Source of the DNA: Haliotis rufescens
Taxonomy: Eukaryota
Reading direction: 5' to 3'
Assembly (NCBI RefSeq): GCF_023055435.1
Contig: NW_025964361.1
Coordinates: forward strand, 25,482,001-25,546,000
DNA length: 64,000 bases
Shown here: positions 1-64,000 of the stretch, piece after piece
Layout of the letters: each line of letters opens with the position of its first letter
Numbering within the stretch: position 1 is the stretch's first letter
Made by a program: the position numbers and the translations under genes
Notes under the pieces: model-generated
The model's input: the letters and a program-made list of their open reading frames with translations, nothing else
Database searches by the model: none
Told to the model about the DNA's origin: nothing

Positions 1-1560
1 CACACTGCAGACATATACTCTCACAAGGTGCCCCTGTGATGTGATTGAAGCATTGCTACTCACGGTGAAGACATATACTCTCGCAGAAAGGTGCCCCTGT
101 GATGTGATTGAAGCATTGCTACTTATGCTGCAGACATATACTCTCGCAAGGTGCCGCTCTGATCTGATTGAAGCTATTGCTACTCATGCTGCAGACATAT
201 ACTCTTGCAAGGTGCCCCTGTGATCAGATTGAAGCTATTGCTCCTCACACTGCAGACATATACTCTTGCAAGGTGCCCCTGTGATCTGATTGAAGCTATT
301 GCTACTCACACACCGGACATATACTCTCGCAAGGTGCCCCTGTGATCAGATTGAAGCTATTGCTCCTCACACTGCAGACATATACTCTCGCAAGGTGCCC
401 CTGTGATCTGATTGAAGCTATTGCTACTCACACACCGGACATATACTCTCGCAAGGTGCCCCTGTGATGTGATTGAAGCTATTGCTACTCACACTGCAGA
501 CATATACTCTCGCAAGGTGCCCCTGTGATCAGATTGAAGCTATTGCTCCTCATACTGCAGACATATACTCTTGCAAGGTGCCCCTGTGATGTGATTGAAG
601 CTATTGCTACTCACACTGCAGACATATACTCTCGCAAGGTGCCCCTGTGATCAGATTGAAGCTATTGCTACTCATGCTGCAGACATATACTCTCGCAAGG
701 TGCCCCTGTGATCAGATTGAAGCACTGCTACTCATGCTGCAGACATATACTCTCGCAAGGTGCCCCTGTGATGTGATTGAAGCATTGCTACTTACGCTGC
801 AGACATATACTCTCGCAAGGTGCCCCTGTGATCAGATTGAAGCTATTGCTACTCACGCTGCAGACATATACTCTCGCAAGGTGCCCAAGTGATGTAATTG
901 AAGCTATTGCTACTCACACTGCAGACATATACTCTTGCAAGGTGCCCATGTGATCAGATTGAAGCTATTGCTACTCACACTGCAGACATATACTCTCACA
1001 AGGTGCCCCTGTGATCAGATTGAAGCTATTGCTACTCATGCTGCAGACATATACTCTCGCAAGGTGCCCCTGTGATGTGATTGAAGCATTGCTACTCATG
1101 CTGCAGACATATACTCTCGCAAGGTGCCGCTCTGATCTGATTGAAGCATTGCTACTCACACTGCAGACATATACTCTCGCAAGGTGCCCCTGTGATCAGA
1201 TTGAAGCTATTGCTAGTCACACTGCAGACATATACTCTCGCAAGGTGCCCCTGTGATCTGATTGAAGCATTGCTACTCACACTGCAGACATATACTCTCG
1301 CAAGGTGCCCCTGTGATGTGATTGAAGCTATTGCTACTCACACACCGGACATACACTCTCGCAAGGTGCCCCTGTGATGTGATTGAAGCTATTGCTACTC
1401 ACACTGCAGACATATACTCTCACAAGGTGCCCAAGTGATCAGATTGAAGCTATTGCTACTCACACTGCAGACAAATACTCTCACAAGGTGCTCCTGTGAT
1501 CAGATTGAAGCTATTGCTACTCACGCTGCAGACATATACTCTCGCAAGGTGCCCCTGTGA
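1..1560. repeat. 60/61-bp tandem array (~25 units, runs off the window) derived from the calpain-15 exon 3' end plus splice donor
   Basis: Unit ctcacactgcagacatatactctcgcaaggtgcccctgtgatcagattgaagctattgcta; the rightmost copy is the exon itself. Confidence 0.95.
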
Positions 1561-1669
1561 GTGTGGCTAGTCCCTCGATACACTTCCCCGCAACCATGGC
1601 CTCATAGCTGCCATGTAACTTGGCCATTGCCTTCTCGATAAGAGGAACCCAGAGTTGTCTTCTCTTGGC
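1525..1669 (-). CDS. CAPN15: Calpain-15 exon ([48 protein letters not shown]); gene continues beyond the left edge
   Basis: Acceptor gattttcag; motif LWxxLIEKAxAKLHGSY...LTGAP; donor C|GTGAGT at 1524 (phase 1). Confidence 0.92.
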
Positions 1670-1999
1670 CTGAAAATCACAAGTTGGAGGGTGGGGTAAA
1701 ATATGCAAGCAGAGGATGCAGGTGTTAGTCTTTACCAAAGACCATACCTAGTTTTGATTAGTACTGGTAGAAAAATATCATAAAAGGAAAGTTAGACAAT
1801 TGTCAGTCTGGCTTGACAATGATATAAGGATCTATATCGAAACTTCACCTTAGTTATCCATAAATTGTGTCTATTTGTCATCCGTCAACTTCTAAGTAAT
1901 GCCTATCAAACAATACATACATACTTTGACCAAACATGCAAAAATATATCATGTATCATCATCCTCATCCTCATCCTCATCCAAAATGTTCAGACTTAC

Positions 2000-2183
2000 C
2001 TGAGAGTAGATGAGCATGCCGTGCATATTGCAGGGAAGCAGATCATCGATGAGGACAATCTGCCAAGTCCCGTCCTTACACAGGCGCACCTGATACACCC
2101 CCTCCTCACAGTACTTCTTCGTCAGAATGATCTTCTCCACAAGCTCGGGTCTCTCAGCCAGCACAGCCAGGGAACTCAAAAAC
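2000..2183 (-). CDS. CAPN15: Calpain-15 exon ([18 protein letters not shown]...[23 protein letters not shown]...YSQ)
   Basis: Acceptor ttttcag; the first G completes the Trp codon. Calpain motif GxYxVRLxxDGxWxxVxIDDxLP. Donor CAG|GTAAGT. Confidence 0.93.
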
Positions 2184-2356
2184 CTGAAAATAATTGGATC
2201 GTCTTTGAAATCTGACATATTTATATGTAGACTGGCCTTTGAGCACTGGCATCGCTGCTCTTCGACAATGACATTTTCAAAGTGAGTCAATGTTGTCTCA
2301 ATATTCCAGCTATATAATGACAGCCTGAAAGAATAAACACAGGCACACACAGCCTT

Positions 2357-2436
2357 GCATGCAGTATCATGCAGTAACATGCAGTATCATGCAGTAACAT
2401 GCAGTATCATGCAGTAACATGCAGTATCATGCAGTA
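2357..2436. repeat. 10/20-bp intronic minisatellite (gcagtatcat/gcagtaacat)n
   Basis: Direct inspection. Confidence 0.85.
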
Positions 2437-2505
2437 TTTTACATTCTCATCAGTGTCATCACATTTATCGGTTTGTGGAAGCTATCCAGACTTGAAAATA
2501 CGCAC

Positions 2506-2714
2506 CAGCAATTTCCCAGAATTCCCTGGGAGATGTCCTCGGGCATCGGAGTCCTGTAAACCACCCAGGGTTGCTTCATCTCAGCTCTGCTAGACGGTGC
2601 AATTTTGTCCGGACGCAGCCACTGAATCTCCATATTAGCTGAAGGTTTGGGAGGTTCAATATACAGAGACTTTGGGGCAGGGAGAAAGGAGTCATCCACA
2701 AACGGCGTCTTGTT
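2506..2714 (-). CDS. CAPN15: Calpain-15 exon: start of the CysPc protease core with the catalytic Cys (NKTPFVDDSF...WLRP...DISQGILGNCW)
   Basis: Acceptor gatttcag at 2715-2716; calpain motifs FxDxxF, WxRP and QGxLGNCW; donor TG|GTGCGT (phase 2). Confidence 0.93.
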
Positions 2715-2959
2715 CTGAAATCACAACATGGTCAATCACATCAGTGACATTCTGGCATGATCAGCACATAAAGCAGAACAGGGCTTTACTTACTTGTTTT
2801 ACTGGGGGTCCATGGTCTAGAATACCAGCTTAACTAGGTTAGAAGATTAAAATGCCCTTGTAATGTTAAAACAAAGGGAAAATTGGGTAACTTGTACTAG
2901 CCCCGGGCTAGCAGGCTAGTGTTACGTTCTAACCCAGCTTATACATGTCAGCATGGCTA

Positions 2960-3390
2960 TTATAAGGGTAACGCTATTTTTCAGGGCATTATCATTTGCA
3001 GAAACCCCAGGTTTTCCATTAACTGCCCGACGAAGGAGTGCAGTTGAAAAGACCGAGGGCTTTTGCAAATGATAATGCCCTGAAAAATAGTGTTACTGTT
3101 ATTATAGCTAAAATGGATGGAATTTGTTATCAAATAAAAAGAAACAACAATATCGGTTTTGAAACATTTACTGAAATCAACACGAATGTCACTGACCCAC
3201 CTTTACAAATACGTAAACGTCATAGACAAACCAGATGACATCACAATTGAACGTGACGTCACCTATCCTATCCCTATGACGTCACCGAACAACGGGCGTG
3301 ATAATGGCCCGTCATCAAGCAATATGAGGGCATTATCAAGTTACAGTGGCCCGCTCATTTCTGATAACATGCGGGCAGTTTAATGATAAT
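2960..3390. mobile_element. Non-autonomous fold-back element with internal inverted repeats (family unassigned)
   Basis: ~40-bp arms at 2969-3008 and 3054-3096 are near-perfect reverse complements; aactgcccg (3021) is complementary to cgggcagtt (3372). Confidence 0.5.
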
Positions 3391-3667
3391 TCTATCCATT
3401 TTAGCTATGATGTTGAGTAATGACTCCAAACTGGACCTTCCCCTATCCAGTTTTTAAAAGTAAATAATGGGGGAACCATGGTTCAGATACCCCGTTATTT
3501 AATTTGAAAGTCCTGATGAGACATAGGTTAGGGTCCAGTCATACAAACATTACTGCACAATAACCATTACTGCATGCATAATCTCAAATTGGAAAGAGTC
3601 ACCAGGCATCCCTTAATTTAGTAAACCATGCAAACAGTAATGATTATGATAACAATCTTGTTTATGA

Positions 3668-3941
3668 ATGAGTGAGTGAGTGAATTGGGTTTAACACCAC
3701 TGTTAACAGTATTCCAGTTATATCACGACAGGTCAGCTTAATCATGTTAATGTGGGAGAAAAGCCCAAAGTGATGCAGGTCTCAGACGTTTACCACTTCG
3801 ATGAAACCCACGAGCACAGGTATGGTGCTGACAAACCTAGAAGCATTCACACCCACAATCATAGGTTTCTGGCATGCCCAAGGGACGTAACTCTGCACAG
3901 CGAAAAGCTGTGCCTTAGATGACTGGGCCACCTGTGCCCCC
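3668..3941 (-). mobile_element. SINE family C ((ACTC)n tail; head partly deleted)
   Basis: Colinear with the 21631-21912 copy; TSD atcttgtttatgaa. Confidence 0.8.
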
Positions 3942-4451
3942 ATCTTGTTTATGAACATGATTATCACAATTAACAAGATTAAGAGGACTTTCCAAACCAC
4001 TGATCATTCAAATGAAATTCTCAGACAAAGTTTATATAGAAAGCATCAAACCCAGAACCTGCTGAATATGAAAAACCCATTAAAGAATATTTTCCGTCCT
4101 GTGTCAAAAGCTGTTGAGCCTCCTAGCATGAATTTAAATCAGTCATATAAAAATATGTATTAAAACTGCAAACTTGGAGTAGTGTGGACCCCATTATTGG
4201 TGTGTGCTGTGCGTGGGGCTTGCAAGCCCATATAATAAAATAGTGGAGACTTGAAATAGTTTTGATCCCAAAATTGGTCAGTGCTGCGTGGCAACATCAA
4301 TCTGTTATTGTAATGGCCTGATGAGGCCACTCCGAGCTGAGAGCACTTCTCAAGTCTTCACTATTTAATTATCTTAAGCCTGAGAGTTGAACATATTCAT
4401 TATATACTTGACCCACACTCATAATACAAATCAGTGAAACAAGAAACCAAC

Positions 4452-5822
4452 CTGCTTGCAGAATAGAACTATAGTTTCCCATAGTTCCAGAGCCTCATGT
4501 TCTTCCGATTTCCTCATTTCTTCCATCAAGGAGCTTTCCTGTCTCATCAGTGTTCCTGGACCAGCAGGAACAAGAGCCTTGGAACGTTTATTTCTTGCCG
4601 ACTTACACATATTACACTTCACAGCAGTGGCATCGTTCCGATATGTGCACATGGAACACTGCCAGTTTGTGGGAGTCAGCCCCTCCCCAACTCCCCCTTC
4701 GCGTCTGCTCGACCCATGTTCATGTTGAGCATGCCCACAAGCCCCACACTCCGCCAACTCATTGCTGTTCAGTAGAGTACACTGCGGACACTGCCATTTA
4801 GATTTACTGTTGTGTCCAGCAGTTTTGGCACACCCACACATGAAACACACATGATGCTGGTCTGTATTGTCGTACGTGCACCGCGTGCACGACCACACCT
4901 CTGTGCCCAAACTCGGGGACGGACCTGGCTCTGGTGAGAGAGGCCCACGGGGAGATCGGTGAAAATATCTCACTGAATCTTGTTTAAATTCTATAGGAGT
5001 CTTTGGAGCTGTGTCGGTTTGATCTCTTGGGCAACTGCAATGATCGCACTGCTTGGCCCAGGAAGGGTTGAATGAAAAGCTGCATCGCCTACAAGTCCAC
5101 TCACTACCTGCGTCAAGCTGTCCACTTGTAGATGGTTTTATAACCTGTTTAGATCCACTTGGTTTGGGGGTAGTTGTCACCGGTGCAGTCTTACTATTTG
5201 CTTTCATCACTTCCTCGCCGTCTGGCTCACCTCGAGGAGCAGACGGCACAAAGTCTGTGAGGTCAATGACGTCTGGGACTGAGGTCGGGACTCGAGATAC
5301 TCGTGGAGCTCCACACATGCTACATCTTTTATCAGGAGCACCGTTCAACAATGTGCACTTACTACAACTCCACTCCTTGTCGCCATTTTGTTTCCCACCG
5401 GACGCTCCGTTTACCTGAGACTGATTTTCTTCACCAACCAAAATGCTTTCCCGCTCCTGATTTTGGATGTCAAGTTTCATTTTCGGTCTTGTGATTGGAG
5501 AGGAGGAAACAGACCCTGTCGATGAGCTTGTAGATTTTTTTCCATCCTTGGAATTTTTCTGTTTCAAAGGTTTTTTCTCCTTGGTCGCCCGTTCCCCATC
5601 TTCAAAGACATCATCTGAAGTTGAGGATATTCTGGAGTCTCTCTTGCCAGATGCTGCCACTCCGTTCGAATTGGATTTTTCCGTGGGCTGGTCTTCCCCA
5701 TTGGCTGAGTTAGAAAAAGATGTTCCACAAGCTGAACACTCAATGGTGTTGATATCATTGATGAGAGTACATGTGTCACACTTCCAGTCTTGGAGGGTAT
5801 CATAGTCCATAGGTTCTCCCAT
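4452..5822 (-). CDS. CAPN15: Calpain-15 / small optic lobes (SOL), first coding exon: six RanBP2/NZF-type zinc fingers
   Basis: ORF 4431-5822 has six W-x-C-x2-C-x3/4-N-x6-C-x2-C motifs (WKCDTC, WSCSKC, WTCRRC, WSCTRC, WQCPQC, WQCSMC). In-frame stops lie upstream of ATG 5822. Acceptor atttcag at 5904-5905, so the exon starts at 5903. Donor CAG|GTTGGT at 4451, phase 0, joins in frame to the protease exons. Confidence 0.93.
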
Positions 5823-6531
5823 GCTTGGCTAATGCTTACAGCAGTGCTACTTCAGCTACACTAAAGATCCATTCTGACTTTCTTGGAAGAGGTTACATCA
5901 ATTCTGAAATAGCAATAACCTTATTTATAGTGTTCAGGTGACAGCTTAGTGAAAGATAAAAACAGGCTGTAGACTCTTTTTTTCCACTTTGGAACAACCC
6001 AAGAGTTCAGGTGAGTGAGTGAGTAGGGTTTAACACCACTTTGAACCAGGAGCACAAGTCTGGACGGGGCAGACGTATACCCATAATCAGAACAAACTAG
6101 TATTTGTGTGAATCAGTGAGTTGTTTCGACAGTATTTCAGTCACACAAGGCTGAATAACCGAATAAAGTGTTAAGTGCCACTACTTTTATATAATTGCTT
6201 GGCATGTTTGGATTTTGCTACCATGGACAATAATATGTTACATGAAAAAACATTGGTTACAACATACTGCTACAAATAAAAAACATTCATTAATAAGTGT
6301 ACTGGTTGTTATCATTAACATAGCCAAATTCTGTTTTGTATCTTATTAAATAATTATCGACAGAAATGAGACAAATGGTAGTGTAATATGATCCTGGCCA
6401 CTACCATGACTACCGTCATGTTTCTACCAACACAGATGTATACCCATACACAGTTACTGGTTAATCTAAACCTGAAAACACCCAGCCCATGTTGAGTGAT
6501 GAGTGAGAGCTGTCAGTTGTAACAAACAGCA

Positions 6532-6878
6532 TACCGTATTCGATGTAATAAGGGCCAGGGCGCTCTCAAAATTAGAAATAGGGGGCTCTTATTAGAATAT
6601 TATTTTGGTTGAAAAAACAGAGTTGAAAGATAAATTTCGTGGTTTATGGTGACAGCCTGAAATGTTTATATACGACAGATATATTTTTTCAGAATTTAAT
6701 TGCCCATAATTAAGGGTGCATATAACACACGAGTGCGTATTATATGCGAATAAATAAGTCTTGTGTACACTGATCAATCGGAAGGGGTGCTAATTGGGAT
6801 TGTTCACTAGCCAATATATGAGCAATTATCGCTGTGGGTGCTTATTAGAGCGGGGTGCTTATTACGTCAATTACGGTA
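6532..6878. mobile_element. Tc1/mariner (pogo-like) MITE, ~345 bp
   Basis: TIR taccgtattcgatgtaataag / cttattacgtcaattacggta with TA ends; near-identical copies at 29880 and 41984. Confidence 0.85.
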
Positions 6879-7104
6879 GTACATGCCAGTCAGTGCACAT
6901 CGTACCACATCTCATGATGGTAAAGCTTTGCACATTAGGCTAGTGTTATTCAAACTTGGATAATAACAATTTCAATTTGCTACTAAATAATGTGGGCATA
7001 TTGGATAGTGCTGATTTTCTATATTTCTGAAATCCTGCAGTTTGCCTTGAGGAATAGTGTTTTCAGGGTTACTATGGTTACACCACAAGGAGGGTAAAAC
7101 CTCA

Positions 7105-7490
7105 TGGTGAAACAATACAGCAAGGTCATGATACGATACGTATCAAGATACATAGGTCACAATACAATACGTAGTGCAATACTCATATTTACGTCAAATC
7201 GCATGGAAACTTCATGACAATAGATATTTCAGAGCAGGTTCAAAAGGAAAAGCTAGCTGTAGACACATGTTCATAGCAGCTATTTTTAGTAGTGAATTTG
7301 AAACTCTTAATTACAACACATTTTGCTATATCTGACTGACAAAAACGCCAGGTTCACTAAACAAGTAGTAAGTAATTTATTTCAGCAGGTGTATCGTCTT
7401 GTATTGATACAGAAAAAAAAGTATCGTGTATCATATCCTCGCATGAAAACTCACAACGCACTGGTGCAACAATATATCGTTTCACCCCTA
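7105..7490. mobile_element. hAT-like MITE with (ACGAT) subterminal repeats
   Basis: Ends tatcgtttcacccct; similar to the element at 53215-53603. Confidence 0.55.
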
Positions 7491-8491
7491 GACTAAATAT
7501 GTTAAAGTCACTAAACCTTTGGCTCCTTTATTAATTAGGCCAAAATCCCTGACTTGAACTTAGAGGAGTCGGGTCTAGCACATCTTACATCACCATGACG
7601 ATTTGTGTTTTCAATTGTGTGGGCACCAATTTCCGGGTCTTTAAATTGCAGGGAATGATTTACTGTTAGGTGGGTAGAGTCCTCTTCATAGAAACAGGTA
7701 CAAGTACGCCTTCCAACAGTCACTTATGATGGTTGTTCCTGGCCTTATGTGCTTTATATTATGGGAATCAAGGTCTCAACAGTTCTGGCCCTGTTTATAA
7801 ACTGGAGCAAAAAAGAAAACACTTCCTGCTGCCTTCTTCCTTTTCAATACAACAAAACACCCACTTTTTCTCAACCTGTCTCTCAGGTTCACTTCTCACA
7901 AAATACTGAGTTAACCTGTATACCCAACAATTTATCTGAAGGAATTTTCTAAATTGTAAACCAGGATGCTTGGGAAATAGAGGGTGAAGTAGTCATCATG
8001 GTTATTGTCTTGGCTGTAGCTCTTGTCTTTGCACAAACAAAATTTACCAATACAGCATTTTTGACAGGGCATTCTTCTATATCATTACCATATTAGAAAA
8101 ATATATTCTGGACATTTTAATAACAATCAATCAATATCCTTGAAAATGAACCGATCTGAAACCTGGTAGCGTGTCTGCATAACGTGGAAAGAAACCCAAA
8201 GAGTTTTGGTGAAAACCATGAACATGGGTGCCAACAGACCAAGGATCATAATTAGAACATAAATGAGATTCAAGCCTCAACCATGGATCCTCTGCACAGA
8301 CTTGTAGCCTTGTTTGACAAGTGGGACACCCATGTTGTATGATGTATGGACTTTCAATAAATATTTATAACAGGAAACGGTAGTAATTTGTCAGTCAGCT
8401 ACCTAGAGATGAGATCTTATATGTTTCTTTTAATATTCATAATTTTAGTGAAATTTCTCAATTTGAAAACGATAAGCACATGAATACTCAC

Positions 8492-8572
8492 TGTGTAGAA
8501 GAATTATTAACCAAATACTAGGTATTACACGTTTACATTATTCATAACTCACCGAATATCAGAAAAGAACAT
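8492..8572 (-). other. Putative non-coding 5' UTR exon of calpain-15
   Basis: Acceptor tgtttgtattttcag at 8573-8574; GTGAGT donors at 8547-8552 and 8486-8491; a further GTAAGT donor at 8777-8782 may end exon 1. Confidence 0.4.
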
Positions 8573-8854
8573 CTGAAAATACAAACAGTACAGCTTGATT
8601 TCAAATTTACAAATTTCACTTTCTTCTTCTTTTGCCTTGACTGACAGCTTTCGTGACAAGCTGGATACATTATCTGAGGGTATTACGTCGATGTACAACA
8701 TATATCGTGAGCCTGTCAATGGTTAAACGAGAGAGAACTGCATAAATGTAAACAAACATCCATTTAGGCCACAAAAACTTACAGTGTTGGGCGATATCCT
8801 TCACGAATTTATGTTCCGATTGCACTTATCTACCCAAAACATATACGCAATTGT

Positions 8855-8900
8855 AATATTGGTCGTCATTGGTTTACTTCCTACTTAGCAGCCAATCAAA
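8855..8900 (-). promoter_or_regulatory. CCAAT-box cluster, candidate calpain-15 promoter
   Basis: ATTGG at 8858 and 8868 and CCAAT at 8892, just upstream of the candidate exon-1 donor. Confidence 0.3.
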
Positions 8901-9620
8901 AGACACATAACATGTCCGACTGACATGTATACCGTTTGCCTAAAAACTAATTGTAGCATCATTTGTATTTGAACAGACGTCTTCAAGTCTATTACTGGCA
9001 AATAGTTTAAAACATTTTAAATAGATATCAACAAGAAACGATATTAGTTTTCCCTCTCATTTGCAGTTTATGCTTTAAACTCAGCGTATATAGAACACGT
9101 TCACAATTGTGCTCGAAACATTCTGCCATCTTCTTGATGTCTCTGGGAGACAAAGAATCTTCATTAGTTTGTTGTTTATGATATTAATATTCCCTTTAAA
9201 GATCAAAACTTAGTTACTTTCCAACATAAAAAGGGCAAATAAATGTCAGTAAATGCTGCTCCCGTTACAATATTAAAAGATTCTCAGAATCTTTACTTCA
9301 TTATATGGGAGTACCGTATCATAACCTTCACAAATTTGTAGTTTGTGGATAATGTAAATAATATATCATGAAATGTTCATAAAAAATGTTTGTGATTATT
9401 GTAAGTATATATAACATATTCATTAAAGTTTTACAGTTTTTAATAAACACATCAGTTCATACAGATGCACTGTCGATGACGTTTACTATCTTCCGTAGAT
9501 ACATATTTTGTACAAAGGCGTTTTATCATTAAATTCAGTTTATGCCAGTGACATATTTAACTACCAAAACAATCTGCAAAACCTGTCACATGCATTCAGA
9601 TACCATATAGTAATACTGGC

Positions 9621-9862
9621 ACCCGTGAAGATGCGGGTTAGTATTGGTCTTCAGCAACCCATGCCTGTTGTAAGAGGCGACTAACGGTATCGGGTGGTCC
9701 GGATCGCTGACTTGGTTGATGTATGTCATCGTGTCCCACTTCCGAAGATTGATGCCCATGATGTCAATCACTGGACTGGCTGGTCTAGATTCGCTTATTT
9801 ACACACCGCCGTCATACAGCTGAGATATTGCTGAGTGCGGCGTTAAACAACAAACACAAACA
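9621..9862 (+). mobile_element. SINE-like family A (no tRNA head, (AAAC)n tail)
   Basis: Consensus cccgtgaagatccggg...gctggaatattgctgagtgcggcgttaaacaac; more than 12 copies in the window. Confidence 0.85.
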
Positions 9863-10691
9863 TACAAAACACCACAGTTATATTGGTAAGATCAGGCTGT
9901 AAGCTCAGGTCTGTCTGGCACAGATTTAGATTTCAGGCCGTGATATGATAGCTATAGGGTATTACTAGAGCTTACTGTTGCGTAAAACAACATTAAATAA
10001 ATAACTACGCACCTAGTTGACAAGACAGATACATCAGGAAGCGCCACTACTCTCGTTACGGATGCAACTTGTAATACACAATAAGGATGACGTTTAATGT
10101 GGATTGTACTACTTATATATGTTCAGTCGATTCCGCGCATACAATGGGAGTCGTAGTTGGCCAGTAGTTACGAGAAGTGTGAAGTTCAGTTTACTTAGTA
10201 ATATAGATCAAAACTGTTATACGCACGAATACCGAGATTCCTTGAAAAATATACTGAAATACTTTTAAAAAAAATAAAAAATTCTGTGTTCTCTTTGAAT
10301 TTGTGCAGTATGAATACAGTAAATGTTGTTATTATTTTTTTAGCAATGGTTAAAACTAAACTGCCGGTCAAAAGAAACTAAAACATTTGAAACTTGGATT
10401 TGACCAAAACATTAGAAATGTTATCAAAATGGTTACCTGGCTGAAAACAGCTCAAAACACAACTATGATATCCGTATCAAATACATCACCATCGACTAAC
10501 CATTTCGTGTTTGTTTCATATGTTGCCACTCATACACGTGTATGTTTTCTTTTGTCCGGCGTTTTACATCCTCGCAAGTCAGAGTGTCCCCGGAATTTAA
10601 CGCCGTACTCCGCAATATTCCAGATTCCATCCATACAGCTACAGGGTGATGACATGTAAATAACCTCAGACGAACCAATGCGTGATATAAT

Positions 10692-10766
10692 AGTGTTAGT
10701 GTGTGTTAGTGTGTTAGTGTGTGTTAGTGTGTTTGTGTTTTTAGTGTTAGTGTTAGTGTGTTAGTG

Positions 10767-10809
<43 letters not shown>
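10692..10809. repeat. (GTTAGT)/(GT)n compound microsatellite
   Basis: Direct inspection. Confidence 0.9.
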
Positions 10810-10811
<2 letters not shown>

Positions 10812-11320
10812 AGTGCCTCATTTAAATCGTAACCGATGATTTCATCGAAACTCAAATTATGAATGCATTCGTAGTCTTCAGAAGACATTTTAAAAGAGAA
10901 TATATGGATATTTTACGAGCGCTTCCATCGTTAACTTAATCATTATCCCACATTGTGACAACTGTATGTTATGTTAGGTAAGAGGTATAACAACAATGGG
11001 TCAAGTCAATACGGTATATCCAAAGAGAGAGTGAGTATATTTTACAATAGTCCAGAAATGTCACACCAGAAATGAGCTTTCGCCATTGTACCCGTCTGGG
11101 GGGTATCGAACCTCGAACACTAAAAATGAATATGCATCACGGGCTTATCTCTGGATCGGGTGATACGACTAGAACACAATACATGCAAGGGGTGTGATGC
11201 ACATTGTTGCACCTGCTGCACTTTGAAGACCCTGTTTCTGCTGGGCATATTTTGTTTATTGTGACCAGGGTGGGCCCATATGTATTGAGTGACAGAAGGC
11301 CAGTAGTATGTGAGTGCGTG

Positions 11321-11684
11321 NNNNNNNNNNNNNNNNNNNNNNNNNNNNNNNNNNNNNNNNNNNNNNNNNNNNNNNNNNNNNNNNNNNNNNNNNNNNNNNN
11401 NNNNNNNNNNNNNNNNNNNNNNNNNNNNNNNNNNNNNNNNNNNNNNNNNNNNNNNNNNNNNNNNNNNNNNNNNNNNNNNNNNNNNNNNNNNNNNNNNNNN
11501 NNNNNNNNNNNNNNNNNNNNNNNNNNNNNNNNNNNNNNNNNNNNNNNNNNNNNNNNNNNNNNNNNNNNNNNNNNNNNNNNNNNNNNNNNNNNNNNNNNNN
11601 NNNNNNNNNNNNNNNNNNNNNNNNNNNNNNNNNNNNNNNNNNNNNNNNNNNNNNNNNNNNNNNNNNNNNNNNNNNNNNNNNNNN
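11321..11684. other. Assembly gap (N run)
   Basis: N characters. Confidence 1.
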
Positions 11685-12169
11685 CAACTCATATTGCCTT
11701 ATAGACCTAATTCAGGTGGGTACGTATGAACAGCCATTTTGCAAATTCCAAAATAAACACAAACGACAACGTTTGTTCAGGAAGACTTATTGCTCTTTAG
11801 CCAATTATATAGGTAACCAATTGTGTCTAGTGAACTGCGATTACCACTGGTAATTTTTCATACCTTAGACAGGATAAGAAGTATGACGATGACATAATAA
11901 TACACCAACCGTGCAGTCAAGTAAAATATTTGGTAGAGAGAAAACATGCTTGTTTAAGAAATTAAGAGTCCAACCCAGTTCATACGATCACGAAATGAAG
12001 GACAGTATTCTCAGTTGTGTTCAGGTTGTTTAGTATAAATCCATCTTTCTTTTAAAAATACAACAATTAGTGACACCTTTCAAGCGGTTTTATAGCTGAA
12101 ATCTATCAAACATTATCTTCCATATTCACATGTTTGCTTCATCGCTGTGTGTGTTGGGTAGGACAGATC

Positions 12170-12343
12170 CTATACATAGTCACCAAAGAAGGTACCACGT
12201 TTCTGGTTTGCACGTGCAAATGCCTTGGCAATGTCCATGAGGTAGATGTCCTCAGTATTGTCTTTGTGAATGTGCAACAGCATGATGCTGTTGAGACGTT
12301 GCTGGATCATTGTACTTCTAATGCCTGTTTTCAAACGTTTGAG
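12170..12343 (-). pseudogene. hAT transposase C-terminal dimerisation-domain fragment (ZMYM1-like)
   Basis: Hand translation: LKRLKTGIRSTMIQQRLNSIMLLHIHKDNTEDIYLMDIAKAFARANQKRGTFFGDYV*. Confidence 0.75.
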
Positions 12344-12986
12344 AGTTTTTTTGACATGATCCCTGTCCCGTCACTGTGACAATGGCAAATATTTCGAAGT
12401 GGCATCGGAAGTAAAGCATGCTTTCATTTCTATTGAAATAGTGAAATACCGTTTTTAATTTTGTTTATCTATGAATTTTGCATCTGTACGACACGAAACC
12501 AAGTTAATCAAAGCCATTGAAAAATACATTTGGAGTTGACTACACATTTGATCAGTTTAAACATTTAATTGTTTTTTTTTTCTAATTTATGCATGTAACT
12601 TTGTTTAAAGGGCAAGGAAACAAAACACAGCAACTTTGCAGATGTTAATACTTTAGGGCATACTTAATCATAAATGCTCTACCAAAATTAAATTTGAAAA
12701 ACGACAGCAAATGATTAAAACATCGTCGCCCAAACGAAAGCATCCACCACTGGGGTTAAAACGGGTTCCCGGTGTTTGTCACGCTGCTCAATTTCAACGA
12801 TCGGTCGGCGCCAAGTCTGCCCGCTTCCACCCAGGATAATTTATTTAAATTTAAACGACAATGCCCTGGCATCTGTTTTGGTGTAATTTCTAACGTCGAG
12901 GTTGAGCTGCCAGGTCTCTAAGCCCTAATTCCCCGAGCCCTAAGTCGCCTGGTAACTGCCTTTTGCCCTAAGGCATCGTCGTGATA

Positions 12987-13233
12987 ACGTCACTGTCAGG
13001 AATCTATTTCGGTGATACAAAGTACGCAAGTACCGGTCTTCATTGGGCGTAGTTACCCTGGGCATGCCTGTTCTTGGCCTGTCTGACGTCTGCCCGGTCT
13101 ATCTGTAACGTTTCATCAGATAAGTGACAGCAACACGGGAGCAGGTCAAAGTTCAAGCAATGTGGGCGTGGGTGGCTCCCATCTGTATCATACCCAGGGC
13201 CCGCTCGCGTTGTTCGGGTGACAGTCGTAGTAT
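12987..13233 (-). pseudogene. Tc1-like transposase N-terminal (HTH/GRPR) remnant
   Basis: ILRLSPEQRERALGMIQMG...RYR*TGQTSDRPRTGMPRVTTPNEDRYLRTLYHRNRFLT with two stops; possible TIRs at 10357-10379 and 13503-13525. Confidence 0.8.
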
Positions 13234-13718
13234 TTCTGTGGCCTTTTTTCTATCAGTGTGAGTATCTGACATGCCGTCCGTATCATGATATGCCTTTATT
13301 GCACATGAAGTTTCGTCTGCCCACACGGCACGTGTTTCACTTTTCTGTTTTCTTTCGCATTTTCTACACACACAAAAAACGTACCGTGGATGTGTATCAC
13401 ATTTTGCATAAAGAATTGATGTGTTTGGACGATGTGTTTTACATTGATTTAGTTAGAACTTGTGTTTTTAATTTTTTTGCAGTTTCATTTATAAAGTGGT
13501 AAAGTTTCTTTTGGCTGTCAGTTTATATTTTACCTGATATGCTCAATTCTGTACTTTACGGGATTTTACATCGTTGTATAGACATTCATAGCAGCCACGG
13601 AGGATACGGTTATAAGTTAAAAAACAATTTGCTCCAATATATAATAATATACATTCATTTATATTGTAATGGGCAGCGACCTAGCTCTGCATAAACCATT
13701 GGATTATATGTAGATTTA

Positions 13719-13870
13719 GGGGCGGTCGGGTAGCCTAGTGGTTAAAGCGTTCGCTCGTTACGCCGAAGACCCGGGTTCAAATCCCGACATGGGTACAATG
13801 TGTGAAGCCCATTGCTGGTGTCGCCCGCCGTGATATTGCTGGAATATTGCTTAAAGCGGCGTCACTCAGT
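13719..13870 (+). mobile_element. tRNA-derived SINE family B
   Basis: A box tagcctagtgg, B box ggttcaaatcc; TSD atgtagatttag. Confidence 0.85.
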
Positions 13871-15725
13871 CAAATGTAGATTTAGTGACACTTAAAAATC
13901 GATTAAAGAAATCAAGATGTAATCGCTTTCCATTATCTGTTCTGCGGTAGCCCCAGTTAGCTGAAGCGTAACATAAGACACTAGCAGTGTAACTATCGAA
14001 CAATGACAGTAGAGTCTTGATATTGAGACTTGGTAGTATTGCATGTATATAAAGCTATAAAGCAAATGTTGCCTTCCAGCCTTGAAACTACTTTTCATCA
14101 ATAGTAAACTGCTAGTATGCTCTGCTATCAACGACTCCAATCTAGGCCCTCCAACCTTTGTTTCAACATAGAACAACTTCTCGCCCACTTTGGTTGTTTT
14201 TCGGGGGTTTACTTCCAAGACCCATGATTTTGAATATGAATATATCAATGAATAAATGAAAATTGCAATATAACATCACTAGATATGATTATTTACCATT
14301 TCAATTATATTTCCTGTTCTGCTAGGCATTGTTTTCTATCAGAGACCATATACCGATATATCGCTTTATCGTCTCTACTTTAACGAGAGCTACAGCTGAC
14401 CGATTTCCCCTTTTGATAGGGTGAGTGAATATAATTTTAAGGCCCAAACACATTTACACACTATACCCATGTGAAACACGAATACGGGTCATGGGTGTGG
14501 CGGACTAACGTTTTAACTGCAACGGGCTCCATATATACACCACTCTGTATTGTGTTAAAAAAACACAGCCTCTATATGTAGAAACGCCACTAAACACAAA
14601 TGAAGTTTATTACCAGCAATTTACTCACCAAGTACACTCACCACATACTGGGAATTCACACCGAACGGTAATTCGTTGTGGCGAGCAGGTGCACACAGGA
14701 GGAAATATACATGCTAACGACATCAATTAGCGCCGGCGGGCCACCGTCACACGTGGGCAGAACGGTAATAGCTTATGTGCGTTGCATGTAAATTGCACGG
14801 GTGTCGATCTTAATCATGTCAATCAACGATTTGTTTACTGGAGAATGCAGTAGGTTGGTAGATGAGTGATGGATGGGACATCGATCAGGGAGAATTCACA
14901 CCAATACACATGTACAGATGGTATATTTGTGCGGTGCACATTTCCAAAAGGATTTTGAAATGTATAAGAAAACATATGTTTCTAAAATACACTTTCGTGT
15001 GTGTTAGTTTAAATAATGTTATTTTAAGGGCGCAGAAGCAACATATCGACCCGAACAAGTTATGAAACTAACGCCGTTTTAAACAGGTGTATATTTCAGT
15101 AATATCATGGCGTGTCAGGTTATAGACTAACATTTAGTCTCTGAAATCTTATATTACACAATATCCTTCTTGACTCTAAAAAAAATCCCTATGCTGATTT
15201 CAGAGACTGTGGAATAGAGCTAGCTTGAGCTAGCTAGACTTGCTTTTGCATGCATTTCTAGATTATGTTTTTTTCATAAAATAAATATATTCCACGGTCA
15301 TGGTGCAGGACTAGTCAGGTTAGCATGGGTCGTGTAACCCAGACGGCACAGGTATGGTGCTGATAAACCACGGATCTGGGATTCGAACGAACGACTGCAG
15401 CTTCTGTGATACCCGTAATCTCATTTTTCAAATTCAGTGTTTGTATTTTCAAAATTAAATGAAACAACGAATTAAAGTGGAGAGGTGTTAATTAGGATAG
15501 ACTATTTGTGTTAACATGTGTAACCAATGAATAGACAGATTCAGTTGTATATTTTCATCTGCTGAGTGCTATTTATGTAACTGATACAAATCAAACTGAG
15601 ACATGGGAATAAGTTTAAACTTTACAAAAATGTAAGAATCGTGTCCTCTGCAAGTCCCAGATGGCTGACATTTTTTATGCGATCATTTCACGGTCATAAT
15701 GCTGTGTTGTGAATTAAGTGAGTGA

Positions 15726-15960
15726 ATGTGAAGATGCGGGTTAGAAATCATCTTCAGCAACCCATGCTTGTATGAGGCGACTAACGGGATGGGGTGGTCA
15801 GGCTTACTGACTTTGTTGATGTATGTCGTATCCCAATTGCGTGGATCGATACTCACGATGTCAATCACTGGATTGTCTGGTCCAGACTCGATTATTTACA
15901 GACCGCCATCATGTAGCTGTAATATTGCTGAGCGGGGCGTTAAACAACAAACAAACAAAC
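15726..15960 (+). mobile_element. SINE-like family A
   Basis: Colinear with the consensus. Confidence 0.85.
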
Positions 15961-16189
15961 AATAACGTCTTTTGGTATGACGCGGCCGTGGATTATTTTT
16001 CTGCTAGGCGATACATATATCGGTTTCTCGTTTTCTGAGAAAATATTTGTTTATAATTACAAATACAGCTCAGTCAATCCATTGTTGTACCGAACTGTCA
16101 TAAAACCGTCTGTGACGTCATGCAAATGAAGGACACTCAGGGAAATGTGCTTTGATATGTCATGTTGCAATGGACCCCTTCGCAAGCAT

Positions 16190-16480
16190 GGTGAGGTAAG
16201 GTGAAATGGGGTTTAACGTCGCGTCCAAGTTTATTGCACTTATATATATAGCGACGTAAATGCACGTGATTGTGTGTGGGGCTGCTTGTACTAGTCCGGA
16301 CTGATGCCGATTTATAGTGCTAGCTCACTAAGATACCATGCCGCAGTTTAACATGAATACCCCACTCAGACACAGTATACTCCCATTTTTAACGTTTTTT
16401 GGTATGACGCGGTCGGTGATCGAACCCCGGGCCTTCCGCTCTCCGGGCTGACGCCCTACCACGAGACCACGGAGGCGGGC
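16190..16480 (-). mobile_element. tRNA-derived SINE family D (Meta-domain-like middle)
   Basis: Head tggtctcgtggtagggcg...ggttcgatcac, followed by gtcataccaaa...aaatgg; related pieces at ~60550-60778 and ~45001-45042. Confidence 0.65.
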
Positions 16481-17088
16481 CCGCAAGCATGGAAACAATG
16501 GGATTATTGACATGAACTAGACAATTAGCATGAAAGAAAACTGATCACGTCCAGCGATAGTGAAAATAATTACACCCGCATCCGTTCATCTACGTTTCTA
16601 ATCTGGTTCCCGGCCCCCTATGTGCGCTGTCAGCTACGTTGTTATAGATGAAGAGACGGAACCCAGCTTCAACAGTATCGCGACTGCATACCGTTTGTTG
16701 TACATCGAAATTACTTGTCATAATTATCTGCTCGAAATTTGAGAAAATAAATGACAGATGGATGTCACACGATATAATTCCACAATATTATATTAAAGGA
16801 GAATGTTCTGTACTCCGTATTGATTCTATGATTATATGTAGCGTGATTTCCGTGACTAATACGAGGTCATGTATTGAGACATTTCACTCAGATCGTGTGA
16901 TGACACACCGTTCTTCGGAAGTCATTGATACATACAACGGCGAAACCAAAAAACCAGGTCTATACTTGATCACAATACGAAATCATATGAGGTCATCTTA
17001 CTGTGTTTGCAATGTATTAAGTAGCGTGCCAATTCAGTAATTTCCGCATTGGAAACTCGAGACGTTCAATGTATCAGTGATAGATGGC

Positions 17089-17286
17089 NNNNNNNNNNNN
17101 NNNNNNNNNNNNNNNNNNNNNNNNNNNNNNNNNNNNNNNNNNNNNNNNNNNNNNNNNNNNNNNNNNNNNNNNNNNNNNNNNNNNNNNNNNNNNNNNNNNN
17201 NNNNNNNNNNNNNNNNNNNNNNNNNNNNNNNNNNNNNNNNNNNNNNNNNNNNNNNNNNNNNNNNNNNNNNNNNNNNNNNNNNNNNN
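17089..17286. other. Assembly gap (N run)
   Basis: N characters. Confidence 1.
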
Positions 17287-18161
17287 CACTTTAGAAACGG
17301 AACGAAGCCAAAAACGTAATAACTTGTGAAGGCAGTAAAATTATCTGAAATTTTGAGAATCTGAGATGGTTTTATTCTTTTATGTTCGACCTTGTAATGA
17401 GGGTTATGATCACTTTCCTTTCCTAATCCCATAAGTGAAAGAATGTTACTTTACAATTACGTCACAGTCAACAATTAATAGTCTTGACCAGACAAACCGT
17501 TGATCCACGCGTCGGGGACCGAAGACATTGTGCCCACCCGATCCTCAATAGCTGATGCGGCAGGGTACTGGGAATAATTCTGCCTCTGAATCTCCACGGG
17601 GGTATAAATCTAAAGTTATCAGAAATAATCTCTCTCCAAGATGCAGGGGCTACATTAATATATACTTGAGTATACCTACATTCCACATATATATTTGCAG
17701 ACAACACAGGCGATACTTATTTTCAGCAGGAGTAAACCATTCTGAAATCAATCATATGATCAATCATCGATCAGTAACACCAGCAGAGAGAAATATTAAT
17801 TTTGACTGTCTCGAAAACAACTAATCTTGTTGATCTGAAATGTAAACAACGAATTCGTTGTTGATATAGTTGCATGCTATTCAGCATCGCCAAGTTGTGA
17901 CGCGTGGATTTCTTCCGGGTATGTTGCAGTTGTATATATACTGTCTGTAGTCACGCTTGTTCATTGTCAGAGTATAAAAATAGATGTAAGTCATGCGTGA
18001 TCACACGATCAAATCCCATCAAATGTTGTACAATCTGTGTCAAATAAAGTATAAATATACATGTAGATATAGTTACGTCTTTCTTTGGTTCAGAGTTATT
18101 TTATATCAATATGAATCTCTAGGAAGTTCAAGGGATTCTGCAGATATATGTTTGCTCAGAT

Positions 18162-18193
18162 CAGAGACCATATAATAGATTTTATGGTCTCTG
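18162..18193. mobile_element. 32-bp micro-MITE (P-element-like ends), 7-bp TSD
   Basis: TIR cagagaccata / tatggtctctg with a 10-nt spacer; ctcagat on both sides. Confidence 0.6.
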
Positions 18194-18774
18194 CTCAGAT
18201 CTACCACGCTGTCGGTTAAATAGTTATGAAATCGGAGCAAATATCGTACTAATTATCTATTAACTATGCATATATCCTATACATGCAGTGTCGACAAGAT
18301 GTCAAACAATACAATCACGGTGTGGTTACTTGATATGCACCGACAAAAGTAGGCGTTGACACTTCCGATGGTTGAGACGTGGGCCTTGATAGGTGGAAGT
18401 GAAATTCATAAATGGGTGATTATTGAGTCAGTTGATTCACTGAGAATACATCTAAACTCTTTCGGGATACTACTGAGCTGTCATATTCACGGTCATACGG
18501 ACACATATGGATTTTGGAACGTGAATATGGAATGAGAGACTAGGATTTCATTTCATCTGAAATCGGGCACCTGCTCAGCGTGCTCTGACTAGTTGTTAGG
18601 GGAGTAGTGCGGTCAATCGGAAAAGGTCTCGTTTACGTTTCCCGAGTTGTCAGAAACTTCCTGCATTGATGTGAAAAGAACCGAACATGTTGATAATGTC
18701 AAACTTGTGTAACATTTATCAGAAGACTTCGTCGACATGATTTTCTGAACGGATTTTACAGTGCCTCGGATAAT

Positions 18775-18876
18775 ATGGGGCAAGCGAAAATGAACAAGAT
18801 AGGAAATGTAGTTTACTCAGGGTGGTTGATCAAGTCTCCCCCAGAGAGAAAAACAACTTGGAAAATCTTCCGAGCG
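18775..18876 (+). CDS. GAB: Gab/Daughter-of-sevenless family adaptor, first coding exon (PH-domain N-terminus)
   Basis: Translates to MGQAKMNKIGNVVYSGWLIKSPPERKTTWKIFRA, matching the Gab1/Dos signature (V)xxSGWLxKSPPEKK...; perfect donor GCG|GTAAGT (phase 0). No exon 2 was recognised in the window. Confidence 0.85.
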
Positions 18877-19723
18877 GTAAGTTGTTATGAGAAAATTTGA
18901 CATATCAAGTTATCAACCACCTTCTCACCTACCTTCTATTGATCAGAGCTTACTGAATGGGATGGAACTTCTTTCTTGTTTTCATTATGTTTATTATGCA
19001 TGGAGGGATTTCACTGAATGACCCATTTTATTGAGCAAATGCATGACCCGGGCAATCGTTTCCAAACTTGACCTACATTCCATTCATGAAGTCACGCACA
19101 GACAGACAGAAAGAATGGGTTCTGGAATTCTGACTTCCATACCAGCCTAAAAGAATTCAGTATGAAAAGTATGTCGTAATGAAGTTAGATATTATAATAC
19201 CCTTTGCACTTTATCTCAGTTCAACTATCTCATTGAAAGTCCTGTGTTACAAAGTCCAACAGTTGAGAGGTGATCATTCTTACCATTCTTCTGTATGAAA
19301 CTATGCTAACAATATTTTGTTGATTGACGTGTGGGCAACTTTTCATCTTGATTAAGGTTGAGGATATCAAAATTATCCTCTCATCCCATGCATGTTTGAC
19401 CTGTAATTTGTCAGTTATCCCCCAGATGTAAAGAATCACACACCTGTCAAATGTGAAAATCATATGAACTTGTAATAATTTCACATCTAAGCAGGAATTG
19501 GTCTGTTTTTAATAAATTCAACTTGCAGATCTTGAGCTTTAAATGCCACTTTGTAAACATGACCTAACACATTATAAGACAATCTTTTTGCTGACAATGA
19601 GGTGAAGTTTTAGTTATATTTGTAAATTTGAAATCCATATTATTGTGGTCTCTATATTATCACAGTATAGGAAAATCTTGTAATCAAAGCCCCCTGTCTG
19701 CTGTTGACTTATGCAAATCTAAA

Positions 19724-19879
19724 CAGGGGTAGAAACTAACAGTTATTGTCCACTAGTCCTTACAATGATAACATATAGAAAAACTCTTAAAATTGGCAAA
19801 TTTCTACTAGTCCTTATGATACCTTAACTATTGGACAGATTAGCAAGGACTATAGGACTAGTACCAATTTCTAACAATG
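19724..19879. mobile_element. 156-bp CAG..CTG-family MITE with 5-bp TSD (ctaaa); right end mutated to atg
   Basis: Family has five copies in the window; TSD read directly. Confidence 0.8.
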
Positions 19880-21130
19880 CTAAAGATGATGTTTCATCAC
19901 TTGATATAATACAGGTCTTGCTGCTGAATGTCACAGCTTCTTGTAAGTAAACATATTAGTTTGTTCATAATAGCGGGTTTCTGGAATGTCTTTTTATGTG
20001 GCACTACCCCAAACGTTTTTTTGGATGATCTCTGTTGACCCAAACCTAGGTTGTATGTATACCTTGCTACAAGAAGTATTCTTTCAAACTCTATTTTTGT
20101 AAGCAATTTATTTTTTTACTATACTTAGATTCAAAATTGTACTTTTGTCTCTGATCTGCCTCACACATCTGGTTCATCATATCGATTGAAGGAAATATGT
20201 TATAATATGATTATTTGATGTTCTCCTTGTCTTTGCCAGTCATGGTAAGTCTGTTGTGTATACATATAGAGGAACTGTCATGACTTTCTCTGTGGTCTGT
20301 TGCCAGAGTAGGTCTAGACACTTCAGTGCCCAGTGAGAGACATGGTATCTGTAGAATTAGAGTCATCAGCATCTGCCAGACTGATAAACCGAATAGATTT
20401 GAGTTAATTACCTGACATACAAAGTGGTATTTGTGTTCGAGTAAAATTGAAACTCTGAATGTAAAGTCACAGACCTATTTTCTTTTGAAGGTTTATTTAG
20501 TCCTTTTCAGTTTTTAATGGAATATCTCTCTGGAATCACTGAGAAGGTAGACTGCGCTACAGTTATTGTTTGGAATACATTTCTCATGACCTGTCTGCAC
20601 CTAAAATTTCCCAGGTTCTAATATTTAAAAACAACTTGTCAGAAATGACATTTTGTGCTCTCAGTTTCATTGTCACAGGGGATTCTGATTTATCTGAAAT
20701 TTTGAACACTAGTATGATACAACGTTATCTTTAGCCTACATTCCTGGCTAGAGTAGATTTGATGGACGGGAGGATGCCATTCTCACAAGTAATGAGGTGA
20801 CACATATCAAACATGTCAAACATGTGTAGGCATGAGACATGTTATGTACACCCAGTCACTGCTTTGATCGACTCATTGACTGGTCAGAGCTAGAAGCCAA
20901 CAACAAAAAATAATGATTGAAATTAATTTTATATGCCTGTCCATTCTTTTTTATGAATTAGAAAAACAGTACGACTGCAAAACGCAAACAAAATGCAACT
21001 CTTGTCTGGATTAATAACAGTTGAAATGTAGTCACATACCATGCTAGGCTCTCAACCAGTTAAGAACTCATTTTGTCATTTTGCCTGTGATCGCATATTT
21101 ATCATGTTTATCAACCAGTTTAAATTTTTT

Positions 21131-21297
21131 GAGTGAGTGAGTATTTTTTTACGCCGCTTTAAGCAATATTTCAGCAATATCACAGTGGGGGGGACACCAG
21201 AAATGGGCTTCACACATTGTACCCATGTCGGGAATTGAACCCGGGTCTTTGGCGTGACGAGCTAACGCTGAAACCACTAGGCTACCCAACTGCCCCT
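21131..21297 (-). mobile_element. tRNA-derived SINE family B
   Basis: Reverse complement of the 13719 copy, with (ACTC)n tail. Confidence 0.85.
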
Positions 21298-21630
21298 AAT
21301 TCTTAGAGACCAGCCTCATAGCGCTTGTGTTGAATATTTTGTATGATTGCCAATATTATTTCTCATGTTAGATTGAGTAGTTCCCTTTCCAAGAAGAAAT
21401 ATGACCCAAACTCTACATCTGTAGTGACTAATAAATCCTGACAAACATGGTGTTATACTCTGCAAATTGAATTGATACAGAAGATATTAATACCCTGTAA
21501 CTGTAATTACGTTGCTGAGATGTAGCCTTTACATCTGTGGTTCATACAGTTTAAGTCTGAAATGGTTATTTAAACATGATTAATGAAATAACTATGCATC
21601 ATGTTCATAGTTCATTATTCCTTAAGAATT

Positions 21631-21912
21631 GTGAGCGAGTGAGTTGTGTTTAACACCGCTTTTAACAGTATTCCATCCAGTTATATCACAGCGTGTCAGC
21701 TTAATGTTGGAGGAAAGCCAGAAGTGATGCAGGTCTTTGACGTTTACCACTTTGGTGAAACCCACGAGCACGGGTATGGTGCTGACCAACCTAAAAACAT
21801 AATCGGGGCGAACCGGGATTCAAATCCACAATCATAGGTTTCTGGCGTGCCCAGGGGACGCAACTCTGCACAGAGAATTGCAGCACCTTAGACGACTGGG
21901 CCACCCATCCCC
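21631..21912 (-). mobile_element. SINE family C with tRNA(Leu)-like head
   Basis: Head gggtggcccagtcgtctaaggtgctg...atttgaatccc (A and B boxes); (ACTC)n tail; TSD ccttaagaa. Confidence 0.8.
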
Positions 21913-22499
21913 CCCTTAAGAAGACACAACAATAGGTAACTAATGGTATTTTCCAACTCATTTAATATGGGAGATGATTGTGAAGCATTCATGCATCATA
22001 TTTGATTCCAGATGACAGTGAATGGAGAGTATACATCACTGAGCCTTAGGCGACACTATTTTTGTTTCTGTTGACAAATTCAACCAACTGGAGCTTAAGG
22101 GCACAATGTACAAAAATAAAACTAGTATAAATATATTTTATTTACCCCACAGCTTTATCGAAGGATTAAAAAACTAATTAGATCAGATTATTAACTGTGG
22201 TAAATATAGTAACTGTCAACATTTAAATAATATTTGACGAAATGCACCTGATACACATAACAGGCGTTGTCTGACAGAGAACGATACACGTTTTTAATTC
22301 TGAAAATAGCAATACCCTACACTTTAAACAAAATTAGCGTTTTTTGTTCCCTAATAAACCATCCCCCCAAAACAAGTTTATTACAAGTAAAATGAAAAAA
22401 TAATGAGCCTCACAAATTAATTTTGATTTCAACCAACCCAAGTTGTTTGGATTAAGTCTGTTAACCATTACATAAGACTGTGTGGCCTAAATTAGTAAA

Positions 22500-22655
22500 C
22501 AGGGTTAGAAATTGGCACTAGTCCTATAGTCCTTGCCAAACTGCCCAATAGTAAAGGTATCCCAAGGACTAGTAGAATTTTGCCATTTTTAAAGGTTTTG
22601 CTATATGCTATCATTATAAGGACTAGTGGACTGAAACTGTTAGTTTCTACCGCTG
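22500..22655. mobile_element. 156-bp MITE, 5-bp TSD gtaaa
   Basis: cagggttagaaa...tttctaccgctg. Confidence 0.85.
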
Positions 22656-23363
22656 GTAAATGTAGGGTGCCAGTATAATTGCATGTAAGTGGGAGTGTAA
22701 GTTGTCACAGCTTTGTCACAAGTGTTGGACATTGCCCAGTTGTGTGTGCTTGTATGATAGTCTGACGTACGTCGCCATAATGTTCCATGGATTGATGAGG
22801 TCTTTAGAAAAGATAACAAGTATTTTTAGCTGAAACCTTCCATGACCCATGGAACCCCGTTGGTTACTGACATTGTATATATTATTTGTTGATAGTATGA
22901 ACTATCTATGTATTAAGACTTAAGGGTAAACATTCTTCAGGACAAGTTTAAAACGACTATGTGAATTTCATGATTTTGGTTTCTCTTGGTAACTCTTATT
23001 TGTAAGTATTCCTTTGACTGACATTGAGTCTCTGAAATGATGGTGTCTATACAGTCATACAAATAGTGTCCTATATTGTCATGCAGCAGGAGCATCGTCA
23101 GCTTAATTTAAAGTTACAATAGCAAGTCACTATTCAAGTACACCAGTTGCTGTCTTCTAGCTCCGTAACAGCATGACATAGCCCATTATCCCTCTCATAT
23201 GTTGAGTACCTGTACTTTTTAAAATGTCCGGTAAGCAATATTTTAAAACGGACATTTGAGATTCCCAATCGGACATGTCCGGCGCATATGACGGTTTCCG
23301 GACCCCTGACCTGTAGTATATGATAGAAGGGAACTGAGGGAATCAGAAGTTTTCCTGAAACTG

Positions 23364-23596
23364 TTGGTTTGTTGTTTTACGCCGCACTCAGCAATATTCC
23401 AGCTATATGTCGGCAGTCTGTAAATAATTGAGTCTGGACCAGACAATCCAGTGATTGACATCATGAATATCGATCCACGCAATTGTGGGACCGATGACAT
23501 GCATCAACCAAGTCAGCGAGCCTGACCAACCCACTCCTGTTAGTCGCCTTTTACGACAAGTATAGTCGCCTTTTACAGGTATTCTACCCCGGATCT
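23364..23596 (-). mobile_element. SINE-like family A
   Basis: TSD ttcctgaaactg. Confidence 0.85.
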
Positions 23597-23928
23597 TCCT
23601 GAAACTGAAGACATCTAGACTGGCCAAAGTATTGTGGATTCTCTTGTTAATTTCTAAGTGTTCTTGTTTGAGGTCTTTTTAAGTATCCCTATCAGAGTTT
23701 AGTGTTATATTTGACCTATTGAAACTATGAAGCTTATGTCCTGCAGTTTGCCCTGCGATGACCGCAGGTTCGAGATGACACAGCACAGGTCAGTGGGAGT
23801 TGTAGTCATCATGTTGATGTGTCTCCTGCTTCAGGCTGGAACATGGCTGCAGGCTATAGGTCACACAACTAACTATCAATATATGTCTTAACTGCTGAAG
23901 CTGTCATCTCTAAATTAGACACGGATAT

Positions 23929-24433
23929 CAGAGCTCCAGATAAGCTGCATATCTGCGTAAAATACACATCAGAAATGCAGAAATACGCAGTAAAATAAAA
24001 TCAGCGTATCAAAATACGCAATGAACATTACAGATAAGCTACAAAAATAAAACTTGTGCGTATCATCAAAATATTGTGAAGTAACCATGCGAATTAGATT
24101 AGCAAATCAGTAACTTGTTTTGAAATTATAAACGGGCATTCCGTCAACCTTGCCAAACTCCACGATGACAGTTACATCACGATCATTTGCCATCACACTT
24201 TCTTGTGGAAGTGTCGTGGTATTTTTGAGTCCCATAAAGCTCTCGAACCCACACGACACCAGTTTGCATAGACTAGATGAATAGTGTTTTTAAATATTTA
24301 ACTTATATACCCACATGTGTAAAAACTAGTGGGTAACAGAAATTGGAATACCCAGATAGAATTACAGATACCCAATGATTTTAAAATGCATGGGTAAAAT
24401 ACCCACAACACCAAAAGCTTATCTGGAGCTCTG
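23929..24433. mobile_element. 505-bp non-autonomous DNA transposon, 17-bp perfect TIR, 5-bp TSD gatat
   Basis: cagagctccagataagc / gcttatctggagctctg. Confidence 0.85.
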
Positions 24434-24592
24434 GATATTGATGGATATGACAACACAAGTATTGCTATGTCAGTTTTAGATTGCTTATGAGATAATATAT
24501 GATACTTGATATGTGTGTGGTGTATGTGTCTATATATGGGCTTGATAATATGCTGTTTGTGTTACAGTATACCTTGATAATAATATGTATGA

Positions 24593-24748
24593 CAGCGGTA
24601 GAAACTAACAGTTTCAGTCCACTAGTCCTTATAATGATAGCATATAGCAAAACCTTTAAAAATGGCAAAATTCTACTAGTCCTTAGGATACCTTTACTAT
24701 TGGGCAGTTTGGCAAGGACTATAGGACTAGTGCCAATTTCTAACCCTG
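24593..24748. mobile_element. 156-bp MITE, 5-bp TSD tatga
   Basis: Reverse complement of the 22500 copy. Confidence 0.85.
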
Positions 24749-26121
24749 TATGATATATGAGGCTGGTTCATGGCTAATGAGGTTTCTGTTTATTATTAAT
24801 ATACATGAAAAAAACAAAGGAAGTGCTTTGTTATTGACTTTTGATCCCATGATATTGTCCTCCATGGAACTGAATAATATGATGCTATCATTCTGTTTTG
24901 TTGTTGTTTAATGTTGCCTCCCTTTGCTGTACCAGGATCCACTGGTTGTTTTGAATCCCACATTATGATCCTTCAACAGTTACTGTAAACCCCATTCTTT
25001 GAAGTGTGGATTTTACCAATATGGTAAACGTATGACATGCAATCCTTTGGGCTTTCCAAACACACTGGGACAGTACTGAAATATTGTTCAAAGATTTGTT
25101 AAACCCAACTCTCTCATTGATTTTGTGCGTTAAAAAGTGTATAATCGAGCATGATATGAGCAAAATGATACGGTTACACATCATATCATCACTTTGTTTA
25201 AGAAAAGCCTAGAATATGTACTTTGTTTACATGAAAGGTTTAGAGTTGTTATTATGAAGTTTCAGAATACTAACAAGACTTGCTACCCTATTATATCTGA
25301 GCCTTTCATTTTACTTGTATGACATTGCCAGGTTCAAAATTATGAATGAATATGATTTGACCCATTGGGTGTTGAATTGACTGAGGAAGACTTGCTTCAT
25401 TCTAGGGATTCACTTGCACAAGATATTGGAGCCTATATGCATATTAACATGATTAATGGACCATTGACACAGATAGCAGTCAAAGCGAGACCCATGGGGA
25501 ACAACAGAGTGTGGATGTTGAGATCATCAAAATTCGTTCAGTTTACAATCCATGTTAAATTTAACTGATAATTTCCTGATAGAAAGTCAATCAAGTGTAG
25601 GCAATGTATTTTTAAACAAGGAAATTGTCTCTTTTTTTTATAAAAAGCATAAGGCTTCACAAATAATTTATATTCTTTAGGTGAAGTGGTCAACCTAGGA
25701 CCTACATTTTCATGGCCCCGAAACGTAATGCTTAAGTCCAACTGTCCCAGGCCTCATTATAAAAAGACAGGTGAGTCCTTGTACTTCAGAAACCCTGACC
25801 TGACGGCAGTTATAAGAACCTTGACCCCATGACCTTTAGAAGGTCCTTGTATAAGGCTGTAGTTTGTCAATGTCGCCTTGTCAGCGGAACTGAATAAAGG
25901 AAAGTTTTAATCTTTCAAAAGAGCCATGTTACAAGGCGCTAGTACTGAGGCCTGGTGCAGTTGTTCGGTTGTATTTCTGGAGTTGACAGGATGTTGTCCC
26001 CACCCAATGTCCCAGTAGCTGCCTGCAGTAATCCTGAGGTCAATAAAATATTACCGGGTCAGTATTCATTGAATCTCCTCAGCCAGGTAATACACATATC
26101 AGATGTATTTCATAGAGTTTG

Positions 26122-26322
26122 GACCCATGAAGATCCAGGGTAGAATAGGTCACCATCGACCCATGCTTGCCGTAAAAGGTGACTAAGAGGTGGTGATTAA
26201 CAGGATTGGGTGGTCAGGCTCGCTGACTTAGTTGCATATCATCTTATCCCAATTGGGTGGATCGATGCCAGTCACTGGATTGTATGGTCCAGATTTGATT
26301 ATTTACAGACCAAATAAACAAA
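26122..26322 (+). mobile_element. SINE-like family A (3' internal deletion)
   Basis: TSD catagagtttg. Confidence 0.8.
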
Positions 26323-27091
26323 CATAGAGTTTGACTATATTTATGCTCTTGTCTTAACATGCCTAAAGTGCAAGTCTCATGGGTATATGCAACTTGCAGA
26401 ATTGGTTAGATCATAACATCGTTAATGCAGATTTCGTATAAAAACTTATCAGCAGCGCTTAATGAAGTTTGTTTGCACTTTAGTCCTGTCTGTCAATTTT
26501 AAAGACTGAAACGCATGTACGGCAAAGGGGAGCCTTTCTATACAGAGGCTCCATATATGGTTATGGTGGAGGAAATGTCCTCCAAACTTCATGATTGATC
26601 GCACAACATACTTGACCCTCTGCACCCAAGCAAGCAAGCTTCCGTTCATGGTCATAGTTGGCTGAACACATCCTTGGCAAGGCAATGACCGTTTGTACAC
26701 TGTACTTTCCTTCGTATGAGTGGGATTAAAGAATTAATATGTACTCCTTTCTTTTAACAAAGGAAATGTGCTAAGAGCTATTTATATTACAAATTGAGTT
26801 CACTATTCCACGAGAAAACGATGTGCGAAATATGCTCTTTCTCAAATTACGTTTATTCTTCTGGTTTCTGTACTTCATTTATTTTGTTGAGACTTTTCTT
26901 TGTTTAAAATATTTGCTGATCTGTGTATAAAGTGAGGAAGCATCGATCATGCTACTTCGTAACTTTTTTTTCCTTTTCGTGAGCTCAAATAGATCAGAAC
27001 TTGCCAATATGTTCTACTCTGACAGTGGCAATAGTTTTTGATATATTATGGAATGTGAATGTTTCTCGGAACATGAATTTGTGATTTCCAA

Positions 27092-27270
27092 GGAAGGAGT
27101 ACAAGTGAACCCAGAGGAAGGAGTACAAGAGAACCCCGAGGAAGGAGTACAAGTGAACCCAAGAAAGGAGTACAAGTGAACCCCGAGGAAGGAGTACAAG
27201 TGAACCCCGAGGAAGGAGTACAAGTGAACCCCGAGGAAGGAGTACAAGTGAACCCCGAGGAAGGAGTACA
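27092..27270. repeat. 24-bp minisatellite, ~7 units
   Basis: Unit gaaggagtacaagtgaaccccgag. Confidence 0.9.
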
Positions 27271-28050
27271 AAAGAACCCCTACATGTTTGAGCCTGTGAT
27301 TGTCAATAGTGACGAAGATAACCAGGATGATCCGCATCTTGGCATGGATCACAAGGGATTGCAAAACATAGATTGGTTAATTTGTTTGGTATATTTTCTT
27401 CAAATCCCAATATCCTGCTGTAGTCTTGAAATAGCACAACAAAGAGGAAGCGCCATGTCATAGACTCTGAATCTGTGTCACTTGCTAACGTGTTGCATGA
27501 CACTATACACATGGCTGAGTGATTTATGATGCCTGGACTGACTGCCAGCATTTATCATGCAATAATAAGTACAATCAGTTGTGAGATAAGGGGGACTGTG
27601 GGTGAGACAAATACTAATTGGCTACAAAGATCAATATACTGGTGTTATACACACAATACAGGTCTCCCGACAACTAATGACTAATTAATCGCGTATACTC
27701 TGTACCCAGCTGATGGTAATATCTCAATCATCTTGCACGCCTACCTGTCCGTGCTAATTAAGCCACGCTTCCTTGTTTGCGATTCGTTTGGGTTGTTACA
27801 AATACAGACATCAAAATACATACTTTTATTGAAGCGCAACAGTGTTGAGTTTGTTTCCACACTTTCTTCCTCGGCCATCGTCTTGTACATCAAACTGGCT
27901 ACATACTGATATAAGAGAAATCTATTACTATTACTTGAACTTGACTAAGGGTTGTTGGGGTGAAGGGATAGTCTAGAGATTAAAGTGTTTGTTCGCCTCA
28001 CTCTAGGCCAGGTTTTCATTTCCCCACATTTGGGTAGGGCCCATTCTTGT

Positions 28051-28264
28051 TTGTTTGTTGTTTAACACTGCACCCAGCAATATTCCAGCTATATGGCGGC
28101 GATCTGTAAATAATTGAGTCTGGGCCAGACAATTCAGTGATTGATATCATGAGCATCAATCCACGCAACTGGTATACGATGACAAGCATCTGATCCCGTT
28201 ATTTGCGACTTACGACAAGCATGGGTTGCTGAAGACCAATTCTCTACCCCGATCTTCACAGGTC
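28051..28264 (-). mobile_element. SINE-like family A nested in a decayed family B SINE (~27960-28340)
   Basis: TSD cccattcttgt; the flanks rejoin into a family B-like sequence. Confidence 0.8.
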
Positions 28265-29879
28265 CCCATTCTTGTGTTGCTTAGAAGTGGATTGGCTGGA
28301 AGTTTGCAAAAAGTGGTGTAAAATTATTCTAGCTTGCTGACTGATAAAACCAAAATCTGGTCCTCTGCAATGCCTGATTGATGTATATCAAAATACAAGG
28401 AGGAGTTATCTTCCCCTAGGCAGTGCCTTACATCTCAGCCCCACCTAGGTTCTGTTCTCTTTTGTGCAAATTACTTTTACTCTGTCCTCTATTTTGTATT
28501 TGAGCTTTGACTTAGATTTGTGAACATAATTCTGACTGGTCAGCCTCCCAGACCCTAGAAAATAAGTTAAAAATATGAATCCAACTCAAGTCTAGAACAA
28601 TTTGGCAAGTCTAAATTGTCTCAGGTTAGCTTTGTTCTGGTCTCCATTTAATAGTTATTTTGTAGATAAATAAGATAACTATTTCTGGACTAAATATAGG
28701 TCAAGTCTGTAGCTTTCAAATGAAAATAGTGGTGTGTCTGTCTGAAATCAATTGCAATGTGTAGAGTTGTGTCCCTTGGACACGCCAGAAACCGATGCTC
28801 GCAGTTCCAATCCCAGACTTACCCTGAATATGGTTATTTCTTTGAGACAGGCACTTGTGTGTCACCTGCATTAACAAACTCACTTGATTATCACTTGCCC
28901 TGCATTGACCCCTTCCTCTTGATTACAACTTGTTTTAAGTATGATTATTTGGTTTGGAAACCCAAATATGTGAATCTTTGGACAAAAACGGAATGAGGCA
29001 CAATGCTGAATACCAACAATTCTTTAACTTCTCTTTTTGCCAGTGTTAATGTGATTAAGAACGTTTTCCAAGAACGTCTGTTTACAGAACAGGGCTCCCC
29101 ACATTTCTGAGCAGGTAACAGCAGACCACCTGTCTGTGAATCAGTCTGTCTTTTATATACTATGTTTACACGGCAGGGCAAGAAAGTCGGATCATTTGAT
29201 AGCGGGAGGGAATACCACAGTCCCAAAGAGGGCTTCATCGGCTTGACCTTCAGCAAGAATACTTATATTGGGGATAAAAAGCTCCAATTATTCTGCGACA
29301 TAAAAATCCCAAATTTGCAGATTTCTAACCTTTGTCATTTGCAGAATGAGAGAGCGGAGCTGTGTGTAGCGTAAATAGCTCGGCTTTCTCACAAGAATGC
29401 AGCATCTGCTTTCATCAGCAGCCACAAACCCCCAGTCTGCAGGCGCTATGGATCAGAGGCTTTTGTAATGACTTGTGCCAGAGCTTCCCATGTCAGGGAT
29501 GGTGGCCAAGAAAAAGAGGCTGGTATTTTACACTTGTGTCTTGTAGAATCCAAGCCAGAGCTAACTTGCCTGATGATTATTGGTTTATTTTAGACCAGAA
29601 ATCTGCAGTTGCCATATCTAAGGCATTGTGGAATTCTCTTCTCTCAAAATGATTTTTTTCAGTATTATTATGATTATGTTTTTGCAGATCATAGACTTGA
29701 TTGACAATAGGTAATATCAAAGTAACAGTTGATGGTCTAAATACAAATACCATTAATAATAATAATAGAAGTAGCAACAGCAACAACAATAATGAAAATG
29801 CTATTTCTATAGTGCAAAGTTCCTTATCATTGAGGGACATGCTCAATGCTGTTTATCAGTATCAGGTTTTGTTCATAAT

Positions 29880-30224
29880 TACCATTTTCGACGAATAAGC
29901 GCCCAGGGCCCTCTCAAAATTAGAAATAGGGGGCTCTAATTACAATATTATTTTGGTGAAAAAAACAGTTGAAAGATAAATTTCGTGGTTTATGCTGACA
30001 GCCTGAAATGTTTATATACGACAGATATATTTTTTCAGAATTCAATAGCCCATAATTAAGGGTGCATATAACACACGAGTGCGTATTATACGCGAATAAA
30101 TAAGTCTTGTGTACATTCATCAGTCTGAAGGGGTGCTAATTGGGATTGTTCACTTGCCAATATATTAGCAAATATCACTGTGGGCGCTTATTAGAGCGGG
30201 GTGCTTATTACATCGAATACGGTA
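29880..30224. mobile_element. Same pogo-like MITE
   Basis: Colinear with 6532-6878. Confidence 0.85.
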
Positions 30225-30676
30225 GTAGGTAGGGTTTTGTTGCACAAAGCAGTCTGTGTTCTACTGTGACTATAAGTATGAATGATGATGTAGAGGAGTT
30301 GTGATGTTTAATAGTGCAAAATCATTGTGTTAGAGTCTAGTAATTAAGCAAATATCCTTTTTGTAAAATTTGAAGAAGGCAACTAGATCTATGTCAGGCA
30401 ATAACTTGAAGGTAATTTTGTTCAAGACAAATGGACTGTTCCACATCTTTATTTTTAACAAGAAATCCTTCCTGACTATCATCCTGAAAAAGGTCATTTT
30501 GGAAATCAAATATTGGACAGCATGGCCAGTGGTCCTGATGCCTTGGTGTGTACTGCTTGATGTCAGGGGACACTTCCCAAGTTAGGTCTTCATATTTAAG
30601 CAACTAAACAACTAAAGCATAGAGAACCCAGACCAGGAAAATAAATACAAATAGTTTATGTTGTTTAATAATCTTA

Positions 30677-30944
30677 GACCCGTGAAGATCCGGGTAGAGA
30701 ATGGGTCTTCACCAACCCATGCTTGCCGTAAAGACGACTAGGCTTGTCGTATGAGGTAAATAATGGGATCGGGTGGTCAGGTTCGCCGACTTGGTTGATG
30801 CATGTCATCGTATCCCAATTGCGTAGATCGATGCTCATGATATCAGTCACTGGATTTTCTTGTCCAGACTCCATTATGTACAGACCACCATAATATAGCT
30901 GGAATATTGCTGAGTGTGGCGTTAAACAACAAACAAACAAACAA
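30677..30944 (+). mobile_element. SINE-like family A
   Basis: Colinear with the consensus. Confidence 0.85.
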
Positions 30945-31734
30945 ATATTTCGAACTACTCAAGCTATAATGTTAGCAATATATGTATAAGCCATACGATA
31001 AAGAATCATTTGACCTCTCAAGTACTTGGGCTGATTTGCATACACTGATGAGGGACCAACCCTGTGATATTCTGGCAGGAGGCCTGGGATTAGTCCCAGA
31101 ATATGCGTTAAAAAATAATTATGCTTCAAACAAAAATTATTAATATTTTGGCTCATACTTTCAAGTAAAAAATATCTGGTTTTGCAGTTGTAGCTGAAAA
31201 CATATTCAGTCCCTATACAAAATCACAGCTTCCCAAACCGTCCCCAACCCTCCCCACAGGTTTCAAATGGCCTTTCCCTTACCATGAAGAGAGACCTACT
31301 GTGCTGATACCTTGAACACCATATGAACACGATGAACATAATGATGGCCTAAAGGGAAGGTTTGGAAAGAGTTGGATCAGAGGAAATGGCATCTTTCAAG
31401 TACTGATGGTCATCTGATTGCGTTCATATACTGATAGCAGGGACTTTGATGTCATCACCAAGTAATCGGTGATACAAAGTTTTGTAATTGATTTTGATGG
31501 AGACTGATAAAAAACTGTCACTTTAGGTCAAGTTTAAGGATGTATGAAGCCCATTTTTGATGTACCCATCCTTCATGTGACTGGAGTATTTGGACAAGTA
31601 GCCTAAACCTTGCTTGTCAGCCTCTTCCTTGATAACGATTTATCAAGGGATTCCCAGAGGCTGAAATCTCTGCTGAATCGTCCATTTTACTCTTCCAACT
31701 ATATCATAAGCATGTGTTAATTAATCACTATCAT

Positions 31735-32010
31735 ATAGGGATGATACCAGGTGGTCGTGAAAAGGTAAGTGTACCCTGCCTGACCGATGGCACCCATCAC
31801 AAACAAACACGCGAAGGCAAGCCAATTGTTCACCTGAAAAAACACGGGAACATACATTACAAACTTGTGAATTGCTTCGGACATCATTTCTGTCACTGGT
31901 ATGTAAATTTTGGACATGTCCTCAACAAGTCTACCATAAAACTTTTTAAAAGTTTCTGAGGCCTTGAGTGTTGTAAGAGTTGTATGACGCTCTTTGAAAT
32001 CTTCGTAGAA
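31735..32010 (-). mobile_element. Penelope-like element, C-terminal RT fragment and 3' UTR
   Basis: YEDFKERHTTLT...KKFYGRLVEDMSK resembles the PLE RT C-terminus (KFYGRH); followed by ggtgcc...cagggtacacttacc...cacctg. Confidence 0.45.
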
Positions 32011-32075
32011 AGATTATGCTTGATAGTACCTCAAAAGTTGTGAAATGTAGACACAAAACCAAAGATTTTATTAAC

Positions 32076-32310
32076 TGTTTGTTGTTTAAAGTCGCACTCC
32101 AGCTTTTTTTACGGCGGTGTGTATATAATAGAGTCTGGACCAGACAATCCAGTGATTGACATCATGAGCATCAATCCACTCAATTGGGATACGATGACAT
32201 GACCACCTAACCACCCGATCCCGTAAGTCGCCTCTTACAACAAGCATAGTCCCCTTAAACGGCAAGGATGGGTTGCTGAAGACCTATTCTAACTTGGATC
32301 GTCATGGGTC
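32076..32310 (-). mobile_element. SINE-like family A
   Basis: Colinear with the consensus. Confidence 0.8.
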
Positions 32311-32504
32311 TTTTATGTTGTGAATGTTACCCAGTTTGGAGATTTCCTTGTTGTCTTATGAATGAGACAGTTATGAAAGTGAAAGGGAGACATTGTAACC
32401 TGGCAAATAGATGTGTCAGCTTTGCAGTGTTGTAATGTGTTAATGTACTGTTACACCGTCGCGTCATCACCAGCATGAAGCCGCACATGTTCACCCTGTC
32501 AAAA

Positions 32505-33322
32505 TGCCCAGACGAAGTTGGCGGGGGATATAGAAACGGGCTCCGTCCGTCACATTTTGTTTCCGGAGCATAACTCAGAAACCGTTCAATATTTTTTCAT
32601 GAAACTAGTGCCTTTTGCTATTAAGAAATTTTAGACATTTTTATTTTCTACGTTTCCATGGCAACAAGATGGAATTAGGGTCTGTGAGGGTAGGGTTCGT
32701 TTCCAGAGCATAACTCATATACTGTTCAATATTTTTTCATGAAACTTTGCAGGTCTGTCAAGTACATGCTGAAATGGTGCCTTTTGCTATTTAGAAATTT
32801 TAGAAATTTTTATTTTTTACGTTTCCATGGCAGCAAGATGGACTTAGGTTCTGTGATGGTAGGGTTCGTTTCCGGAGCATAACTCATATACTGTTCAATA
32901 TTTTTTCATGAAACTTTGCAGGTCTGTCAAGTACATGCTGAAATGGTGCCTTTTGCTATTTAGAAATTTTAGAAATTTTTATTTTTTACGTTTCCATGGC
33001 AGCAAGATGGACTTAGGTTCTGTGATGGTAGGGTTCGTTTCCGGAGCATAACTCAGAAACCGTTCAATATTTTTTCATGAAACTTTGCAGGTCTGTTAGG
33101 TACATGCTGAACTGGTACCTTTTGCTATTTAGATAATTTAGAAATTTTTATTTTTTACGTTTCCATGGCAGCAAGATGGACTTAAGTTCCAAACTCTTCT
33201 TTTTTTACAATTTCCATGACAAGTTCCACCTCGGTTAAAAAATGTTAGGGTTTGTTTAGATTTAATTATGTCATAAATTCTGCAACAGGGGCGGGGGATA
33301 TAGCCACGTTGACTCTTGTTCA
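32505..33322 (+). mobile_element. Helentron-type non-autonomous element (HINE/pearl-like) with a 169-bp internal tandem array
   Basis: gcgggggatatag at both ends, ccgtccgtc microsatellite, ~3.5 repeats (32702/32871/33040), ends cttgtt. Confidence 0.7.
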
Positions 33323-33765
33323 ACTTGGACTGACCTCCAGGACTCATGCGTTTGTAAATGTTACATTTTGTGTGTGACACAAGCCATTATGTGCAGTTTG
33401 ATTCTTAAAACTCCCTTGCTGCTGGAAGGGTTATGGGTTAATGGGTAATCAGATTACACTTTCTCAAAGCAGCCTCATGTTCAGTCATGGTGAGAAATCC
33501 GGATGTTGATTGTTTATCTTGAAATCACAGTTGTTGTAATCGGAAGTTGAAAAAAATAAATATTTGCCTTTTGCTTGCCAAGATCAAATTTAATCATGCC
33601 ATGTTTGCCTCAGGATCATTAGTGATGATTAATTTGATAGTGTAATTGAAAATATATTTTTTTACATAATGACAATAATGTTAAAGAGTTAAGATTGCAG
33701 GATATGGAAGGGTGGTCTGACTCAGTGACTTGGATCATGCATGTCATTGTAGCCCAATTATGTAG

Positions 33766-34033
33766 ATTGTTGATGTGGCTGGAATCTTGCTGACTACTAA
33801 TGTCACTATTGTTGATGTGGCTGGAATCTTGCTGACTACTAATCTCACTATTGTTGATGTGGCGGGAATCTTGCTGCCTACTAATCTCACTATTGTTGAT
33901 GTGGCTGGAATCTTGCTGACTACTAATCTCACTATTGTTAATGTGGGTGGAATCTTGCTGACTACTTAACTAATGTCACTATTGTTGATGTGGCTGGAAT
34001 CTTGCTGACTACTAATGTCACTATTGTTGATGT
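33766..34033. repeat. 42-bp minisatellite, ~6 units
   Basis: Unit attgttgatgtggctggaatcttgctgactactaatctcact. Confidence 0.9.
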
Positions 34034-34035
34034 GT

Positions 34036-34553
34036 CAGTGTTGGAATTTTAACTAACATTTAGTCCACTAGTCCTTAAAATGATAACATATAGCAAATTC
34101 CTGAAAAATGGCAATTTCCCACTTGTCCTTATGATACCTTAACTAGTGGAAATTTGCCATTTTTAGGAATTTGCTATTTGTTATCATTAAGACGGACTAC
34201 TAGTCCTTATGATACCTGAACTCACCCGTGATGATCCGGGGTAGAATAGGTTTTCAGCAACCCATGCTTGCCATAAAAGGAGACTATGCTTGTCTTAATG
34301 GAGACTAACAAGATCGGGTGGTCAGGCTCGCTGACTTGGTTGATGCATGTCATCGTATCCCAAATGTGTAGATCGATGCTCATGACATAAATCACTGGAT
34401 TGTCTGGTCCAGACTGGATTATATACAGACCGCTGTCATATAGCTGGAATATTGCTGAGTGCGACGTTAAATAACAAACAAACAAACAAATGATACCTTA
34501 ACTTTTGGCCAGTTTGGCAAGAACTACAGGACTAGTGCCAATTTCTAACGCTG
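34036..34553. mobile_element. Same MITE family, partly fold-back duplicated and interrupted by a SINE
   Basis: MITE halves flank SINE 34223-34489. Confidence 0.75.
34223..34489 (+). mobile_element. SINE-like family A inserted in the 156-bp MITE
   Basis: TSD atgatacct(g/t)aact. Confidence 0.85.
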
Positions 34554-36089
34554 CCTTTGAGGTTTTAGGGAATCTTTAGGGTTGTAACAGATAAACTTTG
34601 GGTCAGTGGGGTTGTCAAGTGGTTATAATGTTCACTCGTCACACCGAAGGCCCGAGTTCTATTCCTGTGATATTGATGAAATATTGCTAAAAGCAACATA
34701 AAACAATACTCCCTGTCACAAATACCCTTTTCTATAATAACACTGTATGTTCATCTTGAATCAGTACGCAGTCCGGGGAATCAAGGGAGAAGCCCAGTAC
34801 AAGAATCGCATTCTTAACCTTTGACCTATCCGCGGTGGCTGTTGGAGTGCGGCTGCATCGTTGGTGATGAGACTCCAGCACATGTACACCCTCTGATGCT
34901 TTCTCCATCTTATCACCAGCCTCTGTTAGCACTGCACCACTCTTTCCATCAGAACAGAATGGTGGCAGATTGCAGTTTCTTGTTTTTGCAAGTCTTTTAT
35001 GCTGGGTTACCATAGTTACATGTAATTAGAAAATATAGTTTCAGGATTTGACTTTTATCTTGGCATTGCTGGAAGTCTTTTAATCCATTAATAAACACTC
35101 TAAGCGTTGGATACGGAATACTCAGTGCTTAGGAAATGTGATGTTTTTTAAGGTGTTATTGTAAAAGGATTATTTTCCATGGTTTGGGAGATTGGAGGAG
35201 ATGAATCGGTCACCACGTTGAATTCTTCATAACTGTGTGTGAGTGATTAATGATATAATCAGGGTTAATTGATTTATCAGATGGTAATTATTATCTGTCA
35301 TGTATGACAAGTAATCAATATTTTTAAGCGATGAATTTCGCATGCATACTGAGAAAGTATTTCGTACTTGGCGATTTCTGCGTTCAGACTGCTTGAAATT
35401 ATTATCTTATGTGTAACAGTCTGCTAAACTTTAGTCTGTTCTGTTGTCCAAAGCAAAATAATCATGTTCTTATAACATCATTTTAAGGGAATCGCTTTTA
35501 TGATGTGATTTTAAGGATGAAACATAGTTCTCAACTCTCAGTGTGACCAGTAGTGTCTAAATAAGTAAATTTTGATGTCATTATTGTGAAACTTAACACT
35601 GTGAAATATTTTATACCAACAATGGTATCTGCTCTAAGTAAAGTCCTACAAGACCAGATCTTTGTTAGTCATTGGTTTGTGGATATTCTTTTGAAAATGT
35701 AGCATGGAAAAAGTTAAGATTTCCTTTTTGTTCTTCAAGAAATTAATTAAGTTACCGGGAGTACAATGTATGCAGAGCTGTTTCTATAAACTTTCAGTCA
35801 GCAGTAGAAGATAAATAGGACTTTAGAGGACCTGGAGTCAGGCACTGTGACATTGTCGGGTGGACTGTTGCTCATGCTCTCACTCACTGGCTTTACTGCT
35901 TTATACTGGGTTGGTTATACTGACTGCTGGGATGTAGCTGAACATCTACCAAAATTTCAGGCATCTGACACCATCAGCGGTTTACTTCCTACTAAACACT
36001 CCAGTTTTACTTTTGTAAATGTTAGTATTGGCTCTTTCATAAAATAAAGGTCCTGTCTAAAGTAGTAATATAAATCTCTAGTGACATCA

Positions 36090-36358
36090 GACCAGTGAAG
36101 ATTCCGGGGTAGAATAGGTCTTCAGCAACCCATGCTTGCCGTACAAGGTGACTATGCTTGTTGTAAAAGGCGACTAACGGGATCGGGTGGTCAGGCTTGC
36201 TGACTTGGTTGATGCATGTCATCGGTCCCAGTTGCGTGAATCGATGCTCATGATATTAGTCACTGGATTGTCTGGTCCAGACTGGATTATTTACAGACCG
36301 CTGTCATATAGCTGGAATATTGCTGAGTGCGGCGTTAAACAACAAACCAACCAACCAA
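36090..36358 (+). mobile_element. SINE-like family A
   Basis: 13-bp TSD tctagtgacatca. Confidence 0.9.
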
Positions 36359-37671
36359 TCTAGTGACATCATCCTATTGTTCTCCAGTCTGGTTAAACCT
36401 CCGGGGGATGTTTATTATATAATTAGAATAATATCCTGGGGATTTTATTAATACATCTTCCCTTTATATTGTAACGTATGAATGTTTCTCGCTAAAAAAT
36501 TATTTTGCATTTGAACACAATGTTATGAAATGTAAAATCAAATGGCAAATGTTTTCTTTATATTCTCAAGGGTTGAACATGCAAACCTTCGTATCTGTAG
36601 CCCAGTGAGTGTACCACAAGGCTACAGAGGCGCTGATAACTCACACTGCTTTTAATTATGTCTTTTTCAAGTACCTGTACGCAAGCAACAGATATTTTAC
36701 GCCTGTCTCCTTAGGTTCATGGAAAGTATGTTTGAAACATAAAAATGTTAAGTAAGGATAAGATATATGGATTAACAACTTCTTTATTACAATTACAATG
36801 TTTCGGTGTAGGTTCTAATCCCATTATCAAGCAAGTGATGTACAGAGTAAATGTTGTGTTTAGCTTCTTTTTTCATATATAAGTTGGATGAAACACTTCC
36901 CCTCAGGTTTTTATGACATTTAAAACCCTCATCCTTGGGATAAAACTTCAGGGCTGGATTCTGATTTTAGATCTCATTTAAACCCTCTGACGTATTTTAT
37001 TCTACGAGTAAGAGTTTCATCTCACTCAAACTTCCGTCCACAACTGAAGACTGTTCATTCATGATTGTCGAGGTGGTAATTGATGACAGCGGGGGAAACA
37101 AATATAATGAGCTTACGTTCTTAACCTATAAATGTCTGGGAATGGGATCCAAGTCAACCTTGCTGAGATGCCGTTTCAGATAAAACTAAGTTTGTTTATA
37201 TATGTTTCGGTTTTTTCAAAGGACATAAACATATGTCAGTAATAACTGCTGACAAACATTGTCAGTTAATCCATTAAAGTCTCCAAATTTCAATGGACCG
37301 AGTGGTTTAAGTTGAGCCTCAAGTTGCTTCCTTAACAGATGTTTAGAATGAATCTGTCCCGACATCCGCTGAAAGAGGATTGAGGCCTTTGAAGTATGAT
37401 TGAAACATGATTAGTTTCCAGGGCATATGGATTTGACATGGCTTATAACTGTTTAAGATGCAAAAGTAATCCATCTGGTTGCTAGAACACAATGAAGATG
37501 GGATGAAAGTTATGTTGTTGGCCATCCTAGTACTGATACAAAGTATACTGGGGAGACATAGGTGGGTATTTGGGAATGTTGACAAGTTGATTCAGACAAT
37601 AAGCTTACCATCTTTTATGACATCTGGAACATTATAAGATTTGATAAATTCTGTTTTGTCAGATAGTTATG

Positions 37672-37828
37672 CAGCAGCAGAAATTGGCACTAGTCCTGTA
37701 GTCCTTGCCAAACTGCCCAATAGTTAAGGTATCATAAGGACTAGTAGAAATCTGCCATTTGTAAGGGTTTTTCTATATGTTATCAATATAAGGACTAGTG
37801 GACGGAAAATGTTGTGTTTCTACCGCTG
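37672..37828. mobile_element. 157-bp MITE, 5-bp TSD ttatg
   Basis: Colinear with the 22500 copy. Confidence 0.85.
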
Positions 37829-39047
37829 TTATGTCTCCTCTCTCTCTCTCTCTCTCTCTCCTCCTCCTCCCCCCCCCCCCCCCCCCCCTTGGAGCAGAGA
37901 CATAGTGTTTGCTGGCTCGGATTGGCGTTCCTATCCTATTCCAATTCTTAACTTGATAACAGTTCGATTTTTTCAACCATATTGCCATATGCATTGCTCT
38001 TCAGCTTAACTGGTGCTTTTTGCTATTTTGAAATTTTTCAATTTTTTTTTATTTTATTTTTTTCATGGAAACAATTTTTAACTAAGTCTCAATAAGTAGT
38101 GTTTGTTTCCCGCCACAACTCTGCAGTTAATGAATAGTTCTGCATGAAACCATTATCTTTCCGGGCTATAATTTGCTAGTATTGTGTTTTGGATTTGCAA
38201 ACACATTTACAGTAACCATGGTAACAAAGTTCTTGAACTAATGTTTACAAAAAAAAGGATGTGGAAGACAGTTTTTTAGTAAAAACACATTATAGTTAAT
38301 GTATAAATACATTGTTCTGATATTCATTTAATTTTGTATGAATCTTTCACTTAAATGATATATTAATTTCTTTGTAGTTTAATATTTTTAAGAAATCATG
38401 AGTTTTTGCTTTTTTTAAGTTTTATTGACAAATTTCATGTACTATATGTTATTGATTATCAAGATTCATATGGCTGGACTATTGCTGAGTGTGGCGTTAG
38501 CAACGAACACACAAGCAAGCACTTGCTCTAGTTTCTTAAGACACCTGGCATTTCAATGTTGAATACATCCCAATAGAATTGTCACTGGGCTTTGAACAAA
38601 CACAATGCCAGAAAACCTGTTTGTTTAGTGTGAAGCTTGAAATGTTCTTATCTTAACATGGTCAAGTTCATGTTTTACAAAGCCTTTTTTAGATGTCTCA
38701 ATTTAGCATTTGGGATATGACACTTCCATCATGGAGATTAGAAGCTTTGTCTGTTCCATGGATAGAGTTATGACGCCAGTATAAATAGTCAAGTCACTTG
38801 GGGAATGTTTCATTTGAAGGATTAAATGTATATATGGAATTCTAGTTTAATAGAATGACACTTGGAGGATAAGGAAATATGACCATGGAGACTATAACTA
38901 AAAAAAATGAAAGGTGTTTTTAACAAAATGTTTATTGCAGTTGTGAAATTATCTTGATGCCAAGGTTGATGGGAAGTTGTGCCCTAGGTGATTGAATTCT
39001 TACATCTAAATCTGCTTGCCTGAACATGTCATTTGGTCATTTTTTTC

Positions 39048-39440
39048 AGAATCAATCAGTTTATTCGGTAATAAGACCTCAGGCCCACGTACAGATATAT
39101 ACAATTTAGTTACACATCAAGTGCTGCATGAAATAATATTTACATGTAAGAAGAACGAAGACAGATAGCATCTTTAACATAATTGGCTAAGTTCTCAAGA
39201 CGGTTTACATCAGAAGAGTTTAACATTCTAACCAGTGTGTCTTTACGATTATTACCAGTAATGAAGTCTAAATATGGGAAATATTTTGAGCGAATTTCTT
39301 CATAAATAGGGCAAACAAGACCGAAATGAATTTCATTTTCAACTGCCCTTAACTTTCACAATGGTCAAAAACAGAGTGTCTTATCGATTGCCATCCCTCC
39401 TTCCTGTGTTATGCATAATTCCCAGTTCTCCAATACATAA
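39048..39440 (-). mobile_element. 5'-truncated CR1/L2-group LINE 3' end
   Basis: VENEIHFGLVCPIYEEIRSKYF...LANYVKDAICLRSSYM* (stop 39140-39142), then a short UTR, aataaa and a (TGAT)n tail. Confidence 0.75.
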
Positions 39441-39870
39441 AAGGGTAAGCATACCCTAGATAAAAACTGTCATTATCTGAGCTCAGTGAACAGAAAGAAG
39501 TTACTAGACCAGATATTTACCTATGTCAGTTTATTTTTTAGTCCAGAGGATTCGCAGTTGAAATATCGGGGCTCTGGAATGAACAAGTGGATGTCAGGCT
39601 GGTGACATGGGGCATGCTTTACTAGATTTCCATCAATGTTACTGATGTGTCAGTTGACATGCTCAAAGCTTTCCAGGGTATTATTGATGGTGATTTCAAT
39701 ATTATACTGGAGAAAGTCAACCACTGACACCCTGACTGTCTGAGTGTGTCTCTTACTAGAACAGACATGTCAGTTATATACAAGCAGCCTGCAGTTTTGA
39801 TTAATTGATGATTGAAACAGCTAAACTATTTTGTAAAGTATTTGTGTCCGTTCACAATAGTGTGTGTATA

Positions 39871-40086
39871 TAGTCAAACACTGTTGTGTCAAACTTTGAT
39901 GGGTCGAACTTACGGGTGTCTTGAAGTAAAAACGCGTTCCATGCGTATTCATTCTTTATTCGTCATTTTTGGTTGTGTCGAACCTTGGATGACTCGAAGT
40001 ATTCATCATTTCTGGTTGTGTCGAACCTCGGATGACTCAATGTATTTAGCAGGTCCCTTCAACTTCGACACAACGCTGTTTGACTG
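39871..40086. mobile_element. Tigger-like TA-flanked MITE
   Basis: Imperfect ~25-bp TIRs: agtcaaacactgttgtgtc / gacacaacgctgtttgactg. Confidence 0.65.
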
Positions 40087-41983
40087 TACCATGCAATAGT
40101 TTGTGTCAGGTAAAAACCTGCTAGACTCTTGCTTCAGACTAGAGGTGTCAGTCACATCTCAGCAATAATGTTGTTTTGATTAACAGAAAGGCATCCAATT
40201 GAGAACAAGAAATATTGTTGCCTTGAAGGATCCATTTTTTTATGCTTGGGTGAGTGTCTTTTCTCTATCTTGAGTTGGCTTCTGTAATGCATTTGAATAG
40301 CAGGAAATATTGCAGGACTATCAGTTGCTTTTTCCTGTTGACAGCTCTTGCCTTAACACTGTTATCTTCCAGTCAGTTTGTCATGTTGTAGTTGATGTAC
40401 AGAAGGCTTGAAGGAGCAGTGTTGAAAGTAGTTGAAGGGTCACTGGTGGAACAGAACAGTAGGCATTCTGGGCTAGAATGGGCCCCAGCAAACCATGCTG
40501 GTCATAAGAAGCGACTTAATGGATGGGGTGGTCAGGCTCTGTAACTTGAATGATTGTGGGTCATCATACCCTGATGGCGTGGAATGTTGCTCACAATATC
40601 AATCACTGGATCATCTGGCCCAGACTAGATTATTTACAGGCCGGCATCAAACAGCTAGAATATACCTGAGTGCAAGTTCTATGACCATGATGACTTAGAC
40701 TTGAGTTAAGGATTTGGGTGAAACAATTGTTTTAACCTTTCAACCTGTGTATAAATATATTTCATTGCCTTTATTGGGGCTTTATAATTTATTTGGAATA
40801 AGTGATGTTTGGAATAGAAACAGGAATTTATTGCAGGGATAGAATTGTTTTTGTTTTGAAGGCCACAGTAGTATCTAGATCTTTATGTGGCTTTTGGAAA
40901 TTTAGTGTGTCAACTAAGATAATAATTTGATCCATCTTCAAACTCAGTGAATATCATTTCATCACGGTTAGATAATACATGTAATAAGCATCTGTAATTA
41001 TGAAAGTTTACCCCCTTTCTTTTTATTGATATTGATGCCCTTTTCAGTACCTGAATCCACTGATACAGGTTGTGAAGTAGACAATGCATTCAGACTCACT
41101 GTGGTCACATGGTCATCATTGTCCTGTGTTCGTGGTGTTTATGTGGGGTTTCCTATAAACATGATAAATAAACAGTGTCCCAGGTTTTGGTATAAGATTT
41201 CTTAGTGTGCCCTTCAGGTACTGGGGACTTGTCTCACCCGTTCCTTTATGATTTTAGCCATACCATTTTCATTAAAATACAAGGAATTTGAACCCTGTAT
41301 TGAAAAACATTTCGAGGATGTGATCACATGGGCCATGTCACTGTGTAACTGGACATTCGATACAAACAATGTACTATGAAGCTGGCCAGTGTCATTTTTT
41401 GTAACAAAGATTAAGTTTTTAGTGTATTATCAGACTAAAATGCATCAAAGTAACAAAAAACTGTGTTATCAGATTTAAAATACAACCTGAAAGCTAAAAT
41501 AAGTAAATTAGTATATAAAATTTAAAAAAATAAATATAACACAAATATGATGCAAGGAAATTTCATGCAGTACATTAGTAATACATGAAAATCTTTTACT
41601 CCATGCTTCGATCTGCGTGCTGCATTTGACCTTGAGTGACGTCATAGCTGTATTTTGAGACCTGCAGAACATCACTGCTTGAAGTGTTTCTTGGAATGAT
41701 GATGTGAAGAGTTACTTCCCTTCCAATGTCATCCACTGTGGAGATTCTAACATTATCAATTGTCAACTCTCATTGCACAGGTATGAAGACAACTATTATT
41801 TTGTTTTCAATTCCACATTTGTGAAAATGTAGGTTGTTGGATCTGTAAACTAAATGATAATCAAGTATAGGCCTAAGTTATTATCAGTGTTCAAATCTTT
41901 ATGACCCAGCCATGTTTAGGAAAAAGGCTAATGGCGACTCTTCTGTCTGTTGACTGTTGATCCAGCTCGGAAGGAAAGTCAAG

Positions 41984-42340
41984 TACCGTATTTGACGTAA
42001 TCATGGTAATAAGCGCCCCGCTCTAATAAGCGCCCAAGGCGATATTTGCTAATATATTGGCTAGTGAACAATCCCAATTAGCACCCCTTCCGATTGATCA
42101 ATGTACACAAGACTTATTTGTTAGCGTATAATACGCACTCGAGTGTTATATGCACCCTTAATTATGGGCAATTAAATTCAGGAAAAATATATCTGTCGTA
42201 TATAAACATTTCAGACTGTCAGCATAAACCATTAAATTTATCTTTCAACTCTGTTTTTCTCACCAAAATAATATTCTAATAAGAGCCCCCTATTTCTAAT
42301 TTTGAGAGCGCCCTGGGCGCTTATTACATAGAATACGGTT
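41984..42340. mobile_element. Same pogo-like MITE, inverted
   Basis: Reverse complement of 6532-6878. Confidence 0.85.
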
Positions 42341-43546
42341 ATATAAATGACTAATCATGGTAATCAATGGCTATCCCGTTACTGATTACTATGCTAATAT
42401 GTTTGTAATACGATATATGATAGCTACGAAAGTCCTTTTGTTTAAGATAGGGCAGTGTATTAATAGTTGGACAGTGCATGAAATCATGATGATGTCCAAA
42501 TAGGCCTTAAGCTGTGTAATGTTGATGGTCTGGTTGCTGAAGAAGTATCTCACATCCAGCAGGAAACTATTGTCATAGTTACTTAGAAAGCGTATTCTGC
42601 CAGTCATGTGATGTAGCATGGTATGTTATATTATCGCGGTAGTTAGTTTATGATGGATCCTAATAGTGTACACAACCTTTTAAATGTCAAACGCAAAATG
42701 TTTCTTGTTCTTTGTTCAACTTTTATGACACATCAATTAGGATTGATTGATGCTGATTTTTTTACTGAGTACGGTAAACAAAGTATGTGTCATTAGCGAT
42801 TCAAGGGCGGGCAACTCTTTATTATCGCAGTATCACTGTTTTACATCACTTCAGGTTTCTAAGTATGCATACGACCTAGGTTTGGTCAAGGGACTTTGTC
42901 GAAACAAATGGGTTCTTTTCTAATCAATTCCGTATGGACGAAGGGAAAATCTGACTTCAAAAATATTCCAGAAACTATCACAAAAATGTTAACGTGTATA
43001 CTTTCGAGTAGCCGTGACATACCACAACAATCCTGTATTCGATCAAGTGATGAAATATCGTGATTAGATTTACATGAGTTAACAGTCAACAGGGGGTGTG
43101 GATTACGAGATTTACCGATACCGAGATAAAATAGCGTCATACTATTATTCTCCCTTGTTGTGTCGCCTGTTTGTGTCCAGCTTACGTAAATGGTTAATCT
43201 TTTGAAGTATACAGTTCCAGTATGTAAAATGTAAGCTTCATCTGCAGCTGTCTTCCTTCATGGCATATTCCTGGAACTCTCACGCCATCTTCATCAGTAG
43301 ACTTCTAATACTACATTAAGTGCAACATAGGAATAATTGTTGAGCCGTGTTCCAATAATATCAGTGGTAATGTTAAAAACAGTATTATCGTTTTTTGTTG
43401 TGATACTGACACATGTATTTTAAGTTTAAATGGCGAACAAAATGTCATTAACACATCCTACTTGTATTATTTATTGACAATTTCAGTTTTACTTTGTTAA
43501 ATAGTATGACATGTTTGGACACCATGTTACTTAGATATGTGTTGAG

Positions 43547-43998
43547 TAGGGTTGCAACAAATACACTATGAGACGAATACGATTCTTATCACGAATATAG
43601 GGTAACGAATACGAATAGCAATTCATGAACACAATGACAAGTCAGCAGTTGATGTATTATTTGTTATATTCAGTGAAACAATAACAACATAAATTAGTTG
43701 ACATGGTTTGTTAATTATTAATATATTATACATTTATATACTGCACTTATCCAGGAACTAGTACCTGCACAAATGCGACAATGACCATTGACCACAATAA
43801 ATATTATGAGAGTGTTGTCTTTTGAAGACATCTATGCATATAATATGTTCTTATGGATATTTTTAGGTACAGGGTATGTAAATGCACATGATTGCATGTT
43901 CATAAATATTTGATTCTAGTGGCCACAAATAATGAATTCAATTCATGAATGGATACGGTTCGATTCACCGAATACGTGAGTGAATTGTAACAGTGCTA
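43547..43998. mobile_element. hAT-like MITE with 8-bp TSD
   Basis: TAG...CTA termini; TSD gtgttgag at 43539-43546 and 43999-44006; acgaat subterminal repeats. Confidence 0.7.
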
Positions 43999-44196
43999 GT
44001 GTTGAGTGATCCAGCAAATGGTTTGGTACATAAAACTCCTGCAGGATACTGTATAAGGTGTATTATATTGTCAATCTGCCGTGGCACGATATATTAACTA
44101 TAGTTTTATTAAAGATTCAGGTGTTCTTTAACTTCTTTTGTATAGTTTTTACACTGTGTATATCTTTAGTCACCAAATAGGATAGTAAGTGAATAC

Positions 44197-44463
44197 GGGA
44201 TGTAAAGATCCGGGGTAGAATAGGTCTTCAGCAACCCATGCTTGCTGTAAATGGCGACTATGTTTGTCGTAAGAGGTGACTAACGGGATCGGGTGGTCAG
44301 GCTCGCTGACTTGGTTGATGGATGTCATCGGTCCCAATTGCGGGGATCAATGCTCATGATGTCAATCACTGGATTGTCTGGTCCAGACTCAATTATTTAC
44401 AGACCGTCATCATATAGCTGGAATATTGTTGAGTGCGGCGTTAAACAACAAACAAACAAACAA
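44197..44463 (+). mobile_element. SINE-like family A
   Basis: TSD agtaagtgaatac. Confidence 0.9.
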
Positions 44464-45090
44464 AGTAAGTGAATACTGTCCCACTACTCAAACATGCACA
44501 CATATGATGTGTATTCGATCCCTGCATTGTGCACTTTCTGAGGATATCATGGCTCCAACCCTTGGCGACTTATGGACATGATCAGGTAGGGTGTATGATG
44601 GTCCCAATAATTCTGTTGTTTTTGTTTCCAAGCTGGTTTCAAAAGCTCAGCTTATGATACAAGGGAAATAACTCTTGTCAGCTTGGAACTTGGTAAATTA
44701 GCTATTTGACATGTAAATTTTGATTTTGATGTTTTAATTTTTTAAATATAATTTGATACTAAATATCCCCATTCAATAGTTTGAAAGAATTCAGTTCCAT
44801 TTCACCTGATTCATCAGTTTGACATCATCTGAAAAATTCTGAGATTTTATGAAACTTCACTTAATAGTCTGAAAGGTATATTTCATATGAAATATTCAGA
44901 AAAAAGTACACACAGTCATCAGTTTCTGCCAGAAAACCAAGCCTTTTTTTGGGGGGAAGATTTTATTATTGCAATATGTTGACTTTTCATATGTCAACCA
45001 ACCACCTCTGTGGTCTAGTGGTAGAGCGTCCACCGGAGAGCGTCATGACAGATTAACTGTAGTGATATGAAAGAATTTGGTATTCCTTAA

Positions 45091-45721
45091 CTCTTTCAAC
45101 ACCAGTCAACCAGAAGCGTTTACTGCTGTGACACCGAGTTCCCAGAGACTCTTGTGTGATAAATGAAGCCAACATTTATCAAAGAAAATATCTGCTTGTA
45201 AAACATCTGGAGCTTCGTGGATGTATAAGGCTAGGTTACGAGCTGTGACAAAGATTTTTCATGCATTTATTTTGGCATTAAACATTGTGTTCGAGCCGAG
45301 AAATCAAGGTGACGAAAGCTGAGATGTCATTTGACTTACATTTCATGCGATCGCACGAAAAGATGGAAATAATAATTAAGATGTAAGTTTGACAACTTTG
45401 AGATATATTTTTGTTGACTTTATTAATTACTATATTTAAAGATTTGCTTGAAACGTCTTTATTTTGCTCTTTCACATGTTTGATGTGGATCCTTTGTCGA
45501 AGTGTGCATCCGAGACTTTTATTTTCAATAACAGTGCGGGAAATAGTGAATCATTTTTTAATCTATCGATAAAAAATTATAAATTGAAATGGAATATGTA
45601 TTTCAGACATTGCGAAATGAGATAGATTTAATAAATGAATGATATGACAGGTAGGTTCATAAAATGATATACTATTTTGACGTGACTACGCTTGGCCGAG
45701 GCTTCTTTCGGGTTGAAAGAG
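45091..45721. mobile_element. piggyBac-like non-autonomous element, TTAA TSD
   Basis: TTAA|ctctttcaac ... gttgaaagag|TTAA. Confidence 0.8.
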
Positions 45722-45805
45722 TTAACTTCTGTTGAGTTAACATGGCATGACTGATCATTATAATCATATTAAAGAATCAGGTTCCTTTAACTTCTGTTGA
45801 GTTAA

Positions 45806-47030
45806 CTCTTTCAACACCTGTCAACCAGAAGCTTTTACTGCTGTGACACTGAGTTCCCAGAAACTCAGGGTGATAGATGAAGCCTATATTTATCAAGGGA
45901 ATTATCTACTTGTAAAACATCTTTGCTACTACATGTTATACACCATTTGAAACATTTAACCCTACTGTTTATAAATATGACAGTTATGTTCATCACATTA
46001 TTTAAATAATGCATTTACAACTTAATTAATTTTGTTGTTAATAAAAAAATTCAGCTGACACATTCTTAGCGTCCAGATTAAGGACCAAGGAATAAAAAAA
46101 TTGACGATTTTCAACAAATATGAGATTTCATTAAATCTACTTACCTATTTCTTTGTTATTTTCATTGTTTATGTAATCAGAAAATTATTTTAAAAAGAAT
46201 TATAAATAATATATGTCATCACCAATTTCACCCAGTAACATGAAGAAATACCTCTGTTTTCAAAGCTACGTATGAATAACACATGCATCGAAGACTGCAA
46301 TCACATACAATTAGAAAGCTGAAATTTCCATCTACACAATAGTAACCTTGCCTGGAGTCTTTTTGTAGCTGTAACAAGCGATTTTATTGGATGGAAATTG
46401 GTTTCTAATGATGCTTTCTTGCCGAAATATGCAACAAGGTTTGTGATTGGTCAAATCTAAGCAAGTGACCTAAAGTAGCCAATCAAATGACAGCAATGGT
46501 ACCTGGTGATCATTTTCCGATTTTGGTGAAAGTTTTGGGGTAAATCATGTTATTCTGCTAGGCTAGAGCTGTGCAAAAAATTTCTCATGGACATATTCTG
46601 GCATTAAACATTGTGTACGAGCCAAGAAATCAAGAAAATGAAAGCCGAGATGTCATTTGACTTACAATACACGCAACCGTATGAAAAGATGGAAATAATA
46701 ACTTTGATATAAGTTTGAGAGCATTTAGATATATTTTTGTTGATTTATTTATTACTTTACATAAAACGTTTAAAGATTTTCTTGAAACGTCTTTGTTTTG
46801 CTCTTTCACATGTGGATCCGTTGTCAAAGTTGTCGAAGTGTGTGTCCAAGAATTTTATTTGCAATAACATTGCGAGAATAAGTAAATAATTTTTTAATCT
46901 ATCCATAAAATATGATAAATTGAAATAAAATATGTATTTCAGACATTGTGAAATCTGATAGATTTAATAAATGCATTATATGACTGGTAGGTTCAGAAAA
47001 TTATAAACTATTTTGAGGTGACTACCGGCC
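45806..47030. mobile_element. Longer copy of the same TTAA element; right TIR lost
   Basis: Same left end after TTAA; ~620 bp of extra internal sequence; homology stops at ~47030. Confidence 0.75.
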
Positions 47031-47192
47031 TAAGTAAAAGAGCACCCGATTCTTTCATATTACTATAGTTAATGTGTCATGGCATAATAATATTTCAACA
47101 CCACAGGCCAATATACCAGTGTCATGGCATAATAATATTTCAACACCACAGGCCAGTATACCAGCCAATAAGCCTTGAGTCCCTAGACACCA

Positions 47193-47222
47193 TTAGGGTT
47201 AGGGTTAGGGTTAGGGTTAGGG
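47193..47222 (+). repeat. Interstitial telomeric repeat (TTAGGG)5
   Basis: Five exact units. Confidence 0.95.
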
Positions 47223-47223
47223 G

Positions 47224-49200
47224 TTGAGTAAACATTGCATGGCTGATTATGATAGTAATATGAAAGGATTGGGTGCTCTTTTACTTCTGTTGAGTAAACA
47301 TTCTATGGCTGATAATTATAGTAATATGAAAGAATCGGGTGCTCTTTTACTTCTGTTGAGTAAACATTGCATGACTGATAATTATAGTAATATGAAAGGA
47401 TTGGGTGCTCTTTTACTTCTGTTGAGTAAACATTGCATGACTGATAATTATAGTAATAAGAAAGAATCGGGTGCTCTTTAACTTCTGTTGAGTAAACATT
47501 GCATGACTGATAATTATAGTAATATGAAAGGATTGGGTGCTCTTTTACTTCTGTTGAGTAAACATTGCATGGCTGATAATTATAGTAATAAGAAAGAATC
47601 GGGTGCTCTTTAACTTCTGTTGAGTAAACATTGCATGACTGATAATTATAGTAATATGAAAGGATTGGGTGCTCTTTTACTTCTGTTGAGTAAACATTGC
47701 ATGGCTGATAATTATAGTAATATGAAAGAATCGGGTGCTCTTTTACTTCTGTTGAGTTAACATTGCATGGCTGATAATTATAGTAATATGAAAGAATCGG
47801 GTGCTCTTTTTCTTCTGTTGAGTAAACATTGCATGACTGATAATTATAGTAATATGAAAGAATCGGGTGCTCTTTTACTTCTGTTGAGTTAACATTGCAT
47901 GGCTGATAATTATAGTAATATGAAAGAATCGGTTGCTCTTTTTCTTCTGTTGAGTAAACATTGCATGACTGATAATTATAGTAATATGAAAGAATCGGGT
48001 GCTCTTTTTCTTCTGTTGAGTAAACATTGCATGACTGATAATTATAGTAATATGAAAGAATCGGGTGCTCTTTAACTTCTGTTGAGTAAACATTGCATGA
48101 CTGATAATTATAGTAATATGAAAGAATCGGGTGCTCTTTAACTCCTGTTGAGTAAACATTGCATAACTGATAATTATAGTAATATGAAAGGATTGGGTGC
48201 TCTTTTACTTCTGTTGAGTAAACATTGCATGGCTGATAATTATAGTAATATGAAAGAATCGGGTGCTCTTTTTCTTCTGTTGAGTAAACATTGCATGACT
48301 GGTAATTATAGTAATATGAAAGAATCGGGTGCTCTTTTTCTTCTGTTGAGTAAACATTGCATGGCTGATAATTATAGTAATATGAAAGAATCGGGTGCTC
48401 TTTTTCTTCTGTTGAGTAAACATTGCATGGCTGATTATTATAGTAATATGAAAGAATCGGGTGCTCTTTTTCTTCTGTTGAGTAAACATTGCATGACTGG
48501 TAATTATAGTAATATGAAAGGATTGGGTGCTCTTTTACTTCTGTTGAGTAAACATTGCATGACTGATAATTATAGTAATATGAAAGAATCGGGTGCTCTT
48601 TTACTTCTGTTGAGTAAACATTGCATGGCTGATTATGATAGTAATATGAAAGAATCGGGTGCTCTTTTACTTCTGTTGAGTAAACATTGCATGGCTGATT
48701 ATGATAGTAATATGAAAGAATCGGGTGCTCTTTAACTTCTGTTGAGTAAACATTGCATGGCTGATTATGATAGTAATATGAAAGAATCGGGTGCTCTTTT
48801 ACTTCTGTTGAGTAAACATTGCATGGCTGATTATGATAGTAATATGAAAGAATCGGGTGCTCTTTAACTTCTGTTGAGTAAACATTGCATGGCTGATTAT
48901 GATAGTAATATGAAAGAATCGGGTGCTCTTTTACTTCTGTTGAGTAAACATTGCATGGCTGATTATGATAGTAATATGAAAGGATTGGGTGCTCTTTTAC
49001 TTCTGTTGAGTAAACATTGCATGGCTGATTATGATAGTAATATGAAAGAATCGGGTGCTCTTTTACTTCTGTTGAGTAAACATTGCATGGCTGATTATGA
49101 TAGTAATATGAAAGAATCGGGTGCTCTTTTACCTCTGTTGAGTAAACATTGCATGGCTGATTATGATAGTAATATGAAAGAATCGGGTGCTCTTTAACTT
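47224..49200. repeat. 66-bp minisatellite, ~30 units
   Basis: Unit ttgagtaaacattgcatggctgataattatagtaatatgaaagaatcgggtgctcttttacttctg. Confidence 0.95.
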
Positions 49201-49635
49201 CTTCTGCGTTAACATGGCATGACAGATTAACTAGAGTATTAGAAAGAACTGTGTGTTCTTTAACTACTTTTGAGTGGTAATGTCATGAAATAAAGATGAT
49301 TCATGTTTCCCAGTTTTCATGAAACCTCATGTTTATTCAATCCATATTTTTAATCTGTCAATACCAAGGCACTATGTCATTTCAGTTCACGATTGCGGAA
49401 ATTCAGCCTCATCGTGTGAAAAAATGAAATGCCCCAAGTGTTAGTTTGGTTGTGAAAATGACTTTCTTTGTCATGAGAAAAAGGAATTAATTATGCAAAT
49501 AATCAAATTCTTTGAGGTTACTATGGAAACAACCCATTTTTAAAGTTGCTGTTTATGAACATAAACATGTTGTTTGACGTTTGAAGGACAAGTTGGACTT
49601 AATTCAAAGAGTATATTATATTACTTGATGAATTC

Positions 49636-50419
49636 ATTGTCCCCCGCCGCGCGAAAGCGCAATAGTATTTTCAAGGTCACAGCAGGCAAATCTGCTTTTG
49701 GAGTTGGAAAACAGTGTTGCCGCGATATCTCAAGAACTAATTGCTGGATTGTCTTCATATTTGGAACTATGGTGTATATACATACTCCGCAGAGACCAGT
49801 CGGTTTTGGTGACCTTGACCCCATTTTCAAGGTCACAGCAGGCAAATCTGCTTTTGGAGTTGGAAAACGGTGTTGCCGCGATATCTCAAGAACTAATTGC
49901 TGGATTGTCTTCATATTTGGAACTATGGTGTATATAAAGTCACCGCAGACACCAGTTGGTTTTGGTGCCCTTGACCCCATTTTCAAGGTCACAGCAGGCA
50001 AATCTGCTTTTGGAGTTGGAAAACGGTGTTGCCGCATAATCTCAAGAACTAATTGCTGGATTGTCTTCATATTTGGTACTATGGTGTATATACAGACTCC
50101 GCAGACACCAGTCGATTTTGGAGACCTTAACTTAATTTTCAAGGTAACAGCAGGGAAATCTGTTATTCGAGATGGAAAACAGTGTTGCTGCGATATCTCA
50201 AGAACTAATTTCTGGATTCCTTCATGTTTGATGATATTGGCTTTTGGAGTTGGAAAACGGGTGTTGCCTCGATATATCCAAAATTTACGACAAATAGTTC
50301 CATGGACGTATCTAACACAGAAAATAATATTATTCAAAAGGAATAAAATATTTGGAAAAAAAACACATATCGCATAAGGCGGCGGGGGACATTTCGTCAC
50401 TTTGTGACAAATACTTGTT
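49636..50419 (+). mobile_element. HINE/pearl-like element with 156-bp internal repeats
   Basis: Subterminal IR tgtcccccgccgc / gcggcgggggaca; 3' hairpin gtcac-ttt-gtgac; ends cttgtt; units carry caaggtca/tgaccttg motifs. Confidence 0.8.
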
Positions 50420-50616
50420 CACAACAAAATTTCACAAAAATTCAATAAAAATTAATTCTGAAGGTCAGTTAAATTTTCTGTATGTCTATTTTAATATTTA
50501 TACTATTTGTCGGGTTATCGGAAGATAAAACCTTTTACCAAAACAACAAGCGATTATGTTGGGATGAGAAAATAAACGGCTGTCATGAAATTGAGGCCTG
50601 GGTTTGTCTTTCTGAA

Positions 50617-50838
50617 TACCGTTTTTCCTCTATTAGACGCCCGGGCTTCTATTTATTTCGGACAAGCCTTTGACCCGACGTCAATTAGAGACCCGGCGTC
50701 TATTGGAGGCCCGGCTTCTATTAAACCCCCATTTCACTATGACCACGAATTTAGGTCCCAAAAAGGGATCATTAATTGTATCAATTGATCGACCCGGCGT
50801 CTATTAGAGGCCCGGCATCTAATAGAGGAAATACAGTA
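50617..50838. mobile_element. Related TA-flanked MITE with subterminal repeats
   Basis: taccgtttttcctctattagacgcc / ggcatctaatagaggaaatacagta; repeated cccggcgtctattagagg motifs. Confidence 0.75.
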
Positions 50839-51692
50839 TTCAAGGTATTCCCCTCACTCCAACATGCAGGCCCGAATCTGGAACACAGGGGGCTGTGATG
50901 TTTAGACCAGACAAACTAGTGATTGATATTATGAGCAACCTCCCACGCCATGGGGGGATGATGACGCATGATCAACCAAGTCAGAGAGTCTGATCCATTA
51001 AGTCCCCTTGCGACAGTCATAGGCCGGTGGGTGCCAGTTCTAACCCGGATTTCCCATGGGATTCTGAAACGAAGAATTACTTGGCAGAGTTCAAAAATCC
51101 TTGTATGACAGTGCCATAGCACAGCTACAATCTTAATGGCACAGTTAAAATAAGTTCTTTGTGCTTGAACCACACACGTAGAAATCCTATTGCTTTAGGA
51201 GATAGATTTATCATTTTATGAGGGCAGTGGCAAAGCTACTTTCACAAAAGTGAACTTGATACACATGAACGAGGAAAATATAAGTATGATTAATGGACAT
51301 TATGATTCAGAAGGTAATCCAGGGATTCACAAAGTGAAAAAGGGTATTATCTTTTTCAAAGAAAGGAAGGTGGGAAACTAGCTCATGGTGAAATGATAGT
51401 CACCGAGGTCACATAAAATGTATTGTTCTTGTTGACACACTTCAATTTGAAACGGCACATCTAGGTATCTTTACGAGTGCCCTGTGGCATGGAGATGCAT
51501 TTCTATCTGTTTGGTTTACACTTCCCTATGGCTCGCACGGTCATCAGTTAAGACAGATTGGTTTAGCAGAGTGTAATATTCTCCTTGCCTAAATGTGATG
51601 CCTTCTGAATTGATGAAGAACCAAGAAATTTCCATTGCAAAGACTTTCGTGTCTTGATTATTATTGTTTTTAACACCAAGATTGCTCCTCGG

Positions 51693-52131
51693 TTATCCCC
51701 CGTCGCTTGTTTTTGAGGAGGCGGGGGCATTAAAATGGACTAACAAAATAAATTAGAATGTGTCCGTGCAAAGGTTGTTTGCGGAGCAGATCTTGGAAAC
51801 CGTACAATATTCTTTCACCAACCTTTGTACATAGATAGGTCTAGTGGTGAACTAGTACCTTTTAATAGTTCAGGATTTTTTATGAAATGTTTTTTGAGTT
51901 TCCATGGCAACAGCTTTGATGTAGGCTGGAAATTGCGGTAGTGCTCATTAACAGAGCAGATCTTGAAAAACGTACAAAATTTCTTCACCAAATTTGGTAC
52001 ATAGATAGGTCTATGGGTGAACTGGTGCCTTTTGATAAATTAGGATTTTTAAATACAATATTTTTCAAGTTTCCGTGGCAACAAAATATATTTACCATTG
52101 CAGGGGATATTGATGACTTTGTCTTCTTGTT
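51693..52131 (+). mobile_element. HINE-like element with two internal repeats
   Basis: ttatcccccg...gcggggg start; caggggatat...cttgtt end. Confidence 0.6.
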
Positions 52132-52665
52132 AAGTGTACATTGACTGACAGGGGAAGGTATTTAGTAAAGTCAGATAAATTGGTGTTGTTTTCATTCAAC
52201 ACTGAGTTCATTTCTGTCATTATTTACCCTCTTATTGCCAACCTACCAATGGCTTGTTCACTCACCATGGCCCTGACAATGCCCTGACGATGCGCTGATG
52301 ATGGGGATTGTTTCTCTGGTTTTAACTGCAGTTTTTTTGTCCCCACTCTCAGCTACGTACATACCTCTTTGATCTATGCTGGGAAATACTGTTCAAATAG
52401 CATTATACCATAATCACCATGCTCACTCCCTCACTCCCTCTCCAACAGGAGCTTGACTCACTCACTCATGGATCACTCCCTCACTCACTCGCTCAGTGTC
52501 AGTGTATATTTTTTCTATACATCTAGAAGACTTTTAGCCCAACTTGCTAAATGTGTTCATATAAAATTGCCAGTATTATGTTGTTGATCCTTTATACTTT
52601 TTTTTTCATTTTATGGCAAAATATATATTTGGGGGATTTCAATGTGAGAAATACAGAACTGAAAT

Positions 52666-52929
52666 GGTGATGGTTTGTTGTTTACCGCCACACACCGCAA
52701 TATTCCAGCTATATGAAGGTGGTCTGAAGGTAACCGAGTCTGGACCAGTCAATTCAGTGATTGACATCATGAGCATCGATCCACACATTTGGGATATGAT
52801 GACATGCTTCAACCAAGTCAGCAAGCCTGACCACCCGATCCTGTTAGTCGCCTCTTACGACAGGCATAGTCGTCTTTTACGGCAAGCATGGGTTTCTGAA
52901 GACCTATTCTACCCCGGATCTTCACGGAT
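52666..52929 (-). mobile_element. SINE-like family A
   Basis: TSD cagaactgaaatg. Further decayed copies at ~40465-40675, ~50895-51060 and ~62056-62240. Confidence 0.85.
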
Positions 52930-53035
52930 CAGAACTGAAATGAGCTATATGATAATGTTAATGAGGTTTTGCAACTGTTTCATGGCAATGGTTACTTAGT
53001 ACCCTCCAATTGTTTCATCTGCTCCTCTAGGACAG

Positions 53036-53191
53036 GGGGCAGTCGGGTAGCCTAGTGGTTAAATCGTTCACTCGTCACGCCGAAGGCCCGGGGTACATGG
53101 GTACAATGTGTGAAGCCCATTTCTGGTGTCCCCCGACGTGATATTGCTGGAATATTGCTAAAAGCGGCGTAAAACCATACTCACTCACTCA
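53036..53191 (+). mobile_element. tRNA-derived SINE family B
   Basis: TSD ctcctct(a/g)ggacag; (ACTC)n tail. Confidence 0.85.
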
Positions 53192-53214
53192 CTCCTCTGG
53201 GACAGAATATTTTA

Positions 53215-53603
53215 TTGGGTTGAAACGATACAAGGTCATGATATGATATTTAACTTCTTGAATATATATATCTCAGAGCATGTTTCTGAATCCTCATGCA
53301 TCTGTTTGATTGGCATTCCAAGAGTTGGTGAGTAAATAAGTAAACATGCAACTTGATGGACAACAACTTGTGGTTTATTGTATTTAGCAAAAAATACACA
53401 AACCAGAGGTTGTTATCCATAAAGTTGTGTGTTTTCTTATCGTCATGCATCATTGTACGACAGGTTCTCCCTCACTGTTATGAAAACAAGCTACATCGTT
53501 CATTTCAGCAAGTGTATCGTCTTGTATCGATACAGAATTTGTTTTGTGTATCGTATTAAGGGCATGAAACCTCGCGATGCACCAAAGTATCGTTTCACCC
53601 CCA
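53215..53603. mobile_element. hAT-like MITE
   Basis: TIR ttgggttgaaacgatac / gtatcgtttcacccccaa; A/T-rich flanks consistent with an 8-bp TSD. Confidence 0.65.
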
Positions 53604-54769
53604 ATATTTTATCAGACACTGCTTCAAAACAATCTGCTTCCCCCACTCCCCCCTCCCCCCTCCCTGTCTCCAATATTATTTGGCTGGTTCCTTAGTGTGG
53701 AATGGAATCACCTGTTCACATTTCTATAGATTATGGCCAATTATTTCCTCAATGGAACAGTTAAAACATCCCTGCAATTAGATCCAGCAGGCGAGGCTGA
53801 GCGTGGCGAAGCTGAGCGTGGCCAAGACAACTCTCTGGAAACTTTGTCCTTTTGTAAATACAATCCGGCGTTACTATGAATGACATATTATATATTTCTG
53901 ATAAAAATGTGGTTTATAAAAGTAGAGATAATAAATCTGAAAAAAATGTTTCAGTTCAGCAACAGATTGCGGACAGCAGAGCGCCTGATAACTACCAAGC
54001 TTTCATGTAGAAAGTAGCAATTTACATAATGTGTTTGAACGTCTAGCCCAACCCCCAGAAGAGAAAACATCAGATGTTGATACTATGGATAGTGCGGGTA
54101 ATCATATTGGATTCAATAACGACAATCACAGCCCAATTGTATGCAAGGATACCCGTCACATGACTTGCACACCATATGGTAGGCGAGGTGACGATGTGCT
54201 TCAGCGACCGTAAACCCACATTTCTTCACAGCGTTGTACTTGATGCCGGGCAGGTGGCTTGGATCATAACTCCAGACTTCATCTCGTGTTTGGGTTTTTC
54301 AGTAATATGTATTCCTCGTATTAAACTGTTTAATTTGAAATTTACAAGGGAGGTGTCTGAGATGAGGTTGTGATACCTGTGTTAGGGGTGGGGGGATGGG
54401 GGCTCTCCGGGCTATTGTAGGGAGGCCTCGCCTGCAATCTGGTGTCTGTCGTGGTTTTCTATAGAGGACTGCATGTTTGTGGAGTATTGTGTGGTTCTTA
54501 GTCAGTGTTGCTTTGATGACAGTTTATGGTTTTGGTAGTCTGTGTTGACAGTAGTTGTATTAGTATGAAATAGTTTGTAAATTGTTGATCATTGATGTCC
54601 TGAGGGCATGGACCTAGTTTTGGGACACTGACATGAAAAATGGAGCAGACAGTTGTCATAGTACACATGTATTTAAATTTAGCTGTGTATGGGTGTCAAT
54701 TTAATGCAACTTTGCACAGGGGAAATATGTGCTTGAAGTAAGTTGTGTGTGTGTGTGTGTGTGTGTGTG

Positions 54770-57700
54770 CTACAACCAATGCTACATCCCTACAACCCAT
54801 GCTACATCCCTACAACCCATGCTACATCCCTACAACCCATGCTACAATCCTACAACCCATGCTACATCCCTACAACCCTTGCTACATCCCTACAACCCAT
54901 GCTACAACCCTACAACCCATGCTACATCCCTACAACCCATGCTACATCCCTACAACCCATGCTACAATCCTACAACCCATGCTACATCCCTACAACCCAT
55001 GCTACATCCCTACAACCCATGCTACATCCCTACAACCCATGCTACAACCCTACAACCCATGCTACATCCCTACAACCCATGCTACATCCCTACAACCCAT
55101 GCTACAATCCTACAACCCATGCTTCAACCCCACAACCCATGCTACAACCCTACAACCCATGCTATATCCCTACAACCCATGCTACATCCCTACAACCCAT
55201 GCTACATCCCTACAACCCATGCTACAATCCTACAACCCATGCTTCAACCCCACAACCCATGCTTCAACCCCACAACCCATGCTTCAACCCCACAACCCAT
55301 GCTACAACCCTACAACCCATGCTACATCCCTACAACACATGCTACATCCCTACAACCCATGCTACAACCCCACAACCCTACAACCAATGCTACAACCCTA
55401 CAACCCATGCTACAACCCCACAACCCATGCTACAACCCCACAACCCATGCTACAACCCTACAACCCATGCTACAACCCCACAACCCATGCTACAACCCCA
55501 CAACCCATGCTACAACCCCACAACCCTACAACCCATGCTACAATCCCACAACCCATGCTACAACCCCACAACCATACAACCCATGCTTCAACCCTACAAC
55601 CCATGCTACAACCCCACAACCCATGCTACAACCCCACAACCCATGCTACAACCTCACAACCCTACAACCCATGCTTCAACCCTACAACCCATGCTACAAC
55701 CCTACAACCCATGCTACAACCCCACAACCCATGCTACAACCCCACAACCCTACAACCCATGCTACAACCCTACAACCCATGCTACAATCCCACAACCCAT
55801 GCTTCAACCCTACAACCCATGCTACAACCCTAAAACCCATGCTACATCCCATGCTACAACCCTACAACCCATGCTACAATCCTACAACCCATGCTACAAC
55901 CCTACAACCCATGCTACAATCCCACAACCCTGCTTCAACCCTACAACCCATGCTACAACCCCACAACCCATGCTACAACCCTAAAACCCATGCTACAACC
56001 CCACAACCCATGCTTCAACCCCACAACCCATGCTACAACCCTACAACCCATGCTACAATCCTAAAACCCATGCTACAACCCTACAACCCATGCTACAATC
56101 CCACAACCCATGCTTCAACCCTACAACCCATGCTACAACCCCACAACCCATGCTACAACCCTAAAACCCATGCTACAACCCCACAACCCATGCTTCAACC
56201 CCACAACCAATGCTTCAACCCCACAACCCTACAACCCATGCTACAACCCTACAACCCATGCTACAACCCTATAACCCCACAACCCATGCTTCAACCCTAC
56301 AACCCTACAACCCATGCTACAACCCTACAACCCATGCTTCAACCCCACAACCCATGCTTCAACCCCACAACCCTACAACCCATGCTACAACTCTACAACC
56401 CTACAACCCATGCTACAACCCCACAACCCATGCTTCAACCCCACAACCCTACAACCCATGCTGCAACCCTACAACCCATGCTTCAACCCCACAACCCATG
56501 CTTCAACCCCACAACCCTACAACCCATGCTACAACTCTACAACCCTACAACCCATGCTACATCCCCACAACCCATGCTACAACCCAACAACCCTACAACC
56601 CTACAACCCATGCTACAACCCTACAACCCATGCTACAACCTCACAACCCATGCTACATCCCCACAACCCTACAACCCATGCTACAACACTAAAACCCATG
56701 CTACAACACTAAAACCCATGCTACAACCCATGCTACAACCCTACAACCCATGCTACAACCCCACAACCCATGCTACAACCCCACAACCCATGCTTCAACC
56801 CCACAACCCATGCTTCAACCCCACAACCCATGCTTCAACTCTACAACCCTACAACCCATGCTACAACCCATGCTACAACCCCACAACCCATGCTTCAACC
56901 CCACAACCCTACAACCCATGCTACAACCCTACAACCCATGCTTCAACCCCACAACCCTACAACCCATGCTACAACTCTACAACCCTACAACCCATGCTAC
57001 ATCCCCACAACCCATGCTTCAACCCCACAACCCTACAACCCATGCTACAACTCTACAACCCTACAACCCATGCTACATCCCCACAACCCATGCTACAACC
57101 CAACAACCCTACAACCCTACAACCCATGCTACAACGTCACAACCCATGCTACATCCCCACAACCCTACAACCCATGCTACAACACTAAAACCCATGCTAC
57201 AACACTAAAACCCATGCTACAACCCTACAACCCATGCTACAACCCTACAACCCATGCTACAACCCCACAACCCATGCTACATCCCCACAACCCTACAACC
57301 CATGCTACAACCCTAAAACCCATGCTACAACACTAAAACCCATGCTACAACCCTAAAACCCATGCTACAACACTAAAACCCATGCTACAACACTAAAACC
57401 CATGCTACAACCCTACAACCCATGCTACAACACTAAAACCCATGCAACAACCCTACAACCCATGCTACAACCCTACAACCCATGCTACAACACTAAAACC
57501 CATGCTACAACCCTACAACCCATGCTACAACCCTAAAACCCATGCTACAACACTAAAACCCATGCTACAACCCTACAACTCATGCTACAACCCATGCTAC
57601 AACCCTACAACCCATGCTACATCCCCACAACCCATGCTACAACCCATGCTACAACCCTACAACCCTACAACCCATGCTACAACCCTACAACCCATGCTAC

Positions 57701-57818
57701 AACCCTACAACCCATGCTACAACCCTACAACCCATGCTACAACCCTACAACCCATGCTACAACACTAAAACCCATGCTACAACCCTACAACCCATGCTAC
57801 AACCCTACAACCAATGCT
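54770..57818. repeat. ~3-kb 20-bp-period minisatellite (ccctacaacccatgctacat and variants), preceded by (GT)n
   Basis: Direct inspection; source of all ORFs at 54729-57931. Confidence 0.95.
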
Positions 57819-58307
57819 TGTTGTTCAAGGCGCCTACATGGAGCAGGTGGTCACTCAGTGACTTGCCTGAACGTGTGTCATCCTACCCTGTCCATGTGAG
57901 ACATCACTGGTGTGACATGAAATATAACTGAAAAATTGCTGTCTTGAAATATTTTGCTCAAACCACCCAATACATACACAGGATATCCATCAGGTTCACA
58001 CTTTTAGCGTACAATGAACTTGTTTACATTGCTTTTCCAAATTATAAAACTTTCCTTCTTGGAAACAGTGCAAGGTTAAGGTCATTGTGAGATTGGGCAA
58101 TAAAGACATGTCGTGTGTGCACAGACTCTGTAATGAGACAAGCGTCACGAGTTGACTCTACTTAATGCAGTGACACATCTTGACCCTCCATGCAGGAGGT
58201 ATTGGGATGACGCAAGCACTGTAGGGAACTGAACTGGACCAGACCAGACCGGACTGAGGGAACTGACTGTAGGTTTGACCTAGTACTGTTGGTATTTTCT
58301 CAAAGGG

Positions 58308-60287
58308 GCTGGTGACAAACAAGTCAGATCTGTAGGATAAGGTAGGGAATATTCTCAGAGTAGCTGGTGAGAAACAAGTCAGATATGTAGGATAAGGTAG
58401 CGAATATTTTCGGAGTCTCTGGTGAGAAACAAGTCAGATTTGTAGACGGGGAGAAACAAGTCAGGTCTGTAGGAAAAGGTTGGGAATATTCTCAGAGTAG
58501 CTGGTGAGAAACAAGTCAGATCTGTAGGATAAGGTAACGAATATTTTCGGAGTAGCTGGTGAGAAACAAGTCAGATTTGTAGACGGGGAGAAACAAGTCA
58601 GGTCTGTAGGAAAAGGTTGGGAATATTCTCAGAGTAGCTGGTGAGAAACAAGTCAGATCTTTAGGATAAGGTAGGGAATATTCTCAGTTTAGCCAGTGAG
58701 AAACAAGTCAGATCTGTAGCCGGTGAGAAATAAGTCAGATCTGTAGGAAAAGGTTGGGAATATTCTCAGAGTAGCTGGTGAAAAACAAGTCAAATCTGTA
58801 GGATAAGATAGGGAATATTCTCAGAGTAGCTGGTGAGAAACAAGTCAGATCTGTAGGATAAAGTAGCGAATATTTTCGGAGTCTCTGGTGAGAAACAAGT
58901 CAGATTTGTAGACGGGGAGAAACAAGTCAGGTCTGTAAGGTAAGGTAGGGAATATTATCACAGTTTACCAGTGAGAAAAAAGTCAGATCTGTAGGATAAG
59001 GTAGAGAATATTCTCAGTTTAGCCAGTGAAAAACAAGTCAGATCTGAAGCCGGTGAGAAATAAGTCAGATCTGTAGGATAAGGTAGGGAATATTCTCAGA
59101 GTAGCTGGTGAGAAACAAGTCAGATCCGAATGATAAGATAGGAAATATTCTCAGAGTAACCGGTGAGAAACAAGTCAGATCTGTAGGATAAGGTATCCAA
59201 TATTTTCGGAGTCTCTGGTGAGAAACAAGTCAGATTTGTAGACGGGGAGAAACAAGTCAGGTCTGTAAGGTAAGGTTGGGAATATTATCACAGTTTACCA
59301 GTGAGAAAAAAGTCAGATCTGTAGGATAAGGTAGGGAATATTCTCAGTTTAGCCAGTGAAAAACAAGTCAGATCTGTAGCCGGTGAGAAATAAGTCAGAT
59401 CTGAATGATAAGGTAGGGAATATTCTCAGAGTAACCGGTGAGAAACAAGTCAGATCTGAATGATAAGGTAGGGAATATTCTCAGTTTAGCCAGTGAAAAA
59501 CAAGTCAGATCTGTAGCCGGTGAGAAATAAGTCAGATCTGTAGGATAAGGTAGGGAATATTCTCAGAGTAGCTGGTGAGAAACAAGTCAGATCTGAATGA
59601 TAAGATAGGAAATATTCTCAGAGTAGCTGGTGAGAAACAAGTCAGATCTGAATGATAAGGTAGGGAATATTCTCAGAGTAACCGGTGAGAAACAAGTCAG
59701 ATCTGAATGATAAGGTAGGGAATATTCTCAGAGTAACCGGTGAGAAACAAGTCAGATCTGAATGATAAGGTAGGGAATATTCTCAGAGTATCTGGTGAGA
59801 AACAAGTCAGATCTGAATGATAAGGTAGGGAATATTCTCAGAGTAGCTGGTGAGAAACAAGTCAGATCTGAATGATAAGGTAGGGAATATTCTCAGAGTA
59901 GCTGGTGAGAAACAAGTCAGATCTGAATGATAAGGTAGGGAATATTCTCAGAGTATGTGGTGAGAAACAAGCCAGATCTGAATGATAAGGTAGGGAATAT
60001 TCTCAGAGTATCTGGTGAGAAACAAGCCAGATCTGTAGGATAAGGTAGGGAATATTCTCAGAGTAGCTGGTGAGAAACAAGCCAGATCTGTAGGATAAGG
60101 TAGGGAATATTCTCAGAGTAGCTGGTGAGAAACAAGCCAGATCTGTAGGATAAGGTAGGGAATATTCTCAGAGTAACCGGTGAGAAACAAGTCAGATCTG
60201 AATGATAAGGTAGGGAATATTCTCAGAGTAACCGGTGAGAAACAAGCCAGATCTGAATGATAAGGTAGGGAATATTCTCAGAGTAGC
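58308..60287. repeat. 55-bp minisatellite with interspersed ~27-bp half-units and higher-order structure
   Basis: Unit ctggtgagaaacaagtcagatctgaatgataaggtagggaatattctcagagtag. Confidence 0.95.
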
Positions 60288-61299
60288 CTTTCCCTGCACA
60301 GTTTGACAACTTCATTCTGTACAGGAGGCTAGTCGCAAATAGTTTCGCTATTTTAATCACAGGAATTAGTTTCTAATTTCTGAAGTTCATAATTTCAATT
60401 CGACCCGTCACTTATGTAAATTTTGCCAACAAAATGAAAATATGCATGAGTTTGAAAAACGCAATATACAGGTAGTTTCCAAACGTATTGTGATATGTAT
60501 TCATTAGTATTTCAAACTATTGTATACTGATAATACCGTGCACCTCTAGTAGGGTGAGGTGAGGTTTCATGTTGCATTTATATAGTGACGTGAATGCATT
60601 CATGTGAGTCGCTGGCCATATTAGTCTAGATTTATGCTGCTTTTATAGTTCTAGACAACTGAGATTCCAGTCCTATCCCATTTATGCCAATTGGCAGACA
60701 GGGCAGCAACAAGTACCATCTTTTAACATTTTGTGATATGCCGTGGCCAGGGGATCAAACCACCGACCTTCCGCTCTTCAATTACATGATGGCAGGTGTC
60801 TGTATTTGTTTATGGGTTATACTACTCTTACTTTGATGTATTTGATTGCAAGATAATGATTATTATACATGTACTGACAGAGCTACTTGTTTGTACCTAA
60901 CAGTGATGGTTTTATGTCACGAAGGCCCAAACATTTGGCTAGTGTTCATGGCACAATACAGAAATAAAGGTCTTTCTCCTGTAATCATTTCACTGCACTT
61001 GCTTAGAGGAACATTAAGGGGGAAATAGAATCAGTTCAGTTGTCTCTTTTGATTCAAACTTTTTGCTGTATCATTAAAGAGATGATAATTCATTTTCTGA
61101 TAAAGCCGTGTTTGATGAGATGTGGAATGACGGGACGCACGAGCGGGTTGTTTTGAATAAAGTTCCATGCAAAGATGATTTTCCAGTGAAGGCTGAACGG
61201 TGGAGAGAGTTGGACAATGATGTGTCGTTATGGTTACTGATGTGTGAACTGTAGCACCTGCTGGTGACGCTGGTCAGAGGTGAGGATGGCACAAGGAAG

Positions 61300-61921
61300 T
61301 GGTGGGGCATGGACGTGAGGCGGTGGGGTTGACACCAAGAGTTGGGTTGGCATGGACTGAGGTTGGGTGGGGGGTGGACCTGAGGGGGTGGCTTGATTGC
61401 ATGAGATAGTGTGGCATGGACTGAGGTTGGGTGGGGCATGGACGTGAGGGGGGTGGGGTTGACACCAAGAGTTGGGTTGGCATTGATTGAGGTTGGGTGG
61501 GGCATGGACGTGAGGGGGGTGGGGTTGACACCAAGAGTTGGGTTGGCATGGACTGAGGTTGGGTGGGGCATGGACGTGAGGGGGGTGGGGTTGACACCAA
61601 GAGTTGGGTTGGCATGGACTGTGGTTGGGTGGGGCATGGACGTGAGGGGGGTGGGGTTGACAACAAGAGTTGGGTTGGCATGGACTGAGGTTGGGTGGGG
61701 GGGTGGACGTGAGGGGGGTGGCTTGATTGCATGAGATAGTGTGGCATGGACTGAGGTTGGGTGGGGCATGGACGTGAGGGGGTGGGGTTGACACCAAGAG
61801 TTGGGTTGGCATTGATTGAGGTTGGGTGGGGCATGGACGTGAGGGGGTGGGGTTGACACCAAGAGTTGGGTTGGCATTGATTGAGGTTGGGTGGGGCATG
61901 GACGTGAGGGGGTAGGGTTGA
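61300..61921. repeat. G-rich ~66-bp minisatellite
   Basis: Unit gggtggggcatggacgtgaggggggtggggttgacaccaagagttgggttggcatggactgaggtt. Confidence 0.9.
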
Positions 61922-62599
61922 ACATTAGTTAAAGATATTGGTCCCTAATGTTCCATTTTCAAGATACAGGATGTCCTGTTATTGAATACTGAAGCTAAAA
62001 GCCTTGATTTCTGTGACTGGAATGGTGGCCATCTTCAGGCTCCATTAATTGGCCCTGTTTGTTTGTTTGTTGTTTAATGCCACACCAGGCATTGTTCTGG
62101 CTATTTGTCTGTGGTCTTTAGATAATCGAGTCTGGACCAAACAATCCAGTGATTGACATCATGAGCATCGATCTATGCAATTGGGATACAAAATACATCA
62201 ACCAAGGCAGAGATACCTTTTAAACACCTCTTATGACAAACATGTCAAGAGTAGACAAAATGGAGGTTAAATTGTACAATGTGATGTTTGCCTTCTTTCT
62301 TTTTTTGAAAAGAATTTAAATAAACATTTTAGAATTTTGGAATAGGATTTTTTGTCCAATTTCTTTTATTTATGACATGAATAAGACCTACTTGTTTTAA
62401 TTTTTTGGTCCCTGATAAGAAAGATAAAAAGGGATTGATGCCCAGTGACCCACTGATTGACAATGTCATATTTAAACCCTTCCCTTAATGTCTCTGTAGT
62501 GGGGCTCAACACTACCTAACAGTTTCCACCGTGCCACGCAGTGCTGTACAACAGGGCAACACAAGCTGCAAGCCCGCTCCTCGGGAGCCCAGTCTGGTG

Positions 62600-62645
62600 G
62601 CAGCTGATTGGCTGAACTGTGATGTCATGTTGGGAGTATAAATAC
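62600..62645 (+). promoter_or_regulatory. Candidate internal Pol II promoter
   Basis: ATTGG at 62607-62611, CRE/ATF-like TGATGTCA at 62620-62627 and TATAAAT at 62637-62643, in canonical order. Confidence 0.45.
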
Positions 62646-62996
62646 TGTGATATTTTTGTGTAGACCATGCGTTTGTTCAAGCAGAGAAACAGTCAAGCCT
62701 GTTAATAGCTTTTCTCTGTCCAGCTGACGTTCACACACACATTGTCAGTTGTAGAGGTGTAGAGAAGGCGGCATCTGAATAACTAGAGGATCTAGCCCTT
62801 GGCCTGAAATGTGTAAAACAAGATTCCACCTGTGGCATTAGTTCTAGCTGCAGGCTGTGGTACAGATTGCCAGAGTATCGTGCCAATCATTCCCAACTTG
62901 GAATGACACGGTGAAATTAGAAGTTGCGGAATTTTACAGTGTCATTTGGGTGTTTGTCAACCACCTCTTCCCTTCCGGATCTTCCATACAAGTTGA

Positions 62997-63038
62997 ATGT
63001 GTTTTGGGTCGAGAATCACGCGTTCCAAGTGGTATAAG
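62997..63038 (+). CDS. Candidate alternative first coding exon (MCFGSRITRSKWYK, phase 0)
   Basis: ATG at 62997, 14 codons, donor AAG|GTGAGA; downstream of the TATA box; same phase as Gab exon 1. Confidence 0.3.
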
Positions 63039-64000
63039 GTGAGATTAACATTTACGTAACATTTCTCCAAGACCCCCCTCCACTTACTCCCCCCCCAACC
63101 CCCAACTCTTGTTGATGCATTCCTACTTGGGGCGATTCGACTCCCAGATGTAGATGTGACTTGTTACAGAAATACAGTGTGTCTGTGTTACAGTGACCTT
63201 CATTTACTCATTGTGGTGTTGTGGTCATTATTGTAATTATGTCCACATCTGGGGCTTTGGGATATTATGGTCTTCATGTGTTTGTGAATTTACTGTTAAC
63301 AACAAACACACTTAGCATGCTTAGTTCAGCGTTATGGTTGTGACATGCAGACTAAGTAAGAAGTTGTAATTTCCCATATAGTTTTTTCAATGAATTAATA
63401 TTTATATAATGATATATGAAATTAGTTTTTGTTTATGACAAGTTTTGCAAAATCATGAAAGATAGTTTAAAACTTTATTAACAATTGTGAGATAATTTTA
63501 GAAATAATGTGACAGTGCGAAATAGTTCGTTTCCCAACGAGTACGATGCTGTTGATCTTATGCAGCTGGTCTAGAAATAGATCGTAAAGAAGATGTGGAA
63601 TGCTAGAAATCTCAGTTGAGATTTGAAAAAATACTCTTAGTCAACATTTGTTTGTTAAATTCAGAAAAATAGAATGTATTATATCCATAATGAAATGAAA
63701 AGATTGTTATGACCTTGTGGTAGTAATTAGGCGAGTTCTAAGTACTGAGGTAAGGAGAAAGACTATACAACAATGACGAAGGTTACTAATTTCACATGTC
63801 TCTATTGCTTAATTAAGGAAATACTTGAGTTGTTAAAACTCAAAATCCTTTTCCCCTTGGAATTGTCAAGACTCTGTCAAGTATAACATGTCAACAGAAA
63901 GTGCTGCAGGATTTGGGGGGTTTAACCGTTGCAGGGTAAAGACATGGCCATTCCCTTTCACAAACATGTTGTCTCAGTCCTTCAGACATATCCTGTTGTT

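Follow-up and report, generated by a model that had tools for sequence, protein, structure and literature searches.

Mirage minisatellites have been described in amphioxus, in Adh3 (Canestro et al. 2002, as cited in PMC3087553), in the globin genes BflGb6/9 (Ebner et al., PMC3087553), and in PGBD5 and troponin C (Pavelitz et al. 2013, PMC3902484). Regular splicing is undisturbed there though many units carry AG/GT, the cores of the arrays are homogenised and their edges diverged, and it has been proposed that a unit's exonic part could turn into a genuine exon (PMC3087553). Length instability between haplotypes or tissues has been shown in amphioxus (PMC3087553, PMC3902484). A related case is the 37-bp VNTR in intron 7 of human F7, the first element of which spans the exon/intron junction (Borensztajn et al. 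2006, PMC1557585). Although functional, its pseudo-donors stay silent; the site selected is always the one furthest upstream (PMC1557585).

We describe here a 61-bp array in intron 4 of a calpain-15-like gene of the red abalone, Haliotis rufescens. It begins in a stretch of 64,000 nucleotides of contig NW_025964361.1, the whole of which is called the window below. The array is best explained as a mirage-type intronic minisatellite, which very probably leaves the protein unchanged and whose spare copies are very probably silent.

The likeness to the amphioxus mirages is close. In both, the unit spans an exon/intron boundary, the authentic boundary comes first, and many units keep AG/GT; units that are 81-100% alike, with cluster edges outside the homogenisation, are a further common trait. 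Donor-side and acceptor-side forms are known in amphioxus, and the abalone gene has both. The abalone host differs in being a mollusc and not a cephalochordate, and the copy numbers differ as well, with 2-6 in the amphioxus globin mirages versus ~29 in the intron 4 array and 38 in an acceptor-type array of the same gene. With the human F7 VNTR the array shares a junction-spanning first element and an authentic donor followed by pseudo-donors, and probably also splicing at the most upstream site, which in the abalone we infer. F7 has 5-9 identical sites, whereas the abalone array has 21 GT sites, most of them changed at -1 by CpG decay. The behavior of F7 was shown with 50 minigene constructs, whereas that of the abalone array is inferred.

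The host gene

The host gene is annotated as XP_046359756.1 under the NCBI name "calpain-15-like," in agreement with the original prediction of a calpain-15. Pfam finds three RanBP2-type zinc finger stretches in exon 1 (Zn_ribbon_RanBP, PF00641, E=8.5e-22) and Peptidase_C2 in exons 2-4 (PF00648, E=9e-14). Zinc fingers combined with a Peptidase_C2 core place the gene, as judged from domain content, among the calpain-15 (SOL) calpains. With exon 4 as the query, a library-wide HMMER search retrieved a 1,049-aa protein (P0002) at 100% identity. Its 90% cluster has five members, including the calpain-15-like proteins of Haliotis rubra, H. cracherodii, H. rufescens, and H. asinina; an unnamed member (P0154, 459 aa) corresponds to exon 1 alone and does not reach the exon 4/5 junction. 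The exons of the H. rufescens protein (P0152) match the window at 100% (tblastn). Exons were searched one by one. The gene has 12 coding exons, of which exons 1 to 4 lie inside the window and the remainder to its left.

All four exons in the window are on the - strand. The coding part of exon 1 (4452..5822) encodes 457 aa with the zinc fingers, identified by Pfam and by a 100% match to residues 1-457 of P0152. Exon 2 (2506..2717) ends in the catalytic-cysteine motif ...GILGNCW, and exon 3 (2000..2183) encodes the calpain core after the catalytic Cys; both are supported by Pfam, by tblastn, and by RNA contig pieces (L007 4504-4717 and L007 3999-4181, respectively). Exon 4 (1525..1669) is 145 nt long, runs from phase 0 to phase 1, and encodes 48 residues. 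It falls within the Pfam Peptidase_C2 match and has a 100% tblastn match to residues 588-636 of P0152, and RNA contigs cover L007 3531-3668.

On the - strand, exon 4 ends in ...ACA GGG GCA CCT TGC GAG AGT ATA TGT CTG CAG C/GTGAGT, with the boundary at window 1525/1524. The authentic 5' splice site, AGC/GTGAGT (1519..1527, -), has a CpG across the junction and is identified from the sequence and from a joint in run X17, described below. An in-frame TAG follows three codons into intron 4 (CGT GAG TAG), and the stop-to-stop open reading frame ends in ...ICLQRE. Exon 5 begins ~106 nt past the end of the array, behind a good acceptor (gttttatgtttcag/CAAACC...) at L005 9656.

Distant calpain-15 homologues share the peptide at the exon end, TGAPCES(I/V)xLQ, in support of duplication from exon to array. 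The assignment of TGAP to the linker of the calpain core was upheld: it aligns to m-calpain residues ~207-210, which we take to be the boundary between domains IIa and IIb, the two subdomains of the core. The stretch after ...LQ differs among homologues.

Boundary arrays and other repeats

Tandem Repeats Finder (TRF) reported a 61-bp unit in 25.6 copies at window 1-1560 (91% matches, score 2512). On the fetched flank, it reported 3.9 further copies left of the window (L005 9762-10000), so that the array extends 238 bases beyond the left window edge, to G000:C583:25481762. Unit-by-unit reading agreed with TRF that the exon end and its donor had been amplified into an intronic array, as originally predicted. 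The predicted copy number of about 25 described a real array but fell short of its size, as the array leaves the window. In total it consists of the exon copy plus 28 full intronic units and 1 decayed end unit, or ~29 copies. The part in the window (1..1560, -) holds the exon copy (1524-1560 region) and 25 intronic units, as given by TRF and the unit table.

The 61-bp unit combines the 37 nt at the end of exon 4 with GTGAGT and 18 nt of intron, the exon limits being those given by the tblastn matches of P0152 and by RNA contigs. The 28 full intronic units are 60-61 nt each, except one of 63 nt. Intron 4 is 1,868 nt long, and ~1,760 nt of it is array. Identity to the exon copy is 88-98% in the inner units and 61% in the end unit; minisatellites usually look like this at their edges, with a diverged end unit beside a homogenised core. 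With this pattern, with units of minisatellite size arranged head to tail, and with a boundary-spanning unit whose first (outermost) copy is the authentic exon 4/intron 4 boundary, the array has three of the features by which mirages are recognised. A search of the whole 1.33-Gb genome matched the 61-bp unit to a single locus only. An origin from a satellite or a transposon was rejected on the grounds of this single locus and of the exonic part, which encodes a peptide conserved in distant calpains.

Reading of the units confirmed the predicted geometry of AG, 30 nt, and GT in phase 1. The AG had been attributed to the duplication junction; it is instead the exon's own ACA GGG, which lies inside the duplicated segment. 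Both AG and GT are kept in 16 of the 28 units. The GT donor is kept in 21/28, two of which match the real site over 9 nt. One is improved toward the consensus: unit 12 (772..831, -), the sole copy with AGC/GTAAGT, also keeps its AG. The donor is lost in seven of the 28 units (ATGAGT in five, ATAAGT, and ATGAGG), and the AG in five (cactt in two and cacat in three). Coding variants of the cassette are E>K (4 units), LQ>PV (3), I>V (2), R>P (2), and one 3-nt insertion, which is the sole cassette indel; no unit has a stop or frameshift in its cassette. The variants singled out in the original prediction (ATGAGT, GTAAGT near 790, lost acceptors, E>K, and LQ>PV) were all found in place.

The gene contains two further boundary arrays. 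When P0152 was searched against the DNA by tblastn, residues 862-876 were matched six extra times. A second donor-type array, 74 bp in 9.8 copies, lies at the start of intron 9 (L005 3117-3843; G000:C583:25475117-25475843, -). Its unit takes in the final 47 nt of exon 9 together with GTGAGG and a further 21 nt of intron 9. The spare donors are intact in 8/9, and the 47 nt of exonic sequence are not divisible by 3. An acceptor-type array, 36 bp in 38.4 copies, lies at the end of intron 11 (L006 7690-9038; G000:C583:25469690-25471038, -), with a unit of ...ttctgttacag/ and the first 15 nt of exon 12, the last exon. The copy adjoining the body of exon 12 is the one found in the annotated protein.

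Other repeats were noted in the gene and around it. A minisatellite of 35 bp x 29 (L005 7662-8674) starts 52 nt behind the intron 6 donor, and another of 76 bp x 15 (L005 1548-2684) starts ~40 nt behind the intron 10 donor; both are without exon sequence. Four arrays of the gene thus sit at intron 5' ends, within 52 nt of the donor. The neighbourhood is rich in minisatellites, with about ten large ones in the window and its flanks. Among those in the window are 66 bp x 31 (47223-49275), 20 bp x 152 (54770-57818), a nested array with 55/137/330-bp periods (58297-60287), and 66 bp x 9.5 (61301-61921). These large minisatellites give rise to long spurious open frames and to strong swings in GC skew. 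Intron 3 holds a dispersed repeat at window ~1800-1940 (L007 3842-4008) and at L007 4844-5000, which is found on many contigs in dozens of 77-99% copies and has very high contig depth in all 4 runs; it is probably a small transposable element. Intron 2 holds a 10/20-bp microsatellite-like array, (CATGCAGTAT)n, at window 2358-2437. The window also contains 562 masked N in two stretches, at ~11.2-11.7 kb and 17.1-17.3 kb.

Decay and possible use of the array copies

The 28-unit alignment gave no sign of purifying selection on the 30-nt cassette. Distinct variant states number 15 over 30 cassette columns (0.50/column) versus 10 over 25 spacer columns (0.40/column). Counted manually on the unit alignment and the peptides, the cassette changes comprise ~7 nonsynonymous and 4 synonymous ones. 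The CpG at the splice junction (AGC/GT) is intact in the real exon and kept in 4/28 copies, the others having TG (17), CA (6), or TA (1). Its loss is plain CpG decay, as likely to abolish a donor as to alter the codon. The AGs were scored with a crude position weight matrix built from the gene's 11 real acceptors, the real sites being scored leave-one-out. The array AGs scored -0.8 to -7.3 versus 0.5 to 13.8 for the real acceptors. On this matrix the array lacks a 3' splice site in the range expected of an alternative cassette microexon. The original prediction had also noted that the AG has no polypyrimidine tract and that the array may be silent, and the evidence favors this. On the strongly favored account of a silent mirage, the copies evolve neutrally.

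Annotated proteins and RNA-derived contigs bear on the use of the copies. Four annotated Haliotis calpain-15-like proteins (1,047-1,049 aa) read ESICLQ/PNPIRNK across the junction, without an insert, and no isoform longer by 10 aa is annotated in the four Haliotis species. Run X17, an RNA-like run from a sister species ~2-3% diverged in introns, provides two informative contigs. Contig 25 passes straight from L007 3525 (window 1525) to L007 1656, the joint having GT..AG ends, and continues through exon 5 into exon 6. Its upstream side is only 30 nt long, all within the repeated part, and so is compatible with any donor copy. Contig 27 spans exons 4, 3, and 2. Joints inside the array, including the predicted junctions from 1525 into array AGs, were absent from the Logan contigs of 4 runs (3 of them RNA-like), which are of low depth and from which rare forms are dropped. 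In the same-species RNA runs X15 and X16, gene depth is ~4.5 and unique intron sequence is present too; no junction across intron 4 was found in their contigs at this depth. In every run the contigs are interrupted at this repeated 30-nt stretch, which is unavoidable in a de Bruijn graph. The RNA runs also contain short array-derived contigs (depth 5.6 and 8.5), which we read as pre-mRNA or DNA carry-over, given that unique intron sequence is present as well. A comparison of exon 4 with short proteins derived from transcript assemblies gave 51 calpain fragments, none above 90% identity and hence none from Haliotis. Cassette variation, CpG decay, weak acceptors, insert-free proteins, and the contig joints together indicate that the array copies are probably not used in mRNA.

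The silent mirage would have started with a tandem duplication of a 61-bp segment over the exon 4/intron 4 boundary and then expanded to ~29 copies by slippage or unequal exchange, whereby an ancestral intron of roughly 170 nt may have grown to its present length. The duplication may have been tolerated because the first donor remains attached to a defined exon. The spliceosome would pick the most upstream donor, the one on the real exon, and the whole array would be removed as intron. By analogy with human F7, the spare donors would be passed over since the most upstream site wins, and the F7 model suggests exon definition or 5'-to-3' scanning as the mechanism of choice. The spare donors would then be silent pseudo-sites, and the spare AGs codons of the exon carried along in the duplication. 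A spare donor that was used without prior splicing would expose the in-frame TAG, which would mark the transcript for decay.

That last outcome is the core of a different reading, which we consider improbable: in some transcripts, splicing from one of the 21 spare GT donors would lead through the in-frame TAG to nonsense-mediated decay (NMD), and the length or donor content of the array would set calpain-15 output. Donor retention in three-quarters of the units, with two sites identical over 9 nt and one GTAAGT, speaks for it, as does the stop that follows directly (CGT GAG TAG). The F7 pseudo-sites were indeed functional in minigenes once the first site was disabled, but they do not compete at all while it is intact (PMC1557585). 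The contigs, in which NMD targets are hard to see, show no joint that starts at an array donor, and the free CpG decay of the donors (7 lost and 17 changed at -1) argues against selection. The original prediction went another way, to a self-generated cassette array from which single 30-nt units are occasionally spliced in, so that the protease core gains (R/W)APCESICLQ at its hinge. Sixteen units do have an AG, 30 nt of open frame, and a GT in phase 1, and 15 of those 16 lie at a sufficient distance from the first donor. As predicted, the spacers are too short for introns, the shortest genuine intron of the gene being 322 nt. The site also precedes a variable stretch of the protein, and the general model was published for the amphioxus globins (PMC3087553). 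The absence of stops and frameshifts would also fit weak constraint, in numbers too small to tell. Against this, every array AG scores below every real acceptor of the gene, the cassette is no better conserved than the spacer, the four Haliotis species have no annotated isoform with 10 additional aa, and no such joint occurs among the contigs of the 4 runs, so that no annotated or assembled transcript carries the insert. The sister array in intron 9, of the same build, has a 47-nt exonic part and thus no frame to preserve, which makes the frame-keeping 30 nt of intron 4 probably a one-in-three coincidence. The prediction of a cassette array was accordingly not sustained, and we regard it as highly unlikely. 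Least likely of all is that mis-assembly produced the array or its length. Short-read contigs are unable to bridge it, which would leave room for such an error, but the units differ in an ordered way, with shared variants and 88-98% identity to the exon copy. The array is also real DNA in a second species: X14, a DNA-like run from a sister species, joins the 3' end of the array to unique intron (L007 1351-1868) and has array contigs at a depth of 90-800 versus ~32 for single-copy sequence. In addition, 43-73% of the words of the stretch are present in 13 DNA runs from 4 studies.

Significance of the abalone arrays

The silent mirage is an ordinary member of a described class of repeats, and the idea that its units could become cassette exons is already in print (PMC3087553). 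A partial literature search found no report of mirage minisatellites in molluscs, the term being used in this sense only for amphioxus. Rogers' model (in the form cited in PMC3087553) and the potato RdRp case (PMC4974935) likewise treat a tandem duplication containing AG/GT as raw material for new exons or introns. In these sources the new sites are used, whereas the abalone array is without sign of use.

It is very unlikely that the spare sites are not wholly silent, whether through a tissue- or condition-specific insert of 10 residues at the hinge or through donors that divert transcripts to decay. If this were true, a minisatellite of variable length would serve as a heritable control over the form or dose of calpain-15, and, with many such arrays in the genome, it would represent a general route to new exons or to gene tuning.

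Taken alone, the abalone array adds a further example to a repeat type already described and changes little. It does offer a natural test of splice-site choice, with one real donor, 21 near-identical ones downstream, and a normal annotated protein. Three boundary arrays in a single gene suggest that the red abalone may be as rich in mirages as amphioxus. The abalone may thus provide a second system in which to ask what causes minisatellites to form at exon boundaries and whether new exons or introns ever grow out of them.
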